A stretch of 64,000 bases of DNA from Tortispora ganteri (Eukaryota): contig PPNB01000008.1 in NCBI GenBank assembly GCA_003707115.1, positions 1-64,000 of the forward strand. The letters run 5' to 3'. Numbering within the stretch: the first letter of the stretch is position 1; each line of letters opens with the position of its first letter. Below, in pieces: positions 1-64,000 of this stretch. The notes under the pieces were generated by a model. It saw nothing but the letters and a program-made list of their open reading frames with translations. It did not search any database and had not been told where the DNA came from. Both the position numbers and the translations under genes were made by a program.

Positions 1-1194
1 GAAGGACTCGCCTCCAGCTCGTCAAATCACAGATCTTCTTCTTTCACAACACCACGAACAGGATCTTCTACTGCTCCTTCAAATTCTTTTTCGCATTCTC
101 CAAATGACTCTATAGACATTTCAGAAACTTCTACTGGTAGTGACGTCCAGCTCACACGGGTTCTTCCAGCGTCTCGGCCTAGAGTTCAGTGGAGATCGCC
201 TGTCTCGTCGGATGACGTCCTGCTAGTAGACTCTCGCTCAACGCCTGTTGCGCAAAATATACCACCATCAGAAGAAGTGGAATTTGTGCACGAACAACCT
301 GGATCTCGTGGGTCTGATATAGACCCTTTTGATGTTGTTTTTACAAATGTACAACCAGCAGAACCTCGAGGCCCAACCACTTTTAACGGGCCTTCAGATA
401 TACGGCTGCGATCGCCCGAACTCGACTACATTAACGACTACAGAACTCTCTCCCGCAACAGCCCTATACCTTCAAATATCAGCAGAAATAGAATCTCCTC
501 ATTACGGCGGACCCCAGCCATTAGAGTCTCGAATAACTCTCGCAGGCGCCCTTATCAGGGGGCTTTGATAAATGCTGCACGTCGGTTCGACAATAGCAGA
601 ATGCCACGGCCAGTTACTGGATTCTTGGATTTTTTCCTTGGAGACTATTCGCAACCTTCAGACACTGATTCTTCTATCGGTGATATCTCTACAAGCTCTT
701 CTATATCAGACCTTTTCGACAGAGCTTTGTCTTACATAGACTTTCACGCCTTATCTTCAAACGAATCCCGAATGCTAGAAGAAGCAGAAAACCGCCACAA
801 AAGGGAAGTCACGAAAGATCTCCGGAAACACCCAAAGACCAAAAGTCCTTTTAGCAGTTCTATAGATTCAGCGAAAACTATGGTTTGTACTCGCTGTGAT
901 AATGAGCTATGTACACCACGACCTCTGCAACCACAGAATGGGCTTGGCACCGATGACGCGGAAACAGTAACTAAGTCTAAACCAGTACAGAAACATAAAG
1001 CTAGGACGCCTCAGTCTTTGCCTGAATTGGAATCTCGCACTTTTGCCTGCACTAAATGTGGGCATCTTTATTGCGGACGTTGCGTAACAGAATTGCGGCA
1101 AGCTGTGAGGCGAAAGAAACCTGAGAAGTGTGCAGCCCCTGAGTGCCAACAGCAACTCAAAGGCCCGAAATTAATGACGGAACTGTTTTTATGA
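1..1194 (+). CDS. SLX5: SUMO-targeted ubiquitin ligase subunit, Slx5-like RING protein (5'-partial)
   Basis: Frame is open from base 1. It has several SIM-like motifs (SIDIS, DVLLVD, EEVEFV, DVVFT). The C-terminal split RING CxxC...SRTFACTKCGHLYCGRC...CAAPEC...ELFL resembles the Slx5 C-terminus. Confidence 0.75.
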   Translation, partial: EGLASSSSNHRSSSFTTPRTGSSTAPSNSFSHSPNDSIDISETSTGSDVQLTRVLPASRPRVQWRSPVSSDDVLLVDSRSTPVAQNIPPSEEVEFVHEQPGSRGSDIDPFDVVFTNVQPAEPRGPTTFNGPSDIRLRSPELDYINDYRTLSRNSPIPSNISRNRISSLRRTPAIRVSNNSRRRPYQGALINAARRFDNSRMPRPVTGFLDFFLGDYSQPSDTDSSIGDISTSSSISDLFDRALSYIDFHALSSNESRMLEEAENRHKREVTKDLRKHPKTKSPFSSSIDSAKTMVCTRCDNELCTPRPLQPQNGLGTDDAETVTKSKPVQKHKARTPQSLPELESRTFACTKCGHLYCGRCVTELRQAVRRKKPEKCAAPECQQQLKGPKLMTELFL

Positions 1195-1268
1195 TTTACA
1201 TAATAATCTAAGCACTAGAAATTTCAAGTGTATTATTTACACTCTCACTGTAGCAAGGGACATGATGA

Positions 1269-2291
1269 TCAACTCTCGTTATCTTTTTCCTCACGCCCAT
1301 TTTCGCCCCTAGATTTAATCCATTCTGCGGATCCTGAAGACCTGGGATTTAGTCTCAGTGAAGTGATGTCCGGAAGACTTTCTGCGTCGGCTTTGTATGA
1401 ATTCAGTTCTACTAATTCTTGTACATCCTCGTAGTATATGCAAAGAAGTTGCTCTATCGGAAACTTTCTATATCTGAGCCGCAGCAGAGCTAGTAAACTC
1501 TTTAAGTGTGCTTCAGGTATCAAGTACCTTGGCAGTTGATCCTCTATACTTCTGATGTACCTGCTGGATACATCAATTGGACCTGACGCTTCGAATGCAA
1601 TGCAATACGCCATCTTCTTGCCCCAACCTTTAGAATATAGAAGAGGGTTGTCCCATGCGTTTTCGCATGGATCTGTATGAATCCATCTCTTTTGATGTGG
1701 CGAGTACACTTCGATCCATACGTGATCTTCGCTGTTCCAGACGAATCTAACTTTGGAGCCGAGCGCCCGACACAATAATCCAAAGGCGTTAGCCCATTCG
1801 CCACATCTTCCACGCCTAGTTTGCAAAAGAATGGCCGGGTTATTATATCTAGGAAACCTCTCTATAGCACCGCAGTTGTTAGAAGTACATTTATATACTT
1901 CGACTCTGCCAGCGCCAAACTTCTGTTCGTCTACAGTGGGGTGTGGAGATTCGGTTGAGGGTTGCGTCGAACTGCCGCAGACAGAACAGTTAGGTATATC
2001 AACCCATGTAAAAAAATCATTCTTGAACCAGTTAAGAAGTTCCTTTATAAGTGCATCCTGATGGTTTTCAGGGTCTGCGTCTGCAAAGTTATATAATCGT
2101 TCTAAAGGAAGGACGGCGAGTGCTTGATCTAAGATTGAGCTATCTTCGTATCTCAACACAGTGTTCATATTTCCAGCAAATACCTGCGCCATTTGGTTCG
2201 GATGGAAATCTTTGGCAAATTTCTGATCTAACAATAGCGCATATTTTGCCACAATATATTTCATCGGGTCATCTTTATCATATTGGTCCAT
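1269..2291 (-). CDS. PNG1: Peptide:N-glycanase
   Basis: LLNWFKNDFFTWVD, two CxxC-type zinc pairs, TRRGRCGEWAN, EDHVWIEVYS, HTDPCE (transglutaminase-like Cys-His-Asp triad). Confidence 0.95.
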   Translation of the reverse strand: MDQYDKDDPMKYIVAKYALLLDQKFAKDFHPNQMAQVFAGNMNTVLRYEDSSILDQALAVLPLERLYNFADADPENHQDALIKELLNWFKNDFFTWVDIPNCSVCGSSTQPSTESPHPTVDEQKFGAGRVEVYKCTSNNCGAIERFPRYNNPAILLQTRRGRCGEWANAFGLLCRALGSKVRFVWNSEDHVWIEVYSPHQKRWIHTDPCENAWDNPLLYSKGWGKKMAYCIAFEASGPIDVSSRYIRSIEDQLPRYLIPEAHLKSLLALLRLRYRKFPIEQLLCIYYEDVQELVELNSYKADAESLPDITSLRLNPRSSGSAEWIKSRGENGREEKDNES

Positions 2292-2459
2292 GTTGAATCC
2301 CAGTGTCAGAGAACTCCCAATCTATTCAAAGAGGGTTTGATCGATAAATCAAAAGAGATCTAGTACGAAACGTTTACGTTGATATAAAAAAGATGTTTAT
2401 ATAGCAGTCGTATCGTTTTCAATACTATCTGATAACAGCATAATCCATAACATACACCA

Positions 2460-2942
2460 ATGACTGGTAAAGAATTAAAGCAAAAAGTGTTGCAATCAAA
2501 TAACCTTAACCTGCTAAAGTTAACCAAGTTGATCGACGATCTTCCTGTAACGATCAACATCCTTGAATCACTTTCGGACGAAGATGAATTATATTTGGAT
2601 GATCTAAACAAGTTATTAGTGGCGAGTGGAAGATTAATCAAGTTATGTGCGCGTCTACGGCTATTTTTATGCCTAAATCGTCAAGAGAACAAAAAACTTT
2701 ATCATATCTGGATTCCGTTCATTGGTTCGTTTCATCACTCGACACGATACGACAATATAACTATAACCAATAAAATGACGTTCACGGAAATAAGGTTGCT
2801 GCTGAACAAACTGCAGACATATATAAATACAACTGCATCTGAACTGCGACGCGTTATTCTTAATACCCCTGAAAAGTGTGTATATAATCCGTCTTTGGAT
2901 ATCTTGACTCACGCTTTACTCCTAGCTAGCTTGTTTGCTTAA
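2460..2942 (+). CDS. Hypothetical 160-aa protein
   Basis: ATG-initiated, Leu-rich ORF with no recognised motif. It ends 7 nt before the RIM4 ATG. Confidence 0.45.
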   Translation: MTGKELKQKVLQSNNLNLLKLTKLIDDLPVTINILESLSDEDELYLDDLNKLLVASGRLIKLCARLRLFLCLNRQENKKLYHIWIPFIGSFHHSTRYDNITITNKMTFTEIRLLLNKLQTYINTTASELRRVILNTPEKCVYNPSLDILTHALLLASLFA

Positions 2943-2949
2943 AAAAAAA

Positions 2950-4932
2950 ATGGCTTCTTCTTCGCGCTCCTCCTCTTCAGCTTCATCTGCGTCCGTTATA
3001 TCTTCATCTGCTCATTCCTCACATCCGCCTTGCTCCGTTCAGCCCGCAGTCCCTGACACTGCGGTCATGTTCTCTAACAAATATCGCACTCATCCATCTC
3101 ACTGCTTATTCGTGGCGAACCTGGCAATCTCAAAGCCAAATGCTGAACTTCATGCTGCCCTTCGCAAACTGTTCCAGCGTTGGAACTGCCATTCTGTAAA
3201 GGTTCTCAGAGACTATTCCGATAGACCTTATGCTTTCGTTCACTTCCATAGTATTGGGGATGCTAGCAGTGCCTTGAAGGCTGCACACGGCTCTGACTTG
3301 TTGGGCCATTCGATTCGCTGCGAACCCGCTTCAATTAACAGGACCTTCTCAATCGCTTTCGCATCCGGCCAGCCTGTCTCAGATTCCTCTATCAGAGATT
3401 TGTGCACCACTTTCGGTTATATCGAACAGGTAGTTATCCCTACTCATGCTTACTCTCCTAGCGCTCCCGCCCCGTATTCAACTGCTTATGTCCAGTTTGG
3501 TTATCGCGATGACGCTATCCGTGCATATGCAACGCTCCGTGACGACCCAGGGTTGATTCTTTCTTGGTGCAAGAATATAAACCCGGATGTCGCAATCTTG
3601 CTCACTGATCCTCCTTCAGCTTCTTCCGTTATAATAGGCCACTTCGTCAACACAACGTTGTCGCAAGCCGATGCCCTTGATCTTCTCGAACCATACGGTC
3701 CAATCGTATCTTGTCAGGTGGTCAGCCGATTTGGTAGATTCGAAGCATTAGAGAACCCTAGGTTTCGGACTAAGAAAACTTCTGGCCATGTTCGTTCTTT
3801 GCATTCGTATATCTTCGCATCCTTCGAAGACAAAAAATCAGTCAGTCGCGCTATAAAGGGCTTAAGTTCGGCTTCCGTCTACGGATCTGCAGTCTATATA
3901 GTCAGGCGTGACGCTGCTCGTGAATCATCGTACTTGAAACAGTTTCCTGTACCGGTGGCCGAACCGAGAGAATATCATCACAGCTTAAGAGTTCCAGCCG
4001 TTGATTTTAGCCATGTCACTGCGGGCAACGATCACTCGTATCATACTCGCGCACCTGGAACAGATGATCAGGTGCCAGTTCACTCTGGAAAGCCTCACCT
4101 CTCAACTGAGGTGCGCGTCTCACTTGGCGAGTTATCAAGTGCATCAAACGTCCTAAACGTGCAAGCACAATCTCATTCCTCACCATCTGCAATGAAATGC
4201 TCTGCCTCTTCCGCTTATACAACTGCCCAGAAGAATGATGCTCCAGAAGTTCCTTCTAATAATAATAACGCTACTTATAGTCCCAGGTCCTGCAAAGCGT
4301 CTTGTGGAACCGCCAGTTCCGTGAATTCGCCAAGTCGATACTATAATAACAAAAGCGTTGACTATAATGAGCAGCAAAAGCAACACCATAACTATCATCA
4401 GCATCAGCGACAGGAATTACCTTCTATCAATTCGCAAAACTATGATCTTGTCATACCTTCCAATTGGTATCCTTACGGGAACATGTACTATGACTATATG
4501 CCCTATGATGCAGGAATGACCACTGGTTTTTATGGGGCTCCAGGTGCGGTTGCTGGGCCGGCCACAGGGGTTTGGCTTCCAGACTCTTCAGGGGTGACAG
4601 AATCTGTTTATCCAAAGGAATCTGCGCTTAATGTAGCATCTCCAGGTATGTTATGGTACCCACCACCAGGCTCGGCCTCGTATCCGAGCAGTGTGAAGAC
4701 CAATTATGGCTCTGACTTGGCACCATCTCGAGCGGAGTACCACATGGCCATGTACAACTACTGCATGTATAGAAACATGCTTAATATGCATATGATGCCT
4801 GTTAAAATGGATACTCCAACGTCTTCCGGGATGATCAGTTCTTCCAATGGAATGAACAACGATTGGGGTTCTTTTATGACGCCGACAATACCGTCCACTG
4901 CTCCTCTATTCAGTGCTGGAGCAAGTTTTTGA
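2950..4932 (+). CDS. RIM4: Meiotic RRM RNA-binding protein, Rim4-like
   Basis: RRM1 PSHCLFVANL...VKVLRDYSDRPYAFVHF...IRCEPASINRT matches the Rim4 RRM. RRM2 has YVQFGYRDDAIRAY, followed by a third RRM and an S/N/Q/Y/M-rich low-complexity tail. The first ATG is at 2950 (the track start at 2935 is non-ATG). Confidence 0.85.
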   Translation: MASSSRSSSSASSASVISSSAHSSHPPCSVQPAVPDTAVMFSNKYRTHPSHCLFVANLAISKPNAELHAALRKLFQRWNCHSVKVLRDYSDRPYAFVHFHSIGDASSALKAAHGSDLLGHSIRCEPASINRTFSIAFASGQPVSDSSIRDLCTTFGYIEQVVIPTHAYSPSAPAPYSTAYVQFGYRDDAIRAYATLRDDPGLILSWCKNINPDVAILLTDPPSASSVIIGHFVNTTLSQADALDLLEPYGPIVSCQVVSRFGRFEALENPRFRTKKTSGHVRSLHSYIFASFEDKKSVSRAIKGLSSASVYGSAVYIVRRDAARESSYLKQFPVPVAEPREYHHSLRVPAVDFSHVTAGNDHSYHTRAPGTDDQVPVHSGKPHLSTEVRVSLGELSSASNVLNVQAQSHSSPSAMKCSASSAYTTAQKNDAPEVPSNNNNATYSPRSCKASCGTASSVNSPSRYYNNKSVDYNEQQKQHHNYHQHQRQELPSINSQNYDLVIPSNWYPYGNMYYDYMPYDAGMTTGFYGAPGAVAGPATGVWLPDSSGVTESVYPKESALNVASPGMLWYPPPGSASYPSSVKTNYGSDLAPSRAEYHMAMYNYCMYRNMLNMHMMPVKMDTPTSSGMISSSNGMNNDWGSFMTPTIPSTAPLFSAGASF

Positions 4933-5249
4933 ACTAAGAATGCTCAATAAAAACTTCTTCCGGTTTGGGGGGCTGTACCAAGTTCATTTAATTGCATTTG
5001 ATCAGCCAAAAAAAAGCAATCAAATCTGGTTGCAATATAATTCGGTGCTTCGTGATTTCCTTAACGGTTACTTGAATCGCTAATTTCCCCGATTACTTTA
5101 CTTTTGTCCCACCTTATAGCTACTTTGTCTTATCAACTCCCACACCAGGGAGTATTAATTCGCATATAAGCCTGCATTGGCCATAGCCATTATTTGCCAA
5201 ACCCCACAGAATATAAGGAAGAAAAAAGGAAAAGAAATTTTTTCTAATC

Positions 5250-6848
5250 ATGCAGTCCTCAGGAGATAAACACAATAACAGGGCTATATTCACACTAGGG
5301 CCTTCTATGGCATCAGCACCGCCAAGGCGTCGGTCGAGGCCGTCTATACATTCTCGCAGATCGTCATCAAGGAGAGGATCGCATTCGCGGTCTCAGTCTG
5401 TAGGGCCAGGGAGTGATGACGACAGTATACCACACGCCAATGTCACTATAGACCATTTGTTGCCTGTCCCGTACCTTAAGGAAGACGTGCTTAGGCTTAT
5501 TTCCCGCCTGGGGCTTCCTAAATGGAAAAGGTACAATATCGAGCCTGCTGATCTTACTATCAGAAGATTATCTGGGGCACTTACAAATGCAGTATTTGAA
5601 GTCAAACCACCGCCTATTGAAGGGAAAAAGACACTGAAGTCGTTGCTACTGCGCATATACGGTCCCCATGTGGAGCATCTAATCGACCGCGAAGCTGAAC
5701 TGCAGACTCTTGCTCGACTAGCGAAACGCAAAATTGGGCCTAGACTGTTAGGTACATTTTTAAATGGACGGATAGAGGAGTTTCTAATGGCCGAGCCGTT
5801 GACGAAAGAAGATCTAAGGGCCCCGCGCACGTATGTGCAGATTGCTCGACGGATGCGCGAGCTACATGACGGCGTGGACTTGACCGAAGAGGAGCGTAAC
5901 AAAGGGCCTTTAGCATTCGAAAATATAAAAAACTGGAAAGATAGGGCCAAGAAAGCGTTGGAAGCGGCTGATGAGCGTGACGGGAAACCTCCGGGTACCA
6001 ATGCTAAAGAAGTTCTCGGCACGAATTTTGAAAAGTTCGTCGAGGCAGTCGAAGCCTGTATGAAGTCTATCATTGCATACTACAAAGGTACTGAGAAAAT
6101 TAAGGAAAAAATGGTTTTTGCGCATAATGATGCACAGTACGGAAACCTACTGCGAGTCATTCCTCCCGAAGGCTCACCGTTGCTTGTACCGCAGAACGAG
6201 CACAGACAATTGGTGGTGATTGATTTCGAGTATGCTGGACCAAATATGCGAGCATTTGATATATCCAACCATTTCTGCGAATGGATGTCCGATTTCCACG
6301 ATTCAGGGCGACCTGAGATGGTACATACAGACAAGTATCCGGCAACCAGTGACCAGATCAACTGGATTACTGCGTATGTAGAGCGAGGACTTGATACCGA
6401 GTCGGAAGACTTCCATCTTGATACAATGACCGAAGAAATTAAGAGTCTCGTGCACGAAGTTAATGTGTGGAGACCGCTTGTGAACGCCGTATGGACGATA
6501 TGGGGCCTTGTTCAAGCGCCAATTGACGAAGAGCAAGAAGAGATCAAGGTGCTGGAAAGAAGTCTGTCCAAGTATAGCATTGTTACGAGTAATGCGAGTT
6601 CATCTGCGGCAACAACGCCAACATTCTATTCAACAGATAAAGCGTTGCCACGAATAACTTCGATAACGTCACTGACAAGCAAGCAGGCCGAAGAGGCGGC
6701 GCTAATCGAACCTGAGACCGAGGACCTCGAGAGCCAGTTTGACTATCTGTACTACGCAAGCCAGAAGGCGAAGATATTCTGGGGCGACATTATCGCGCAG
6801 AATATTGCTGAATTTAGCGGGCCTGCGACTATAATACCTGTTAAATAA
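5250..6848 (+). CDS. CKI1: Choline/ethanolamine kinase
   Basis: LSGALTNAVF, LLLRIYG, Brenner motif FAHNDAQYGNLL, VIDFEY, DISNHFCEW. Confidence 0.9.
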   Translation: MQSSGDKHNNRAIFTLGPSMASAPPRRRSRPSIHSRRSSSRRGSHSRSQSVGPGSDDDSIPHANVTIDHLLPVPYLKEDVLRLISRLGLPKWKRYNIEPADLTIRRLSGALTNAVFEVKPPPIEGKKTLKSLLLRIYGPHVEHLIDREAELQTLARLAKRKIGPRLLGTFLNGRIEEFLMAEPLTKEDLRAPRTYVQIARRMRELHDGVDLTEEERNKGPLAFENIKNWKDRAKKALEAADERDGKPPGTNAKEVLGTNFEKFVEAVEACMKSIIAYYKGTEKIKEKMVFAHNDAQYGNLLRVIPPEGSPLLVPQNEHRQLVVIDFEYAGPNMRAFDISNHFCEWMSDFHDSGRPEMVHTDKYPATSDQINWITAYVERGLDTESEDFHLDTMTEEIKSLVHEVNVWRPLVNAVWTIWGLVQAPIDEEQEEIKVLERSLSKYSIVTSNASSSAATTPTFYSTDKALPRITSITSLTSKQAEEAALIEPETEDLESQFDYLYYASQKAKIFWGDIIAQNIAEFSGPATIIPVK

Positions 6849-7015
6849 CACCTTGCTATCATCACAGTCTTTATAATGGTTACCCTACCTAACTTTTCTT
6901 GATCCCAAAACAGGATTGTAAGCTTACTAGACCGCCCCCACCTGAGCTCAGCCATACTTTAAAGAGCCGAGATCGAAAGCAATAAAGCCAGCTAAAAGGA
7001 GGGCAGCAACAAGCC

Positions 7016-7522
7016 ATGGAAGAGGAAGACTATGTGATAATAACGCCGCAGATGGCTATAGAAGACAAAGAATGGGCCGAATGCGGCGGTGTGGAAGATT
7101 ATGAATATGAGACGGAATCATGTAAGTCCTTTACGTCCAATTCAGTTTCGACGCCTAGTTCACTTCGTACGCATTCAAGTCAAGACATATTAGATTTGGA
7201 AGCAGAATTGAATTCGAGTTCTGCTGAAGATACGGGTGGACTTAGCGGACTAGGCGAACTACAGGGGTTGCTGGATCTGTCGCCAATCAGTTCGCTTATT
7301 GAACAATCGACAGATCAGATAATATCTACGATTACCGCAATTCCCGATTGTGCTCCCCTAAGCACGATTTTAGAATACACAGACTCTCTCAACAGATTAG
7401 CTTCAATCGCTCTGTCCAGGGACTACATCGAAGAAGCGAAATCTGCTGCGGCTTCGATCCAGTCCTTCCTTGAGTCTGTGCAAACAGAATTGCAGAAAAT
7501 GACAATTATCGAGGATACGTGA
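7016..7522 (+). CDS. Hypothetical acidic 168-aa protein
   Basis: ATG in good context (GCCATGG). Acidic N-terminus and predicted helical C-terminus; no family recognised. Confidence 0.65.
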   Translation: MEEEDYVIITPQMAIEDKEWAECGGVEDYEYETESCKSFTSNSVSTPSSLRTHSSQDILDLEAELNSSSAEDTGGLSGLGELQGLLDLSPISSLIEQSTDQIISTITAIPDCAPLSTILEYTDSLNRLASIALSRDYIEEAKSAAASIQSFLESVQTELQKMTIIEDT

Positions 7523-8142
7523 AAATTGGGCCAGCAAAAAAGTCACACAATGACATATTAAAATAGCCTATGCATATTCACAATGCGGTATTTACGCAAC
7601 AATTTACAGTGCAGCTACTGTCATTACTCCCGCCACTGCTGCAACTAACCACAACAGCTTATAGCATAACCTAGTAATGCTGTTACTCTGGCGGCGCAGT
7701 AATTGGCAAAACTGGCAATAGCATCGGTCCGAATAGACACATAATTGGTAGTTCGTGGCGGTGACTGATTGGAATCTTGAAGGTTCAATATTAATTGGTT
7801 TAGCCGCTGTCCTTCCCCCTCTCTATTAGTTGATCCTATGCACGCAGCTAAAGACCGTCACACTGCTGAATCACATGAACTAATACATGAAATCAGTACT
7901 AACCGGATACCTTGAGTCTTATTTTATCGGAATAATTGTTCTTTTCGCGTATTTTGATCCATTTCCTGACGCTTCTCCACTTTTTGAGCCTCAATCCGGG
8001 TAAGTTTGATCCGACTGTTTGCCTATAAATATGGCACCCCCACCACCCAACGCACTTGACTCATAAAATAATTTCCCTCTTTTCGCTGCTCCTGCGAGTT
8101 TTTCTTGTAAACAGCCTATAAATCGTAAAAACTAAAAAAAAA

Positions 8143-10128
8143 ATGGGCGAACTCTCTCATCAGGCGTCCTACGCAATTATTTACGTAACTTATGGTGCGT
8201 TTCTAATTCTGGGCCTTGCTGTCGCTTATTTTCTTAGCAAATCGACCCAGTTTTTAGCCGCGATAAGATCGCAGCCCCCCATCCCACTAGCTCTGAATTT
8301 CATAGCTTCAGGTATGTAATCCCATTTAAAAAGCCGTCTGGATCTATTTCTGGACTACAGTCATTTTCTCTCATTTATTCTTTTTGTTGCGTTTGTTCAT
8401 ACAACAAGCCGATACCAATACCTATACCACCACCCCCCCTAAAAAGCAGTATTTGCGGGTGCCCCCGCGATATCCTTACTGGAACATCGCAATGGGCTGA
8501 GATTATACCGTCTGAACTCGATCAAGTTAGAACTTGCGTGAGAAATGTACTGCTAGAACCGTAAATAGTTGCCTGACACTTTCGTAGAAGTAGATTCTGT
8601 CTGGTTAAGGCCATTCCGTCTCTACTTCTACGACTTAGTCTTGCAATCGTTACTAACAATCATAGCTATGGGCTGTGGCATCTTTTTTACATATGGTGAA
8701 ATCGGAGCCTTGTTAGGAATACAGGGAGTAATTGTTTATGCTTTATCATCCTCATTGCCCCTGTTGCTCTTTTCTTTGTTCGGTTCTCTTATTCGTAAAC
8801 ATTGCCCTACCGGATTCGTGCTCGAAGAATGGGTCTTCTCGCGGTTCGGTGTTGTCACGGGACTATACTTGGGTGCCTGGACTGTTTTCACTTTGTTTTT
8901 ATACCTAGTTGCGGAACTTTCATCGTTGCAACAGATAATTACGCTGATGACTGGTTTAGACGGTCTTCCACCTCTTATCGTAGAAGCTGGAGTCACTACC
9001 ATCTATACTTTCTTTGGAGGATTTCATACATCCTTTTTCACAGATAAAATTCAAGGTCTCATGATTCTTCTGCTTCTCATTATTTGTTCAGTGGCCATGG
9101 GAACTACTATTGAGATAGACACCAGCTTGATAGAGTCTTCTGAGCTAACTAAGGCGTCATTAGCTGGATGGCAGTTGGTCTACATCCTTCCAGTCGCTAT
9201 TGCTACCAATGACGCCTTCCTTTCGGGCTTTTGGTTGAGAACTTTTGCATCTAGAAACGACAAAGAGCTAGTGATCGCTACAGGATTGGCTACATTTGTA
9301 GTATTTGTTTTCCTTACGCTTATTGGATTCAGCGGTATTCTGGCCGTATGGTCTAACCTTCTCCCAGCAGGCGATTCGGATATGGCATATGCTTCTTTCT
9401 TTATGCTTCTGCAGAACCTGCCATCATGGGTGATGGGATTTGTGTTGGTGTTTGTGATCGCCCTTTCAACCGCAGTAGTCGACACTTTCCAGTCTGCTAT
9501 GACATCTTCGTTATCGAACGATATATTTCGAAACAGACTGCCTCTTTTCTACGTGCGCATTATTGTTATCATTATAATGGTACCTGCTGTTGTTGTTGCG
9601 CTAAAGGCTCTAGACATTTTGCAGATTTTCTTGATCTCCGATCTTGTATCTGCTGCAGTGGTTCCGACGATTCTCCTTGGACTGTCTCGCAAGTTCTATT
9701 TTATTCGAGGATTTGATGTTATGGTTGGAGGATTAGGTGGTATTCTTACCGTTTTTATATTCGGAACTATTTACTATGGGTCTGCTGACCAAGGAGGACG
9801 TTTGTTGCTTGTGGAGCAAGGACTGTACACTGGAGACTGGGGTCCTTTTGGCGCATTTGTGTGTGCACCCGTAGGATCGTACATATGGTGCGGATTGTCT
9901 GTGATAACGCGCGTTATTATTGGACACCTGCGATCGCGTATAACTGGCGCTCCGTTTACTGCGCTGGATCATCTACCGGGACCTCAAGCTAGGCCCGCGC
10001 TGACTGAAGCGCCGACTGGCTATAAGCTGAGACTTGCACCTTTCGAGAACCAAGCTTTACATTCTGAGACAGGAAGCGTTGAATCTGTGTCAGTAAACAA
10101 CAAGCGGTGGTACCAGGAGATTATATGA
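8143..10128 (+). CDS. DUR31: Sodium:solute symporter family transporter, DUR31/NCU01977-type (putative thiamine or precursor transporter); exons 8143-8311 and 8666-10128
   Basis: Exon 1 encodes MGELSHQASYAIIYVTYGAF...LALNFIAS. Intron 8312-8665 has GTATGT, TACTAAC at 8651 and TAG, and rejoins in frame to A-MGCGIFFTY. Many TM helices, GGFHTSFFTDKIQG motif, and a TPP aptamer in the intron. Confidence 0.85.
8445..8554 (+). promoter_or_regulatory. TPP riboswitch aptamer (intronic)
   Basis: P1 AGCAGTAT/GTACTGCT; CGGGTGC; P3 GCCC/GGGC with GCGAT/ATCGC; conserved CTGAGA; ATACC; TGAAC-TCGAT; P5 CAAGT/ACTTG; GCGTGAGAA. All canonical TPP aptamer elements are present in order. Confidence 0.95.
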
Positions 10129-10374
10129 TCGAATTGCACCGAAACGCGTTTATATATTTATTTTTCATACTTTTATACTATCCGTTTGCCGATTAATTTG
10201 GCCTGCGGTGTGCTTGTAGCTCGGTTATAAGCTCGCAATGGGAGACGATTACCGAGGAAGGTTCAAAACCTTAAATCCTGGAAGTGTGGGGTATCCATAT
10301 TTATACCTTGAGCACCCACCACCAAGTCGCTATATCTTTCGCCCTCGGTAGATAAAAACTGCAAAACCAAGTCA

Positions 10375-11553
10375 ATGAGCTCAGTAGTTGACACAGAAGC
10401 GGAAGTGGGTCCGATCAGACATCCTATCGATAACGACGGACTCAACAAGTACATCAAAGAGAACGTCCCCAGCATCAAATTACCTATCACCGTGAAACAG
10501 TTCGGTTATGGACAATCTAATCCATCTTACTTATTAACCGACGTGAACTCAAATAAGTACGTGCTGCGCAGGAAACCGCCAGGAAAAATTGTTTCAAAGA
10601 CTGCCCATGCGGTAGATCGCGAGTACTACATGCTAGGCGCCGTCGCCAAGGCTTCTAATGGCCAAATACCTGTCCCTAAAGTGTACTGTCTCTGTAAGGA
10701 TGCGAGCGTCATTGGATCGGAGTTCTACATCATGCAGTTTATCAAGGGAAGAATTTTCCATTCTCCGGCCTTTCCCGATACCCCAGCTGTTGATCGCCGT
10801 GCATACTGGAACGAGGCTATCAGCATGCTCGCCCGTCTGCATGCCGTTGACGCTTCCAAGCTTGTCCTTCCTGCAGAGCTGCACTTCCCTAAAGTGAGCG
10901 CTAACGCCACTCGTGGCTTCTACGAGCGACAAGTGACAACGCTGACAAAAGTGGGCGATGCACAAGCCGAGGTCATAGACAAAAACACAGGTAAGCCTAT
11001 CGGTGCGATCCCTCATTTCGCCGAGATTGGTGCCTACCTTAACCAACACCGCCCCGCGGACGACCGTCAGAGACAGACTATTGTTCACGGCGACTACAAG
11101 ATCGACAATCTAATTTACCACCCGAGCGAGCCCAAGATCATTGGCGTCCTCGACTGGGAGCTATGCACCATTGGCCACCCACTCTCAGACCTAGGAAACC
11201 TGCTGATGCCTTATTTCTTGCCTTCGCCGAATGCGCCCAAGGAACTTGGAGAAATTTCTAAGGCCGGAGAGGTGTTTACTGGCTTTGCCTACGCTCCTCT
11301 GCCGCCAGGGCTCCCCTCAAAAGAGGAGAATATCGCGCTTTACACCAAGCTCGCCGGATGGAACCCGTCTGATAACTGGAGATTTGCCGAAGTGTTTGCT
11401 TACTTCCGATTAGCTGTTATTATGCACGGCATTGCCGCAAGATTCGCTGCTGGAAACGCCAACTCCACTAAGGCTGGTACTTACGGATCGAGATATCCAA
11501 TTCTGGCGAATATGGCGTACAGCGCGGTGACAGAAACAAAATCACACTTATAG
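10375..11553 (+). CDS. Aminoglycoside-phosphotransferase-like kinase (ACAD10/11 N-terminal-like), probably peroxisomal
   Basis: QFGYGQSNPSY, VLRRKPPG, AHAVDREY, HGDYKIDNL, VLDWEL; C-terminal -SHL (PTS1-like). Confidence 0.88.
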   Translation: MSSVVDTEAEVGPIRHPIDNDGLNKYIKENVPSIKLPITVKQFGYGQSNPSYLLTDVNSNKYVLRRKPPGKIVSKTAHAVDREYYMLGAVAKASNGQIPVPKVYCLCKDASVIGSEFYIMQFIKGRIFHSPAFPDTPAVDRRAYWNEAISMLARLHAVDASKLVLPAELHFPKVSANATRGFYERQVTTLTKVGDAQAEVIDKNTGKPIGAIPHFAEIGAYLNQHRPADDRQRQTIVHGDYKIDNLIYHPSEPKIIGVLDWELCTIGHPLSDLGNLLMPYFLPSPNAPKELGEISKAGEVFTGFAYAPLPPGLPSKEENIALYTKLAGWNPSDNWRFAEVFAYFRLAVIMHGIAARFAAGNANSTKAGTYGSRYPILANMAYSAVTETKSHL

Positions 11554-11687
11554 GCTGAAGCCTTCTATCTGCTTCTAAACAATACAACGGTGAATTAAGT
11601 AAATGTTCATGTATGAGTCATTATTTTGTAGAGCCGCCCGTCAGTGCACGCTGTTCTTTTATGCAGAGAGCAGTTGAGCGCAGCAAA

Positions 11688-12836
11688 TCATGGTAGCTCG
11701 TCGTCACTATAATCAATTGCAAACTGATTCGAGTGTGCGTTATTGTATCTAGGCGTCATGCTGTCCAGGCTCAAATTTTCTCCGTCTTCGCCAAGGTTCT
11801 GGTACCCGCTTCGCGCAGAGTACGTAGTTGACCGCCGATGTCTTGCTATCTGCATACTGCGTCTAGATTCAAAAGCTGACACGCCATTGTCCATAGGAAC
11901 ATCTTGTATACCCATTGCGCCTGAATTTCCAAACAAGCCCTCGACAGGCACAGACGATTTGGCAATGTTCAACAGATAGACACCGGAAAAAATCGTTAAA
12001 AATCCGCACAACAGCGAGATGGTATTCGTTGCATCAGTAGTATTGAAACCGCCAAAAAGCAAGAATGAAGCTGTAAGAGTGGCAGTTGTGAAAGTAACGT
12101 AATAAAGTAGATTGACAATAGAAGTGTCAAACTGGTCCAGAGCCTTGTTGAGGTAGTTCATCTGAACTAAGATGCAGCAAACGATCACAGCGGCAAATAT
12201 ATAGGTAGATGGGTAGATAAACTGGTTGCTTCCGGATAGCGTTAATTTAACTGCAATTCCAAAACCTTTAATAGCCATAACGGAAATAGAACCGGCAACA
12301 GAGCAGATAGACAAGAATACCAAAGGGTTTTTGCGGCCGTATATTGGAGCCACACGGTAGATCATAACAACACAGAAAACCAAGGACAATATAACATACA
12401 GTAAAAATGCAGGATGAACAGCATATTCTAAAATTTCATTAACGGTCTGAACATCTTTGTCTGGTGGAGCATGCAATACAATAATCACAGAACCGAGCAG
12501 GCATATAGCACATCCCATACGACCAAGAAGACCAAGCTCTTCTTTGAGAAATATAGATGCCAGAACGGCACCTATAAGCACGCTTAACGCACCAAGAGGT
12601 GTGACCAGGATTGCAGGAGCAAACGTGTATGCTGCGAAGTTTGCAATTTCACCCACTACCATCGTGAGCATGCCTGCCCACCAAATGGGGTTACGAAGAT
12701 ACTCGTACCCTTCGCCATCAAATCCCTGCTTATCGGACGCATCCATAAGTCCTTTTTTAGTAATAATAAAACTCGTACCGATTGCAAGACTACTGCTTAT
12801 TGCTAAGCCCAGTCCTATGTATTTTTCTTCGATCAT
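11688..12836 (-). CDS. NIPA-family magnesium transporter
   Basis: KYIGLGLAISSSLAIGTSFIITKKGL, YLRNPIWWAG, GEIANFAAYTFAPAILVTPLGALSV, QMNYLNKAL. Confidence 0.92.
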   Translation of the reverse strand: MIEEKYIGLGLAISSSLAIGTSFIITKKGLMDASDKQGFDGEGYEYLRNPIWWAGMLTMVVGEIANFAAYTFAPAILVTPLGALSVLIGAVLASIFLKEELGLLGRMGCAICLLGSVIIVLHAPPDKDVQTVNEILEYAVHPAFLLYVILSLVFCVVMIYRVAPIYGRKNPLVFLSICSVAGSISVMAIKGFGIAVKLTLSGSNQFIYPSTYIFAAVIVCCILVQMNYLNKALDQFDTSIVNLLYYVTFTTATLTASFLLFGGFNTTDATNTISLLCGFLTIFSGVYLLNIAKSSVPVEGLFGNSGAMGIQDVPMDNGVSAFESRRSMQIARHRRSTTYSARSGYQNLGEDGENLSLDSMTPRYNNAHSNQFAIDYSDDELP

Positions 12837-13130
12837 ATTGAAAAAGAGCGCTCCAGAAGCTGCCCGATATTAAGCATAAACCTCGGTAAGATCAAACAAC
12901 TATAACTTCAGCTGAAGCAAAACAAGAAGCAATATTTAATAATGAAAGAACGGCCAGCGAAAAGTCGGTTAATAAAGGAAAAGGTATGTGTAAGATAGCA
13001 GACAGGGTGTGTTAGTATGAGCGAAGGGAAAGGATCCATAGCAACCACGAGAACACTAATAGCCGCAAGCCCGCCCTATTGGCGCCTCATAGTGTCAGGG
13101 AACAGTTCGAAAAGGGTATAAAACGTGCAG

Positions 13131-14738
13131 TTATGAGCCTGTCGCAACACGTTTGGGTTCTGGAGAAGCAGAGCTGAAGGACCTCTTTCTCGTATTAGGA
13201 AAGTCTATGTCGAGATCGCTAGGATCCACTTCAAGGTAGCTTGAATTGGTGACTTCCACAGCTTCCTGGTAGAAGGATGTAACGGTCTTATCTCTGGTTA
13301 GAGGTTCAGTCACAACTGGAGATGACTGTAAAATTGCAGTTTCCTCAAAGTCAGTAACTTCTTCTACTTGCTCAAAAGTATACAAATTGTCAGAAACAAC
13401 CGAGCTAGGTTCTTCCACCTCCGGTTGGAGGTGAGTGTCGGGATTACTGGCATCGGCGTCAAGCGCTGGAGAAGCTTCAATAACAAGAGCACTATCATCA
13501 GCAGGGATTTCAATTCGTGGAGATTCGTGTAAATTACCTAGATCCGGTTGATCTCGGTTGGGGATATCTGAAGGGTTATTGGTATCAGGGGTATTAGTAG
13601 AAACAGGAGGGGAAAGTACAGGTGATCTTGGAGAGTGGGGCTCTCCGACTAAAGCTGAGACAGCCGCTGCTATTGAACTTAGACCTTCGCCGTTCCTTGC
13701 AAGGTCAGCTACTATGTTATATTTAGCAGCAACTCTTTTTCTTATTGAAAGATGAATCTCAAACACGTCGACGGATTGCAAGTTCTTTTTCAGGTCGTTT
13801 GATCTGAGTTCGTAAAAGAGATCCAGTAGATCGTATAAAGTCATTTCGTTGCAAGCTATATCGTCTTCGCATATTTGCAGGCCCAATGGAGCTGCCAGTA
13901 GTATAAGTTCATCATCAACTGAAGAGACATCAAATGACGCACGGCAGACCTGAAAAAGTGTCAATAGACTTGAGTTAGCTAGAGACAAATCTTCAGTGAT
14001 GAACACGTCAGATGTCGGAAACAGGTGTTTCTTCATATCATGTAGAGTTATAATAATAGGGATGTCTTGGTTCACTGAATTTTCATTGCTGGATTCTGGC
14101 GATTGTTCAGCCGGCCGGGAATCAGAGAAGGAATCGAGCCTGCTGTTGCGTTCTAAATCAGGCGCTGAGTCCTCATTCGTTGATTCAACAGGTAAAGGAT
14201 TATCGTCGTTGTTGACCCTGATAACTTTCTCAGAAGCCTCAGCGGTTTCATCCGTGGGTTCAGCATTATCAGGTTGTGCCTGATCAAGAACTTTAGGCTC
14301 TATTGGATTCGAAGGAGACTCGCTTGGGGTAGCAGGGGTAACTTCGGGAATCGATTCAAATTTAGTTGAATCAGGAGCGTCAAGTTGATCGGCATCAGGG
14401 ACGTTTGTAGTGGTATCAGGAGCAGAATCGTGTTCGGGATCAAGTACAGGGTCAATATCATCAATATCAGCTTCTGTAGTCTCATTATTAGTCTGAAATG
14501 CATCGTTCAAAGTTTCTTCTGCAACTTGACCTACCTCTTCATGGGTATCCTCGTCGATATAGTCCTCATAGAGAGGCGTCATGGAATCGCTAAGAGATTC
14601 GATATTGTTATCTTCATTCTCCTGTTCAATGGGGGAGTCATCCATCTCCAAGTCATCGTCGTTGCTCGGAGTGATTTCCATTTCAACGTCAATGTCTGAG
14701 TACACATCCCTGTCAAGATCTTCGTCTAGCACGAGCAT
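13131..14738 (-). CDS. RMR1: Acidic protein with Rmr1/DUF2420-like domain
   Basis: Very acidic and disordered, with a central folded block (HLFP...ELILLAAPLGLQICEDDIACNEMTLYDLLDLF) recalled as Rmr1-like. C-terminal NLS-like RKRS/PKRV. First ATG at 14738. Confidence 0.55.
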   Translation of the reverse strand: MLVLDEDLDRDVYSDIDVEMEITPSNDDDLEMDDSPIEQENEDNNIESLSDSMTPLYEDYIDEDTHEEVGQVAEETLNDAFQTNNETTEADIDDIDPVLDPEHDSAPDTTTNVPDADQLDAPDSTKFESIPEVTPATPSESPSNPIEPKVLDQAQPDNAEPTDETAEASEKVIRVNNDDNPLPVESTNEDSAPDLERNSRLDSFSDSRPAEQSPESSNENSVNQDIPIIITLHDMKKHLFPTSDVFITEDLSLANSSLLTLFQVCRASFDVSSVDDELILLAAPLGLQICEDDIACNEMTLYDLLDLFYELRSNDLKKNLQSVDVFEIHLSIRKRVAAKYNIVADLARNGEGLSSIAAAVSALVGEPHSPRSPVLSPPVSTNTPDTNNPSDIPNRDQPDLGNLHESPRIEIPADDSALVIEASPALDADASNPDTHLQPEVEEPSSVVSDNLYTFEQVEEVTDFEETAILQSSPVVTEPLTRDKTVTSFYQEAVEVTNSSYLEVDPSDLDIDFPNTRKRSFSSASPEPKRVATGS

Positions 14739-14975
14739 AGCTGCAAAATATGGCACTGAAAGGGCAAATGCTGGGGCTGGTCAGAATTCCTTTCGTCGTT
14801 CAGAGGGAGTTTCCCATTTGCGGGCAAAGCTAAAAGTGTTGTGATGGTTGGCACAGCAACCACAAGAGGGGGGGGGGGGGTTGGATTTTTGAATAGCATT
14901 TTTGTATGTACAAGAATCGTCAAGGGCTTGCGTTTTACAAGCACGCGCGATATTCGAGCGAAGCCATAGAGAACT

Positions 14976-15743
14976 ATGGCAGTAATAGCGGCGAGTATTT
15001 TCACTAAAACGGGGAAACCGGTTATTTCGCGGCAGTTCAAGGAGATATCGCGAGGGTCGGTTGACTCGTTACTGTCGGCATTCACGAAACTATGGACAGG
15101 TGGCACACAAAGTGGGTCGCAGCACACGCTGATTGAAGACGGAAATAGCCGATACCTTTACCAGCCTACGGGCGATGTTTATGTTGTATTGGTAACCTCT
15201 AAGGGTTCTAATATAATGCAAGATATTTCAAGTCTTAGGCTGTTTTCTCAAGTAGTCACGCAGACTTGCCGTAACTGCACAGAACAGGAGGTTATCGACA
15301 ATGCGTTTGAACTTTTTGCCGCGTTTGACGAGATAATCGCACTAGGGTACCGCGAAAACGTAACGCTGAACCAAGTACGAACGTTTTTGGCGATGGAAAG
15401 CCACGAGGAAAAGATTCACGAGATCATTGCGCGTAACAAGGAACTTGAGGCCAGCGAAGAGCGCAAACGTCGTGCTAAACAGCTCGAGATACAGAGAAGA
15501 GAACTCGCTAAACAGAAAGCTATGACTGCAAGAACTTCTATGTCGTCTATGAGTCACCAACAACCGCAATATATACCGGTTCGCGGGCCAGAAGTCGAGA
15601 CTACGAGCGGAGGAGCGGAATTCGACGACTTTGACAGCCACTCTCAGCTGTTATCTGGGCAAAGCAGCTTCAGCGGTAGACCTACGGGCGGTTCAAGCAA
15701 AAAAGGAATGTCATTGGGATCTAAGAAGACCCGGGCTTTGTAA
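14976..15743 (+). CDS. RET2: Coatomer delta subunit, short form (longin domain plus helix, no mu-homology domain)
   Basis: MAVIAASIFTKTGKPVISRQF, SNIMQDISSLRLF, LAMESHEEKIHEIIARNKELEA; stop after 255 aa. Confidence 0.92.
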   Translation: MAVIAASIFTKTGKPVISRQFKEISRGSVDSLLSAFTKLWTGGTQSGSQHTLIEDGNSRYLYQPTGDVYVVLVTSKGSNIMQDISSLRLFSQVVTQTCRNCTEQEVIDNAFELFAAFDEIIALGYRENVTLNQVRTFLAMESHEEKIHEIIARNKELEASEERKRRAKQLEIQRRELAKQKAMTARTSMSSMSHQQPQYIPVRGPEVETTSGGAEFDDFDSHSQLLSGQSSFSGRPTGGSSKKGMSLGSKKTRAL

Positions 15744-15804
15744 GTATATATGGTGCGTGTGAAACGGAGAAGCTGTCACAGGTGCCGTCAGAGCGCGCAC
15801 TAAC

Positions 15805-16848
15805 CTACAGCGCATAGACTTCTGCGGGCATTGCGACGTGTATGCTGCACTGAAGATGGGTTTGCTGGATTTTTTTGCTGATCTGTTCAGTGAGAACCAC
15901 GGGTATAGTTGCGCCGTTCTCTTCCATCTTTGCGTGCGTGAAAAACACCGAAAGGCCCTGTAGATTGGAAGAAGATATATGACTTAAAGACAAGAGTTCT
16001 TGTATGGCATAAGTAGGAGTAAGGTGTCCGAACAAGCAATCACTAGGGCGGTCGTCCGCGTAGGAACATTCCATGAACAATGCACGTAGTTTGTTAGCCT
16101 GGACGAAGGGCGCGACTTGCTTCCAGAGCGAGCTGTTGTAATTTTTCTTCGAGATGGAATCGGCTTCCATGTCGCCGAGGAAAAGAGCGTATGTATCTGA
16201 AGAGCTATTTCTGACGAGGAAACCCAATGACAGAACGTTACCGTGCGATAATGGGAATGCAATAGCTTCTAGGCCATTGGCTATGGGTATATAAGAGTTT
16301 GAATCTATTTCGTGCAAGGAGATCAGTCCTGTGCCGGAGGTTGTGAGATCGGGCCATATAGAGCCGTTAAATATATGCTTCTGGAGAAGATCAATTGAAT
16401 GTTGGCTAGAGTAGACGCATTTGGGCGATTGTGGGACAAAGACAGGTGAGCAGAGCGCAAGCGCAGAGATGTGATCTAGGTGCGCGTGTGTGATGCAGAA
16501 TGACTTGATTAGATGACGTACGACGTGAATGCAGTTGTCGTATAGTGCTCTAGTAGGCGAGGAATCCATCTTAAAAGGCAAAGCGGAATCGGCAATCATA
16601 TTTTCGTCTATTCTTATGGGATTGGTTTGGGGCATACCTCTTTTGAGTAGCTGAGCGAGCGGATCATTAGGGAGCAGCTGCAGAAGTAGTCCATTTCGCA
16701 GCCCCGAAAGAAGGGAGCCGGCGTCCAGCGCCGCAAGACATCCGTCATCCCACCTTTCACTGTATGCTTTTATCAGAAAACAGGTGCATGAATCTTCAAA
16801 GGGGCCGCCACGCGGTCCCAACGCGCTGACGAGGAATTGTGGTTCCAT
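15805..16848 (-). CDS. PDE1: Class II low-affinity cAMP phosphodiesterase
   Basis: GGPFE, DAGS, ITHAHLDHISAL, IFNGSIWPDL, GDMEAD, ECSY, LFGHLTP. Confidence 0.92.
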   Translation of the reverse strand: MEPQFLVSALGPRGGPFEDSCTCFLIKAYSERWDDGCLAALDAGSLLSGLRNGLLLQLLPNDPLAQLLKRGMPQTNPIRIDENMIADSALPFKMDSSPTRALYDNCIHVVRHLIKSFCITHAHLDHISALALCSPVFVPQSPKCVYSSQHSIDLLQKHIFNGSIWPDLTTSGTGLISLHEIDSNSYIPIANGLEAIAFPLSHGNVLSLGFLVRNSSSDTYALFLGDMEADSISKKNYNSSLWKQVAPFVQANKLRALFMECSYADDRPSDCLFGHLTPTYAIQELLSLSHISSSNLQGLSVFFTHAKMEENGATIPVVLTEQISKKIQQTHLQCSIHVAMPAEVYAL

Positions 16849-17233
16849 GGCGGGTGTGGGTCAGCAGTCTTGTGGGGGAGAGGGAAGAAAAAGAGCCACC
16901 TAGACGGCGGTAGAGTCAAATAGATACTAGGAGTATGGGTTATAACAGGGTACAGGGTTTACCAGTAATATAACCACTGCTGCCATTACAGGGCTGCGTG
17001 AGGCTACGAAGGCTGGCAGGTCGGCGCGAGTATAGTAGATGCGCGATGTACTGAAAATTGGATGTAAAGATTTTATACAAGTATGATGAGCAGCATGGGT
17101 CGAGCGGGGTCTGCACAGGCGGTGTGGTCAAAGCCTGAGTTTAGGCTGCAGGTGTCACAGGAATCAGATTTTCTACAGACAGTGTCTGTATATCTGTGAG
17201 CACGTAGGTCAATTATAGAGAGGGGGAACCGAA

Positions 17234-17616
17234 TTAAACTGCGCCACCGGAATTGACTATGTCTATTTCGAAGTCCTCGACAACCGGGTACTGGAACCGC
17301 TTGGGCAGTTGAAACCTGGCGATGACCTCGCCAGTACTTGCGAGACCAGAGGATTTGACTAGTGGACCGTGTTGCTGCGCCTTTAGTCTATATGCAGCAA
17401 ACGAGCTTGGAAGTTCTTTGTGCGGATCTAATGGGTGCAATTTGGGGGCAAGATCTTGCGTCGCTGCGTTAGATGATGCGGTTAGTTATCGGGACTGTCG
17501 GAAAATCTGAAGTTTATACTTGCAAAATGCGATCTGTTTACTATACCTTTCTGCCAGGTTCGACGACCAATGAATTGAATAAGTGGCTTGTGCCATAATA
17601 TCAGCGCCTGTCGCAT
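17234..17616 (-). CDS. KGD4: Alpha-ketoglutarate dehydrogenase subunit 4 (Ymr31/MRPS36 family); exons 17616-17547 and 17463-17234
   Basis: Spliced product MRQALILWHKPLIQFIGRRTWQKATQDLAPKLHP...RFQLPKRFQY...EIDIVNSGGAV. Intron 17546-17464 (GTATAG...ACTAAC...CAG) restores the frame. Confidence 0.85.
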
Positions 17617-17864
17617 TTCTGGCTGCTTTTATAAATGCGCAAAAGTGTATGAACCGGGTTATATTCGATATCGGAGTGGGAAAAAGGGTGTTGCGCAGTT
17701 CCCGGTCGTTGCTATGCTGAGAACCACTACCGCCTGGACTGCAGACAGTTGCAGTAAGAGAGTAAGCATATAAATACAAAAAAAAAAGAGAGAAGCAAAA
17801 AAAAAAATAAAAATAGCAGTGTGTATAATTGTTATGCGCGTGTCATTCATCAGTATGTCGGCAG

Positions 17865-19190
17865 CTACCTAGGGATCGCCGGGTATCGCTTTCCGCGAAT
17901 GCCAAAGATCTTTTGATTTACTTGGTAGACTTCCGAGGTATTTACATAATTAACTTCCCATCGAGTAGAACCGAACACATTGTCGCCTGGAGTGAGCAGG
18001 ACATCGAGTTTGTCGCCGTAGTTAGATTGCAGCCAATTCCAGTCTTGTAACATGTCCTGCTCGTGGTACGCAGTCGAGAATACCACGCATTTCGACTCCA
18101 GCAGTCCCTCGACAGTAGCGTTCCATTCGCCAGCAGCCTCTTTGGCTCCCAGTCCTGGCTGGAATAGGAAGAAAGCGTCAAGGTACGGGTCATAGGGGAA
18201 GAAGTCCCCAGACTGGTGCAGTTTGTCAAAAGTTTCAGTGTAATAGACGAGCGAAAGCCTTTCGTCGATGCGAATAGTTTCGGGCTGTTCGAGGTACATA
18301 TAACGACGTTCACGATGATTATACAGACATTCAGGACCAATAAATACAACCTGAAGGTTGGCACGAGGGAAAAGAATGCTTAGCTGTCTCCAGATGTGAA
18401 CGGGTAACACAGACTCACCTCTAGCGCCAATAACGAACACACGCGCAGGTCTAGATTCGCGCGTGAGGGGTCTGTGTCCCTGCTGTGGCAGCCAGGCGTA
18501 GCGTAAAGCAGCTAGTGACTTCAATCCTTCGTATGTCAGCCTGCCTGAGTGCTTAATAGTGTAAGGAGAATATTCATGAATGGCGGCACCAATTGTGATC
18601 GGGTAAGAGAGCATTTTGGTTGTAGCGGCGAGCTGAAATTCTGTATCCATAGAGTAAAACTCGCGCGTATAGAAGAACATATCCCAATTCATAAAGTTGA
18701 TGGTTGGGTTTAGAGTCGGGTCAATAGTTTCTGGGAAATCGAATTCGGGAAATTCTCGTCCGGATCTCAGATCATGTTCATAGACGTTCACTTTTCGGAG
18801 CTTGTCCTTGACGTGTTCGTGATAGTATGAATCGCTCAAGTATGCTTGCTCGTTTGCGTGGGTCGGAATACCGGCGACTGGACAAACATAGTCAACGGGT
18901 TCACCAGTTACAGGGCACTTGGCGTATTGGCGAATCAGTTTAGCTTTTTGGCGCAGTTCTTCTGAAGGCGACGAATCCCAGGGATGAAACAATTGTTCTT
19001 CGCTCGGTCCAAACTCATCATCAACATCAAGACCAATAAACCGCTTGAACCCAGAAACAAATCCGCTGTTGTTGGACGAATATCTCACTTGGTTGCTTCT
19101 ATTCCTTGTTCGGATTGCAAGACCGATGTTCTGCCCGGAAATCACTTTACGAGCAGTGGCCGCAAACGTGCGCCGAGTAATACTGTGCAT
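17865..19190 (-). CDS. MSS51: Mitochondrial COX1 translational activator
   Basis: FHPWDSSP, AKCPVTG, YEHDLRSGREFPEFDFP, NWDMFFYTREFYSMDTEFQLA, IGARGES. Confidence 0.95.
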   Translation of the reverse strand: MHSITRRTFAATARKVISGQNIGLAIRTRNRSNQVRYSSNNSGFVSGFKRFIGLDVDDEFGPSEEQLFHPWDSSPSEELRQKAKLIRQYAKCPVTGEPVDYVCPVAGIPTHANEQAYLSDSYYHEHVKDKLRKVNVYEHDLRSGREFPEFDFPETIDPTLNPTINFMNWDMFFYTREFYSMDTEFQLAATTKMLSYPITIGAAIHEYSPYTIKHSGRLTYEGLKSLAALRYAWLPQQGHRPLTRESRPARVFVIGARGESVLPVHIWRQLSILFPRANLQVVFIGPECLYNHRERRYMYLEQPETIRIDERLSLVYYTETFDKLHQSGDFFPYDPYLDAFFLFQPGLGAKEAAGEWNATVEGLLESKCVVFSTAYHEQDMLQDWNWLQSNYGDKLDVLLTPGDNVFGSTRWEVNYVNTSEVYQVNQKIFGIRGKRYPAIPR

Positions 19191-19445
19191 TAATAGCCAA
19201 AGAAAACAAACAAGTATTTATCAACTGCTCTATTGGCTTCTAAAAACAGTATTCTGTACTACCAAACAGACAGGAGAAGCGGTACTTTTTTTTCAAGTTA
19301 TTTCGTTGTAGTGGTGGTGGATGGTCCTATTTTTCCTTGCGTTTTCGGGGGCAGGAGGATTTAACCCCTAACCCTAGACAACTCACTTACTTCTACTACC
19401 AAATCCCGCCCCCTCTACACATGACGACACGACACGACACCATAA

Positions 19446-20672
19446 ATGGCCCTAGTCAGCGTTAGAATCCAGTCTTTAGCGACCGGCTCCGAACTTAGTT
19501 CGTATCGGATAGATCCGGAAACAACAGTCGCCGACCTTAAGGCGCAAATAGCAGCAGAGATCGGTGTAGAGGCGCAGCTCATGACGCTTTATTACGGCAG
19601 CCACACCGCAAGCGACCCGGACCAGATTGGTTCTCTGACTGCCGAACCAGAGATCACATTAGAACTGCGCATAAACGACGAACTACAGACAGCAGAAATA
19701 GAAACGACTGTGGCTTCTGAACGTAATCCGATGCAATTCATGCTGCTTCACAGGTCACTGATCCCGGAGTTCGAAAAGCACGGCCACGCTCTCTGCCCCG
19801 CACATCTCATGCAGGTAAACGGGACTGGCGATCTCGTCAAATTGTCGTTTGCTCTTCCACTGGCACCACAGGCAGTCCAGGAACGCACTATCAGAGTGCC
19901 TTTCATAAACAGAGACATCAGTTCAGAGGCTGCGGCTGACATTTTGGCGACAACTTTCACAACTATTGAAACTAGCGTCTCTTTACTGTACAAATTCGGT
20001 CGGGCGTTCATACTTGCTGTGATACTTTGCGATGACAGTACATCTGTCGCATTCTGGGGTGTGCTGTCTGCATCATTTTTGTTCCAGTTGCGGCACACAG
20101 CTGTTATTCGCAAAGTTGTTGACATAGTGTCGCACCTGTTCATGATCTTAGCATTTCGATTTGTACCGGAACCGAACCCGCTGCCCGGACCTGAGTACGA
20201 TGCTGGTATATACGTTAATTTTGACCCCAATGCGCCACAGACGCGCAACAGGGAAGTGCATAGGTTCGGATCGTTCCTCAACCCTATTATTCGGGGACTT
20301 GCTCAATTACAAAGAGGAATTCTCATGCTGTTCCTGAGCTTGTTTCCTGGGGTATTGGATGATTGGATCAGAAGACTGCGCGATGTGGAAGTCCATAGAG
20401 CGAACGAAGCACAAGACGGTGCAGCAGACAGACAAACAGGCAACCAAGCGAATGAGGAACCTGTACCTGAAGTTGCAATTGAAGCGCATGTAGAGCCCGA
20501 TACAGAACCTCTAATTGATCTAGCTGAAGAAATAGATGTGACTGAGGTAAGGTCTAGTGAAACTGTGGCGCAGTCTGACGAAACAAAAAGCATACCAGAA
20601 CATATAAATGCAGTAGACGAAACTGCGCCCTTGCTTTCAAACACAGACGAAACAGATACTACTGCTGAATAG
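19446..20672 (+). CDS. Ubiquitin-like-domain membrane protein (Usa1/Herp-like ERAD scaffold candidate)
   Basis: N-terminal UBL (TTVADLKAQIAAEIG...MTLYYG), a hydrophobic hairpin, LMLFLSLFPG, and an acidic tail. Confidence 0.5.
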   Translation: MALVSVRIQSLATGSELSSYRIDPETTVADLKAQIAAEIGVEAQLMTLYYGSHTASDPDQIGSLTAEPEITLELRINDELQTAEIETTVASERNPMQFMLLHRSLIPEFEKHGHALCPAHLMQVNGTGDLVKLSFALPLAPQAVQERTIRVPFINRDISSEAAADILATTFTTIETSVSLLYKFGRAFILAVILCDDSTSVAFWGVLSASFLFQLRHTAVIRKVVDIVSHLFMILAFRFVPEPNPLPGPEYDAGIYVNFDPNAPQTRNREVHRFGSFLNPIIRGLAQLQRGILMLFLSLFPGVLDDWIRRLRDVEVHRANEAQDGAADRQTGNQANEEPVPEVAIEAHVEPDTEPLIDLAEEIDVTEVRSSETVAQSDETKSIPEHINAVDETAPLLSNTDETDTTAE

Positions 20673-20704
20673 GATCAGCTAATTAATCTTAATGACATTA
20701 CATA

Positions 20705-20746
20705 TCACGTGACAAATAGGAAGGGGAAGCCCTAAGTGATAGGGTT
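20705..20746 (+). promoter_or_regulatory. Cbf1 E-box plus paired Tbf1-type sites in the RPS22 promoter
   Basis: TCACGTGAC at 20705-20713; AGCCCTAA at 20728-20735 and TAGGGTT at 20740-20746 in inverted orientation. Confidence 0.7.
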
Positions 20747-20851
20747 AATTTGGGATGTGTGTGCGTGACTGCAAATTTTTGTTGGCACGCAAAAAGGTCC
20801 CAATCACGTAGAGACACAGACTACTCAATCATTGATTATTCATTTATAAAG

Positions 20852-21076
20852 GTATGTCTCACTTTAGGCCGGTGTGAGACTTCAGGATTTGAATATTGTT
20901 TTAATACAGTATACTCGAATGCTTCCTTCTGGTTGTCATTACCACTTCGAATGGCTATAAGCATTTGAATACTGGTTTCGGCATCATTAGAGCTTTAATG
21001 AATCCCTGAGGGACACTCATACTGAGCAAGGCGTTTATATAAAACCCAGAAGACGACTAACATTAAATAGTAACAG
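20852..21076 (+). other. RPS22 5'UTR spliceosomal intron
   Basis: GTATGT at 20852, GACTAAC at 21055-21061, acceptor TAG (21070) or CAG (21076) just before the ATG at 21079. Confidence 0.8.
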
Positions 21077-21078
21077 AA

Positions 21079-21659
21079 ATGACTCGTACATCAGTTCTTA
21101 GCGACGCTCTTAAGAGCATCCACAACGCCGAAAAGATGGGAAAGCGTCAGGTTTTGATTCGACCCTCTTCTAAGGTTATCATCAAGTTTTTGACTGTCAT
21201 GCAGAAGCACGGTAAGTAGAATATTGTACATTTTCGAGTCGATAACTGGATGTGGTATGACAATGATACTTCTGTCTTTTAATGGCTCGATAGATTAATT
21301 TGCAAGATACTTACACGGCACCTAAGTGATATAATCTTTGGTTGCTGTTTAAATGTCTTGTACACTCATACTGAACTAAAAATCACTAACACTTTATAGG
21401 CTACATTGGTGAATTTGAAGAAATTGATGACCATCGTTCTGGCAAGATCGTTATCCAACTGAACGGCCGCCTCAACAAGTGCGGTGTCATTTCTCCGCGT
21501 TTCAATATCAGACTCGGCGATATTGAAAAGTGGGTCACTAACCTTCTCCCTGCTCGTCAATATGGTTACATCATATTGACCACCTCTGCTGGTATCATGG
21601 ATCACGAAGAGGCTCGTCGTAAGCACGTCTCTGGAAAGATCCTTGGTTATGTCTATTAA
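21079..21659 (+). CDS. RPS22: 40S ribosomal protein uS8/S22; exons 21079-21211 and 21400-21659
   Basis: [62 protein letters not shown]...GKILGYVY, 130 aa. Intron GTAAGT...CACTAAC...TAG. Confidence 0.97.
21233..21367 (+). ncRNA. SNR44: Box H/ACA snoRNA snR44 in RPS22 intron 2
   Basis: Hairpin, H box (AGATTA 21292), hairpin, ACA (21362). Pocket 1 CGATAACT/TTTAATG fits 18S CAUUAAA-U-C-AGUUAUCG (Psi106). Pocket 2 CTTACA/TTTAAA fits 25S UUUAAA-U-A-UGUAAG (Psi1056). Same host intron as in S. cerevisiae RPS22B. Confidence 0.9.
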
Positions 21660-21816
21660 ATGAATACACAACAACACCCTTAAGAGTGAGTAAAAAAAAA
21701 TTAAATAATTGTAGTACAACAAACCTTATCTTGATTAAACTTTTAATTGCAAAAATAATGTCTAAACTTTTCCCTTTACTTCAACTTACCTTTCTTCTTA
21801 TAGATCAACTGCAAAT

Positions 21817-24800
21817 ATGGCTTCGTCTCTTGCTGTTCAGTTAAAATTACTGCAAGATGGCACGGACTCTATTGATAGAAAGAAACGTATAAAGGAACAC
21901 AGCGTTTCTCTGTTGTTTGAGCCTAAAGTCGCAGCAGCGCAGGACTTTGAATCAATATATGAAGTTGGTCTGCAAGGACTGTCTCATCTTGTGTCTTTAG
22001 ACCCTCAATTCTCTTCTTTTGAATCCTCTTTATTTTCACAACAGTCTATATCTCTTGATAGATCTCTGCAGACATCGGACCAGAATGCTATACTTAACGC
22101 CACTATAGAATCATTTCTTGATCTCATTGCACCGCGACTTTTGCTCCAGCCGGCCGTTCTTGCCCTCGAATGGCTCGTCAGAAGGTTCAAAATTCATATT
22201 TATAACACCCAGTCGCTGATTTTTGCTGCACTCCCTTACTACAATTCTCAAATCTTCTCAGTAATTCTTGACATTGTCCCGTCTCCTCTTCCTGCTGCAT
22301 TCACGTTTCTCGCTCATTCGAAGAACTCGCACAGCTTACCAACAAAACACTCCCTGATTGTGCAGTTCGCCAAACAGACTGAACCTTTTGCTAAACTACT
22401 TGATGCTCATGTAGTCTCAAAAATCTCATTAAACCGTGAGTACCCGCAACTTCTCACATTTTATGCGTCAGTCGTTCTTCCTTCGATTGCTCTTAGAAAC
22501 TCCAATAACGTGCCTCAAAATGATATAGCCGAACAGACGCTCTACACTATAAACAATATATTAGCCTCGAAGAAGAACGTCGATACTCTTCTTCTTGCAC
22601 TTATGTTGTCTACAGTCCTTGCCTCACAGGTGCCGCTCTCAGACACTGTAGTAGTTGGTCTATCAAAGAGCATTCTCGCAGCCAGCTCTAGGTCTTCTGC
22701 TAAACACTCCATTTCGGCTATTTCTTTAATATTCCATTCCGCAAAGGTGGCTTATGTACCTTTAGACGACGATCTTTTTGCTGACCTGTCCCGTTCAAAG
22801 GCCTGGGACGCTTTGATTCAAGCTGATAACTTAAAAACCGCTCATGAAGAGCTCTATACATGCTGGATGCTAGCCAAACTAAAGCACAAACACGATTTAA
22901 AATTGTTCGGACAAAGCTTTGACGAAGCAAAACTTTCTGTAAAGGCAAAATCCACAATATTAAAGGACCTGATAGACTTGCTATTTAAATCAGCCGCTCA
23001 GTCTGAACCCCTCGAAGATATATATACTATTTTTGCACCATTGACAGCCTCATCTGAGCGTCGCAAAGAGCTTATTTCATTGCTTGAAATGATAAATGTT
23101 CGTCCTCAAGAATTTGAATTTAAATCGAGAATTCCCTTGCTCATTGATGACGATATTGTTTTGCCTTCCAATGATATTGAGGCAGCTCCTGTACCGGAAG
23201 AAGTGCAGACCGATATACTCCATACAATTGAGTCGTTCGCGGCATCATCAGTTGACTCTTTCTTTGTCACTAGCGCCGCTGATGTTTTTCAACCTCTAGC
23301 TTCTGTATTCTCGTCTGCAATTGCTACAAAACTGCCTGCTAGCGAACTGTTCACTAGGAAACCATTCAATTCCGTCAATCTTCCTACATTTTTGTTGAAG
23401 GTAGCCACTTCGCACGACCACATGTCGCTTGGACAAGCTGCACTCGCTAGTCTGCTGACCTATATTCAAGATGCCGATCCATCCGTCGACCTGCAGGCCC
23501 TTATTCCATATATATACGTCTGTCTATGCTCCTATAAAAGGTCGATGAGACGCACTGCAGCTGACTGCGTAGTAGCGCTTCAAAAGAGACTGACCGGAAA
23601 GAAATTCTTTTCTGTATGGGCTATTGATACTATGTATGGCGAGAACACTGATAAATTAAGATGGCTTACTGTCAATGAAACGACAGTATTTCTTGATGTG
23701 TTAAGCGCTCATCTTGAAGAATGCATCCTAGACCAGTCAGCTGCATTCCACAGAATGGAGGAGTTCTGGAACCTTGAAGATACTTCCTCTTCAATAAGGA
23801 ATGCGTTATGCACATTTATTGCTTCCCATGTCATTGATGCTCCTGTGCTAGTGAAACTGATGCTTTTGAAGCTCTTAAACGCTTATAAGAAACCCACAGC
23901 TATCAAGTGTAACCTTTTTACTGATATCTCGCAGCTTCTTTTGACCTCGTTTGACAGTATCAAAAAAGAATGCGAAAAAGAGCATGTTTCACTTGAAGAT
24001 CTACTTGAGAACATTTTTGAACTGTCCTGGACGCTTGAAAAGGGTGTGAACCTGAAAACACTAGACGATTTTGTCAAATGTCCTACTCCCGAACTTATTG
24101 ACGCTGCTAGTCGCCGTTATTGCAAGATAATCACGCATCTGAAACCAAATGAGCAGTCAGCAGTTGTAAAAATGTTGCTAGAAAGAAGTTTAGCGGCTGT
24201 CACGTCATTTGATTTTGTTAAAGCTCTAGCAGAGACGCATCTGCCTACTTCTGTATTCATTTCTATTCTTTCACAATCTCTTATACATCAGTCCAGTGCT
24301 AACACTGCAAATACCAAACGCAGAAGACGCAGCAGTTCATCTAAAGCAAAATCTGCAGTTGTTTCTGGACTAGCCGAAAAGCATGTCAAATCACTCACAC
24401 CGATACTTGAATTAATTGAAGCTTCAGAGCCGCAAAAACGACCAGAACTGCTCCCTCCCTTGTTCTCTATTTTCTCTGAAATATTGACTATTGGTTCAGA
24501 TACAGATATATCGGTAGAATACTCAGAGCAACTGATAGCTTCTATCATGTTATCTATTGCGCAATCTATTACATCTCTTAAAAAAGCCAAACTGGATAGA
24601 GCTTCTTTGCGACTAGACGTGTTAGTGAACTGTTTGCGATCTACTGCTAGCCCACAGGTTCAGAATACATTGTTAATGGTTATTGCAGCGTTTGGACCTC
24701 TTGCACCAGAGCTTATTTTGCACAGTATCATGCCTATTTTCACGTTTATGGGTGCGAACACGATGCGCCAAGATGATGAGTTCTCAGCATACGTTATAGA

Positions 24801-27042
24801 GTATGCAATTGATAATGTTATCCCGGCTATACTGTCCTGCAATGAACTGGAAAGTCACAAGTTCGTGATACTCAGTTTTATCGCTGCGCTGACGCATATC
24901 CCGAACCACCGCCGTGTACCCATATACGAGCATCTGCTGAAATGTCTCGGCGTCGAAGACAATCTACACGTGATGCTCATCCTATTGTGTCAAAAGATGA
25001 AAGAGTCTTCTAAACGAAAAGAAATCAGTGGCGCATCCAGCATTGCTGAGTTCGGCAGAAGACTCACACAAAGCCAGGACGTACGCACTATTCTTGTTTC
25101 TTACTACAAGTTCTTGACGTTTTTGAGATCGGCCGATTTGAACATTGAAAGCGAGTCCTTTAACTCGTCTTCATGGGGGTTTGTGGATGTTGATAAATAC
25201 TCATCTAAAGATGAACTGTTGCAAGTTAAGTCTGATATACTGAGTTTCGTCTCCGAGTGTCTTGTTCGCAATGAACAGTTTGTCGCTGATTTGCAATCTG
25301 CTCTACTCGCAAACAACGACGACATAGAACAGTCTCTAATAGAGTGTTTCAAGTACACTTTGGATTACTTAGCGGAATGCGAAGAGAACTCATACGACCA
25401 ACTATCTGAACATCTGAACGAAGACGTGGCTGCTCTGTTAAGCGCAGTATCTCTTCCTATGTTCATGGACTTGATACAAGCCGTCCTAGACTCCAAACTG
25501 CAATTGGCTAAACTGAAGGTTCTAGAGCTCATGAAAGACAAATTTATCGAGGAAGATGACGGTAGTGCTTCGTTTGTGGCAATAGCTATGAACTGTCTAA
25601 GTCTATTAGACGGTATTCTATTGCATACTGTTGTTGGATCCGAGGAGTTTGATTTGGCTCTGGGCGCTATTGAGCCACTTACTGCGCACGCCGAACAGCA
25701 ACCGTCTGTATTCATGAACTGTCTTAAGAACCTGATATCTTCAGACTCGTTTATGCTGTACGATTCGGTTTCGTCGCACATATGCATGCTGAGCTGTCTG
25801 GCGGCTCTGATACAGGCACTGGGTCCTCGAATTGTCGGATTGTTGCCAATGATCATTAGCAAGGTCAGTGAAAGCACAGAATCTATTGCTGCCTCTGTGA
25901 ATGATGGAGAAGATGCGTCGGCGATGCTTTACTATGCGGGTCTATTTGGATTCTATACTGTTGTGCTAGAACGTATTCCGCAGTTTGCAGGTCACTATAT
26001 TTCGAGTGTTTTCCGTGCATTTGTTCTTGTTTCAAAGGTCGATTCGGCGACTTACGACGAAGATGAAATTGCTGCTATGGCAGAAGCTAGAGCCGGACTG
26101 CAGGCTGTTGTTGAGAAGTTACCACCACACCTAGTAGGCCGTGGAGTTATTAGCCAATGGAACGACACTGTGAATGCGAGCACAGAAGAGGCGAAGCGGC
26201 TGCTGGATATTTTAAAGACGAGTATCAGCGATAGCGACAAGGCGACGATTGCAGTAGACGTGAATATACTGACGAAGACGGTGTTGACACTTTTCAGTAC
26301 GCGCACAGTGTCTAGCGAATGGACTGCAGATAAAGAAGCATTAGAAGGGCAGAGTATTAACCTTGCTATTCTGCTTATTATGAATCTAAGCAATGCGACA
26401 TTTCAACCGATGTTTATTAGTATTGTGAACTGGAGCAAAGAAGAGAAAGACGAAAAGCGACAGTACACGTTGTTCAGGTTTGCAGATAAGATGTTTAGGA
26501 CGTTCCGCAGTTTGATTACAGAGTACTTTGCGTACATTATTGACATTGCAGAAGAGATTTTGTCGCGACCTACTAATACGCCTGGATTAAGGCGACAGGT
26601 ACTACGAGCACTTGCAGCTAATTGTCAATACGATCAAAAAGATTTTTGGCAATTCCCTGCACGGTTCGACTCGATTCTGGCGATCATCTCAAAGAATATT
26701 GAAAATCCTGTGGACGAAGAGATCAGCCAATTGGCGCAAGTCACAGTACAACTTGCACGTGCGTGTCCGTCAGAAGAACAGCATAAATCAATTAACAATA
26801 TTCTGCTCAAGTTTATACGACACTCAAGCAAACCTGAATGCAAAAAAGTCGCCGTTACAGTATACACGGGTTTATTCAAATCAATTGGACAGGAATGGTT
26901 ACCCTACCTTCCACAACTTGTACCTCTTGTATCCGAGTTACTAGAGGACGATAATGATGATGTGCAACGGCTTACTGCAGCTGTTCTTGTTCCTGAAATT
27001 GAGTCTACACTTGGAGAGAGTCTAGAGAAGTATCTAGGATAA
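21817..27042 (+). CDS. UTP10: U3 snoRNA-associated HEAT-repeat protein
   Basis: MASSLAVQL, SLLFEPKVAAAQD, ALEWLVRRFKIH, IMPIFTFMGANTMRQDDEFS, WLPYLPQLVPLVSELLEDD, LGESLEKYL. Confidence 0.96.
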   Translation: MASSLAVQLKLLQDGTDSIDRKKRIKEHSVSLLFEPKVAAAQDFESIYEVGLQGLSHLVSLDPQFSSFESSLFSQQSISLDRSLQTSDQNAILNATIESFLDLIAPRLLLQPAVLALEWLVRRFKIHIYNTQSLIFAALPYYNSQIFSVILDIVPSPLPAAFTFLAHSKNSHSLPTKHSLIVQFAKQTEPFAKLLDAHVVSKISLNREYPQLLTFYASVVLPSIALRNSNNVPQNDIAEQTLYTINNILASKKNVDTLLLALMLSTVLASQVPLSDTVVVGLSKSILAASSRSSAKHSISAISLIFHSAKVAYVPLDDDLFADLSRSKAWDALIQADNLKTAHEELYTCWMLAKLKHKHDLKLFGQSFDEAKLSVKAKSTILKDLIDLLFKSAAQSEPLEDIYTIFAPLTASSERRKELISLLEMINVRPQEFEFKSRIPLLIDDDIVLPSNDIEAAPVPEEVQTDILHTIESFAASSVDSFFVTSAADVFQPLASVFSSAIATKLPASELFTRKPFNSVNLPTFLLKVATSHDHMSLGQAALASLLTYIQDADPSVDLQALIPYIYVCLCSYKRSMRRTAADCVVALQKRLTGKKFFSVWAIDTMYGENTDKLRWLTVNETTVFLDVLSAHLEECILDQSAAFHRMEEFWNLEDTSSSIRNALCTFIASHVIDAPVLVKLMLLKLLNAYKKPTAIKCNLFTDISQLLLTSFDSIKKECEKEHVSLEDLLENIFELSWTLEKGVNLKTLDDFVKCPTPELIDAASRRYCKIITHLKPNEQSAVVKMLLERSLAAVTSFDFVKALAETHLPTSVFISILSQSLIHQSSANTANTKRRRRSSSSKAKSAVVSGLAEKHVKSLTPILELIEASEPQKRPELLPPLFSIFSEILTIGSDTDISVEYSEQLIASIMLSIAQSITSLKKAKLDRASLRLDVLVNCLRSTASPQVQNTLLMVIAAFGPLAPELILHSIMPIFTFMGANTMRQDDEFSAYVIEYAIDNVIPAILSCNELESHKFVILSFIAALTHIPNHRRVPIYEHLLKCLGVEDNLHVMLILLCQKMKESSKRKEISGASSIAEFGRRLTQSQDVRTILVSYYKFLTFLRSADLNIESESFNSSSWGFVDVDKYSSKDELLQVKSDILSFVSECLVRNEQFVADLQSALLANNDDIEQSLIECFKYTLDYLAECEENSYDQLSEHLNEDVAALLSAVSLPMFMDLIQAVLDSKLQLAKLKVLELMKDKFIEEDDGSASFVAIAMNCLSLLDGILLHTVVGSEEFDLALGAIEPLTAHAEQQPSVFMNCLKNLISSDSFMLYDSVSSHICMLSCLAALIQALGPRIVGLLPMIISKVSESTESIAASVNDGEDASAMLYYAGLFGFYTVVLERIPQFAGHYISSVFRAFVLVSKVDSATYDEDEIAAMAEARAGLQAVVEKLPPHLVGRGVISQWNDTVNASTEEAKRLLDILKTSISDSDKATIAVDVNILTKTVLTLFSTRTVSSEWTADKEALEGQSINLAILLIMNLSNATFQPMFISIVNWSKEEKDEKRQYTLFRFADKMFRTFRSLITEYFAYIIDIAEEILSRPTNTPGLRRQVLRALAANCQYDQKDFWQFPARFDSILAIISKNIENPVDEEISQLAQVTVQLARACPSEEQHKSINNILLKFIRHSSKPECKKVAVTVYTGLFKSIGQEWLPYLPQLVPLVSELLEDDNDDVQRLTAAVLVPEIESTLGESLEKYLG

Positions 27043-27133
27043 GTTAAAAAAGTGACATTGTTGACATTGTGGAGTATGTAGTATTCAAAATAGAAAGTTT
27101 GTATGTACATGATTCATCTACCCAATCGACACA

Positions 27134-27496
27134 ATGTCAGATGTATGGGGATCAGATGAAGAGTTCCATGACCATAAGAATTTGTATGAAAGACATTATA
27201 ATAGTGGATATTTAGAAGGAATAACAAAAGGCAAGAACGAAGGATTACAACAAGGGTTTGATGATGGGTATACAGTTGGATCAGATCTTGCATTGAAAGT
27301 TGGTAGAATTTTCGGAATCTTGCAAGGACTAAACAAAATACAACTTATGGAACAAGCAAAAATAGAATTAACTGTAAACAATTTATTTTCAAAAGAATAT
27401 TTTGATACTCAAAAGGCACAACAATTATATGAAAATGAACATCCTTTAGTGAAAAAATGGGAATCAATTGTCGAAGAATTATTTACCCCAACTTGA
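27134..27496 (+). CDS. YAE1: Yae1 (CIA adaptor, deca-GX3 motif)
   Basis: DVWGSD, HYNSGYLEGITKGKNEGLQQGFDDGY...GRIFGILQG. Confidence 0.88.
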   Translation: MSDVWGSDEEFHDHKNLYERHYNSGYLEGITKGKNEGLQQGFDDGYTVGSDLALKVGRIFGILQGLNKIQLMEQAKIELTVNNLFSKEYFDTQKAQQLYENEHPLVKKWESIVEELFTPT

Positions 27497-27548
27497 TTGA
27501 CTACTCTTTTTTTTTATTTTTTATTCATTAATTTATTAATTCATAAAA

Positions 27549-30500
27549 TCACCAAAATGAGCACCAACCAATAAAATGCTGACACAAATTCTCTACAGAA
27601 GTCGCCTGCTGAATTAGCTTATCGACTTGTGTAGGAACATCCAAATTGCTAGAATGTTTAAAATCATTGCCAGTTAGCTTGTCAGTGATCCTATTGAGAA
27701 CAACTGTAGCACGTGCGTTACGACTCTCATTACGATTCTGCAAATCTAACGCAACAAGCTCATTCTCATCCATAGTAGGTCGTCGAGGAATGTCGCTGTT
27801 CTCAGTAATAATCGTCCCACGACGGTCTTGCATCATCATGGACGATGCCATACTCGAAGCAAGGTTAGAAACTGCCATGTCTTCGCCGGCAAGTTTATCC
27901 GCATACTGGCTAGACTCTTCGACTTCTGCATTAATTGCATGCCGAGGTGAAACTGACATAGATGACTCTCGTACAACTTTGCCATTAGCTCCTTGGTTAT
28001 CAAGTTTGCCCTGCCAATCGCCTTCTTCGCTCTTCCCGTTAGCAACAGATGTTTCTCCCTCATTGACAACAGCTTTCGAAGAGACGGCAGATGTTTCATC
28101 TGTTGCCCCTTTGACATCATTCTTGTCAGTCTCCAACGCGTTCGGAGGAAGTTCAAAACCCCAATTGATCAGCGGATCATGCGCAAATGCTTCAAGGATA
28201 GCCATCAACGACTCCTTGTTATCGCGAAGTACTCTCATAACATTCTCACATGTAATCCTGAAACTGCCCTCAATACCTGAAACCTCCATCGCATAAGTAA
28301 GCATGCGCGTTAGTCTAAATGGTACCTTTTCCGGGTACTTCTCGCGCAGAATTGCTGCTTCAAAACAGTCACCGAAATCAATATGAATAACTTTACCAGT
28401 GTATCTGTTGAGCATAAGATTCGAAGGGTGTCTGTCTCCTAGTCCAAGGATATATCCTACCATAGACATTACCGCCAATGACCTAGTGTATGTGGTGCGA
28501 CGGTCTAGCCACGCTTCAGATGATCGAGATTTTAGCCACAGTACACGGTACAGGTCCTGACCAGACGTATAGTCTAAGGCGTAAGTAAATACTTCAACTT
28601 TTTGCAGCAGTGTCAAATTGTCATAATCTGGAGCCATTTGTAGCATAATTCGGTGCTCTAAGTTCAGCATAATCTTTCGGTTCTCCCGGTACTCGCGAAT
28701 TAAAACATGGAAAGTGTCACTGTCTTGAACCCAACCAAGTAGACCAGATTTAGGCGATAACGGAATAACAGGGTACCGTTGAATATTAAGATGCCTCTTA
28801 AAACATTCAGAGTCTTCGGCAAGAATAGTGTTGACTAAACTGAACAGCTGCATAACAAGCCCATCTTGACGGATGTCTTCGTGCCCTTTCAAAAGATACT
28901 GGTAGTCCTTGCCATCACTGCCTTGAATAGTGAGTCTTCGAGGCCTCTGCTTAGACGATATAACAGTGAAAATAGGATCGATTTTCATAATCCTGATAAT
29001 CGGCTTGCCGCTCTGGTACGTTCCCGGAACTGCAATGTCTAAGTCTCTGCACGCAAGCAGCTTAGGAGAAACATACTGCAAATCTAGCGATTGCAGTTGC
29101 GGTAACTGCCTTGAAATTCGACGGAAAACACTGTAGTAAATGTCCCATGCTTGATTCAGCTGTCCAATATCTTTCTTACGTTTAAAACTTTGAGTCCATT
29201 GATACGCGTCTCGGAGATCCCTTCCAAAAGCAGTATGGAAAGATACTTCTCTGAGAGTTTCGGGACCTCTTTCGAGCATTTTATGCAGCGGCTCTAATGT
29301 AGCAAACATCTTTTCAATGTTGTTATCACCGAAAAACAACCGAGATGCAGTCTCTAGTCCTTCGTGCCATTGCTCGTGCCAAAGTACGGCAACTCTAATG
29401 AGTTCATGACTGACAAGTTCGGCTTGTTCCACAAGTCGCGGGCTATGCTGTTTCATTTTATCGATAATTGACATTGCAGCCTTCTGTCGCGATATGCTGT
29501 CGGACTTGATGGCTACAGTCAGAGGATACACAAGGGCTTGAGGATGAACGCGTCCAAGCTCAGTAAGAAGCCGATGTAAAGACCGTCTAACCATAGGATT
29601 AGGCTGATGAATGCGCGTAATCAGTTGGGGAATAACTTCCAGCCATGTATCTATAGAGATACTGCTAAAACCTTCATTAATGGCCTGAGCTGGTTGTTGC
29701 AGTCCTCCATACTTGAACCAGAGCGTTAATAAGCGCAGAGTATCCTGCAGCGAGTTACCTTCCGAAAGAGCGATAGATTTGAAGAAACCTTCAATTGCTT
29801 GAACTACGAACAAAAGAGCATGATCTAATGTCATAAGATCGTCTCTTTCCTTCTTAGACAAATGATCATAATTCGAGACAACTTCGAAGTTTGTGAGGGC
29901 CCAATTATGCCATGCTTTGTACCACTCCGGGTCATACTTAGTAGCATGCCAATAAGAGTTCAAAACATCTTGTGCTATAACTTCATCTTTTTGCCAGTCA
30001 GGGTTCAATGCTACTTTCCATTCTCCTTGTTTTACACAGCAGCGCGAAAGTAATTTTTGACGTTCGAGTGCAGTCATACCTGTTCCAAGTCGAACAGACG
30101 TAGAAGAGCGCTTTTCATTAGCATTTTGACCGTCAATATCCGAAGCAAGTATGCGAGTAAACTCAGACATGCGATTCAGCACTTGCTCTTTGTCTTCAGT
30201 TGCCCAATCGTATTTTAATTGCGAATACAGAACGTTCGGGGTTGCTAAAGCAAACTCCTGAATGTTCTCACGGTTATATGGAACAATGCTAATCGATTGA
30301 AGAGTCTTTTCTGCTAAACCGAGTCTGCCTGATTTACGGCAAAGGTTTGCAAATTTAATCCAGTTTTGCGAGTCTTCTTCCGGGTTGATAACAAGTGATC
30401 GAATCTTGAGCATTCTTTGGCGAATATCCACATTCTTTTGACTGCCCATTAGGCGTTTAGTCCATGTTTTGCGCATAACTCTCTGCTGGTCAGAATCGCG

Positions 30501-33500
30501 CGGCATATTCTTATAGGCAATGATCTCTTCCAGCTCAGCTAACATCTGTACTCGAACTATAACCGAATAAGCACGATTGTAGCTTTCACTGACTAGTGCA
30601 GTAAGTTCTGTAATAAGCAAGTCTCTTGCTTTGAAAATATGAGATTTGGCATCGTCGAATTGATTCTCATGAACTAGATAAATAGCAGTGAAGAAGGCTC
30701 TATCAGGAGAGTCTGGCTTCATCATGCCAATATATGAGTCCATCTTTTCCCACTCTCGTAATCCCCAGGCAGCAGCTGCTGCAAGAGGTGCTATAGTTCT
30801 TCTTATATCGTTTGAGGAACCAATCCACTTCTCTTGGGCTAGCTGAGATAACTGTTCCCATTCTCCTAAAGCATGCAAACACCTCATCTTACCCATTGTG
30901 ACTTCAATAGACCCTGGCTCTTCCTTCTCGCGACGATCGTAGGCTTCCAAAGCGTCGTCCCATCTTTGCAATTTTTCGTACCAAGTTTCTTTAAGTTGCA
31001 AATCGTGATGGCGCTGGGCATGTTTCAGAATACCTACTGCAGCATCAGACTGTTGCAACTGATTATTGATACTAATCAATGACTCGATTGTAGCCGTAGT
31101 AGGCTCTTGTATGAATTCAATCTCCTTATAATGAAGAGCCTTAGCATAAGCATGACATCTTTGTGCGTACTGTCCAAATGTGCGAATATCTATCGGTAAA
31201 GCTTTGTCATCGTGTTCCATGAATTCAGCAAGATTAAGAAGAGTTTGTAAAGTTTCAGGAGGTATATTTGGCGACATCAGCGCAGTCTCAAGTGATTGAA
31301 CCAGCTCGCTCTGATACTTCTCATAGAGTTCAGACCAGCAACTAGCAAAACTAGCATTGAAGAGTTCCTTGGCTAATGGGAAGTAAACGCTAGCCAGACC
31401 AGCACATGCTCTCAAAGCATGAGAAGGCGATTCTTTAAGTAATTCAACGCACAAGCGCCTCATCCACTCTAACCAATCTTCTTTAGTCGACTGTTGAGAT
31501 GCGTCCCAAGTAGCCTTAAGGTGCTGTTGATTCACAGGCAACTTCTTCGACGGTACTTCTGCAACGTTGATGTCTTCTTGCTCAGCGGATATAAATCCCG
31601 GGATACGAGATTCAATATCATCTGGCAAAACTTCGCCGTTCAATACATGGTTGGATAAAGTAGTATAGAGTGGATGATATATCCTTTTGGACATAAGAGT
31701 CTTATTAATGACAGGCAAGAATATCCTTGTCTCAGTCTGGCCACTCTGATAAATCAGTGCACACAACGTGTCCAATGCAACGGATCTGATGTCATCATTG
31801 GCAGACTGAATAATGCGAAGAATAGCGTGAATGATTAATGAAAGCAAGTCCGTGAGGTTAACGTTCTTTGAGATTTGTGTAATAGAACGCAACGCCGATA
31901 TGCGAACGCTATTAGAGCTAGTTTCTGTTAATCGGATAATATTTGGAATGATCAAGTTTGTGAATTCTTCAATAGTTGATCCAAAAACAGTAAAAGCGTG
32001 TAATACTTTCTGTGTAGTATTTTTTTGCGAACTGTCGTCGTTTTCTAAAACAGCCAGCATATGAGGCAAGATTGTGGGTAGATGCAGCTTGAATTCTCCA
32101 TCTAAAGCACGTGCAACTGCTTCTACCATGCCGAACATAGCTATTTCAAGACTTGGAGATATTTGAACATTATAAGTCGGGTCATATATGTCTCGAATAA
32201 GCATAAAAATTTGAGGTAAAAATGGCCGGATATGCTGTTTGACAATCTTTATAAGTTCACTCATTTGCTGGAAGTAAAACTCAAGCATGCTCGAGTTGCA
32301 CGATCTCATCACTGCAAGAACGTTAGGAATAATCTGAGGAAGAAAAGGAACACATTGAAGACCTAGCGCTTTGAAAATGTACATGATGGCTTGGATAACG
32401 GCCGTATGGTGAGCCCCTAAAGAAGGATCACGTAGTATATTCATTAGCGTGTGGATAACAACAGTAGGGTAATAGTCATCAGATGAAGGATTCATACCCG
32501 CCATGAGCAGGCTTACATCTGCAGTTGCTGCAGCTTGGTCAGTAATGTGATCATCGTTCCCACTGACCAGCATTTGGTACTTATATGGATCAAGTGCACC
32601 CAAAATTCCAATGAGTTTAACTGTCTCACGGCGCGTGTTGATCGACTGGTCGGACCTAAGAATAGAGATAAGTATGCTTATTAGCTGAGGGTAGTCAATA
32701 ATCGGATCTATAACGTAACCAGAGCTAGAAGCAAGCTGTCCTAATGTGCATAAGGCGGCATCTCGTTTAGCTTGAGAACCTTGATCTTGGAAATTTTCAA
32801 GAATAAGCTGCATAATATCGGAAACGTATGGCAGCATATCCTCACCTCCAGATTTAGAAAGTTCACCAATGCACGATATGATAGTTGAAGAAACGCCGGT
32901 TCCTCTTTCGCGAGCTTTAGGCAGCAAAACTTTTATCATTGGTTTGACGTAAGGCTTTGTGAGAGAGCTAGTTAAACTGACAAGAATAGACAAGAGTTTT
33001 GCAGACTCTTCCTTTTCTCTGCTAGTAGTAGAGTACTCAATTTTTGTGAGTAACTGTATAAGGATTTTGCGCAAAGAGGGCATGATATAAGCCGGGTTAA
33101 TTAGTGTCAAACGTCCAATTATCCGTATTGCAGCTTCACGGACTGCAAACAGTTCATCATTAAACGCTAAAAACAGTAGAGCAACATTTGAAGCCTGTGA
33201 TATATGCGGATCAAAGCGTGAATCAAACGACTGAATTACTTGGAGTCGTATTTCTGGAACGGGGTCTGCTACCGAAAGAGCCAACAGCTTTCCCAAGACC
33301 TGTTCAACAGCAGAAAGCGCGTAAGCGCTTGTCTGGAAACAAATGGGGTCTTTGAGAAATAGACTGCAACAAGTGAGAGCTGTTTGTCTTCGAACATCCG
33401 GGTTGTCGTGATTGATATAGCTAATAGCGCACGATCGAACAAATTCGTTAAGCACGTGGCCTTTAAAATCGAAAGATCCTAGTATTCGCATTGCAAGTGC

Positions 33501-34943
33501 AATAAGCTGAGCTTCAGACATATCGTTCCCGTCTCTTGAGAGGGACGCTTCACGAGCTTCATGTGCCAGTTGTGGGTTCATTGGTTTGTCAGAGTCGGGG
33601 CTACCTGAAGGACGGAAAGGGTATCCGCTAAGCAGAAAGCTGATAGTGTTCAATAGACGATCCTGAATTGTAGGAAGCAATGGAGGAATGTATCTAGACA
33701 GGTCCATAAGAATTTTCAGCAGAGAGTCCGATAGACCAGAGGCGAAGATAAGATCGAGGATATCTCTGTGCATGTGCTTTATGAGTACCTGGCCGACAGC
33801 TTCAGCGAGAAGAGATATACATTCAAATATAGCTGATTCATGTTCTTTTCTTGTTTTGTCTTTAGCAGCGAGTCCATCTTTAATGTGGACAAGGATTGCA
33901 TCGAGGTAAGGACCCATATTGCTTCTTACGGAGGTGGCTACACGACCGATTGAGCAGAATGCGAGGTTTCTATCGCGGTCCTTTTTCAGTTGACCAAGAA
34001 GATAAAGCATGCATCTATGCAGATATGTGTTGACGAACTCTGTAGGGTTGTATGAAGCAAGGATAGGGATCATTGATATGACAGTTCTGCGGACGAGGAC
34101 ATCACGATAATCTTTTAGTCCAAGGACGATTTCGCAAACTTCATCATATTTGTCGTGCATGAACATTCCACCTTTTATCAAGAGTTGATTAAAAGCGAGT
34201 AAAGAGCCATGAACAGAGTCTGGTGAATTTGAGTTAAGACCTTTGTATGCTTCGTCAAGGATACGCTGAAACCATTGTCTGCGAAGGGTGCTATCACGCT
34301 GGTATATGATATCGAGACATTCTTGGAGGGCTAAGGCTGCATCATTTCTGACATTTACCTTTGGATCGCGCAGGCCGACCCAGAGGAGGTCAAGTATTTG
34401 CGGGATGTAGCCGTAAAGTAAGGTAGGACTATTTTCAGCTAGTGCTTGGATGATAAGGACGGAGGCGTGTCGTCTTATACTGTCACGGTCACGTTGAAGA
34501 TCGAGTTGAAGCCATTCCATACATCTTTTCACTTCGAAGTCGACGAATTCTGCAGTTAATGTACCGCTAGGGGCTGCGAGCTTGCCGAGAGCTTTAGCTG
34601 CAGTACGCATTGCTTCGAGGTCAGTTGAAGGGATCACAAAGCGGAGGTAATTTGCGTAACGAGTTATTTTTGTAGTTGATTCTTCGCCTGTATCAAATTC
34701 TATGAGTCTATCAATAGCTGCGATTCCGCCCATTCTGTCTTTTTGATCAGGTGAATGTATTAGTTCGAAGAGGTTACGGTTGACTTCATTATTGTAACGT
34801 GTGAATTGTTCAGAGGGCATTTCGCGGTACGCTGCGCGCATTTGTTGAAGTAATTCATCAGCTGCTTTATCTCTAACATTGACATTGCGTGATTTTAATT
34901 TTTGGAAAGTTTCTGGCAGAGCAGTATCGTCTGCTTTCTGCAT
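27549..34943 (-). CDS. TOR: Target of rapamycin kinase
   Basis: HEAT repeats, FAT domain, FRB (VAVLWHEQWHEGLE...QAWDIYY), PIKK kinase (GLGDRHPSN, HIDFGD), FATC LCQHFIGWCSFW. Confidence 0.98.
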   Translation of the reverse strand: MQKADDTALPETFQKLKSRNVNVRDKAADELLQQMRAAYREMPSEQFTRYNNEVNRNLFELIHSPDQKDRMGGIAAIDRLIEFDTGEESTTKITRYANYLRFVIPSTDLEAMRTAAKALGKLAAPSGTLTAEFVDFEVKRCMEWLQLDLQRDRDSIRRHASVLIIQALAENSPTLLYGYIPQILDLLWVGLRDPKVNVRNDAALALQECLDIIYQRDSTLRRQWFQRILDEAYKGLNSNSPDSVHGSLLAFNQLLIKGGMFMHDKYDEVCEIVLGLKDYRDVLVRRTVISMIPILASYNPTEFVNTYLHRCMLYLLGQLKKDRDRNLAFCSIGRVATSVRSNMGPYLDAILVHIKDGLAAKDKTRKEHESAIFECISLLAEAVGQVLIKHMHRDILDLIFASGLSDSLLKILMDLSRYIPPLLPTIQDRLLNTISFLLSGYPFRPSGSPDSDKPMNPQLAHEAREASLSRDGNDMSEAQLIALAMRILGSFDFKGHVLNEFVRSCAISYINHDNPDVRRQTALTCCSLFLKDPICFQTSAYALSAVEQVLGKLLALSVADPVPEIRLQVIQSFDSRFDPHISQASNVALLFLAFNDELFAVREAAIRIIGRLTLINPAYIMPSLRKILIQLLTKIEYSTTSREKEESAKLLSILVSLTSSLTKPYVKPMIKVLLPKARERGTGVSSTIISCIGELSKSGGEDMLPYVSDIMQLILENFQDQGSQAKRDAALCTLGQLASSSGYVIDPIIDYPQLISILISILRSDQSINTRRETVKLIGILGALDPYKYQMLVSGNDDHITDQAAATADVSLLMAGMNPSSDDYYPTVVIHTLMNILRDPSLGAHHTAVIQAIMYIFKALGLQCVPFLPQIIPNVLAVMRSCNSSMLEFYFQQMSELIKIVKQHIRPFLPQIFMLIRDIYDPTYNVQISPSLEIAMFGMVEAVARALDGEFKLHLPTILPHMLAVLENDDSSQKNTTQKVLHAFTVFGSTIEEFTNLIIPNIIRLTETSSNSVRISALRSITQISKNVNLTDLLSLIIHAILRIIQSANDDIRSVALDTLCALIYQSGQTETRIFLPVINKTLMSKRIYHPLYTTLSNHVLNGEVLPDDIESRIPGFISAEQEDINVAEVPSKKLPVNQQHLKATWDASQQSTKEDWLEWMRRLCVELLKESPSHALRACAGLASVYFPLAKELFNASFASCWSELYEKYQSELVQSLETALMSPNIPPETLQTLLNLAEFMEHDDKALPIDIRTFGQYAQRCHAYAKALHYKEIEFIQEPTTATIESLISINNQLQQSDAAVGILKHAQRHHDLQLKETWYEKLQRWDDALEAYDRREKEEPGSIEVTMGKMRCLHALGEWEQLSQLAQEKWIGSSNDIRRTIAPLAAAAAWGLREWEKMDSYIGMMKPDSPDRAFFTAIYLVHENQFDDAKSHIFKARDLLITELTALVSESYNRAYSVIVRVQMLAELEEIIAYKNMPRDSDQQRVMRKTWTKRLMGSQKNVDIRQRMLKIRSLVINPEEDSQNWIKFANLCRKSGRLGLAEKTLQSISIVPYNRENIQEFALATPNVLYSQLKYDWATEDKEQVLNRMSEFTRILASDIDGQNANEKRSSTSVRLGTGMTALERQKLLSRCCVKQGEWKVALNPDWQKDEVIAQDVLNSYWHATKYDPEWYKAWHNWALTNFEVVSNYDHLSKKERDDLMTLDHALLFVVQAIEGFFKSIALSEGNSLQDTLRLLTLWFKYGGLQQPAQAINEGFSSISIDTWLEVIPQLITRIHQPNPMVRRSLHRLLTELGRVHPQALVYPLTVAIKSDSISRQKAAMSIIDKMKQHSPRLVEQAELVSHELIRVAVLWHEQWHEGLETASRLFFGDNNIEKMFATLEPLHKMLERGPETLREVSFHTAFGRDLRDAYQWTQSFKRKKDIGQLNQAWDIYYSVFRRISRQLPQLQSLDLQYVSPKLLACRDLDIAVPGTYQSGKPIIRIMKIDPIFTVISSKQRPRRLTIQGSDGKDYQYLLKGHEDIRQDGLVMQLFSLVNTILAEDSECFKRHLNIQRYPVIPLSPKSGLLGWVQDSDTFHVLIREYRENRKIMLNLEHRIMLQMAPDYDNLTLLQKVEVFTYALDYTSGQDLYRVLWLKSRSSEAWLDRRTTYTRSLAVMSMVGYILGLGDRHPSNLMLNRYTGKVIHIDFGDCFEAAILREKYPEKVPFRLTRMLTYAMEVSGIEGSFRITCENVMRVLRDNKESLMAILEAFAHDPLINWGFELPPNALETDKNDVKGATDETSAVSSKAVVNEGETSVANGKSEEGDWQGKLDNQGANGKVVRESSMSVSPRHAINAEVEESSQYADKLAGEDMAVSNLASSMASSMMMQDRRGTIITENSDIPRRPTMDENELVALDLQNRNESRNARATVVLNRITDKLTGNDFKHSSNLDVPTQVDKLIQQATSVENLCQHFIGWCSFW

Positions 34944-34967
34944 TATTGGTGGTGAAGGTAGATGGGA

Positions 34968-35189
34968 GGTTATATAATGTATAAGTGTTTAAGTGTATGT
35001 GTATGTATGAGTATGTATGAGTATATATTATATATTATATATACATTATACACTATATGCACTATAAATCGTATACTATATACTATCTTTATAATATATA
35101 CTATATATATACTATATTTATAATATATATAATTTAAATAATACTTAAATTGTATAGCATTGTAATTACTCCTAGTAATTACTCCTAGA
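34968..35189. repeat. Extremely AT-rich (TA/TATG-like) low-complexity tract with a 13-bp tandem duplication
   Basis: Runs of TATA/TACTATA/GTAT; TAATTACTCCTAG repeated twice at about 35164-35189. Confidence 0.7.
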
Positions 35190-35651
35190 CTAATCCTCAA
35201 GTTTACAATTACGAGGATCATTTAACGCCTGAGCAATATATTTCGTATGAGTACCTTTAGCAAACATTCGATCACCACGATAAAATTCCATAGATGTAAA
35301 TGCAAGGTTAGATCCAAGTTTATGACATTTGGCAATAATGTCAATATTATCACCAAGTTTACCTCCACTAGATATAAAAGTCATATTCATGTCAATTGAT
35401 ACACCTGTAGCAAATAATCCTTCATTTGCCACTGCTAATGACCCACCAAGATCAACTATTGCCGCTACAGTACCACCATGCAAAATATGTAACCTGTTTA
35501 AGTGTCGCTGCTCTATCGGCATGTGAAGTGCAACTTCTCCTTTCTTGGCTCCAACAACTGTCATAGAACTCAACAATGTAGGCTCTAATCCTGACTCACT
35601 TAAAAAGTTCTTCCATACTGACTTCACAAACGATAATCGTTTCATTCCCAT
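35190..35651 (-). CDS. PaaI/ACOT13-like hotdog acyl-CoA thioesterase
   Basis: HLNRLHILHGGTVAAIVDLGGSLAV, GVSIDMNMTF, GTHTKY. Likely ATG at 35651 or 35645. Confidence 0.88.
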   Translation of the reverse strand: MGMKRLSFVKSVWKNFLSESGLEPTLLSSMTVVGAKKGEVALHMPIEQRHLNRLHILHGGTVAAIVDLGGSLAVANEGLFATGVSIDMNMTFISSGGKLGDNIDIIAKCHKLGSNLAFTSMEFYRGDRMFAKGTHTKYIAQALNDPRNCKLED

Positions 35652-35807
35652 ACTGTTATATCCTTTTCTATACAAAAACAAATACAACCCCCCCCGCTTT
35701 CCGAAGATTTGATCCAAATCGGAACTCATCCTCTATTAAGGCAGGGTAACTCATCTACTCAATTTCACTCTTCCACTGAAATCCCTACTGCGATCTCGCA
35801 TTTCGCT

Positions 35808-37259
35808 ATGCAGCAGGCTTTTCGATCTTCCGTGATAGAGTATCTAGAATCCCTGCCAGAACCTGTAGTAAGCAGGCTTTACCAGGTGCCTGCAACATGT
35901 CTAGCAGTGTTTCGCTTGCTCCCTGAACTCGGCCAATATCTCGTTCTTAGCATCCTCTTTTTGAATCAACCATTCAAAATTGCAGATCTCCCCGTTAAAT
36001 CAACCGCAAAATCTCGTGTAGCCTTAGACCTTGTTCGTCGCAGACTAAGAGCACTTTCTATCATAAAAGAACAAAACGGATTTGCCCAAATACACAAAAG
36101 CTTTAGACGCAACTTCAGAATAGCCTTAACTGGCGGCGACACCTCTAGGTCCTTTGGCGTCCCGTCAAACACACCAGATAAGTCCCCCGTGGACAAGCAG
36201 TTTCTTGCCGCACATGCAAAACGCCACTGGGAATCTATTCTCCACTATATGGTCGGAACTGACCTTTCAGATGTCCCTAATGATGGCGTCCTCATGCTCC
36301 TTCGTCACGCAGGTCTCATGGAAGGTAAGAACTTACACAATATGTCTATCACCCAAGCTGGTTTCCAGTTTCTTCTCCAGGACGTCCACACTCAACTATG
36401 GGCACTCTTGTTGCAGTATCTTAGTATCTCAGAGCAATTGCAGATGGATCCAGTCGATATACTACATTTCATATTCATGCTTGGAAGCATGCAACTCGGC
36501 CAGGACTACTCATTGACTGATTTATCTCCTACACAGACAAATATGCTCGAAGATCTTTGCGACTACGGTATTGTCTATAAAAGAAGCAAATCTTCTCGAA
36601 GATTTTACCCGACCCCGCTCGCTATTATGCTCACTACGGATGCCGGCTCGCTCGTCTCACCATCAGCAGCCGTAGACGCCGCAAACACTGCGTTAGACCA
36701 AAAAACGTCGGCACTGACACCTGTACCTACAGTATCTGGGATACTCTCTAACGGATCAACTTTCATATCCGATGCAGCGCCTGCGCACTTCGTACTGCTC
36801 GAGACCAATTACCGCGTATACGCCTACACCTCTTCTCCCTTACAAATCGCCATCCTGAACCTTTTTGTGCATTTAAAATCTAGGTTTCCTAACCTCGTGT
36901 CTGGTGTTATCACGCGCGACTCCGTTCGCTCTGCGCTAGCTCACGGCATTACTGCTGACCAGATCATCCTATATCTTACCGTGCATGCCCATCCGCAAAT
37001 GCTGCGCAACGACCCAGTACTCCCGGGCACTATTGCTGACCAAATAAAGCTCTGGCAGCTAGAAAAGGAGCGTATGACTACCACACAGGGATACTTGTTT
37101 AAAGACTTCAGCGGGCCGCGTGAATACGAGATAGCTGCGAGGTATGCAACCGAGATTGGAGTTCTCACCTGGCAGAACCCCAAACTCCGTGTATTCTTCG
37201 TCAATGAGGCAGGAAACTCACAGGTAGTCGATTTTATAAACCGCCGCCTGAAAAAGTGA
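35808..37259 (+). CDS. TFB2: TFIIH core subunit p52
   Basis: EYLESLP...LYQVPATCLAVFRLLP, WESILHYMVG, ITQAGFQFLLQD, ETNYRVYAYTSSPLQIAIL, DQIKLWQLE. First ATG at 35808. Confidence 0.95.
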   Translation: MQQAFRSSVIEYLESLPEPVVSRLYQVPATCLAVFRLLPELGQYLVLSILFLNQPFKIADLPVKSTAKSRVALDLVRRRLRALSIIKEQNGFAQIHKSFRRNFRIALTGGDTSRSFGVPSNTPDKSPVDKQFLAAHAKRHWESILHYMVGTDLSDVPNDGVLMLLRHAGLMEGKNLHNMSITQAGFQFLLQDVHTQLWALLLQYLSISEQLQMDPVDILHFIFMLGSMQLGQDYSLTDLSPTQTNMLEDLCDYGIVYKRSKSSRRFYPTPLAIMLTTDAGSLVSPSAAVDAANTALDQKTSALTPVPTVSGILSNGSTFISDAAPAHFVLLETNYRVYAYTSSPLQIAILNLFVHLKSRFPNLVSGVITRDSVRSALAHGITADQIILYLTVHAHPQMLRNDPVLPGTIADQIKLWQLEKERMTTTQGYLFKDFSGPREYEIAARYATEIGVLTWQNPKLRVFFVNEAGNSQVVDFINRRLKK

Positions 37260-37373
37260 CACTGAATGCTGCATATGACATGTTACTCCTTGCTGCCTAT
37301 AGACACTGCGAACCTCCCAGGCAAGCTCCTCTTTCGACTCCGATCTCTCGTGTGTTTGCATGAATGATCCCCC

Positions 37374-37913
37374 ATGACAAGCAACCGATCGCAGGTCAAG
37401 AAGTTCAAAATATCTAAATCCAAATCGAAAAATGCCTCTAATATCTTGAAAACACTGGACGAATCCAGTGACGATTTAGTTGCGAAGTCTCGATCCACTA
37501 CGGTCCAGTCACTGTCGAAGGTACTGATGGGTGGCGACACTGCTTCCGCCTCGCAAGCTAAACAGCTGGCTATTGAAATAGAGTCATTCCAGTTTGAAAA
37601 GCATGACGGCGTCAATGCCAGCTACAGACAGGATACGAGAAAGCGGCTGCAGTACCTTAGGGACCCTAAGAACCATCTCAGGGCGAGACTCGTAGATGGT
37701 ACACTGTCTCCGATAGAGTTCTGCGCTATGACCGACGAGGAAATGGCTTCAGAAGAAAGAAGACAGGAAGACTCTTCACTCAAAGAGAGAGAGCTCCGCA
37801 GATCTGTAGCGGAAGCGGTTCCGTTGAATATCCAGCAGCTCAAAGACGGCAGAACCTCGTCGAAATGGGGGCTTGAGTCTTCAGCTGCTGCTATCGAAGA
37901 TGGAGACGCATGA
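37374..37913 (+). CDS. Protein with an isolated TFIIS central (domain II/TFIIS-M)-like domain
   Basis: LAIEIES...YRQDTRKRLQYLRDPKNHLRARLVDGTLSPIEFCAMTDEEMASEE resembles TFIIS-M. No zinc-ribbon Cys pairs. Confidence 0.7.
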   Translation: MTSNRSQVKKFKISKSKSKNASNILKTLDESSDDLVAKSRSTTVQSLSKVLMGGDTASASQAKQLAIEIESFQFEKHDGVNASYRQDTRKRLQYLRDPKNHLRARLVDGTLSPIEFCAMTDEEMASEERRQEDSSLKERELRRSVAEAVPLNIQQLKDGRTSSKWGLESSAAAIEDGDA

Positions 37914-38152
37914 CGTTTCGCTATTCACTTTCACTGTACATTATATTGAAAAGCACACAAGGCATTTATGCCGAAACTATTATTTTTATGATTATGAATG
38001 CAAACGAATCACACTGTTTTTAGCCAACGAATCATCGAGATTCGAATATTAGTATATAAGGGTTAGGGTAATTAAACACCATTACTAATTTTTTATAAAC
38101 GCTTTTTCTTCGCTCTGACAAACATGGAATTTACCACAACATTAGCCACAAT

Positions 38153-39139
38153 ATGTCTTCAATAGTTGTACAGTCACAGCCTTCCATTCCTTTAATATCA
38201 CATAATTTGCCTGCACCTGAGCCGGAACATTGTCCAGGGCCCGAGTCGGAACAGGCAGGTACCGCAGACTCTTGCGCTGGATGTCCGAATCAGACAATCT
38301 GTGCTTCCAAATTGCCGGTAGGGCCTGACCCCGACATGCCCGCTATAAAGGCACGACTTCAGAATATAAAGCATAAACTGCTAGTACTGTCCGGTAAAGG
38401 TGGTGTTGGAAAGTCTACATTCACAAGCATGCTAGGCTGGGCTTTTGCCGCCGACGAAAATCTTGAAGTCGGCATCATGGACATAGACATGTGCGGGCCC
38501 TCAATGCCTCGTATGATGGGGGCAGAAAATGAAAAAATTCATACTTCAAATTCTGGTTGGAGCCCAGTATATGTTGCAGACAATTTGGGCATGATGTCTA
38601 TTGGGTTTATGCTTCCTAATGCCGACGACGCTGTCATCTGGCGTGGGGCGAAGAAGAACGGTCTAATAAAACAGTTTCTCAAAGATGTTGATTGGGGAAC
38701 TCTTGATTACTTAGTTGTCGATACTCCACCTGGAACTTCTGACGAGCATTTGTCTGTAAACCAGTGCTTAAAGGAATCCGGTATAGATGGCGCTATAATT
38801 GTAACTACTCCTCAAGAAGTGTCTATTCTTGATGTGAGAAAAGAATTAGACTTTTGTCGCAAAGCAGGTATAAAAGTTTTGGGAATTATTGAGAACATGT
38901 CCGGATTCGTATGTCCTAACTGCAAAGGCGAGTCTTTCATATTTGCGCCTACCACTGGTGGTGGTAAGGCTTTGGCTGACGAGTATAAAGTGCCATTCTT
39001 AGGATCGGTACCTCTAGATCCTAGAATAGGGAAGTCATGTGATATTGGTGATTCTTTCTTAGACGAATATCCGGACTCTCCTGCTTCTAAAGCCATATTA
39101 GAGGTCATCAACAAAGTTCGCTCCCAGGTTGAGAGTTGA
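38153..39139 (+). CDS. NBP35: Cytosolic Fe-S assembly P-loop NTPase
   Basis: N-terminal [11 protein letters not shown]...[40 protein letters not shown]. Confidence 0.97.
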
Positions 39140-39215
39140 ACAACGCATCTATAACAGCATTTCATGACATTTTGCATATGCTAGCATATTAAGGTAAGTT
39201 CACACTGAGTACACT

Positions 39216-39298
39216 GGACTGAATGATTATAGACATTTACTGAGGATGTGCATGCAGGACATATTGTTAATAAGGAATTCTTCGTTTATGACAAGCCA
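39216..39298 (+). ncRNA. SNR57: Box C/D snoRNA snR57 (18S Gm1572)
   Basis: C-like ATGATTA at 39223, D' CTGA at 39240. Guide AGGAATTCTTCGTT before D box ATGA (39288) pairs 18S AACGAGGAAUUCCU, with the +5 position on G1572. Confidence 0.88.
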
Positions 39299-39377
39299 AT
39301 CTGGAAACTCATACATTAAATATGCTTTTCAGCCACTAACTTTTGACTAGTAAGTTACTATTTTTCTCTTTAGTGTT

Positions 39378-39461
39378 TGCTATACTGATGAAACTCTACA
39401 CATTAGTTTCCGGTGAATTGGATGATCCTTGAAACAACATGCATCACCATCTGACCTAGCA
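39378..39461 (+). ncRNA. SNR55: Box C/D snoRNA snR55 (18S Um1269)
   Basis: TGATGA at 39386. Guide CATGCATCACCA before CTGA (39451) pairs 18S UGGUGGUGCAUG, +5 on U1269. Terminal stem TGCTA/TAGCA. Confidence 0.92.
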
Positions 39462-39572
39462 TTCCTAATCTCGTGAAAGTTCACACTAACATTACGCTAA
39501 AGTCTACAGATTTTATTACTTTAAAAGGAAATATTCAACTAATGAGGAAAAGGTACGTTCATTACATTTACT

Positions 39573-39662
39573 AATGTTAAAATGATGAAGAAACTTTAAC
39601 CAGTTCTGCTACTGAGCGTTCTTGAAGATAAACCAAACTTACCAAAACTTCTGATTGACATT
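39573..39662 (+). ncRNA. SNR61: Box C/D snoRNA snR61 (25S Am1133)
   Basis: ATGATGA at 39582. Guide CCAGTTCTGCT before D' CTGA (39612) pairs 25S AGCAGAACUGG. D box at 39651; terminal stem AATGTTAA/TTGACATT. Confidence 0.92.
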
Positions 39663-39725
39663 TTCTTAAAGAAACCGAAACAAATTAACTAACGTGCAAC
39701 AGTGTAAGTCATTTAATTATTCGAC

Positions 39726-39864
39726 GACAGTTTGAATGAAGAAAACTAAGTTATTATCCATTCAACGATTGCGTTCTACATATTTTTATTCTGACAGGGT
39801 TTTCTTGTCTTTATGAGAATTATGAATGCGAAAGGACTTAAATCGGCTTGCTGAACAAACTGTC
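39726..39864 (+). ncRNA. Unassigned box C/D snoRNA-like RNA
   Basis: 9-bp terminal stem GACAGTTTG/CAAACTGTC, C-like ATGAAGA at 39736, CTGA at 39791 and 39851. It lies in its own intron, like the three neighbouring snoRNAs. Confidence 0.7.
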
Positions 39865-40078
39865 TCTTTCTATATTACTATTTACTAACTGCCAGGTTTT
39901 AATTGAGTATACAGGTTTATAACATTTTTATTATTGCATAAAAATCTATAGAATGTGACTTTCTGTGTATTAAAATTTATTTTTATCTTTGCAAACCTCT
40001 ATTATCATTAATACCTTAGGATGAAAATTAATAAGAAATTGCCTGGTGGCCGACTGGTCACAGGCCTAGTTGGGTTAG

Positions 40079-40152
40079 GGTTCTGTGGTGTAGTTGGTTA
40101 TCACGTCTCGTTCACACCGAGGAGGTCTCGCGTTCGAACCGCGGCAGAATCA
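40079..40152 (+). tRNA. tRNA-Val(CAC)
   Basis: Acceptor GGTTCTG/CAGAATC, D-arm TAGTTGG, anticodon arm TCTCG-TTCACAC-CGAGG, T-loop GTTCGAA, and a downstream T-run terminator. Confidence 0.95.
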
Positions 40153-40286
40153 AGCTCAACTATTACTTTTTTGCTAATTTTTATTACTGAAGAAATTAAT
40201 AATTATATTAAGCTTCAAAAATTTTTAACAAGATAACTCTAACACTGCGTGGTGTTGTATTAATGTGTAGTTGATATTTGCAATAA

Positions 40287-40308
40287 TAGGGTTTTACCCT
40301 AACGTGAC
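40287..40308 (+). promoter_or_regulatory. Paired Tbf1-type sites with a degenerate E-box in the RPL1 promoter
   Basis: TAGGGTTTTACCCTAA (inverted pair) overlapping AACGTGAC. Confidence 0.55.
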
Positions 40309-40425
40309 TGTGCGTTGGGAGATACTCAATAACCACTAACATGCACATCGAATCAAGAATACTTTTCCACTACACATATTACGGATTTACCAACGATATA
40401 TATTCGATTTGGGAGGTAGTTAAAA

Positions 40426-41076
40426 ATGTCTAAACTCTCTACCGCATCAGTCCGTAGCAATGTTCAAGAATTATTAGAGGCTTCTAATAAGAAGAAGCGT
40501 AATTTCCTTGAGACCATTGAACTTCAAATTGGTCTTAAGAATTACGATCCTCAAAGAGACAAACGTTTCTCTGGAACTGTCAAACTTCCTTTAGTTCCTC
40601 GTCCTAACATGAGCATCTGCATTTTTGGTGACGCTCACGACGTTGAGCGTGCGCGTTCTATTGGTGTTGATGCCATGTCTGTTGATGACCTCAAGAAGTT
40701 GAACAAGAACAAAAAGTTGATCAAGAAGCTCGCCAAGAAGTACAACGCTTTTGTTGCCTCTGAGACTCTTATCAAGCAGGTTCCCCGTCTCCTTGGTCCT
40801 CAGCTCTCCAAGGCCGGTAAGTTTCCTACCCCTGTTTCTCACTCTGACGATTTGTACCAGAAGATTCAGGAGGTCAAATCCACCGTTAAGTTCCAGTTGA
40901 AGAAGGTTTTGTGTCTCGCTGTTGCTGTCGGTAATGTTGAAATGACCGAAGATGAGATTGTTACTCAAATCATGATCGCCTCTAACTTCTTGGTTTCGTT
41001 ACTTAAGAAACACTGGCAAAACATCGGATCTCTTACTATTAAGTCCACTATGGGCCCTGGTATCCGCATCTACTAA
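40426..41076 (+). CDS. RPL1: 60S ribosomal protein uL1
   Basis: [49 protein letters not shown]. Confidence 0.98.
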
Positions 41077-41258
41077 ATGTATATGATGTCCTCTGAACTA
41101 ATATTTGATTATTGTAGTTTTTGTATATTTTAAGTCGAAAAATGACGAAAATGTTTTCGCACTGGTTTAAACTAGTTCGAACTGGCCAGGCCCAATTTGA
41201 CAGCCTCCCAAACGTCGTGCCCTTTACCAATCCACCAGTCATCCGTCTGTTTACCGCC

Positions 41259-42554
41259 ATGGAGCAAAAGGCAGACGAGGCTATTGAGGAAATAAGGGAC
41301 ACAATTATGGACCCTGTTGACGAGCCGGAAATGACACTTGAATCGCCCGGTGTGCAGGCCACAGATGTGGACGAAGACATGGACTTGTTCGGAGCACAGA
41401 GCGAAGAAGAACAGATCGAAAACCCGACCGGCGGGTCAACTGAAGATATATTTGGCGCGGTCTCGGACGACGAGCAGGCGATCCAACAAGATGAATCGTC
41501 TAAGGACGTTGTAATGGAGGTTAAGCTGCCAAAATATGACAACGCTGTTGGTGACTTCAAGGAAACGTATATTGTAAGAGTACCTGCTTTTCTGTCAGTG
41601 CAACCACAGATTTTTGACGAAGAAAAGCATCTAGGAATGGACGAATTTGGGTCTAGTTCCGGAAAAGAACTGCTCGCTCAGGTCCGACATCGTGTTGAGA
41701 ATACTATTCGGTGGCGTCGAACAACAGACTCACAAGTGCAATCAAACGCTAGAATCGTTCGATGGTCAGATGGCTCGCAGTCTTTGCAGGTGGGTAATGA
41801 GTTTTACGATATTACTGTCAGCTCGAGTCTTGATAATGTAGTAGCTGTTACCAGAGACAAGCAAGGTGTGTTAGACGCAGTAGCTACTGTGAAGGACTCC
41901 CTGGTTATTGTTCCTACGTCAACTGCTTCACATACTCATAAACTGTTGGTGCAAGCGGTCCAGCAACGTCAACTGAGAGAGAAGTCCGCCACAGTCGGAA
42001 GCTTTGCTACAACTGTAGACCCGGAATTAGCGCAGCGAGAAATCGAGAAACTCGAAATGCTCAAACTGCGTGCCCGAAGAAAACTTGAAGCCAAACGTCG
42101 CAAAGAGGAAGAATCACATGCGGATTTTTATGGTACATCACGGGATGAAGCCTCTACTACAGCTCAGCAGTATGAGACAGACGATTTTGTGGTTTCATCA
42201 GAAGAGGAACCTGAAGAAGAAGACGAGTTAGATGCTGTTGACGAAGAAGCTGAAGAACAGCGCCGGGCTGAACGCTTGCAGCAAGTTAAACGTAAAGGCG
42301 AACAAATATATCGCAAAGCATCTGAGAATAAAGATGACCAAGATGAGGAAAATGAAAACGAAGGCGAGGAGGAACAGGCACCTGACACTAGTGGATCTGA
42401 AACTGCTGCTGACACTGATGCTACAGAATCGAACCAAGGTTCGCCTAAAGAGTCGGCCGACCGCCCAGAGACCGCAGAATCCGCACAAGGTAACTCTACA
42501 GCAGCCTCTAGAAGACGTCGCCTAGTTGTTGACGATGACGATGACGAAGAATAG
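41259..42554 (+). CDS. LEO1: Paf1 complex subunit
   Basis: RVPAFLSVQP, VENTIRWR, SNARIVRWSDGSQSLQVGNE, VPTST, and an acidic tail. Most plausible ATG is GCCATGG at 41259. Confidence 0.9.
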   Translation: MEQKADEAIEEIRDTIMDPVDEPEMTLESPGVQATDVDEDMDLFGAQSEEEQIENPTGGSTEDIFGAVSDDEQAIQQDESSKDVVMEVKLPKYDNAVGDFKETYIVRVPAFLSVQPQIFDEEKHLGMDEFGSSSGKELLAQVRHRVENTIRWRRTTDSQVQSNARIVRWSDGSQSLQVGNEFYDITVSSSLDNVVAVTRDKQGVLDAVATVKDSLVIVPTSTASHTHKLLVQAVQQRQLREKSATVGSFATTVDPELAQREIEKLEMLKLRARRKLEAKRRKEEESHADFYGTSRDEASTTAQQYETDDFVVSSEEEPEEEDELDAVDEEAEEQRRAERLQQVKRKGEQIYRKASENKDDQDEENENEGEEEQAPDTSGSETAADTDATESNQGSPKESADRPETAESAQGNSTAASRRRRLVVDDDDDEE

Positions 42555-42620
42555 AATCGAAATCAAAACCATTAACTGCCATCATAAAATACTTAACGAA
42601 ACTCAATATCGTGTGTATTT

Positions 42621-42632
42621 ACCCTAACCCTA
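42621..42632 (+). promoter_or_regulatory. Tbf1-type site upstream of an H/ACA snoRNA
   Basis: ACCCTAACCCTA followed by TATAAAA, about 100 nt upstream of the predicted snoRNA. Confidence 0.55.
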
Positions 42633-42721
42633 CTCTTAATACTATAAAATCACCAATGAAGACTTTTCTTGCTCCTTACATCAGTAGGTTATACTAATAC
42701 TAAAAATATTTGTATAATTTA

Positions 42722-42927
42722 AATGGGGGCTAAAAGTTGAAGAATATGGTGGGCCTGGATCATTGAAGGGTAATGATTCACTATTGACTTCAATGTCAAT
42801 GAAAAGGGTCGCAGCTATTTAATCGTATATCTTCCGTTCCCGCCCCTTAGAAAGAATTCGCCGTGATGCTCGATTATTCCATTTGAGTGTTTTATAATGC
42901 TTAGGTGGACGGGACAGCGGCACATAT
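42722..42927 (+). ncRNA. SNR37: Box H/ACA snoRNA, snR37-like (25S Psi2944 guide)
   Basis: 5' hairpin GGGGC/GCCCC with pocket AGTT/CGTTCCC fitting 25S GGGAACG-U-G-AGCU. H box AAAGAA at 42851. 3' hairpin GCCGT/GCGGC with a 14-bp upper stem. ACA at 42922 followed by 3 nt. Confidence 0.75.
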
Positions 42928-43148
42928 ATCTATCTACATATACAAATATAAATCATATAATTCATATCATGTAGAGCGCGTAGGAAATGATTGTGGTGGT
43001 GTTGCAAAAGAAAAAAAAATATATAGCGCCTTTTAGCGGAAAATTTTCAGGAACGGACTATAGAAAAAAAAATAAAAGTCTCATGGTCTTTAAGTAGCCA
43101 ATAAGTTTGTATATTATATATAAAATATATATAATAAAAATGCAATCT

Positions 43149-46100
43149 TTAGTTATCATAATTCAAGAACGGATTCAATGTCCTAACCGAAAGGCAAGGC
43201 AGCGATGATTTTCCAAGGTCGGCTCTGAGAATAATCGGAACGTGTCTCAGTTCGTTAATTTCTTGAATATAGTTCTTACCATCAACTCGAATTTTCAAAT
43301 TCTTCAAATATTGATCAAGTGGATTCGGAATTGCTTTTAGGGACTGCTTTCGTTCAGGTATAACCAACTTACTACCCCTATCGCTATCAGCTAACAGCGA
43401 ATCGCATCTAGGAATATTCTCCGAAATGTATTCATTGACATTTGTCGACGGCTCAAGTTTGGCAATTGACGCCTCCTTCTTCGACATTAGAATAGTTGCC
43501 TCGACATCCTCTTCCCGCTCAAATATATCAGCAGCATCGAGTAATGATGGGAGCTCTTCCACGGAATCATCTAGTTCAGACATACTCTCATCATGAAGCT
43601 CGACAGCACCACTACTAAATCGGCTAGCCGAGCTGTTATCTCTCGATAATGAAACTTGTGCTGCAGCTGTTCGGATACTAGATGATCGTACTCTTCCTGT
43701 TGATGCTCCAGACAACTTGCGACTCAAAGCAGATTCTTGCTCATCTACAGGAACATAAGTAGCCGGATCAACACCTTTCTGCCAGAATAGTTCAAGGGTC
43801 CTTGTTTCTTTGTTATACTCCGCTTTATGCAAAGGAAGCTGGTCACCGTGCACTCTCTTCTCAATGCCAAACTCTGGAATCAAAACATCAAAAGCAGAAT
43901 CGTATACATTGATGACTAACCCATCACAGATCAGTTGACCAGTTTCTTTAGACATTTGGTCAATCTTTTGACATAGTCTCAAATGAATGGCCTGCATTTG
44001 AGCATTTGCTGACGATTCTTTGCGAAAATTATAGTGCTCAGCTGCTTTGGCTAAACTATCAACGTCCTCATTATACTCGGAATTACTCAAAACCGCGCTG
44101 AGTTGCTGATGTGTCACAATATCTGCATACCGGCTAAATGGCCGATCGAAATGAGTATAAACCGGCAAATTGAATAGGTAATGCTCATAAAAATCAGGAT
44201 CAACCTTTTCTGGGACATAATATTTGGCTCGCTCCATATACTTCACCAAAAGCGTTTCCAGTCCATGGCGCACAGTGTCATCCGTAATTTGAAACAAGCT
44301 TCTGCACAGTGCAGACCCACTGCTCACATCAATGTATAATCCCAGTTTTTGCATTTTATAACTGAATTCTGATAATTTCGGAATAAATGGTTGCGGCTGA
44401 TGTCTCAATAGAGCACGTCCCCCTAAAGAGTCGTATAAGGTTTTAGCTATTATCGAGTTAACCTGAATTGAGATTTCGCTCATCATCTCAACAGAAGGGC
44501 TAGATGCAAAAATATGGTCGCTTATGTAAACCAATTCATCGTCAAGCTGATCAAGGACTCGGAGAATTGGGACACCGGCTGCAGGAGATGACGGGTGAAC
44601 ACCGTATCGTCTTTGGCGCAATCCTTTGGCAACAACTCCTAAAGCTTTGATAGTATCACTTAGCCTAGCGTTGATGTTAGGTGTCGGAGCAAGATCGTAA
44701 ATGGAATCAATATCTTTATATGTAATAGCCTGCTCAGGCTTAATAACTGCCCTGAAAATTCTGGGGCCTGCAGTAGTTTCGTAAGTACGTCGATCAATGT
44801 CAAATTGAATAGCGATCGATACTCTTTCCTTGCCTGGTATAAATCCAACTGCCCTTAAAAATTCTGGCGGAAGCATTTGAATAATACGGTCTTTAGACAG
44901 ACAGGCAGAAGAACCACGCTTGCGAGCTTCTCTTTCAAGGGCAGACCCTGGAGCTAGAAAGTTTGACACATCTGCAATATGAATAGTCAAACGACCAGCT
45001 GTTTCATTTTGGTAATAATCAACAGCAATCTCTGATCCACTTTCGACGTCATATTGAGCTATAGCTATAGGATTAGTATGACGCAGGTCATGGCGAGAAC
45101 TAATTACGCTTTCTGAAAGGGTGTTGCGGTCAGCAGGGCAGCTTCTAATAAGAGTTTCGCTAAATTCCTCAGCAACAAAGTTATTATCACGCAATATGGC
45201 TTTGATCTCTACCTCAGCATCTTCTGAAGATCCAAGCTCTTCAAATAGCGTTCCAAATGGATGTAGAGATGTGATAGGCCATCTTTTGATAGAGGCAACG
45301 AACAGTTTATCAGCATAGCTTTGATGATTTTCTACAAAATCATTAGGTGCCTGCTCTATAGGTATAGCTACCAATGGTACCCTCTTATCCGTAGGTTTAA
45401 ACCAAACAATTTTAGGACGATCAGAAGATTTTGATGAAGTGTCTTTACGATCAAAATCTTGTTTATCCTTTGTGGCTTGAGAGGAGGGTCTTAGCAGACC
45501 AAGGTTGCCACTAAACAACTGTCCAGGGACACGATCAATAATTGCGACAACATGACCTGCATACAATGGTTTCAGGTCATCATTGATTTCCTCTTCTTCT
45601 GTAAGCAGGATACTTTGACCTTCAACTTCGACATCGTCATTTTTCTTTTGGATTGGACGTTGTCTGAGACTTCCGCGTCTTTGAAGCCCAAATGAATTCG
45701 CAGTTGATCCTTCTTCTAAGTCACGACGTTTCTTCTTCTCTTCCTTGTCGCGCTTAGCATTCCAGACTTCATCGACAGCGAGCAATTCTACGGCAACCAG
45801 GTCGCCTTCGAGGGCTCTGTTCCTGTCCTTGGAACCACAAATGTAAATATCGGCATCCAACAATCCACCTGTTGATACATATGCATCTGAGCGGTTTTTT
45901 TTGTTAACACGTAATATACCTGCCACAAGCTTACCTTCAGCTATCAAACCAGGAAGAGCTGCTTGAGGTAGATACGGAGTGAACAAACTTTTGCGTTGCC
46001 CATGAGATTGGCTTGATATAGAAGAGACTGAAGCACTAGGGGCATGGCGGCGATTTCCTGCATGAAATCCACCGTCATAATTAGACTGCAAAAAAGAGCC

Positions 46101-47123
46101 TGAAATACAATCATTAGATATCCCGGATTGAGATGAGCGCCAATTGGAGTCCATGTTACGCGAAGACGCGCGTTCATGACCAAAACGCCTCCATTCCTCA
46201 TTTTGGTCTGACGGGAGTTGCATTTGACGCACTGGCGACCTAGAAGAGCCATATGTCTGGGTAGATATAGACCTTGAATGGCCCAAGGAGCTGAAGCGCG
46301 AATGTGACGTCGGCCGGGGGGAGGAGCCAGAATTAGATGTTGGTATCTCATTAGAGGGACTTCGAATGTGAATTGCAGGTCCTTGATGAACAGGTGAAGA
46401 GTTTCCTTTATCAGGAGATGAAGAGGGTGGGGGAAACTGAAAAGCACCCGAAGAAGCGGCAATGGGCGAAGTAGCGGAATAGGCCTGTTGAGAGCCTTGA
46501 GCTGGAGTGGTTGAGGTTGGTGAGGTGCGTAATTGTTGAGAGATAGCGGCAGCTCTTTTGGCTTCAGTCAAAGCGAGTGAGTGTCTACGACCGTGCCCGG
46601 AAACCGAAGAATGCGCAGAGGGATGTGATGCTTGGCGCGAGATGGATGAAGGGGGTGGCATAGGCGTAGAGGAAGATTCTGCAAAAGCATTAGTAGACTG
46701 AGCTCTGCGATGTCCTATAAAGTCAGAATTAGGGTGAGGTAAAGAGTAGGACTGAGCAGATGAAGATGAGGTCGATGCAGGGAAAGACGGGAAGGAGGGG
46801 TTTTTGCGAAAAGCAGAGTTTGTAGCAGAAGCGGAAGATGAGATTCCCATTTGCTGCTGCTGTGAGATGATTTGCTGCTGCTGTTGCTGGAGTTGTTCGA
46901 GTCGTTTCTGCAAGGCCAATTGCTCAGCAATGAGTGGGGTAAGTTCAGATGGAGAGCGGCGATGCGCTATGTGGAGGGAGCGAGACAGTCGGCCGCGTGT
47001 GATGGCCATGTCTGGGCCAGGAGGGCCGATGTCAGAAGCGGCTGTCTGTGCGAAAGACGGAGACAAGCCAGGCGGTTTTGACGGGGCGGAGTTATTGATA
47101 TTCTGAGTATTATAATTGTACAT
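43149..47123 (-). CDS. SSD1: RNase II-family pseudonuclease mRNA-binding protein
   Basis: LHIAHRRSPSELTPL, multiple HxRxxS Cbk1 sites, RKSLFTPYLPQA, DIYICGSKDRNRALEGD, KRWPITSLHPFG, YTHFDRPFSRYAD. Confidence 0.96.
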   Translation of the reverse strand: MYNYNTQNINNSAPSKPPGLSPSFAQTAASDIGPPGPDMAITRGRLSRSLHIAHRRSPSELTPLIAEQLALQKRLEQLQQQQQQIISQQQQMGISSSASATNSAFRKNPSFPSFPASTSSSSAQSYSLPHPNSDFIGHRRAQSTNAFAESSSTPMPPPSSISRQASHPSAHSSVSGHGRRHSLALTEAKRAAAISQQLRTSPTSTTPAQGSQQAYSATSPIAASSGAFQFPPPSSSPDKGNSSPVHQGPAIHIRSPSNEIPTSNSGSSPRPTSHSRFSSLGHSRSISTQTYGSSRSPVRQMQLPSDQNEEWRRFGHERASSRNMDSNWRSSQSGISNDCISGSFLQSNYDGGFHAGNRRHAPSASVSSISSQSHGQRKSLFTPYLPQAALPGLIAEGKLVAGILRVNKKNRSDAYVSTGGLLDADIYICGSKDRNRALEGDLVAVELLAVDEVWNAKRDKEEKKKRRDLEEGSTANSFGLQRRGSLRQRPIQKKNDDVEVEGQSILLTEEEEINDDLKPLYAGHVVAIIDRVPGQLFSGNLGLLRPSSQATKDKQDFDRKDTSSKSSDRPKIVWFKPTDKRVPLVAIPIEQAPNDFVENHQSYADKLFVASIKRWPITSLHPFGTLFEELGSSEDAEVEIKAILRDNNFVAEEFSETLIRSCPADRNTLSESVISSRHDLRHTNPIAIAQYDVESGSEIAVDYYQNETAGRLTIHIADVSNFLAPGSALEREARKRGSSACLSKDRIIQMLPPEFLRAVGFIPGKERVSIAIQFDIDRRTYETTAGPRIFRAVIKPEQAITYKDIDSIYDLAPTPNINARLSDTIKALGVVAKGLRQRRYGVHPSSPAAGVPILRVLDQLDDELVYISDHIFASSPSVEMMSEISIQVNSIIAKTLYDSLGGRALLRHQPQPFIPKLSEFSYKMQKLGLYIDVSSGSALCRSLFQITDDTVRHGLETLLVKYMERAKYYVPEKVDPDFYEHYLFNLPVYTHFDRPFSRYADIVTHQQLSAVLSNSEYNEDVDSLAKAAEHYNFRKESSANAQMQAIHLRLCQKIDQMSKETGQLICDGLVINVYDSAFDVLIPEFGIEKRVHGDQLPLHKAEYNKETRTLELFWQKGVDPATYVPVDEQESALSRKLSGASTGRVRSSSIRTAAAQVSLSRDNSSASRFSSGAVELHDESMSELDDSVEELPSLLDAADIFEREEDVEATILMSKKEASIAKLEPSTNVNEYISENIPRCDSLLADSDRGSKLVIPERKQSLKAIPNPLDQYLKNLKIRVDGKNYIQEINELRHVPIILRADLGKSSLPCLSVRTLNPFLNYDN

Positions 47124-47612
47124 TATAAATATAAGCAGGGATATGAAAGGAAAAGAGGGGTGATTAGCTGCCGGTGGTGATCAATTTGATGAGTCTAAAA
47201 GGGTAGGGAGGCGGCGAGTGGGATAAGATAGGAAGTCACTGAAAAGTGGGATAAGGTGAAGCAATTGAAAGAAAAAACTCCAAATGATAAGTTCTATCAA
47301 CACAATATTATGACCAACAAAGAAAGTAGATACCCTTTTGGCCGATAAATGGTAAAGGAAAGAAGATGAAACGTAGCCAGGGGCTAAAAAAGAAGATGAA
47401 GAAGATGGTGATATTCAGACTAAAAGTAGAACTGGGATGAAAGTCAAGTAGGGTAACATTTGATAAGTATAATCTAGAGGGGGGGGCGCGGGCGAGCGCG
47501 GGCGGCTCGAAGCGACTTTTTCCAGGCGAACGGCGACAATAGTGGCAGCATATTGGATTTTGATGAAATATTTAACTTGAATGGATAGAATAATAACGCG
47601 AATATGCTGTAG

Positions 47613-48716
47613 CTATTTTGTGAGTATACTTATGACATCTTCGTCGGCGACGTGGTGCGACAGACCGCATTTTTGAGGATTGTGTTTGGCGCTTACACCC
47701 CATACGAGAGCGTACTTGAACTGGTCTTTGATAGATCTGTGGATACGGTCGCAGACGTTTTCGATTGTGCTGTTTGATCTGACAACTAGGGCGTCATCGA
47801 AACTTGGCGGTTCACCTTTGCGTTTTGTGTAGATTCTAAGAAGTTTCAAATCGTCCCATATACGTTCTACTAGGACGTCAAGTCCGAGTTCGAGATGACA
47901 GCTAATTACCACAGTATCAGGCAGTCTGGCAAGACGGTCGACCTCTTCTAAGGAGACTGCATCGATCTTGTTGTATGCGTAGAGACAGGGGATGTATGCG
48001 ATATGCTGTGCGTTTATGACGTCGATGAAATCATCGACAGTCACATTTTCGTCACGAATCAGGACATCGGCGTTATGTACTCGATAGTCTCTGAGAATTG
48101 AAGCTATTTGTTTTTCGTCAAGGAACTTTGGAGGTGCAGTAGAAGAGACTTTGATGCCGCCAGTTGTCTTTTGTTTGTAGTATATATTCGGAGGTGTTTT
48201 GTTGAGCCTGATTCCTACTGATTCAAGTTCCTGTTCTAGAATTTCTTTTTGATTGGGGCCCTTAGTTGCATCCAAAACCATTAAAATGAGATCTGCAGTT
48301 TTTGCAGAGGCAATTACCTGTCGTCCGCGGCCCTTGCCTTCACTAGCGCCGCCAATGATTCCAGGGAGGTCAAGGATTTGCAACTCTGCACCGTTGTACT
48401 CGAGTACTCCAGGAACAGATGTGAGTGTTGTGAAAGAGTATTGAGCAACTTCTGATTTTGTTTTTGTTATTTTCGAGAGTAAACTGCTTTTTCCAACAGA
48501 GGGAAAGCCGATTAGTGCGATTCTGGCGTCTCCGCTTTTTGATACTTCAAACCCCTGACCGCCACCAGATGACCCACCAGGCGCTGGTTCGAGCAATTGC
48601 GCTCTATAGCGAGCAAGTTTACCCTTGAGGAGACCAATATGATATTCTGTAGCCTTGTTTTTTTGAGTTCTGGCTAGCTCATCTTCGATTTGTTGGATCT
48701 TCTCTACGATACCCAT
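47613..48716 (-). CDS. RBG2: DRG2-family GTPase
   Basis: [57 protein letters not shown] domain. Confidence 0.95.
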
Positions 48717-49105
48717 GGTGTTAGTCGAAAGTCTGATATAGGGTTAGAGTACTTCTTTGTATTTGGTGTAGTTCCGGACAGATTATAATAACTGTGTTAT
48801 TTAGTTATTTTATCTATTTAGACGCTTGTTAAATGATAAATTTAATACCATAGTATTATTTTCAAATGTTTCTGTAAGACTCTTGTAAACGGATGATCAT
48901 ATTTATAGGGTTTCTCGTCGTTGTACGATCTTGTCAAAACGGTTAAAGAACGTCAGTAGCTCTTTGTGGTACTAAATCATCAGAATTATAGAGCTTCAAT
49001 ATAATTCTAAGAATTTTAAGTCGTGTAAATGTCAGTAATAATTAGACTGAAATTTGCTTTAGGTAGCATGATAATAGTGATAGAATGAAATTCAGCAATC
49101 ATACT

Positions 49106-50680
49106 TCATCGGGCTCGGATTTCAGCGCCAATACCAAGTTTTCCTTCTCTCTTCCAGTCCATTTCAAGCAACGCAAGTCGAGTTACTGAGGGAAACTTCT
49201 TGTTTTCAAGAGCTTTAGTCCATATGGATCCTGCCAATGTGAGTAGTTTCTCGCCTTGGGCGCCATATGCGCCAATAAATCGTTTAGAAGCCAAATCCCA
49301 CCAAGATGCAACACAAGCAACATGAGTATGAGAAATCTGATCTAGCGGTAGATTCAGAGTTCTCGAGAGGAATATCCATGAGTGAACTATAGAATAAGGG
49401 CTGTTGAGGTCAGCTTGATTGTTGCTGCCCATTTGTGTGATGACTCCCCATACCGCTACTATTCCCTGCATTCTGTCTGTATGTCTTGATTGATCTTCGA
49501 ACTCTTTTGTGATTTTGTTGAACTTGTAACCCATAGATTTCTTTTTCTCAAAAGTATCAATTTCGCAGTTAAAACCAATTACATACGGACATTTCTTGAC
49601 GAAACGCGCAATTAATATATCGACCAGCACTGGGTATTCTTTCATAAAAAACATAGCGACACTGCCTAATGCTAAAGCTCTTGCAGTATCTGAAGCGACT
49701 TCAGATTCTGCTTGTTGTACAAGACTTTTAGCAAAGAAATTTAAGCACCATTTTAGTTTCAAGTCGCTTTGAGATTTGGCGTCTAAGAATTCATCATTGA
49801 GACTTTCTATGACGATTTTGATTTGAGATACAGAATTAGTTAATTGTCCAATTCTTGGTTTTATTTTTCTTTTTTTTAGCATACACCAATTTTTGGTCTG
49901 CTTGTCGTTATCCAGTTCTTTGTATATGTTTGATTTGATAAATCTGATGATATTAAGATAATAATTTCTATCAGATTCAGCTGGATTTGATTGTTGTTCA
50001 AGTTGATCTTTCTCAAATTGTTTTTCAGAACGCTCCTTTTCTTCTTTTGCAATTCGTTCTTTTTCTTCTTCTGCAATTCGTTCTTTCTCTTCTTTCTCTA
50101 TTCGTTCTTTCTCTTCTTTCTCTATTCGTTCCTCTTCAAGATGCTTTTTCATTCGCTCTTTCTCTTCTTTCTCTATTCGTTCCTCTTCAAGATGCTTTTT
50201 CATTCGTTCTTTCTCAAGTTTTTCCTTTTCATGTTGCTCTCTTTCTTTTAGTTCCTTCTCTAATCGTTCTCTCTCGCTCTTTTCTTCTAATTTCTGTAGT
50301 TCCTTTTTTCGTTGCTCCTCCCTTAAATGTGTTTCTCGCTCACCAATAGCATGCTCAATAGCGCTAGCAGCATTGGAGAGCATGCGCATATGTCTTGAGC
50401 TAACGGTATTCAATGGACTGTCGGCTTTCGCATAATGGTGTAAAGGTTTCGGTGTCGTACTAATGCTGTTGACGAGGTTCTCCAGATCAGCCTGGAATTG
50501 TGCTAAAGATGCCTTCCGCCGGATGAGAGTATCACGTACGATCTCGTCTACGGACGGCGACCTATCAGGCACTGGTATACTGATATTCAACGATTCATCA
50601 ACAAATTTAGCCAGTAGATTAACATCATCGTGTCGTTTAGGAGTCGTTTCGACACCCAGATCTGGGAATGAATATCTCAT
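49106..50680 (-). CDS. GLE1: mRNA export factor
   Basis: E/K coiled coil followed by KRKIKPRIGQLTNS, LNFFAKSLVQQAESEV, ARFVKKCPYVIG, AYGAQGEKLL. Confidence 0.88.
   Translation of the reverse strand: MRYSFPDLGVETTPKRHDDVNLLAKFVDESLNISIPVPDRSPSVDEIVRDTLIRRKASLAQFQADLENLVNSISTTPKPLHHYAKADSPLNTVSSRHMRMLSNAASAIEHAIGERETHLREEQRKKELQKLEEKSERERLEKELKEREQHEKEKLEKERMKKHLEEERIEKEEKERMKKHLEEERIEKEEKERIEKEEKERIAEEEKERIAKEEKERSEKQFEKDQLEQQSNPAESDRNYYLNIIRFIKSNIYKELDNDKQTKNWCMLKKRKIKPRIGQLTNSVSQIKIVIESLNDEFLDAKSQSDLKLKWCLNFFAKSLVQQAESEVASDTARALALGSVAMFFMKEYPVLVDILIARFVKKCPYVIGFNCEIDTFEKKKSMGYKFNKITKEFEDQSRHTDRMQGIVAVWGVITQMGSNNQADLNSPYSIVHSWIFLSRTLNLPLDQISHTHVACVASWWDLASKRFIGAYGAQGEKLLTLAGSIWTKALENKKFPSVTRLALLEMDWKREGKLGIGAEIRAR
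50030..50215 (-). repeat. Intragenic tandem repeats in the GLE1 coiled coil (51-bp duplication plus 24-bp units)
   Basis: EKERMKKHLEEERIEKE occurs twice, followed by ERIEKEEK-like units. Confidence 0.8.
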
Positions 50681-50717
50681 TGTTATGTCGGAGGGTGGGA
50701 CTTACACTTCGACATCG

Positions 50718-51115
50718 ATGATCGGGTTTGACGGATTTCTAGGGAGTAAGTATGAATCATTGAACGCTTTTATGAGAAATGTATACTAACTATATATAGC
50801 AAGAGTAGCAGTAATTACCCAGGAGGGAAAACTGTTGGAGGTACGTATGAGTTATGTTTTACATGTAAGAAGATACTAACTTTCAAGGGTGTCCTCGAAG
50901 GATACGACAGACAAGTCAATTTAATATTAATAAATACAATTGAGCGGACATTCAGAGAAAACGAGGGAGCTAAGGATACGCGTCTAGGTACATATATTAT
51001 AAGGGGCGATTCAGTGGTGGCGTGCGGAGTGATTGATGAGGAACTGGAATCACATATTGACTGGACAACAGTCAAAGGTAGTCAATTAAAGCAAGCAAAG
51101 AATCCTAAATTTTGA
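50718..51115 (+). CDS. LSM8: U6 snRNA-associated Sm-like protein; exons 50718-50745, 50800-50840, 50888-51115
   Basis: Spliced product MIGFDGFLGTRVAVITQEGKLLEGVLEGYDRQVNLIL...LGTYIIRGDSVVACGVIDEELESHIDWTTVKG (98 aa). Introns GTAAGT..TACTAAC..TAG and GTACGT..TACTAAC..AAG. Confidence 0.9.
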
Positions 51116-51176
51116 TTACTAGCAAAAAGTATTTGGGTAGTACCCAAATAACTAAATGCTGCTATTATAATTTGTC

Positions 51177-51965
51177 TCAGCTAAGCTTGCCTTGTGCTTC
51201 AAAAGCACTAATTAATTCTTGCAGCGGTTCAATATCTCGCTTATCTATAAGGCTGAACTCCCTTCCAAAACTAACAAAATGCGCAAAGAATGAATTCCAA
51301 TGCGCCTCCATCGATAAATGAACTAACGTCTCGAAATGATTATGATAATAATGTGCAAAGATCCGCAACATCTGGCGGTATATGTTTCTCAATGTAGACG
51401 GGAAATTGGCCGGAAATGTCATATTGGCTCGCGTCGGAAACAAAGTCTCATCATTCAACTTGTTGTTGATCCATGTCAACACATACGCAGTGTATGTTTC
51501 AGCAGGTAATCGAATCGGTTTCCTGTTCGCGTCTAACCATAAGTAATCCAGCCCTGGTCCAGCACTCATAGAAGGACACGTCCGAGCTGTACAGAATTCG
51601 TCTATAACTAAATGAAACTGTTTTAAATTTGAGAAAAATTCAAACATATTCAAAGCTAACCAGTCGCCTAAATCAACATATCGAGGCAGTATAACGATCG
51701 TCTTGAAACTACCTTTCACTAATGCCGACTGTATAAACGGCTGCCTCACAAAAAGTGGTTTCTTATTACCAAATGCAGAAACTTGAACATGTCCACTATT
51801 AGTAGCCGCAGTCGTCGCACTTGTTGATCCTGTAGCCGAACTTGTATTACTAACGCTCGATGCTAATGACGTTTCTGATCCTTTATCTTGACCAAGTCCT
51901 TGTTTCTTATTTTGTTTACGACTTTGTCGTCCAAATCCTTTACTAAACGCATTGAAAATCGCCAT
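51177..51965 (-). CDS. MOB2: Cbk1 kinase coactivator
   Basis: PLFVRQPFIQSALVKGSFKTIVILPRYVDLGDWLALN, HWNSFFAHFVSFGREFSLID. Confidence 0.93.
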   Translation of the reverse strand: MAIFNAFSKGFGRQSRKQNKKQGLGQDKGSETSLASSVSNTSSATGSTSATTAATNSGHVQVSAFGNKKPLFVRQPFIQSALVKGSFKTIVILPRYVDLGDWLALNMFEFFSNLKQFHLVIDEFCTARTCPSMSAGPGLDYLWLDANRKPIRLPAETYTAYVLTWINNKLNDETLFPTRANMTFPANFPSTLRNIYRQMLRIFAHYYHNHFETLVHLSMEAHWNSFFAHFVSFGREFSLIDKRDIEPLQELISAFEAQGKLS

Positions 51966-52154
51966 CTTTTTCTAAACTAAATTTCAACAATATTTCTTTC
52001 GCGTTTAGCGCTTTTTAATTTGCTCCCCTGTATTGACGCAGGTTGTCTGCAATCTTCGTTCAGGGGTACCCTTTTTAACTCTCTTCTCCCACCATAACAA
52101 CAACCCACTTTCGTTGTTATACTCCCACACTGCACCACCATTCTACTAAAAACC

Positions 52155-53927
52155 ATGCCAGCTCCGCCGCCGCCGCCTCCTCCTCCTCCACCAGTTGCTC
52201 CAGGTCCACCACCGCCACCGCCTCCTCCAGGTGGTGCTACCGCTGCACCACCTCTACCAAAAGCGTCTGGCGACAGGTCTGCTCTGCTCTCACAGATCCA
52301 GAAAGGAACAAGGCTGAAGAAAGCCGTGACGAACGATCGGTCTGCTCCATTGGTCGCTGGCTCATCATCTGTGACATCCAACCATTCAAACTCAGCACCT
52401 AACCTCTCTTCAGCACCTGCTAGCTCAGGTCCATCTGCGCTGCCGGTATCTGCACCTGCGCCTCCTGGCCTAGCAGGCCTCTTCGCAAATGGAATGCCTA
52501 AATTACGGTCTCGTGGAGGTATAGACACTGGAGCTGTTCCTGGTTCAGCAGCTAGTGGCTCAAATATACAATCAAATTCTACTCCAGATATAGCACCAGA
52601 CTATCCACTTCCGTCTACGCTATCATCTACATCATCCGCTCCTTCTATTCCTGTTCGTCCTAACAGAACCAGCATCACACCGTCTATCTCATCATTAGCG
52701 CCACCTATTCACTCGAATGCTCCTCCTACCCCATCAAGCGCTCCACCAATTCCTGCAAATGCTCCACCAATTCCTTCGCTTGCCCCTAAGGTCCCCTCAA
52801 ATACTCCTTTAGTGCCTTCACGACCTAAACCTGCAATTCCTCACAAAAAGCCCCAAATAGTACCTGGATCTAAACCCGCTATATCACATAAGCATGTTGA
52901 ATCTTCCGGAACCATTATCCGAGAATCTTCTAGTCCGATTCCACTGCCGGTTCCTTCGAATGCTCCGCCTGTCCCTTCGAATGCTCCGCCTGTCCCTTCG
53001 AATGCTCCACCTGTCCCTTCGAATGCTCCACCTGTCCCTTCGAATGCTCCGCCTGTCCCTTCGAATGCTCCACCTGTCCCTTCGAATGCTCCACCTGTCC
53101 CTTCGAATGCTCCGCCAGTTCCTTTGAATGCTCCGCCTGTCCCTTCGAATACTCCGCCAGTTCCTTCGAATACTCCGCCAGTTCCTTTGAATACTCCGCC
53201 AGCTCCTTCGAATGCTCCGCCAGCTCCTTCGAATGCTCCGCCGGTTCCTTCGACTGCTCCACCTGTTCCTGAAACTGCTTCTGCGCCAATGCCTCCTATA
53301 ACCTCAACTCCTGCAGTACCTTTTTCTGATTCATACCATAACGACCTTACAACGACTCGCTTACCGCCTATTATGGGTGCACCTGCACCTCCAAAAGAGA
53401 AAATGCTTCATACTGCAGCCTCGAATTCGACTTCGTTTCTTGCACCACCACCACCACCGCCACCGCCTGTCTCCTCTGCACCTACTCCAGCCTCCCTGCA
53501 ACCACCAACTTCCTCTGCGCCAAGTTCAGAAGTACAGCCACCTCCGCCACCGCCACCCCCGCCGGCGAGTAGTGCGCCATCCATTCCTCTCCACAGTTCT
53601 CCTCCCACCAATGGGGCTAGCATAGGATCGGCGTCATACGACATTGAGGCTAAAGGTACCAGACACAGGCCAACCGCTGCACCGCCACCGCCACCTTCAA
53701 ATGTACCTCAAAGAAGACTTCCTTCGAAAGAAAATTCGCTGCGCGGAGTCAAGGCCAGTGCCGTTACTATCGCCGTGGGAACAAGTTCTACAGAGAAAGT
53801 CTTTATTGATGATAAAAGATTTAAGTTTCAGCCTGACTCTGCGTTGCCTAAGCCCCGAAAGTTCATAGGCAAACAGAAGCTATACCCATCTGGACGAGGG
53901 TCATCTGTTCCTTTACGCATAGACTAA
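52155..53927 (+). CDS. VRP1: Verprolin (WIP homolog)
   Basis: Poly-Pro start, WH2 DRSALLSQIQKGTRLKKAVTNDRSAP, second motif LAGLFANGMPKLR, C-terminal DDKRFKF...LPKPRKF...YPSGRGSSVPL. Confidence 0.93.
   Translation: MPAPPPPPPPPPPVAPGPPPPPPPPGGATAAPPLPKASGDRSALLSQIQKGTRLKKAVTNDRSAPLVAGSSSVTSNHSNSAPNLSSAPASSGPSALPVSAPAPPGLAGLFANGMPKLRSRGGIDTGAVPGSAASGSNIQSNSTPDIAPDYPLPSTLSSTSSAPSIPVRPNRTSITPSISSLAPPIHSNAPPTPSSAPPIPANAPPIPSLAPKVPSNTPLVPSRPKPAIPHKKPQIVPGSKPAISHKHVESSGTIIRESSSPIPLPVPSNAPPVPSNAPPVPSNAPPVPSNAPPVPSNAPPVPSNAPPVPSNAPPVPSNAPPVPLNAPPVPSNTPPVPSNTPPVPLNTPPAPSNAPPAPSNAPPVPSTAPPVPETASAPMPPITSTPAVPFSDSYHNDLTTTRLPPIMGAPAPPKEKMLHTAASNSTSFLAPPPPPPPPVSSAPTPASLQPPTSSAPSSEVQPPPPPPPPPASSAPSIPLHSSPPTNGASIGSASYDIEAKGTRHRPTAAPPPPPSNVPQRRLPSKENSLRGVKASAVTIAVGTSSTEKVFIDDKRFKFQPDSALPKPRKFIGKQKLYPSGRGSSVPLRID
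52947..53270 (+). repeat. 21-bp coding minisatellite (PVPSNAP, about 15 units) in VRP1
   Basis: Tandem CC(T/A/G)GT(C/T)CCTTCGAATGCTCC(G/A) units. Confidence 0.95.
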
Positions 53928-54417
53928 TTAGCGGCATTTTCGGTTGATCTACGTCGTATTAGTGACATGAAAGCTTGCAACTTTGAGGCTTGGCGTACAA
54001 CGGTGAACTCTAATTGTGCCTCAACGTTCTAGACCTGCTCGCGTCCCTTCAGCGATTAGTACATTTCCCGTGGCAGCATTGTCGCATACTGCCTATACCT
54101 CTCATTAACATGTGCAATGGCTGTAATTAGCCATAAAAGTTCGTTATTACAAAACTTAATTATAACAAATAGCTAGTGTGAAACTGCATACCATTTCTAA
54201 GTAGCAGAAACGCGGCGAAATATATTACTATTTAAGGGTTAGGGCATAAATAATAGTGCCCAGAAACTCCGAGGTTGTTTTTTCTTTCTTCTTATTGTTT
54301 CACCAGAATCCTTCCTTTTTTTTCTCAAGAGAAAGGATATTAGTTGATTTTGCGTTCTTTTCCTGCATATTTTTGTTGTTTGATTTTATTTATCTGTTTT
54401 AAAAATCGGCTTTCAGC

Positions 54418-55341
54418 ATGAAACTTTCGCTTCTCTCATCTGCACTCTTAGCCGTTGGCGTTTCTGCTGCCACAGGCGAACTTGGTTTCAATTTGGGCAC
54501 CAAATTGGATGATGGCACCTGCAAATACACTGCCGACTATGAAAGGGACCTCGATATCCTCTCTGCATACACTAAAACCGTTCGCATTTATTCTACCTCA
54601 GACTGCAATACTTTGCAATACCTCGCGCCTGCCATCAAAGAGAAGGGCTTTAAATTGTTTATCGGTATTTGGCCCACTGATGACGCTCATTTTCAACTCG
54701 ATATGAGTGTTCTTAAGCAGTACATTACAGAGCTTGATGCTTCTTCTATTGTTGGTATCACTGTTGGTTCGGAGGCGTTGTATCGCGAAGATATGACTGC
54801 CAGCGATCTTGCGAACTACATTAACCAAGTACGTAACGAAGTGCACGGCATCAGCGGATACGAAAACGTCCTTGTCGGTACTGCCGATTCATGGAACATT
54901 TGGGTCGATGGTGCTAATAGTGCCGCTATTGAGGCCTCTGATATCATTCTTGCCAACGCCTTCCCTTACTGGCAAGGACAGACCCCTGACAACATGACCT
55001 ATAGTTTCTTTGACGATATCACCCAGGCTCTTGCTACTGTTGAAAAAATTAAGGGCCCTGATTTTCCTTTCTGGGTTGGCGAAACTGGATGGCCTACTCA
55101 TGGTGGTAATTATGATGCTGCTGAACCTGGTATTAGCACTGCTGAACAATTCTACCAAGAAGGCATTTGCGGAATACTTGGATGGGGTGTCAACGTACTT
55201 GTCTTTGAGGCATTTAATGAGATGTGGAAGCCTGACACTGTGGGCGACAACGGTGTGACTATTGAAAGTGTCGAGAAGTACTGGGGTGTGTTTAATGAGA
55301 CCACTGGTACTCCTTTTTACGACATCTCCTGCAGCTACTAA
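54418..55341 (+). CDS. BGL2: GH17 endo-beta-1,3-glucanase/glucosyltransferase
   Basis: Signal peptide, GELGFNLG, VGSEALYR, NAFPYWQG, WVGETGWPT, FEAFNE. Confidence 0.93.
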   Translation: MKLSLLSSALLAVGVSAATGELGFNLGTKLDDGTCKYTADYERDLDILSAYTKTVRIYSTSDCNTLQYLAPAIKEKGFKLFIGIWPTDDAHFQLDMSVLKQYITELDASSIVGITVGSEALYREDMTASDLANYINQVRNEVHGISGYENVLVGTADSWNIWVDGANSAAIEASDIILANAFPYWQGQTPDNMTYSFFDDITQALATVEKIKGPDFPFWVGETGWPTHGGNYDAAEPGISTAEQFYQEGICGILGWGVNVLVFEAFNEMWKPDTVGDNGVTIESVEKYWGVFNETTGTPFYDISCSY

Positions 55342-55594
55342 GTCAGAGGAAATTTCACATTTTCTACTGTATCAGCACATTCTAGTACAGTTACTGCATC
55401 CCTCATTAGCATATACATGAAGTACATTTGAATTATTACAATAAAGTAACGTATAACATAAAAGAAACATAACATGGAACTGATTTGTGTACCAGTTCCC
55501 ACAGAGAATCACGAATGATCGAAATAAACCAGCAAACATTTACAAGAGATCAGAATTAATCTCAGAATAAACAAAAAGTAAACACAAGAGATTT

Positions 55595-56491
55595 TCAACA
55601 AGAGAAAGAGTTGAGCTGGTAAACCAATAATAATTCGTTGAGTTCTTTAGCGATGCTCAATACCTCGTCACCTAACGACGACATCTCATTAAGAGCCTTT
55701 ATTGCAGATTCGATGCCTTCAATTAAATAGCCATTTCTATTGCGTGACCAATGTGCATCGCTTTTCGCTTTTCTCAGCTCTTCGGCTAATGCATTGCGTT
55801 CGGACAATGCCTCTGCTAACTTGGACTCAATAGAGACAGGTTTGGTGCCCGACGACTTTGAAGAGTTTAGCAGCTCGACTTTAAGGACTTTCATTTCCTC
55901 TTTCAATTTCTGGTTCTCAGCTTTCAGTTTATCATTTTCAGCGCGATAATTAGCATTCCGTTCACTCAAGGCGTTCAGTTCAGATTTAAAGAAAGCTGTC
56001 TCTTCCTCCTCATCGGCTTGGGCCCGCTCTAACTGTTCCGCAAGAGCATCTATCTTTTGGTCTCGTTCCGTAATCATTGCCAATGTTATATCAGACTCAG
56101 ATGTTGGGGTATTAGAATCGGCCAAGTTCTTAATTAGAGCTTCTAAGTTAGCTAGTCGATCCAGTAGCTGAGGTCCTTCTGATTTCCGTTTGTTCTTGCT
56201 TGCCTTTCTCCGTGCGATGTTCTGTGTTTGAGTCTGGTTCTGAGACTGGCTCTGTGAGCTGATATCTTTCAGATGTCGGTCATCACTTGTATTGGACTCA
56301 AATTCTGCCAGTTTAGACAAAAGCTCATGTTCTTTCTGTAATCGTTTCCTTAATGACTTTCGACTGGACTTTGCAGAAGAAGCCGTACTAGTTGTCTTTT
56401 TTTCACAGTTTTCCGGCTGAATCTGCGTCTGAACACCTGACCATCGGGAAGCGGCAAGTCCAACAGGTAAGGTATCAAGCACGTCACTCAT
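55595..56491 (-). CDS. Hypothetical coiled-coil protein
   Basis: 298-aa ATG-initiated ORF with heptad-rich E/K/L composition; family not recognised. Confidence 0.7.
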   Translation of the reverse strand: MSDVLDTLPVGLAASRWSGVQTQIQPENCEKKTTSTASSAKSSRKSLRKRLQKEHELLSKLAEFESNTSDDRHLKDISSQSQSQNQTQTQNIARRKASKNKRKSEGPQLLDRLANLEALIKNLADSNTPTSESDITLAMITERDQKIDALAEQLERAQADEEEETAFFKSELNALSERNANYRAENDKLKAENQKLKEEMKVLKVELLNSSKSSGTKPVSIESKLAEALSERNALAEELRKAKSDAHWSRNRNGYLIEGIESAIKALNEMSSLGDEVLSIAKELNELLLVYQLNSFSC

Positions 56492-56603
56492 AGATTCGTA
56501 GTTTTAAATTTCGGCATGAACCAAAATTACAGACAAATAACAAAAAGAAAAGAAAAGAAGTACCAGTCAAGTCTCCTGTCAAGACTAAACAAGGCGCAAA
56601 AAT

Positions 56604-56680
56604 TGACCAATAGAAACGCGCCTGACATATATTTGACGTGACCCATTGCGTGTTGCTGGCATAGCAACCGATTTGTTTAT
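56604..56680. promoter_or_regulatory. CCAAT + MCB-like + X-box + forkhead module upstream of IQG1
   Basis: TGACCAAT at 56604, ACGCG at 56616, GTTGCTGGCATAGCAAC at 56652-56668, TGTTTAT at 56674. Confidence 0.5.
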
Positions 56681-56764
56681 CTCCGCTTCTGGTTTAGGAA
56701 ACTTCATCATAACTTTATTCCTCCCTCTTCAATATCACATTTCCACCAGTTGACAAGCCAATAA

Positions 56765-59700
56765 ATGGTGTCTGAATCAATCAAAGTAGTTAAAACCCGT
56801 GGAGAGCGTTCAAGATCTCCATCGAAACTCTCTTCTGATATGCCTTCGCTTGATTTACCCAATAGCGAGCTCGTGAAGCCCGCCCAGAAGTCTAATGCGA
56901 TCGGCGGCACAGATATCGAAACATTGCGCAAATCGAGCAATGTCTTTCTAAAAAGCTTGGGTCAAAACATTGATTCTGTTGAGGATCTATCAATTCCTGG
57001 TATCAGTCCTGGTGTAGAAGATCTGGCTGGTCTTCATGGAAGAATAAGACTCCAGAGACATGATCAGGATAAGGGGCCCGAAGCTACTAAGTGGTCAAGA
57101 GGTAACTGGATGGATTCGTCTCGTAAAACCATTCAAGGCTATGAATACTTATGTCATATTGGTGAAGCAAAGGAATGGCTAGAATCTTGTCTTGGAGAAC
57201 CTGTACCTGATGTACCTCATCTTGAACAAGCTCTCCGAGATGGCGTAATTTTAGCAAAACTCACCAAAGTGTTCGCTCCTCATCTTGTGAAGAAAATATT
57301 TGTTAATTCTAAGCTTCAATATCGTCATACAGACAATATCAATTATTTTTTCCAGTTTCTGGATCAAGTCGATATGCCGGAATTGTTCACATTCGTGCTT
57401 ACTGATCTTTATGATAAAAAGAACGTTCCAAAAGTCATATACTGCCTTCATGCCCTCAGTTACATACTGTACACAAAAGGAATGGCTCCACCTATGGGTG
57501 ATCTTGTTGGAAAGCTCGAGTTTAGTGAATCTGAAATTGACGATGCGCAGAAGGGACTCGATAAAGCCGGAATTACCTTGCCAAATTTTTCAACTGTCAA
57601 TTCTCATTTTGAACCTTTAGACAGAACGTCACATTTATCCAGTGAAAGTAGTACTTTTTCTCACTCTCTGCCAAAGAGTGGAAGCTCTACTTCTTTGCCA
57701 GCATCTAACTCGGTAGAAGATCTGCGATCTGAATTGCGAGATAATCTTATTAAATCTTCTTTTCGCAACCAGTATCAAGCGCTTGTGGAATTTCAGGCTT
57801 ACTCTCGCGGCTGCTTGACACGAAAGAATACTTCACAATTGAAGAAATTTGACAGTGAGGAGATTAAGAAAATCATTGCTTTACAGTCTTTTTGTCGTGG
57901 TCATTGTCAAAGAAAAATCGCCGATTCTCTTCGTATAAAGCTTCTTCTAGAAGAACACTCAATTATGACTTTTCAGAGATTGGCTCGCGGCTATCTTATA
58001 AGGAAAAAGTTTAAAGATGTGCAAGCTACTCTAAAATCTACTGAAAAGTCACTGATCTATTTGCAGTCTTTTAGTCGTTCAAAATCTTTCCGCGAAAAAT
58101 TCCTAGCAGACCGAAAACTTCTGCAGAAAGCCGAACCTGCGATTACTGAATTGCAGGCAATTTGCCGAGCTCGTTTACTTAAGAATTGCCATTCTAATAT
58201 TCGAAGTGATGTGTTGGTTTCGGATTCCGAAATGTCCACTTTTCAAAGCATTTGCCGTGGATATCTTTCTCGCCGTCGTTTGAACTGCACGCGGATTGGA
58301 CTTGACTTGGCAGAATCTCACATCATTGCTTTTCAAGCTTACATAAAGGCGGAAATTGTTAGGTTTCATCTTTCTGTTCTACTTGATGCACTTGACGATA
58401 AGTGCCAGAACCTTCCTGAATTTCAAGCTCTCTGTCGTGGTTATCTCAGTAGGTCGAGGATTCAACAGAGATCTGATTACTATAATGATAATTTGTCAAA
58501 AATCATTAAGCTTCAGAGCTTAGTGCGAACTTGGCTTCAAAATAATTCGTACAGGTCTTTTATCCATGAGAAGTCTCCTTCACTACCTGTGGTTAAGAAG
58601 TTCATACATCTGCTAGAGGATAACAACTTGGATTTCGCTGAGGAGATTCAGATTGAATCATCTAGGAAACTTTTAACAGATGAAATGAGAAACAACGAGT
58701 CTCTTGAACAGTATATTGACAAGCTAGATGTCAAAATTGCATTGTTGGTCAAGAATAAGATATCTCTAGATGAAGTTCTTAATCATCGTAACAAAGGATT
58801 TCAACCGGCCTATTCTGATCCGATTGATGATAAAACAGGAATTTCTGCGCTTGACAAATCTACGAGACAACGCTTAGATCTTTACCAGGGGCTTTTCTTT
58901 ATTTTACAAACACAGCCAGAATATTTTGCTAAACTTTTTCAACACTTCCAAGAAATCAGTATCCCGGAAAGGGAGACAAAGCTGCTTGAACAGCTAGTGC
59001 TTGAAGTTTTTGGTCACCTACAGAAAAGTCGAGAAGTTTTCCATTTCTTGAGATTGATTTCTCGTTCTGCAGAGATCTCGATTGCGCGAAGCTCTTCGAT
59101 GGAAGATATGCTAGCTCATTCTTCCATCTGGCAAGGGCTTTTACAGGCTTTAAATTTATGCAGCAACGAAAGATCTTACCTGAGAAGCGTTGTTGCCCCT
59201 ACTATTGAAGCTATCTCTAAACAACATACCATGGACTTAGAAAGCAACCCGCTTATCATTTATCGAACTCTGATTAATCAAGAGGAACTGAGCACCGGGC
59301 ATCGAAGTTTCCGAAATCCCAATATTCCAGTTGAAGAGGCAATAAATGACGAAGAAACAAGAAGGGTTTTTATTTGCAATCTGCAAGATATAAGGCAATA
59401 TGCTGCTGGTCTCTTCCAATCAGTTGAAGATTCTGTAATGAATGTGCCGTACTCAATTCGGTATACTGTCAAGACCATCACAGATCTTTTTGCTGAAGCT
59501 AACCCCGGTATCTCTCAGGATTCTTTGCTGTCTATTGCAGGGACACTGTATTATCATCTGTTCTTGCATAATGCACTGTATCTACCGGAACGATTAGAAC
59601 TACTTGAAGAGTCCATAGGCCCGCTTCAGCGGAAGAATATATCTGAAGTGTCAAAAGTTCTGGCTCAGATTTTTTATGGACGAGGATTTGGTTCAGATAA

Positions 59701-60946
59701 TGTGTATTTGCAGCCTCTTAATGAATTTGTGGTACATACTGCGGAAAAAGCTCGCATGGTTATTAGGAGCATGATACTGAACTTGACTCCAATTGAAGAA
59801 CATTTTGAAATTTCAGTCTCTGATGATTTAATTTCCAATCAGCGCCCTGTATTGTTCATCAAAGCACAGAGTGTTATTCATATTCATGCTATTATATTTG
59901 CAAACTCCGAAATCTTGTTTGACGCAACGAGCCGGGACTCTCTTAGTAATGTCATTACAAAGCTTGGGCCTGCTCCACGAAATGTGGAAGAGATTTTCAG
60001 CAGTGCTCACTCATCTACAGAGTTTAAGTTAAAGCTGAATCCGAGCTACAGTCGTTTAGTTGAACGCGATCCAGAAGTTGAAGCTTTGTACTTGGAGACA
60101 AAACGGTGCCTGTTGTATATCATCAAAGTTCAAGAAGCTGAAGACATGATGCATTTATTAGTACAGCCTGTATCTGCAGATGATGAAGAGATGTTTTCAC
60201 AGCTGAAGAAGAAAACTTCAATAGCTCCTGATACTTATTATAACGGGGATACTTCATTTGACTTTTTAAATTTGACCTATCGTGAGCTCAAGATGGCCTG
60301 CCTGGAAAAGATTTTGGAATTAGAAAGAAGACAACGTATAACCAGACAGAACGGATATCAGGATTTACTAAATTCTTTGGCTATCGACATTCGTACAAAA
60401 AACAACCGTCGAAGTGAGAGGAAGAAAGAACTCGAGACTGTCAATAAGACGCTGATGCATTTAAAGCACAAGGAGCAGTACCTAAAGACTCAGTTGAAGA
60501 GCTATAACGATTATATAGAGCAAGCCATGGCTACCTTACAGACCAAGAATGCTAAGCGAAAGCCAGTTGTTCCCTTTTCGAAACAGTATTTTCACATGCG
60601 TGATCTTGAAAAGCATGACAAGATGCCTAAGTTTGGATCGTATAAGTATTCAGCATCGAAGTTGTTGACCAAGGGCGTCCTAGCTGAGCTAGAGAGTGGA
60701 TTTGGAGATCGCCAATACGACAAAGTGAATTTTGTGTTTTCTTCAGACCGCATTGGTACATTTACTATTGAAGCAAATTATGGGTCTATTCCGATGCCCG
60801 GAGCCTTGACCGAAGTGACACTGGATCAACTACTGAGTCAGCAGTACGACAACCAACGATACTTTGAATTGTTTGACGGAAAGGCTAAGTTTAACACCAA
60901 CCTATTTCTGCATTTGGTGTTCAAGAAGTTTTATAATGACGCATGA
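56765..60946 (+). CDS. IQG1: IQGAP cytokinesis protein
   Basis: CH domain (YEYLCHIGEAKEW, LRDGVILAKL, KNVPKVIYCLHALS), IQ repeats (LQSFCRG), GAP-related domain, RasGAP_C (PKFGSYKYSA). Confidence 0.96.
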   Translation: MVSESIKVVKTRGERSRSPSKLSSDMPSLDLPNSELVKPAQKSNAIGGTDIETLRKSSNVFLKSLGQNIDSVEDLSIPGISPGVEDLAGLHGRIRLQRHDQDKGPEATKWSRGNWMDSSRKTIQGYEYLCHIGEAKEWLESCLGEPVPDVPHLEQALRDGVILAKLTKVFAPHLVKKIFVNSKLQYRHTDNINYFFQFLDQVDMPELFTFVLTDLYDKKNVPKVIYCLHALSYILYTKGMAPPMGDLVGKLEFSESEIDDAQKGLDKAGITLPNFSTVNSHFEPLDRTSHLSSESSTFSHSLPKSGSSTSLPASNSVEDLRSELRDNLIKSSFRNQYQALVEFQAYSRGCLTRKNTSQLKKFDSEEIKKIIALQSFCRGHCQRKIADSLRIKLLLEEHSIMTFQRLARGYLIRKKFKDVQATLKSTEKSLIYLQSFSRSKSFREKFLADRKLLQKAEPAITELQAICRARLLKNCHSNIRSDVLVSDSEMSTFQSICRGYLSRRRLNCTRIGLDLAESHIIAFQAYIKAEIVRFHLSVLLDALDDKCQNLPEFQALCRGYLSRSRIQQRSDYYNDNLSKIIKLQSLVRTWLQNNSYRSFIHEKSPSLPVVKKFIHLLEDNNLDFAEEIQIESSRKLLTDEMRNNESLEQYIDKLDVKIALLVKNKISLDEVLNHRNKGFQPAYSDPIDDKTGISALDKSTRQRLDLYQGLFFILQTQPEYFAKLFQHFQEISIPERETKLLEQLVLEVFGHLQKSREVFHFLRLISRSAEISIARSSSMEDMLAHSSIWQGLLQALNLCSNERSYLRSVVAPTIEAISKQHTMDLESNPLIIYRTLINQEELSTGHRSFRNPNIPVEEAINDEETRRVFICNLQDIRQYAAGLFQSVEDSVMNVPYSIRYTVKTITDLFAEANPGISQDSLLSIAGTLYYHLFLHNALYLPERLELLEESIGPLQRKNISEVSKVLAQIFYGRGFGSDNVYLQPLNEFVVHTAEKARMVIRSMILNLTPIEEHFEISVSDDLISNQRPVLFIKAQSVIHIHAIIFANSEILFDATSRDSLSNVITKLGPAPRNVEEIFSSAHSSTEFKLKLNPSYSRLVERDPEVEALYLETKRCLLYIIKVQEAEDMMHLLVQPVSADDEEMFSQLKKKTSIAPDTYYNGDTSFDFLNLTYRELKMACLEKILELERRQRITRQNGYQDLLNSLAIDIRTKNNRRSERKKELETVNKTLMHLKHKEQYLKTQLKSYNDYIEQAMATLQTKNAKRKPVVPFSKQYFHMRDLEKHDKMPKFGSYKYSASKLLTKGVLAELESGFGDRQYDKVNFVFSSDRIGTFTIEANYGSIPMPGALTEVTLDQLLSQQYDNQRYFELFDGKAKFNTNLFLHLVFKKFYNDA

Positions 60947-61022
60947 AATAGCGTATATTTTTAGAATAACAGTATAAATCAGTTATTTTCATTTAAACTT
61001 TAAACATGATAAGCTTTTTAAA

Positions 61023-61061
61023 TGACCAATGAAGAATGTTGCATGGCAACAAAAGTAAACA
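61023..61061. promoter_or_regulatory. CCAAT + X-box + forkhead module upstream of KIP3
   Basis: TGACCAAT at 61023, GTTGCATGGCAAC at 61038-61050, GTAAACA at 61055-61061. Confidence 0.55.
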
Positions 61062-61316
61062 ATTACTCTCTTGTATATCGGCGTCAATTGTAAACTTTAC
61101 CATTTCACTTCTTTTGAAGGGTTCTCATTTTTCTGATATTCTTTATTGAACTCTTTAATTGTTTTCCATTTTTGTTCCTTGAGGCTGCTAGCAGCTGTTC
61201 TGATTTATTGACGCGAGAAAGAGACCTGTTTTCGTGTCTTCTAAGTATTCCTAGACATTGACTTATCATACCATCAATTCATCTCTAATACCGTCCCTGC
61301 ATCTCATTTATCTCAC

Positions 61317-64000
61317 ATGTCTCAAAGACCTGCTTCACAGCAGTCCTCTATAACTGTCACAGTGAGAGTCAGACCTTTTACGGAATCTGAAACAGCTAGA
61401 CTAGCTCCTATTCCTGATCAAAATGTGTTTCTCGGAGATGGCTCTTTGGCAAGTACCTCCCAGGCACTTCCCATATATGGAGCAAATCGTCTAAGAAAAC
61501 TCATCAACGTTGTTGACGACAGAATGCTGATATTTGATCCTCCAGAAACTAACCCTGTGGTAAAAATGCATAAAGCACTGCTCCCGTCAAGCGTTAAGCG
61601 ATCAAGAGAGTACAAGTTTGTATTTGATCGGCTCTTTGACGAGACCGCTACTCAAGACGATGTTTATCAGAACACAACTAGGCCTCTATTGGATAGCGTG
61701 TTGGATGGGTATAATGCTACCGTATTCGCCTATGGTGCAACTGGTTGCGGTAAAACTCACACTATTAGCGGTACCCCGGATGATCCAGGTGTCATCTTCC
61801 TCACAATGAAGGAACTTTTCAATCGTATAGAGGAGCAATCTGCAGATAAAGTGGTCGAACTCTCATTGTCATACTTGGAAATTTATAACGAAACTATTAA
61901 GGATTTGCTGGACCCCTCTAGCAAGAACCTTATATTGCGTGAAGACGAGAATAGAAAGATAACCGTCTCTAACTTGAGCTCACATTCACCGCACTGTGTT
62001 GAGGAGGTCATGGAAATGATTCTGAAGGGTAACGAAAATCGTACCATGTCACCTACTGAAGCAAATGCCACGTCTTCTCGCTCTCATGCCGTTCTTCAAA
62101 TTAATATAGTTCAACGTGACCGTACCGCAGCCTTAACCGAAGCGCATACATTTGCAACGCTCTCTATCATTGATCTTGCCGGCAGTGAACGAGCGTCAGC
62201 GACGAAAAATCGCGGTGAACGTCTTCTTGAAGGAGCAAATATTAACAAATCGTTGCTTGCTTTAGGAAATTGCATCAACGCCCTTTGTGACCCAAAGCGT
62301 CACAATCATGTTCCTTATAGAGATTCTAAATTGACGCGTCTTTTGAAATTCTCACTTGGAGGAAATTGCAAAACAGTGATGATTGTTTGTGTCAGTCCTT
62401 CCAGTCAGCATTATGATGAAACGTTGAATACTCTAAAGTACGCAGACCGCGCTAAGAAGATAAAAACCAAAGTGACGAGAAATGAACATAACCTGGATCG
62501 CCATGTAGGTTCATATCTAAAGATGATTGCCGAGCTACGTGCCGAAATCAGTGAGCTGAAAGAGAAGTCTGTTCATGATAATTCGGTTTTAAGGAAGCCA
62601 ATGGGTAAGCTTGAAGAAAATTGGGATCGAGCTTTCAAAGCAGCGACTGCTAAACTTCTCAATCTTCATAATGATCAAATGACTACACGCGAACAGAGGG
62701 TCAATCAAATAAAGAGACAACGTCAGTGTAAATGGCAGATAATGCTTTTAAATCATTGGATTTCAGCTGCGGATTTGTTACTTAATACTCCAGAATTTAC
62801 ACCTTACATCCCTGAAATGTCGAACGCTGTTAGTGAAGCAGAGACTCTTCTTGGTAATTTAACATCAGAATCAGAAGCACTTGCTTCTAGCATTGGCACT
62901 ATCGCTATTGGTGAGAAAAAATTTGATGATCAAGTGAGCTCTTTAACCAGAAAATTGCAAGAAACTGACAAGTGTTCACCTATATATTTATCTGCGTTTA
63001 CAGCATATGCAGAAAAACTTAAAGTGATTGCTGAAAAGCAGATTGCAGAAGGTAGTGTATACGAACCGGCTACTGATTCAGAAGGTCCGATTGCATACAA
63101 GGATGCGATAACTTCTCTATCATCGCGTCTTTCAAGTATAGTGTTGAACTGTACACAGAATCTGAGCATTGAAGGAGAGCAAGTGCTGCGTGGACTCTCA
63201 GAAGATCTTATGGGGTGGTATAAAAACATAACTTCATGCGTGGAAAAGAGTGAAGATGAATTGATGAATAATTCATTGGCATTTAGGCCGATTATGCCTA
63301 GTGCTGATGCACGGCTCCTGAGCCCAAGCAGAAAGCAGCATAAGACATTTGGCGTTCGTCAACTTGGCAAAGTTGTAATACCACTTTCACCTTCAAAGAC
63401 ATTGAAACGATCTGCAGTTAAAGCAGGAGTGGTGATTTCTTCACCTAAAGCAAGGAAGAAATCAACGAAACAAGTACGCTGGCGCGATGAGAAACTACAA
63501 GAGTGCCTTTCTCCCGTTAAAAATTTTCCAGAAGATACTTCAGATGTTAATAAAACAAGGCAAGAAAAGTCTCTGCCTCCATATAAAGACACTGCTACCA
63601 ATTCGAAATTCAGTGAGGCGCATGCTAAAGAAAAGAAGGATCAAGAGGATGAGAATGTGGATTCAGACATCGATGAGTTGCCTGAGATTCCCAAGCTGAA
63701 TTTTCCCAACCTTGTCAAGATGAGGAGTGAGAATGTCGAGATGGTTGATGAACCTGCGGAGATCAAGGCAGTCACGGAGACTCTGTTGTCAGTGACAAAA
63801 GAATTTGACTCAGCGAAACCGGTGTCGCATGTGAACGTAGCACTCGGACAGGATTCCAACAAAATCCAACGGCAGCTAGATCGTCCTATAAAACGGCACA
63901 GTTTGTCTGTTGATCTGAGAAGCACACCACTGGATAAAGAGAATGCGGCAGGTATTGCTGAAAACCGCAGAGTGTCTTCTTTGGGGCTGCCATCACGATT
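61317..64000 (+). CDS. KIP3: Kinesin-8 (3'-partial)
   Basis: MSQRPASQQSSITVTVRVRPF, FAYGATGCGKTHTISG, EANATSSRSHAVLQI, IDLAGSERASAT, HVPYRDSKLTRLLKFSLGGNCKT. It appears to run off the window, which would explain its absence from the ORF track. Confidence 0.93.
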   Translation, partial: MSQRPASQQSSITVTVRVRPFTESETARLAPIPDQNVFLGDGSLASTSQALPIYGANRLRKLINVVDDRMLIFDPPETNPVVKMHKALLPSSVKRSREYKFVFDRLFDETATQDDVYQNTTRPLLDSVLDGYNATVFAYGATGCGKTHTISGTPDDPGVIFLTMKELFNRIEEQSADKVVELSLSYLEIYNETIKDLLDPSSKNLILREDENRKITVSNLSSHSPHCVEEVMEMILKGNENRTMSPTEANATSSRSHAVLQINIVQRDRTAALTEAHTFATLSIIDLAGSERASATKNRGERLLEGANINKSLLALGNCINALCDPKRHNHVPYRDSKLTRLLKFSLGGNCKTVMIVCVSPSSQHYDETLNTLKYADRAKKIKTKVTRNEHNLDRHVGSYLKMIAELRAEISELKEKSVHDNSVLRKPMGKLEENWDRAFKAATAKLLNLHNDQMTTREQRVNQIKRQRQCKWQIMLLNHWISAADLLLNTPEFTPYIPEMSNAVSEAETLLGNLTSESEALASSIGTIAIGEKKFDDQVSSLTRKLQETDKCSPIYLSAFTAYAEKLKVIAEKQIAEGSVYEPATDSEGPIAYKDAITSLSSRLSSIVLNCTQNLSIEGEQVLRGLSEDLMGWYKNITSCVEKSEDELMNNSLAFRPIMPSADARLLSPSRKQHKTFGVRQLGKVVIPLSPSKTLKRSAVKAGVVISSPKARKKSTKQVRWRDEKLQECLSPVKNFPEDTSDVNKTRQEKSLPPYKDTATNSKFSEAHAKEKKDQEDENVDSDIDELPEIPKLNFPNLVKMRSENVEMVDEPAEIKAVTETLLSVTKEFDSAKPVSHVNVALGQDSNKIQRQLDRPIKRHSLSVDLRSTPLDKENAAGIAENRRVSSLGLPSR

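What the first reader, a model, noticed from the sequence alone, without database searches (positions are those of the whole stretch)
39726..39864. Fourth, unassigned C/D snoRNA appended to the snR57/55/61 cluster
Seen: an element of about 139 nt with a perfect 9-bp terminal stem, C-like ATGAAGA, two CTGA boxes and an internal GACAGGG/TCTTGTC stem, in its own canonical intron. From memory of yeast rRNA I could not place a clean guide of 10 nt or more at either D box. Only partial complementarities were noted: AACTAAG to 18S CUUAGUU near the acetylated C1280 helix, GGACTTAAATCGGC to the 18S GUUGAUUACGUCC region, and TTGCGTTCT to 5.8S AGAACGCAG. Inference: an orphan, chaperone-type or acetylation-guide-like snoRNA that is not part of the S. 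cerevisiae cluster.
Basis: partly seen in the sequence, partly recalled or inferred. Interest (0 to 1): 0.7.

Follow-up and report, generated by a model that had tools for sequence, protein, structure and literature searches.

The report
Compact fungal SNORD17-like methylation guide RNA
This is a small guide RNA, a shortened relative of a Neurospora RNA long listed as having no known target, and it most likely directs one methyl group onto a ribosomal RNA position that is methylated in humans and in a mould but not in baker's or fission yeast.

Summary
The element is real: an intronic box C/D snoRNA gene after snR61, with no Rfam match. It is not an acetylation guide. It shares its 5' and 3' blocks with the Neurospora orphan Nc CD53. 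The same RNA follows snR61 in 69 of 85 metagenomic loci with enough flank (51 of 65 distinct; control 1 of 170). The invariant 8-mer after box C pairs with 25S rRNA. The true D' box is ACGA (39765-68), not the inner CTGA. The D'+5 rule gives own 25S U2210, equivalent to S. cerevisiae U2314 and human Psi-m3797, the SNORD17 target. Chaetomium thermophilum carries Psi-m at the equivalent base 2277; S. pombe has plain Psi. Best reading (0.8): a compact CD53-family 2'-O-methylation guide that works like SNORD17. It is 119 nt from C to D, against about 190-280 in the homologues. Expression and methylation in this organism are untested, and the guide is only 8-9 bp. Canzler 2018 had already listed this site as CD_53's weak best guess. 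I found no paper linking CD53 to SNORD17 or to this cluster. The scan's earlier notes held nothing similar.

The parts
39704..39895 (+). Fourth intron of the snR57-snR55-snR61 host transcript (GTAAGT ... ACTAAC 39884-89 ... CAG), preceded by a 1-nt exon at 39703
   Evidence: sequence; splicing itself not observed
39726..39864 (+). CD53-family box C/D snoRNA gene with 9-bp terminal stem (39726-34/39856-64)
39736..39742 (+). Box C (ATGAAGA, one mismatch to consensus)
   Evidence: same position as box C in homologues
39756..39764 (+). D' guide, 9 bp to own 25S 2206-2214; fifth base from D' (39760) pairs with U2210
   Evidence: 8-mer invariant in 31 of 31 rows of A1 (rows were chosen on this 8-mer)
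39765..39768 (+). Box D' (ACGA, non-canonical)
   Evidence: in 51 distinct homologous loci: ACGA 17, ATGA 17, ACTA 7, CTGA 6, other 4
39769..39832 (+). Single long hairpin between D' and C'; contains the inner CTGA and a 15-nt stretch (39790-39804) complementary to own 25S 2462-2476
39833..39839 (+). Probable box C' (AGGACTT, degenerate)
   Evidence: position matches the C'-like motif of homologues; assignment inferred
39844..39854 (+). Conserved YGGCTT block and box D (CTGA 39851-54)
   Evidence: motif in 23 of 24 homologues and in Nc CD53
39217..39297 (+). snR57 (cluster member 1)
   Evidence: Rfam 72 bits
39381..39456 (+). snR55 (cluster member 2)
   Evidence: Rfam 45.7 bits, E 1.7e-05, below cut-off
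39577..39657 (+). snR61 (cluster member 3)
   Evidence: Rfam 64.9 bits

Best explanation
A compact member of the fungal Nc CD53 box C/D family that works like vertebrate SNORD17. It is spliced out of the fourth intron of the snR57-snR55-snR61 host RNA and trimmed (inferred from the splice signals and from known intronic snoRNA processing). It binds the C/D core proteins (inferred). Its 8-9 nt guide before a degenerate D' box pairs with 25S rRNA so that fibrillarin methylates the ribose of U2210, the base that equals S. cerevisiae U2314 (inferred from the D'+5 rule). If the usual H/ACA guide also acts, the product is Psi-m, as in human and C. thermophilum. Shown here: anatomy, homology, synteny and complementarity. 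Not shown: expression, binding or methylation in this organism.
For: Exact 15-nt block after box C and a matching pre-D block shared with Nc CD53 (compared by eye). Same RNA within 300 nt after snR61 in 69 of 85 loci, control 1 of 170. The guide 8-mer stays fixed while neighbouring bases, including D' itself, vary. An HMM built from 24 homologues without the window gives two hits in 64 kb, both in the element and in order (E 0.019 and 1.3). The box C-guide-D' pattern occurs once in the 9.6-Mb genome, at this element (reversed control 0). The target 8-mer occurs once in own rRNA, 36 nt after the m5C2278-equivalent. The same offset gives human Psi-m3797 (m5C3761), the SNORD17 target, and C. thermophilum Ym2277 (m5C2241; row). 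The Rfam SNORD17 consensus has the same box C, spacer, AUCCauuC, one base, CuGA layout, and SNORD17 was the only family hit over one homologue (14.6 bits, E 0.17). Three related organisms span the element without a listed gap; one has at most 10-15 changes in 233 nt, against 25.5 expected at spacer rate (P 0.0002-0.013).
Against: The guide is 8-9 bp. Alone that is chance-level (69 of 150 shuffles reach 10 Watson-Crick pairs somewhere), and its best site leads the next by only 0.2 kcal/mol. C, D' and C' boxes are all degenerate. The body does not align with the homologues: model R1 matches only the 5' block (E 0.15, next hit 0.19). Length is 119 nt C to D, against 200-300 nt given for CD_53. 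Rfam SNORD17 does not find it; of 10 homologous loci scanned, only one gave a SNORD17 hit, at E 8.4. Canzler et al. found no unambiguous target for CD_53 (ICI 0.71). I did not check that C. thermophilum itself encodes CD53, and I saw only the table row for Ym2277; that paper warns that Psi can mimic Um in RiboMethSeq.
Confidence: 0.8

Rival explanations
1. The RNA binds the same 25S segment mainly as a folding chaperone, as snR190 does, and does not methylate or does so poorly. The degenerate D' and the extra antisense stretch at the hairpin tip serve pre-60S assembly.
For: Degenerate boxes. A 15-bp match (two G-U, -26.3 kcal/mol) of 39790-39804 to own 25S 2462-2476, reached by 1 of 150 shuffles. 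snR190 is a precedent for a guide-like sequence without methylation.
Against: The one-base spacing between guide and D' is kept across homologues and points to a base reported as Psi-m. The 15-nt stretch is absent from 24 of 24 homologues and is partly paired in the predicted hairpin. A separate C/D-like element lies before U14, where snR190 is expected.
Confidence: 0.1
2. A retained but decaying copy: the guide is present, but the shortened RNA no longer directs methylation in this lineage, on the way to the loss seen in other yeasts.
For: About half the usual length. Box C mismatch. Pre-D spacing one base shorter than in most homologues. The three snR57-bearing metagenomic loci with enough flank (L040, L054, L067) lack the element.
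Against: Low substitution count and no listed gaps in relatives, intact guide, strong hairpin, intact splice signals.
Confidence: 0.06
3. An snR4/snR45-type guide for 18S cytidine acetylation.
For: 7-bp match of 39744-50 to 18S 1272-78 beside the h34 CCG. No Rfam snR4 match elsewhere in the genome, with only 32 of 303 candidates scored.
Against: In snR4 the first guide precedes box C and the second follows C'; here the match follows box C and no second guide was found. The motif is in 1 of 24 homologues. RF01244 does not hit the element.
Confidence: 0.03

Closest known systems
Neurospora crassa Nc CD53 (EU780977; family CD_53 of Canzler et al. 2018, PMC5824354)
   Same: Box C, short spacer, identical 15-nt guide and D' block, long structured insert, similar pre-D block. 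Nc CD53 lies on the same chromosome as N. crassa snR55 and snR61. Canzler's weak best target, alignment position 25S-3500, is the position that paper also gives for the snR86 pseudouridine.
   Different: 119 nt C to D against 212 nt (200-300 for the family). One A+T-rich hairpin instead of a branched G+C-rich body. Clearly intronic here, listed as intergenic and orphan in N. crassa. Here the cluster also keeps snR57, which filamentous ascomycetes lost.
Vertebrate SNORD17 (RF00567; 237 nt; target 28S U3797)
   Same: Same 5' layout and guide letters, same target base by offset, long insert after D'.
   Different: Canonical CUGA D' in SNORD17, ACGA here. No Rfam match. Different length, body and host gene. 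Common descent against convergence on the same target is not resolved.
Fungal snoRNA cluster II (snR57-snR55-snR61; PMC3596301, PMC5033589)
   Same: Same order, one snoRNA per intron, nested splice site between introns 1 and 2.
   Different: Described with three members in the passages read; here and in most sampled fungal loci a CD53-type RNA follows snR61.
snR4 / snR45 acetylation guides (PMC5464676)
   Same: Longer than typical C/D RNAs, degenerate D', helical insert between D' and C'.
   Different: No guide before box C, no bipartite pairing around an 18S CCG; the conserved guide abuts D'.

Membership tests
Box C/D snoRNA | Box C near the 5' end, box D near the 3' end, terminal stem | tested here: met
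   C with one mismatch, D canonical, 9-bp stem
Box C/D snoRNA | Stable RNA bound by the core proteins | not testable with these tools
   needs RNA data or pull-down; the N. crassa relative was cloned and Northern-detected
Nc CD53 / CD_53 | Box C, then invariant AUCCAUUC, one base, degenerate D' | tested here: met
Nc CD53 / CD_53 | C'-like motif, A-rich linker and YGGCUU block before box D | tested here: met
   spacing to D one base shorter than in most homologues
Nc CD53 / CD_53 | Position directly after snR61 | tested here: met
   as in 69 of 85 metagenomic loci; adjacency in N. crassa itself not checked
Nc CD53 / CD_53 | Length 200-300 nt with the branched body of the filamentous-type members (descriptive property, hence filed as a variant) | tested here: not met
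   119 nt C to D; body does not align
SNORD17 (RF00567) | Guide AUCCAUUC before D' selecting the U3797-equivalent | tested here: met
SNORD17 (RF00567) | Covariance-model score of at least 45 bits | tested here: not met
   no hit on the element; 14.6 bits on homologue L079. Not filed as a member; it works like one
SNORD17 (RF00567) | Methylation of the target depends on the RNA | not testable with these tools
   Psi-m at the equivalent base is reported for C. thermophilum, without a guide named in what I read
snR4/snR45 acetylation guides | Guide GS1 before box C and GS2 after C', flanking an 18S CCG | tested here: not met
snR4/snR45 acetylation guides | Match to Rfam snR4 (RF01244) | tested here: not met
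   snR45 was covered only by the all-family scans
snR190 (RF01249) | Rfam match and position before U14 | tested here: not met
   no hit on the element; another C/D-like element sits before U14

The most novel reading that the evidence does not exclude
CD53 is the fungal orthologue of SNORD17 and the unrecognised fourth member of the ancestral ascomycete cluster II, lost with the methyl group in S. cerevisiae and S. pombe. The compact form here has also gained a second antisense element at its hairpin tip (39790-39804) that grips 25S next to the peptidyl-transferase loop, making it a combined guide and chaperone. The probability given is for the whole statement; the orthology and cluster part alone I put at about 0.55.
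Probability: 0.1. Interest if true: 0.65.

Novelty: new variant of a known kind. Interest (0 to 1): 0.42.

Why it matters
It gives a testable function to one of the few fungal C/D families still listed as orphan. It supplies a candidate guide for the Psi-m2277 recently mapped near the peptidyl-transferase centre in C. thermophilum. It also suggests why the two model yeasts have plain Psi at a base that is Psi-m in humans. Neurospora and Chaetomium would be genetically tractable models for the SNORD17 modification, which baker's and fission yeast cannot provide. The half-length version shows which parts of this unusually long snoRNA are dispensable. The mechanism itself is ordinary C/D-guided methylation.

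Tried and rejected
Rfam scans of the element at three stringencies found nothing credible. Genome searches with snR4, SNORD17 and snR190 models did not hit it; each scored only about 30 of 300-350 candidates. Sequencing runs: no RNA holder listed. The table of differences in relatives was cut at 39723 (40 of 90 rows), so letters inside the element were not seen, and run X2 covered only the first 51 bases. The inner CTGA as D' gives only weak, G-U-rich duplexes (best -9.3 kcal/mol). A bipartite match to the 18S 5' domain (39729-40 with 287-298, 39747-57 with 248-258) was dropped: it overlaps box C and the stem, and the motif of its second half is in 0 of 24 homologues. The YGGCUU block as a D guide to 18S (own 1386-93, best duplex -11.4) was not accepted because its spacing to D differs between the window and most homologues; pairing back to the bases after box C is an untested alternative. 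A sequence-only model (R1) could not score the element as a whole. Nc CD55 (137 nt, orphan, intronic) shows no resemblance by eye. Papers without bearing: PMC12848939, PMC12309372 (its CD_531 is unrelated), PMC8351944, PMC8789840, PMC6984369 (term searches only) and PMC3116282 (supplement list only). Earlier scan notes: nothing by sequence or place, one unrelated note by words.

Full report
Observation. The sequence features are present as described: a 9-bp terminal stem (39726-34/39856-64), a C-like box at 39736-42, CTGA at 39791 and 39851, and an intron from GTAAGT at 39704 to CAG at 39893-95 with the branch motif at 39884-89. A 1-nt exon separates it from the snR61 intron. Rfam finds snR57, snR55 (below cut-off) and snR61 upstream but nothing credible on the element. 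The + strand folds better than shuffles (z -2.65; the - strand -1.04), mainly through one hairpin at 39769-39832 (z -4.86). It is single-copy.

Organism. It is a fungus with a 9.6-Mb assembly. The neighbouring uL1 scores highest against entries 8c3a, 6uz7, 5it7 and 3j6x (372-384 bits) and lower against 8i9r (364); that these are budding yeasts and Chaetomium is recalled, not from the call. The cluster keeps snR57, which filamentous ascomycetes lost (PMC3596301, passages). I therefore infer a budding yeast, without placing it further.

Own rRNA. I took the rDNA from the own genome and removed four 18S and six 25S insertions in scripts. The scan recovered the guides of snR57, snR55 and snR61 as controls. 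No match of 10 bp or more abuts either CTGA of the element. snR4 has its first guide before box C and the second after C' (PMC5464676, parts 1-3 of 7 and supplement S3), which the element does not reproduce.

Family. The supplement of Liu et al. 2009 (PMC2780460; part 2 of 6, passages, supplement hits) prints Nc CD53, a 212-nt RNA that was cloned, Northern-detected and called orphan and intergenic. By eye it shares an exact 15-nt block after box C and a similar block before box D with the element. A pattern scan for fungal-type snR61 in metagenomes gave 93 loci. Of the 85 with at least 300 nt downstream, 69 carry a C-like box followed by ATCCATTC (51 of 65 distinct); the 8-mer occurred once in 170 control stretches. 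One of the 51, L068, was anchored on a wrong 8-mer in that tally but has a proper copy further on. The 14 distinct negatives include the three snR57-bearing loci with enough flank; an HMM found no full-length copy in the 16 negative loci given to it, and did in the 6 doubtful positives. The taxonomy of the loci was not determined; most lack an snR57 motif, as filamentous ascomycetes do. Alignments of 30 and 24 of the 44 distinct homologues show the layout: box C, about 9-10 nt, invariant 8-mer, one variable base, D' (ACGA 17, ATGA 17, ACTA 7, CTGA 6, other 4 of 51), a long paired body with many two-sided changes (33 of 43 predicted pairs), a C'-like motif, YGGCTT, and box D. A branch motif with a 3' site follows box D in 33 of 45 rows (the rows include the window and three with a wrong D box), so most look intronic. 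An HMM from homologues alone finds only the element's two end blocks in the 64-kb window (E 0.019, 1.3). The box C-guide-D' pattern is unique in the genome. The body does not align, and the element is 119 nt from C to D against about 190-280.

Close relatives. Contigs of three other organisms span the element without a listed gap. The difference table was cut at 39723. For run X3, 37 changes fall in 338 spacer bases and 3 in 238 bases of the known snoRNAs; at most 10-15 remain for the 233 bases that include the element and 94 bases of flank, against 25.5 expected (P 0.0002-0.013). This is indirect evidence of constraint.

Target. The 8-mer, with the next A, pairs with own 25S 2206-2214 and its complement occurs once in the rRNAs. 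The fifth base before ACGA pairs with U2210, 36 nt after the m5C2278-equivalent. The same offset gives S. cerevisiae 2314 and S. pombe 2402, which is plain Psi at 97.7% (PMC4605285 supplement rows). It gives human 3797, which is Psi-m at 100% (PMC6182160 table) and the listed target of SNORD17 (PMC10835520 table row). [quoted passage not shown] The Rfam SNORD17 consensus starts with the same layout, and SNORD17 was the only family hit over homologue L079, far below cut-off. A duplex of 7-8 bp is stated to be the minimum for methylation. The pairing alone is weak evidence; the case rests on invariance, fixed spacing and the independent modification map.

What is known. Canzler et al. 2018 (outline and passages; electronic supplement not seen) kept CD_53 without an unambiguous target, gave 25S-3500 as the best guess (ICI 0.71), used the same position for the snR86 pseudouridine, and noted lengths of 200-300 nt. 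So the site was anticipated but not accepted. Searches for a link between CD53 and SNORD17, for CD53 in cluster II, or for a guide of Psi-m2277 found none; the library lacks most subscription papers. Cluster II is described with three members in the passages read.

Unexplained. The hairpin tip 39790-39804 is complementary over 15 bp to own 25S 2462-2476 (-26.3 kcal/mol) and more weakly near 2296 (-17.8). One of 150 shuffles does as well, a test chosen after seeing the match. The motif is absent from 24 of 24 homologues and partly paired in the hairpin. It is either chance or a lineage-specific second contact. The role of the conserved YGGCTT block is also open.

Verdict. A real, constrained snoRNA gene; a half-length variant of the known CD53 family; most likely an ordinary 2'-O-methylation guide for the U2314-equivalent that works like SNORD17 without meeting that family's Rfam test. 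The value lies in assigning a function to an orphan family and in extending cluster II, not in a new mechanism. Interest 0.42.

Noticed in passing
L001:1503-1535 (18S 3' end, minus strand; G000:C1034): Helix 45 of the organism's 18S differs from the usual sequence: the CCG motif of the ac4C1773-equivalent reads CUG, with matching changes on the other arm and an altered loop (the usual sequence is recalled). One contig only; may mean loss of this acetylation site or an assembly error.
   Followed up: no
L001 and L004 (rDNA, G000:C1034): Four insertions in 18S and six in 25S (290-443 nt in 25S, all ending in G); three 25S insertions match Rfam group I introns.
   Followed up: partly
window 38153-39194: The cluster's first 5' splice site lies 55 nt after the stop of an NBP35-like P-loop NTPase ORF (PF10609), so the snoRNAs may be hosted in that gene's 3' UTR. 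GGGTTAGGG at 38060-68 precedes the ORF (Tbf1-like site; label recalled).
   Followed up: no
window 39193-39355: The G of intron 1's 3' site is also the first base of intron 2's 5' site, the nested splicing described for this cluster in Candida.
   Followed up: partly
window 40079-40152 and 40287-40312: tRNA-Val(CAC); TTAGGG-type repeats and a Homol-D-like motif (labels recalled) upstream of the uL1 gene at 40426-41076.
   Followed up: no
window 21232-21367: snR44 H/ACA match, 37.2 bits.
   Followed up: no
L100:1282-1401 (G000:C557): A C/D-like element in an intron just before U14, where snR190 is expected; the RF01249 search did not report it.
   Followed up: partly
PMC2780460 supplement, Nc CD52: Nc CD52, published as a tRNA guide, has AACUA before a stem and box C, as snR4 has; it may be the Neurospora snR4.
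   Followed up: no
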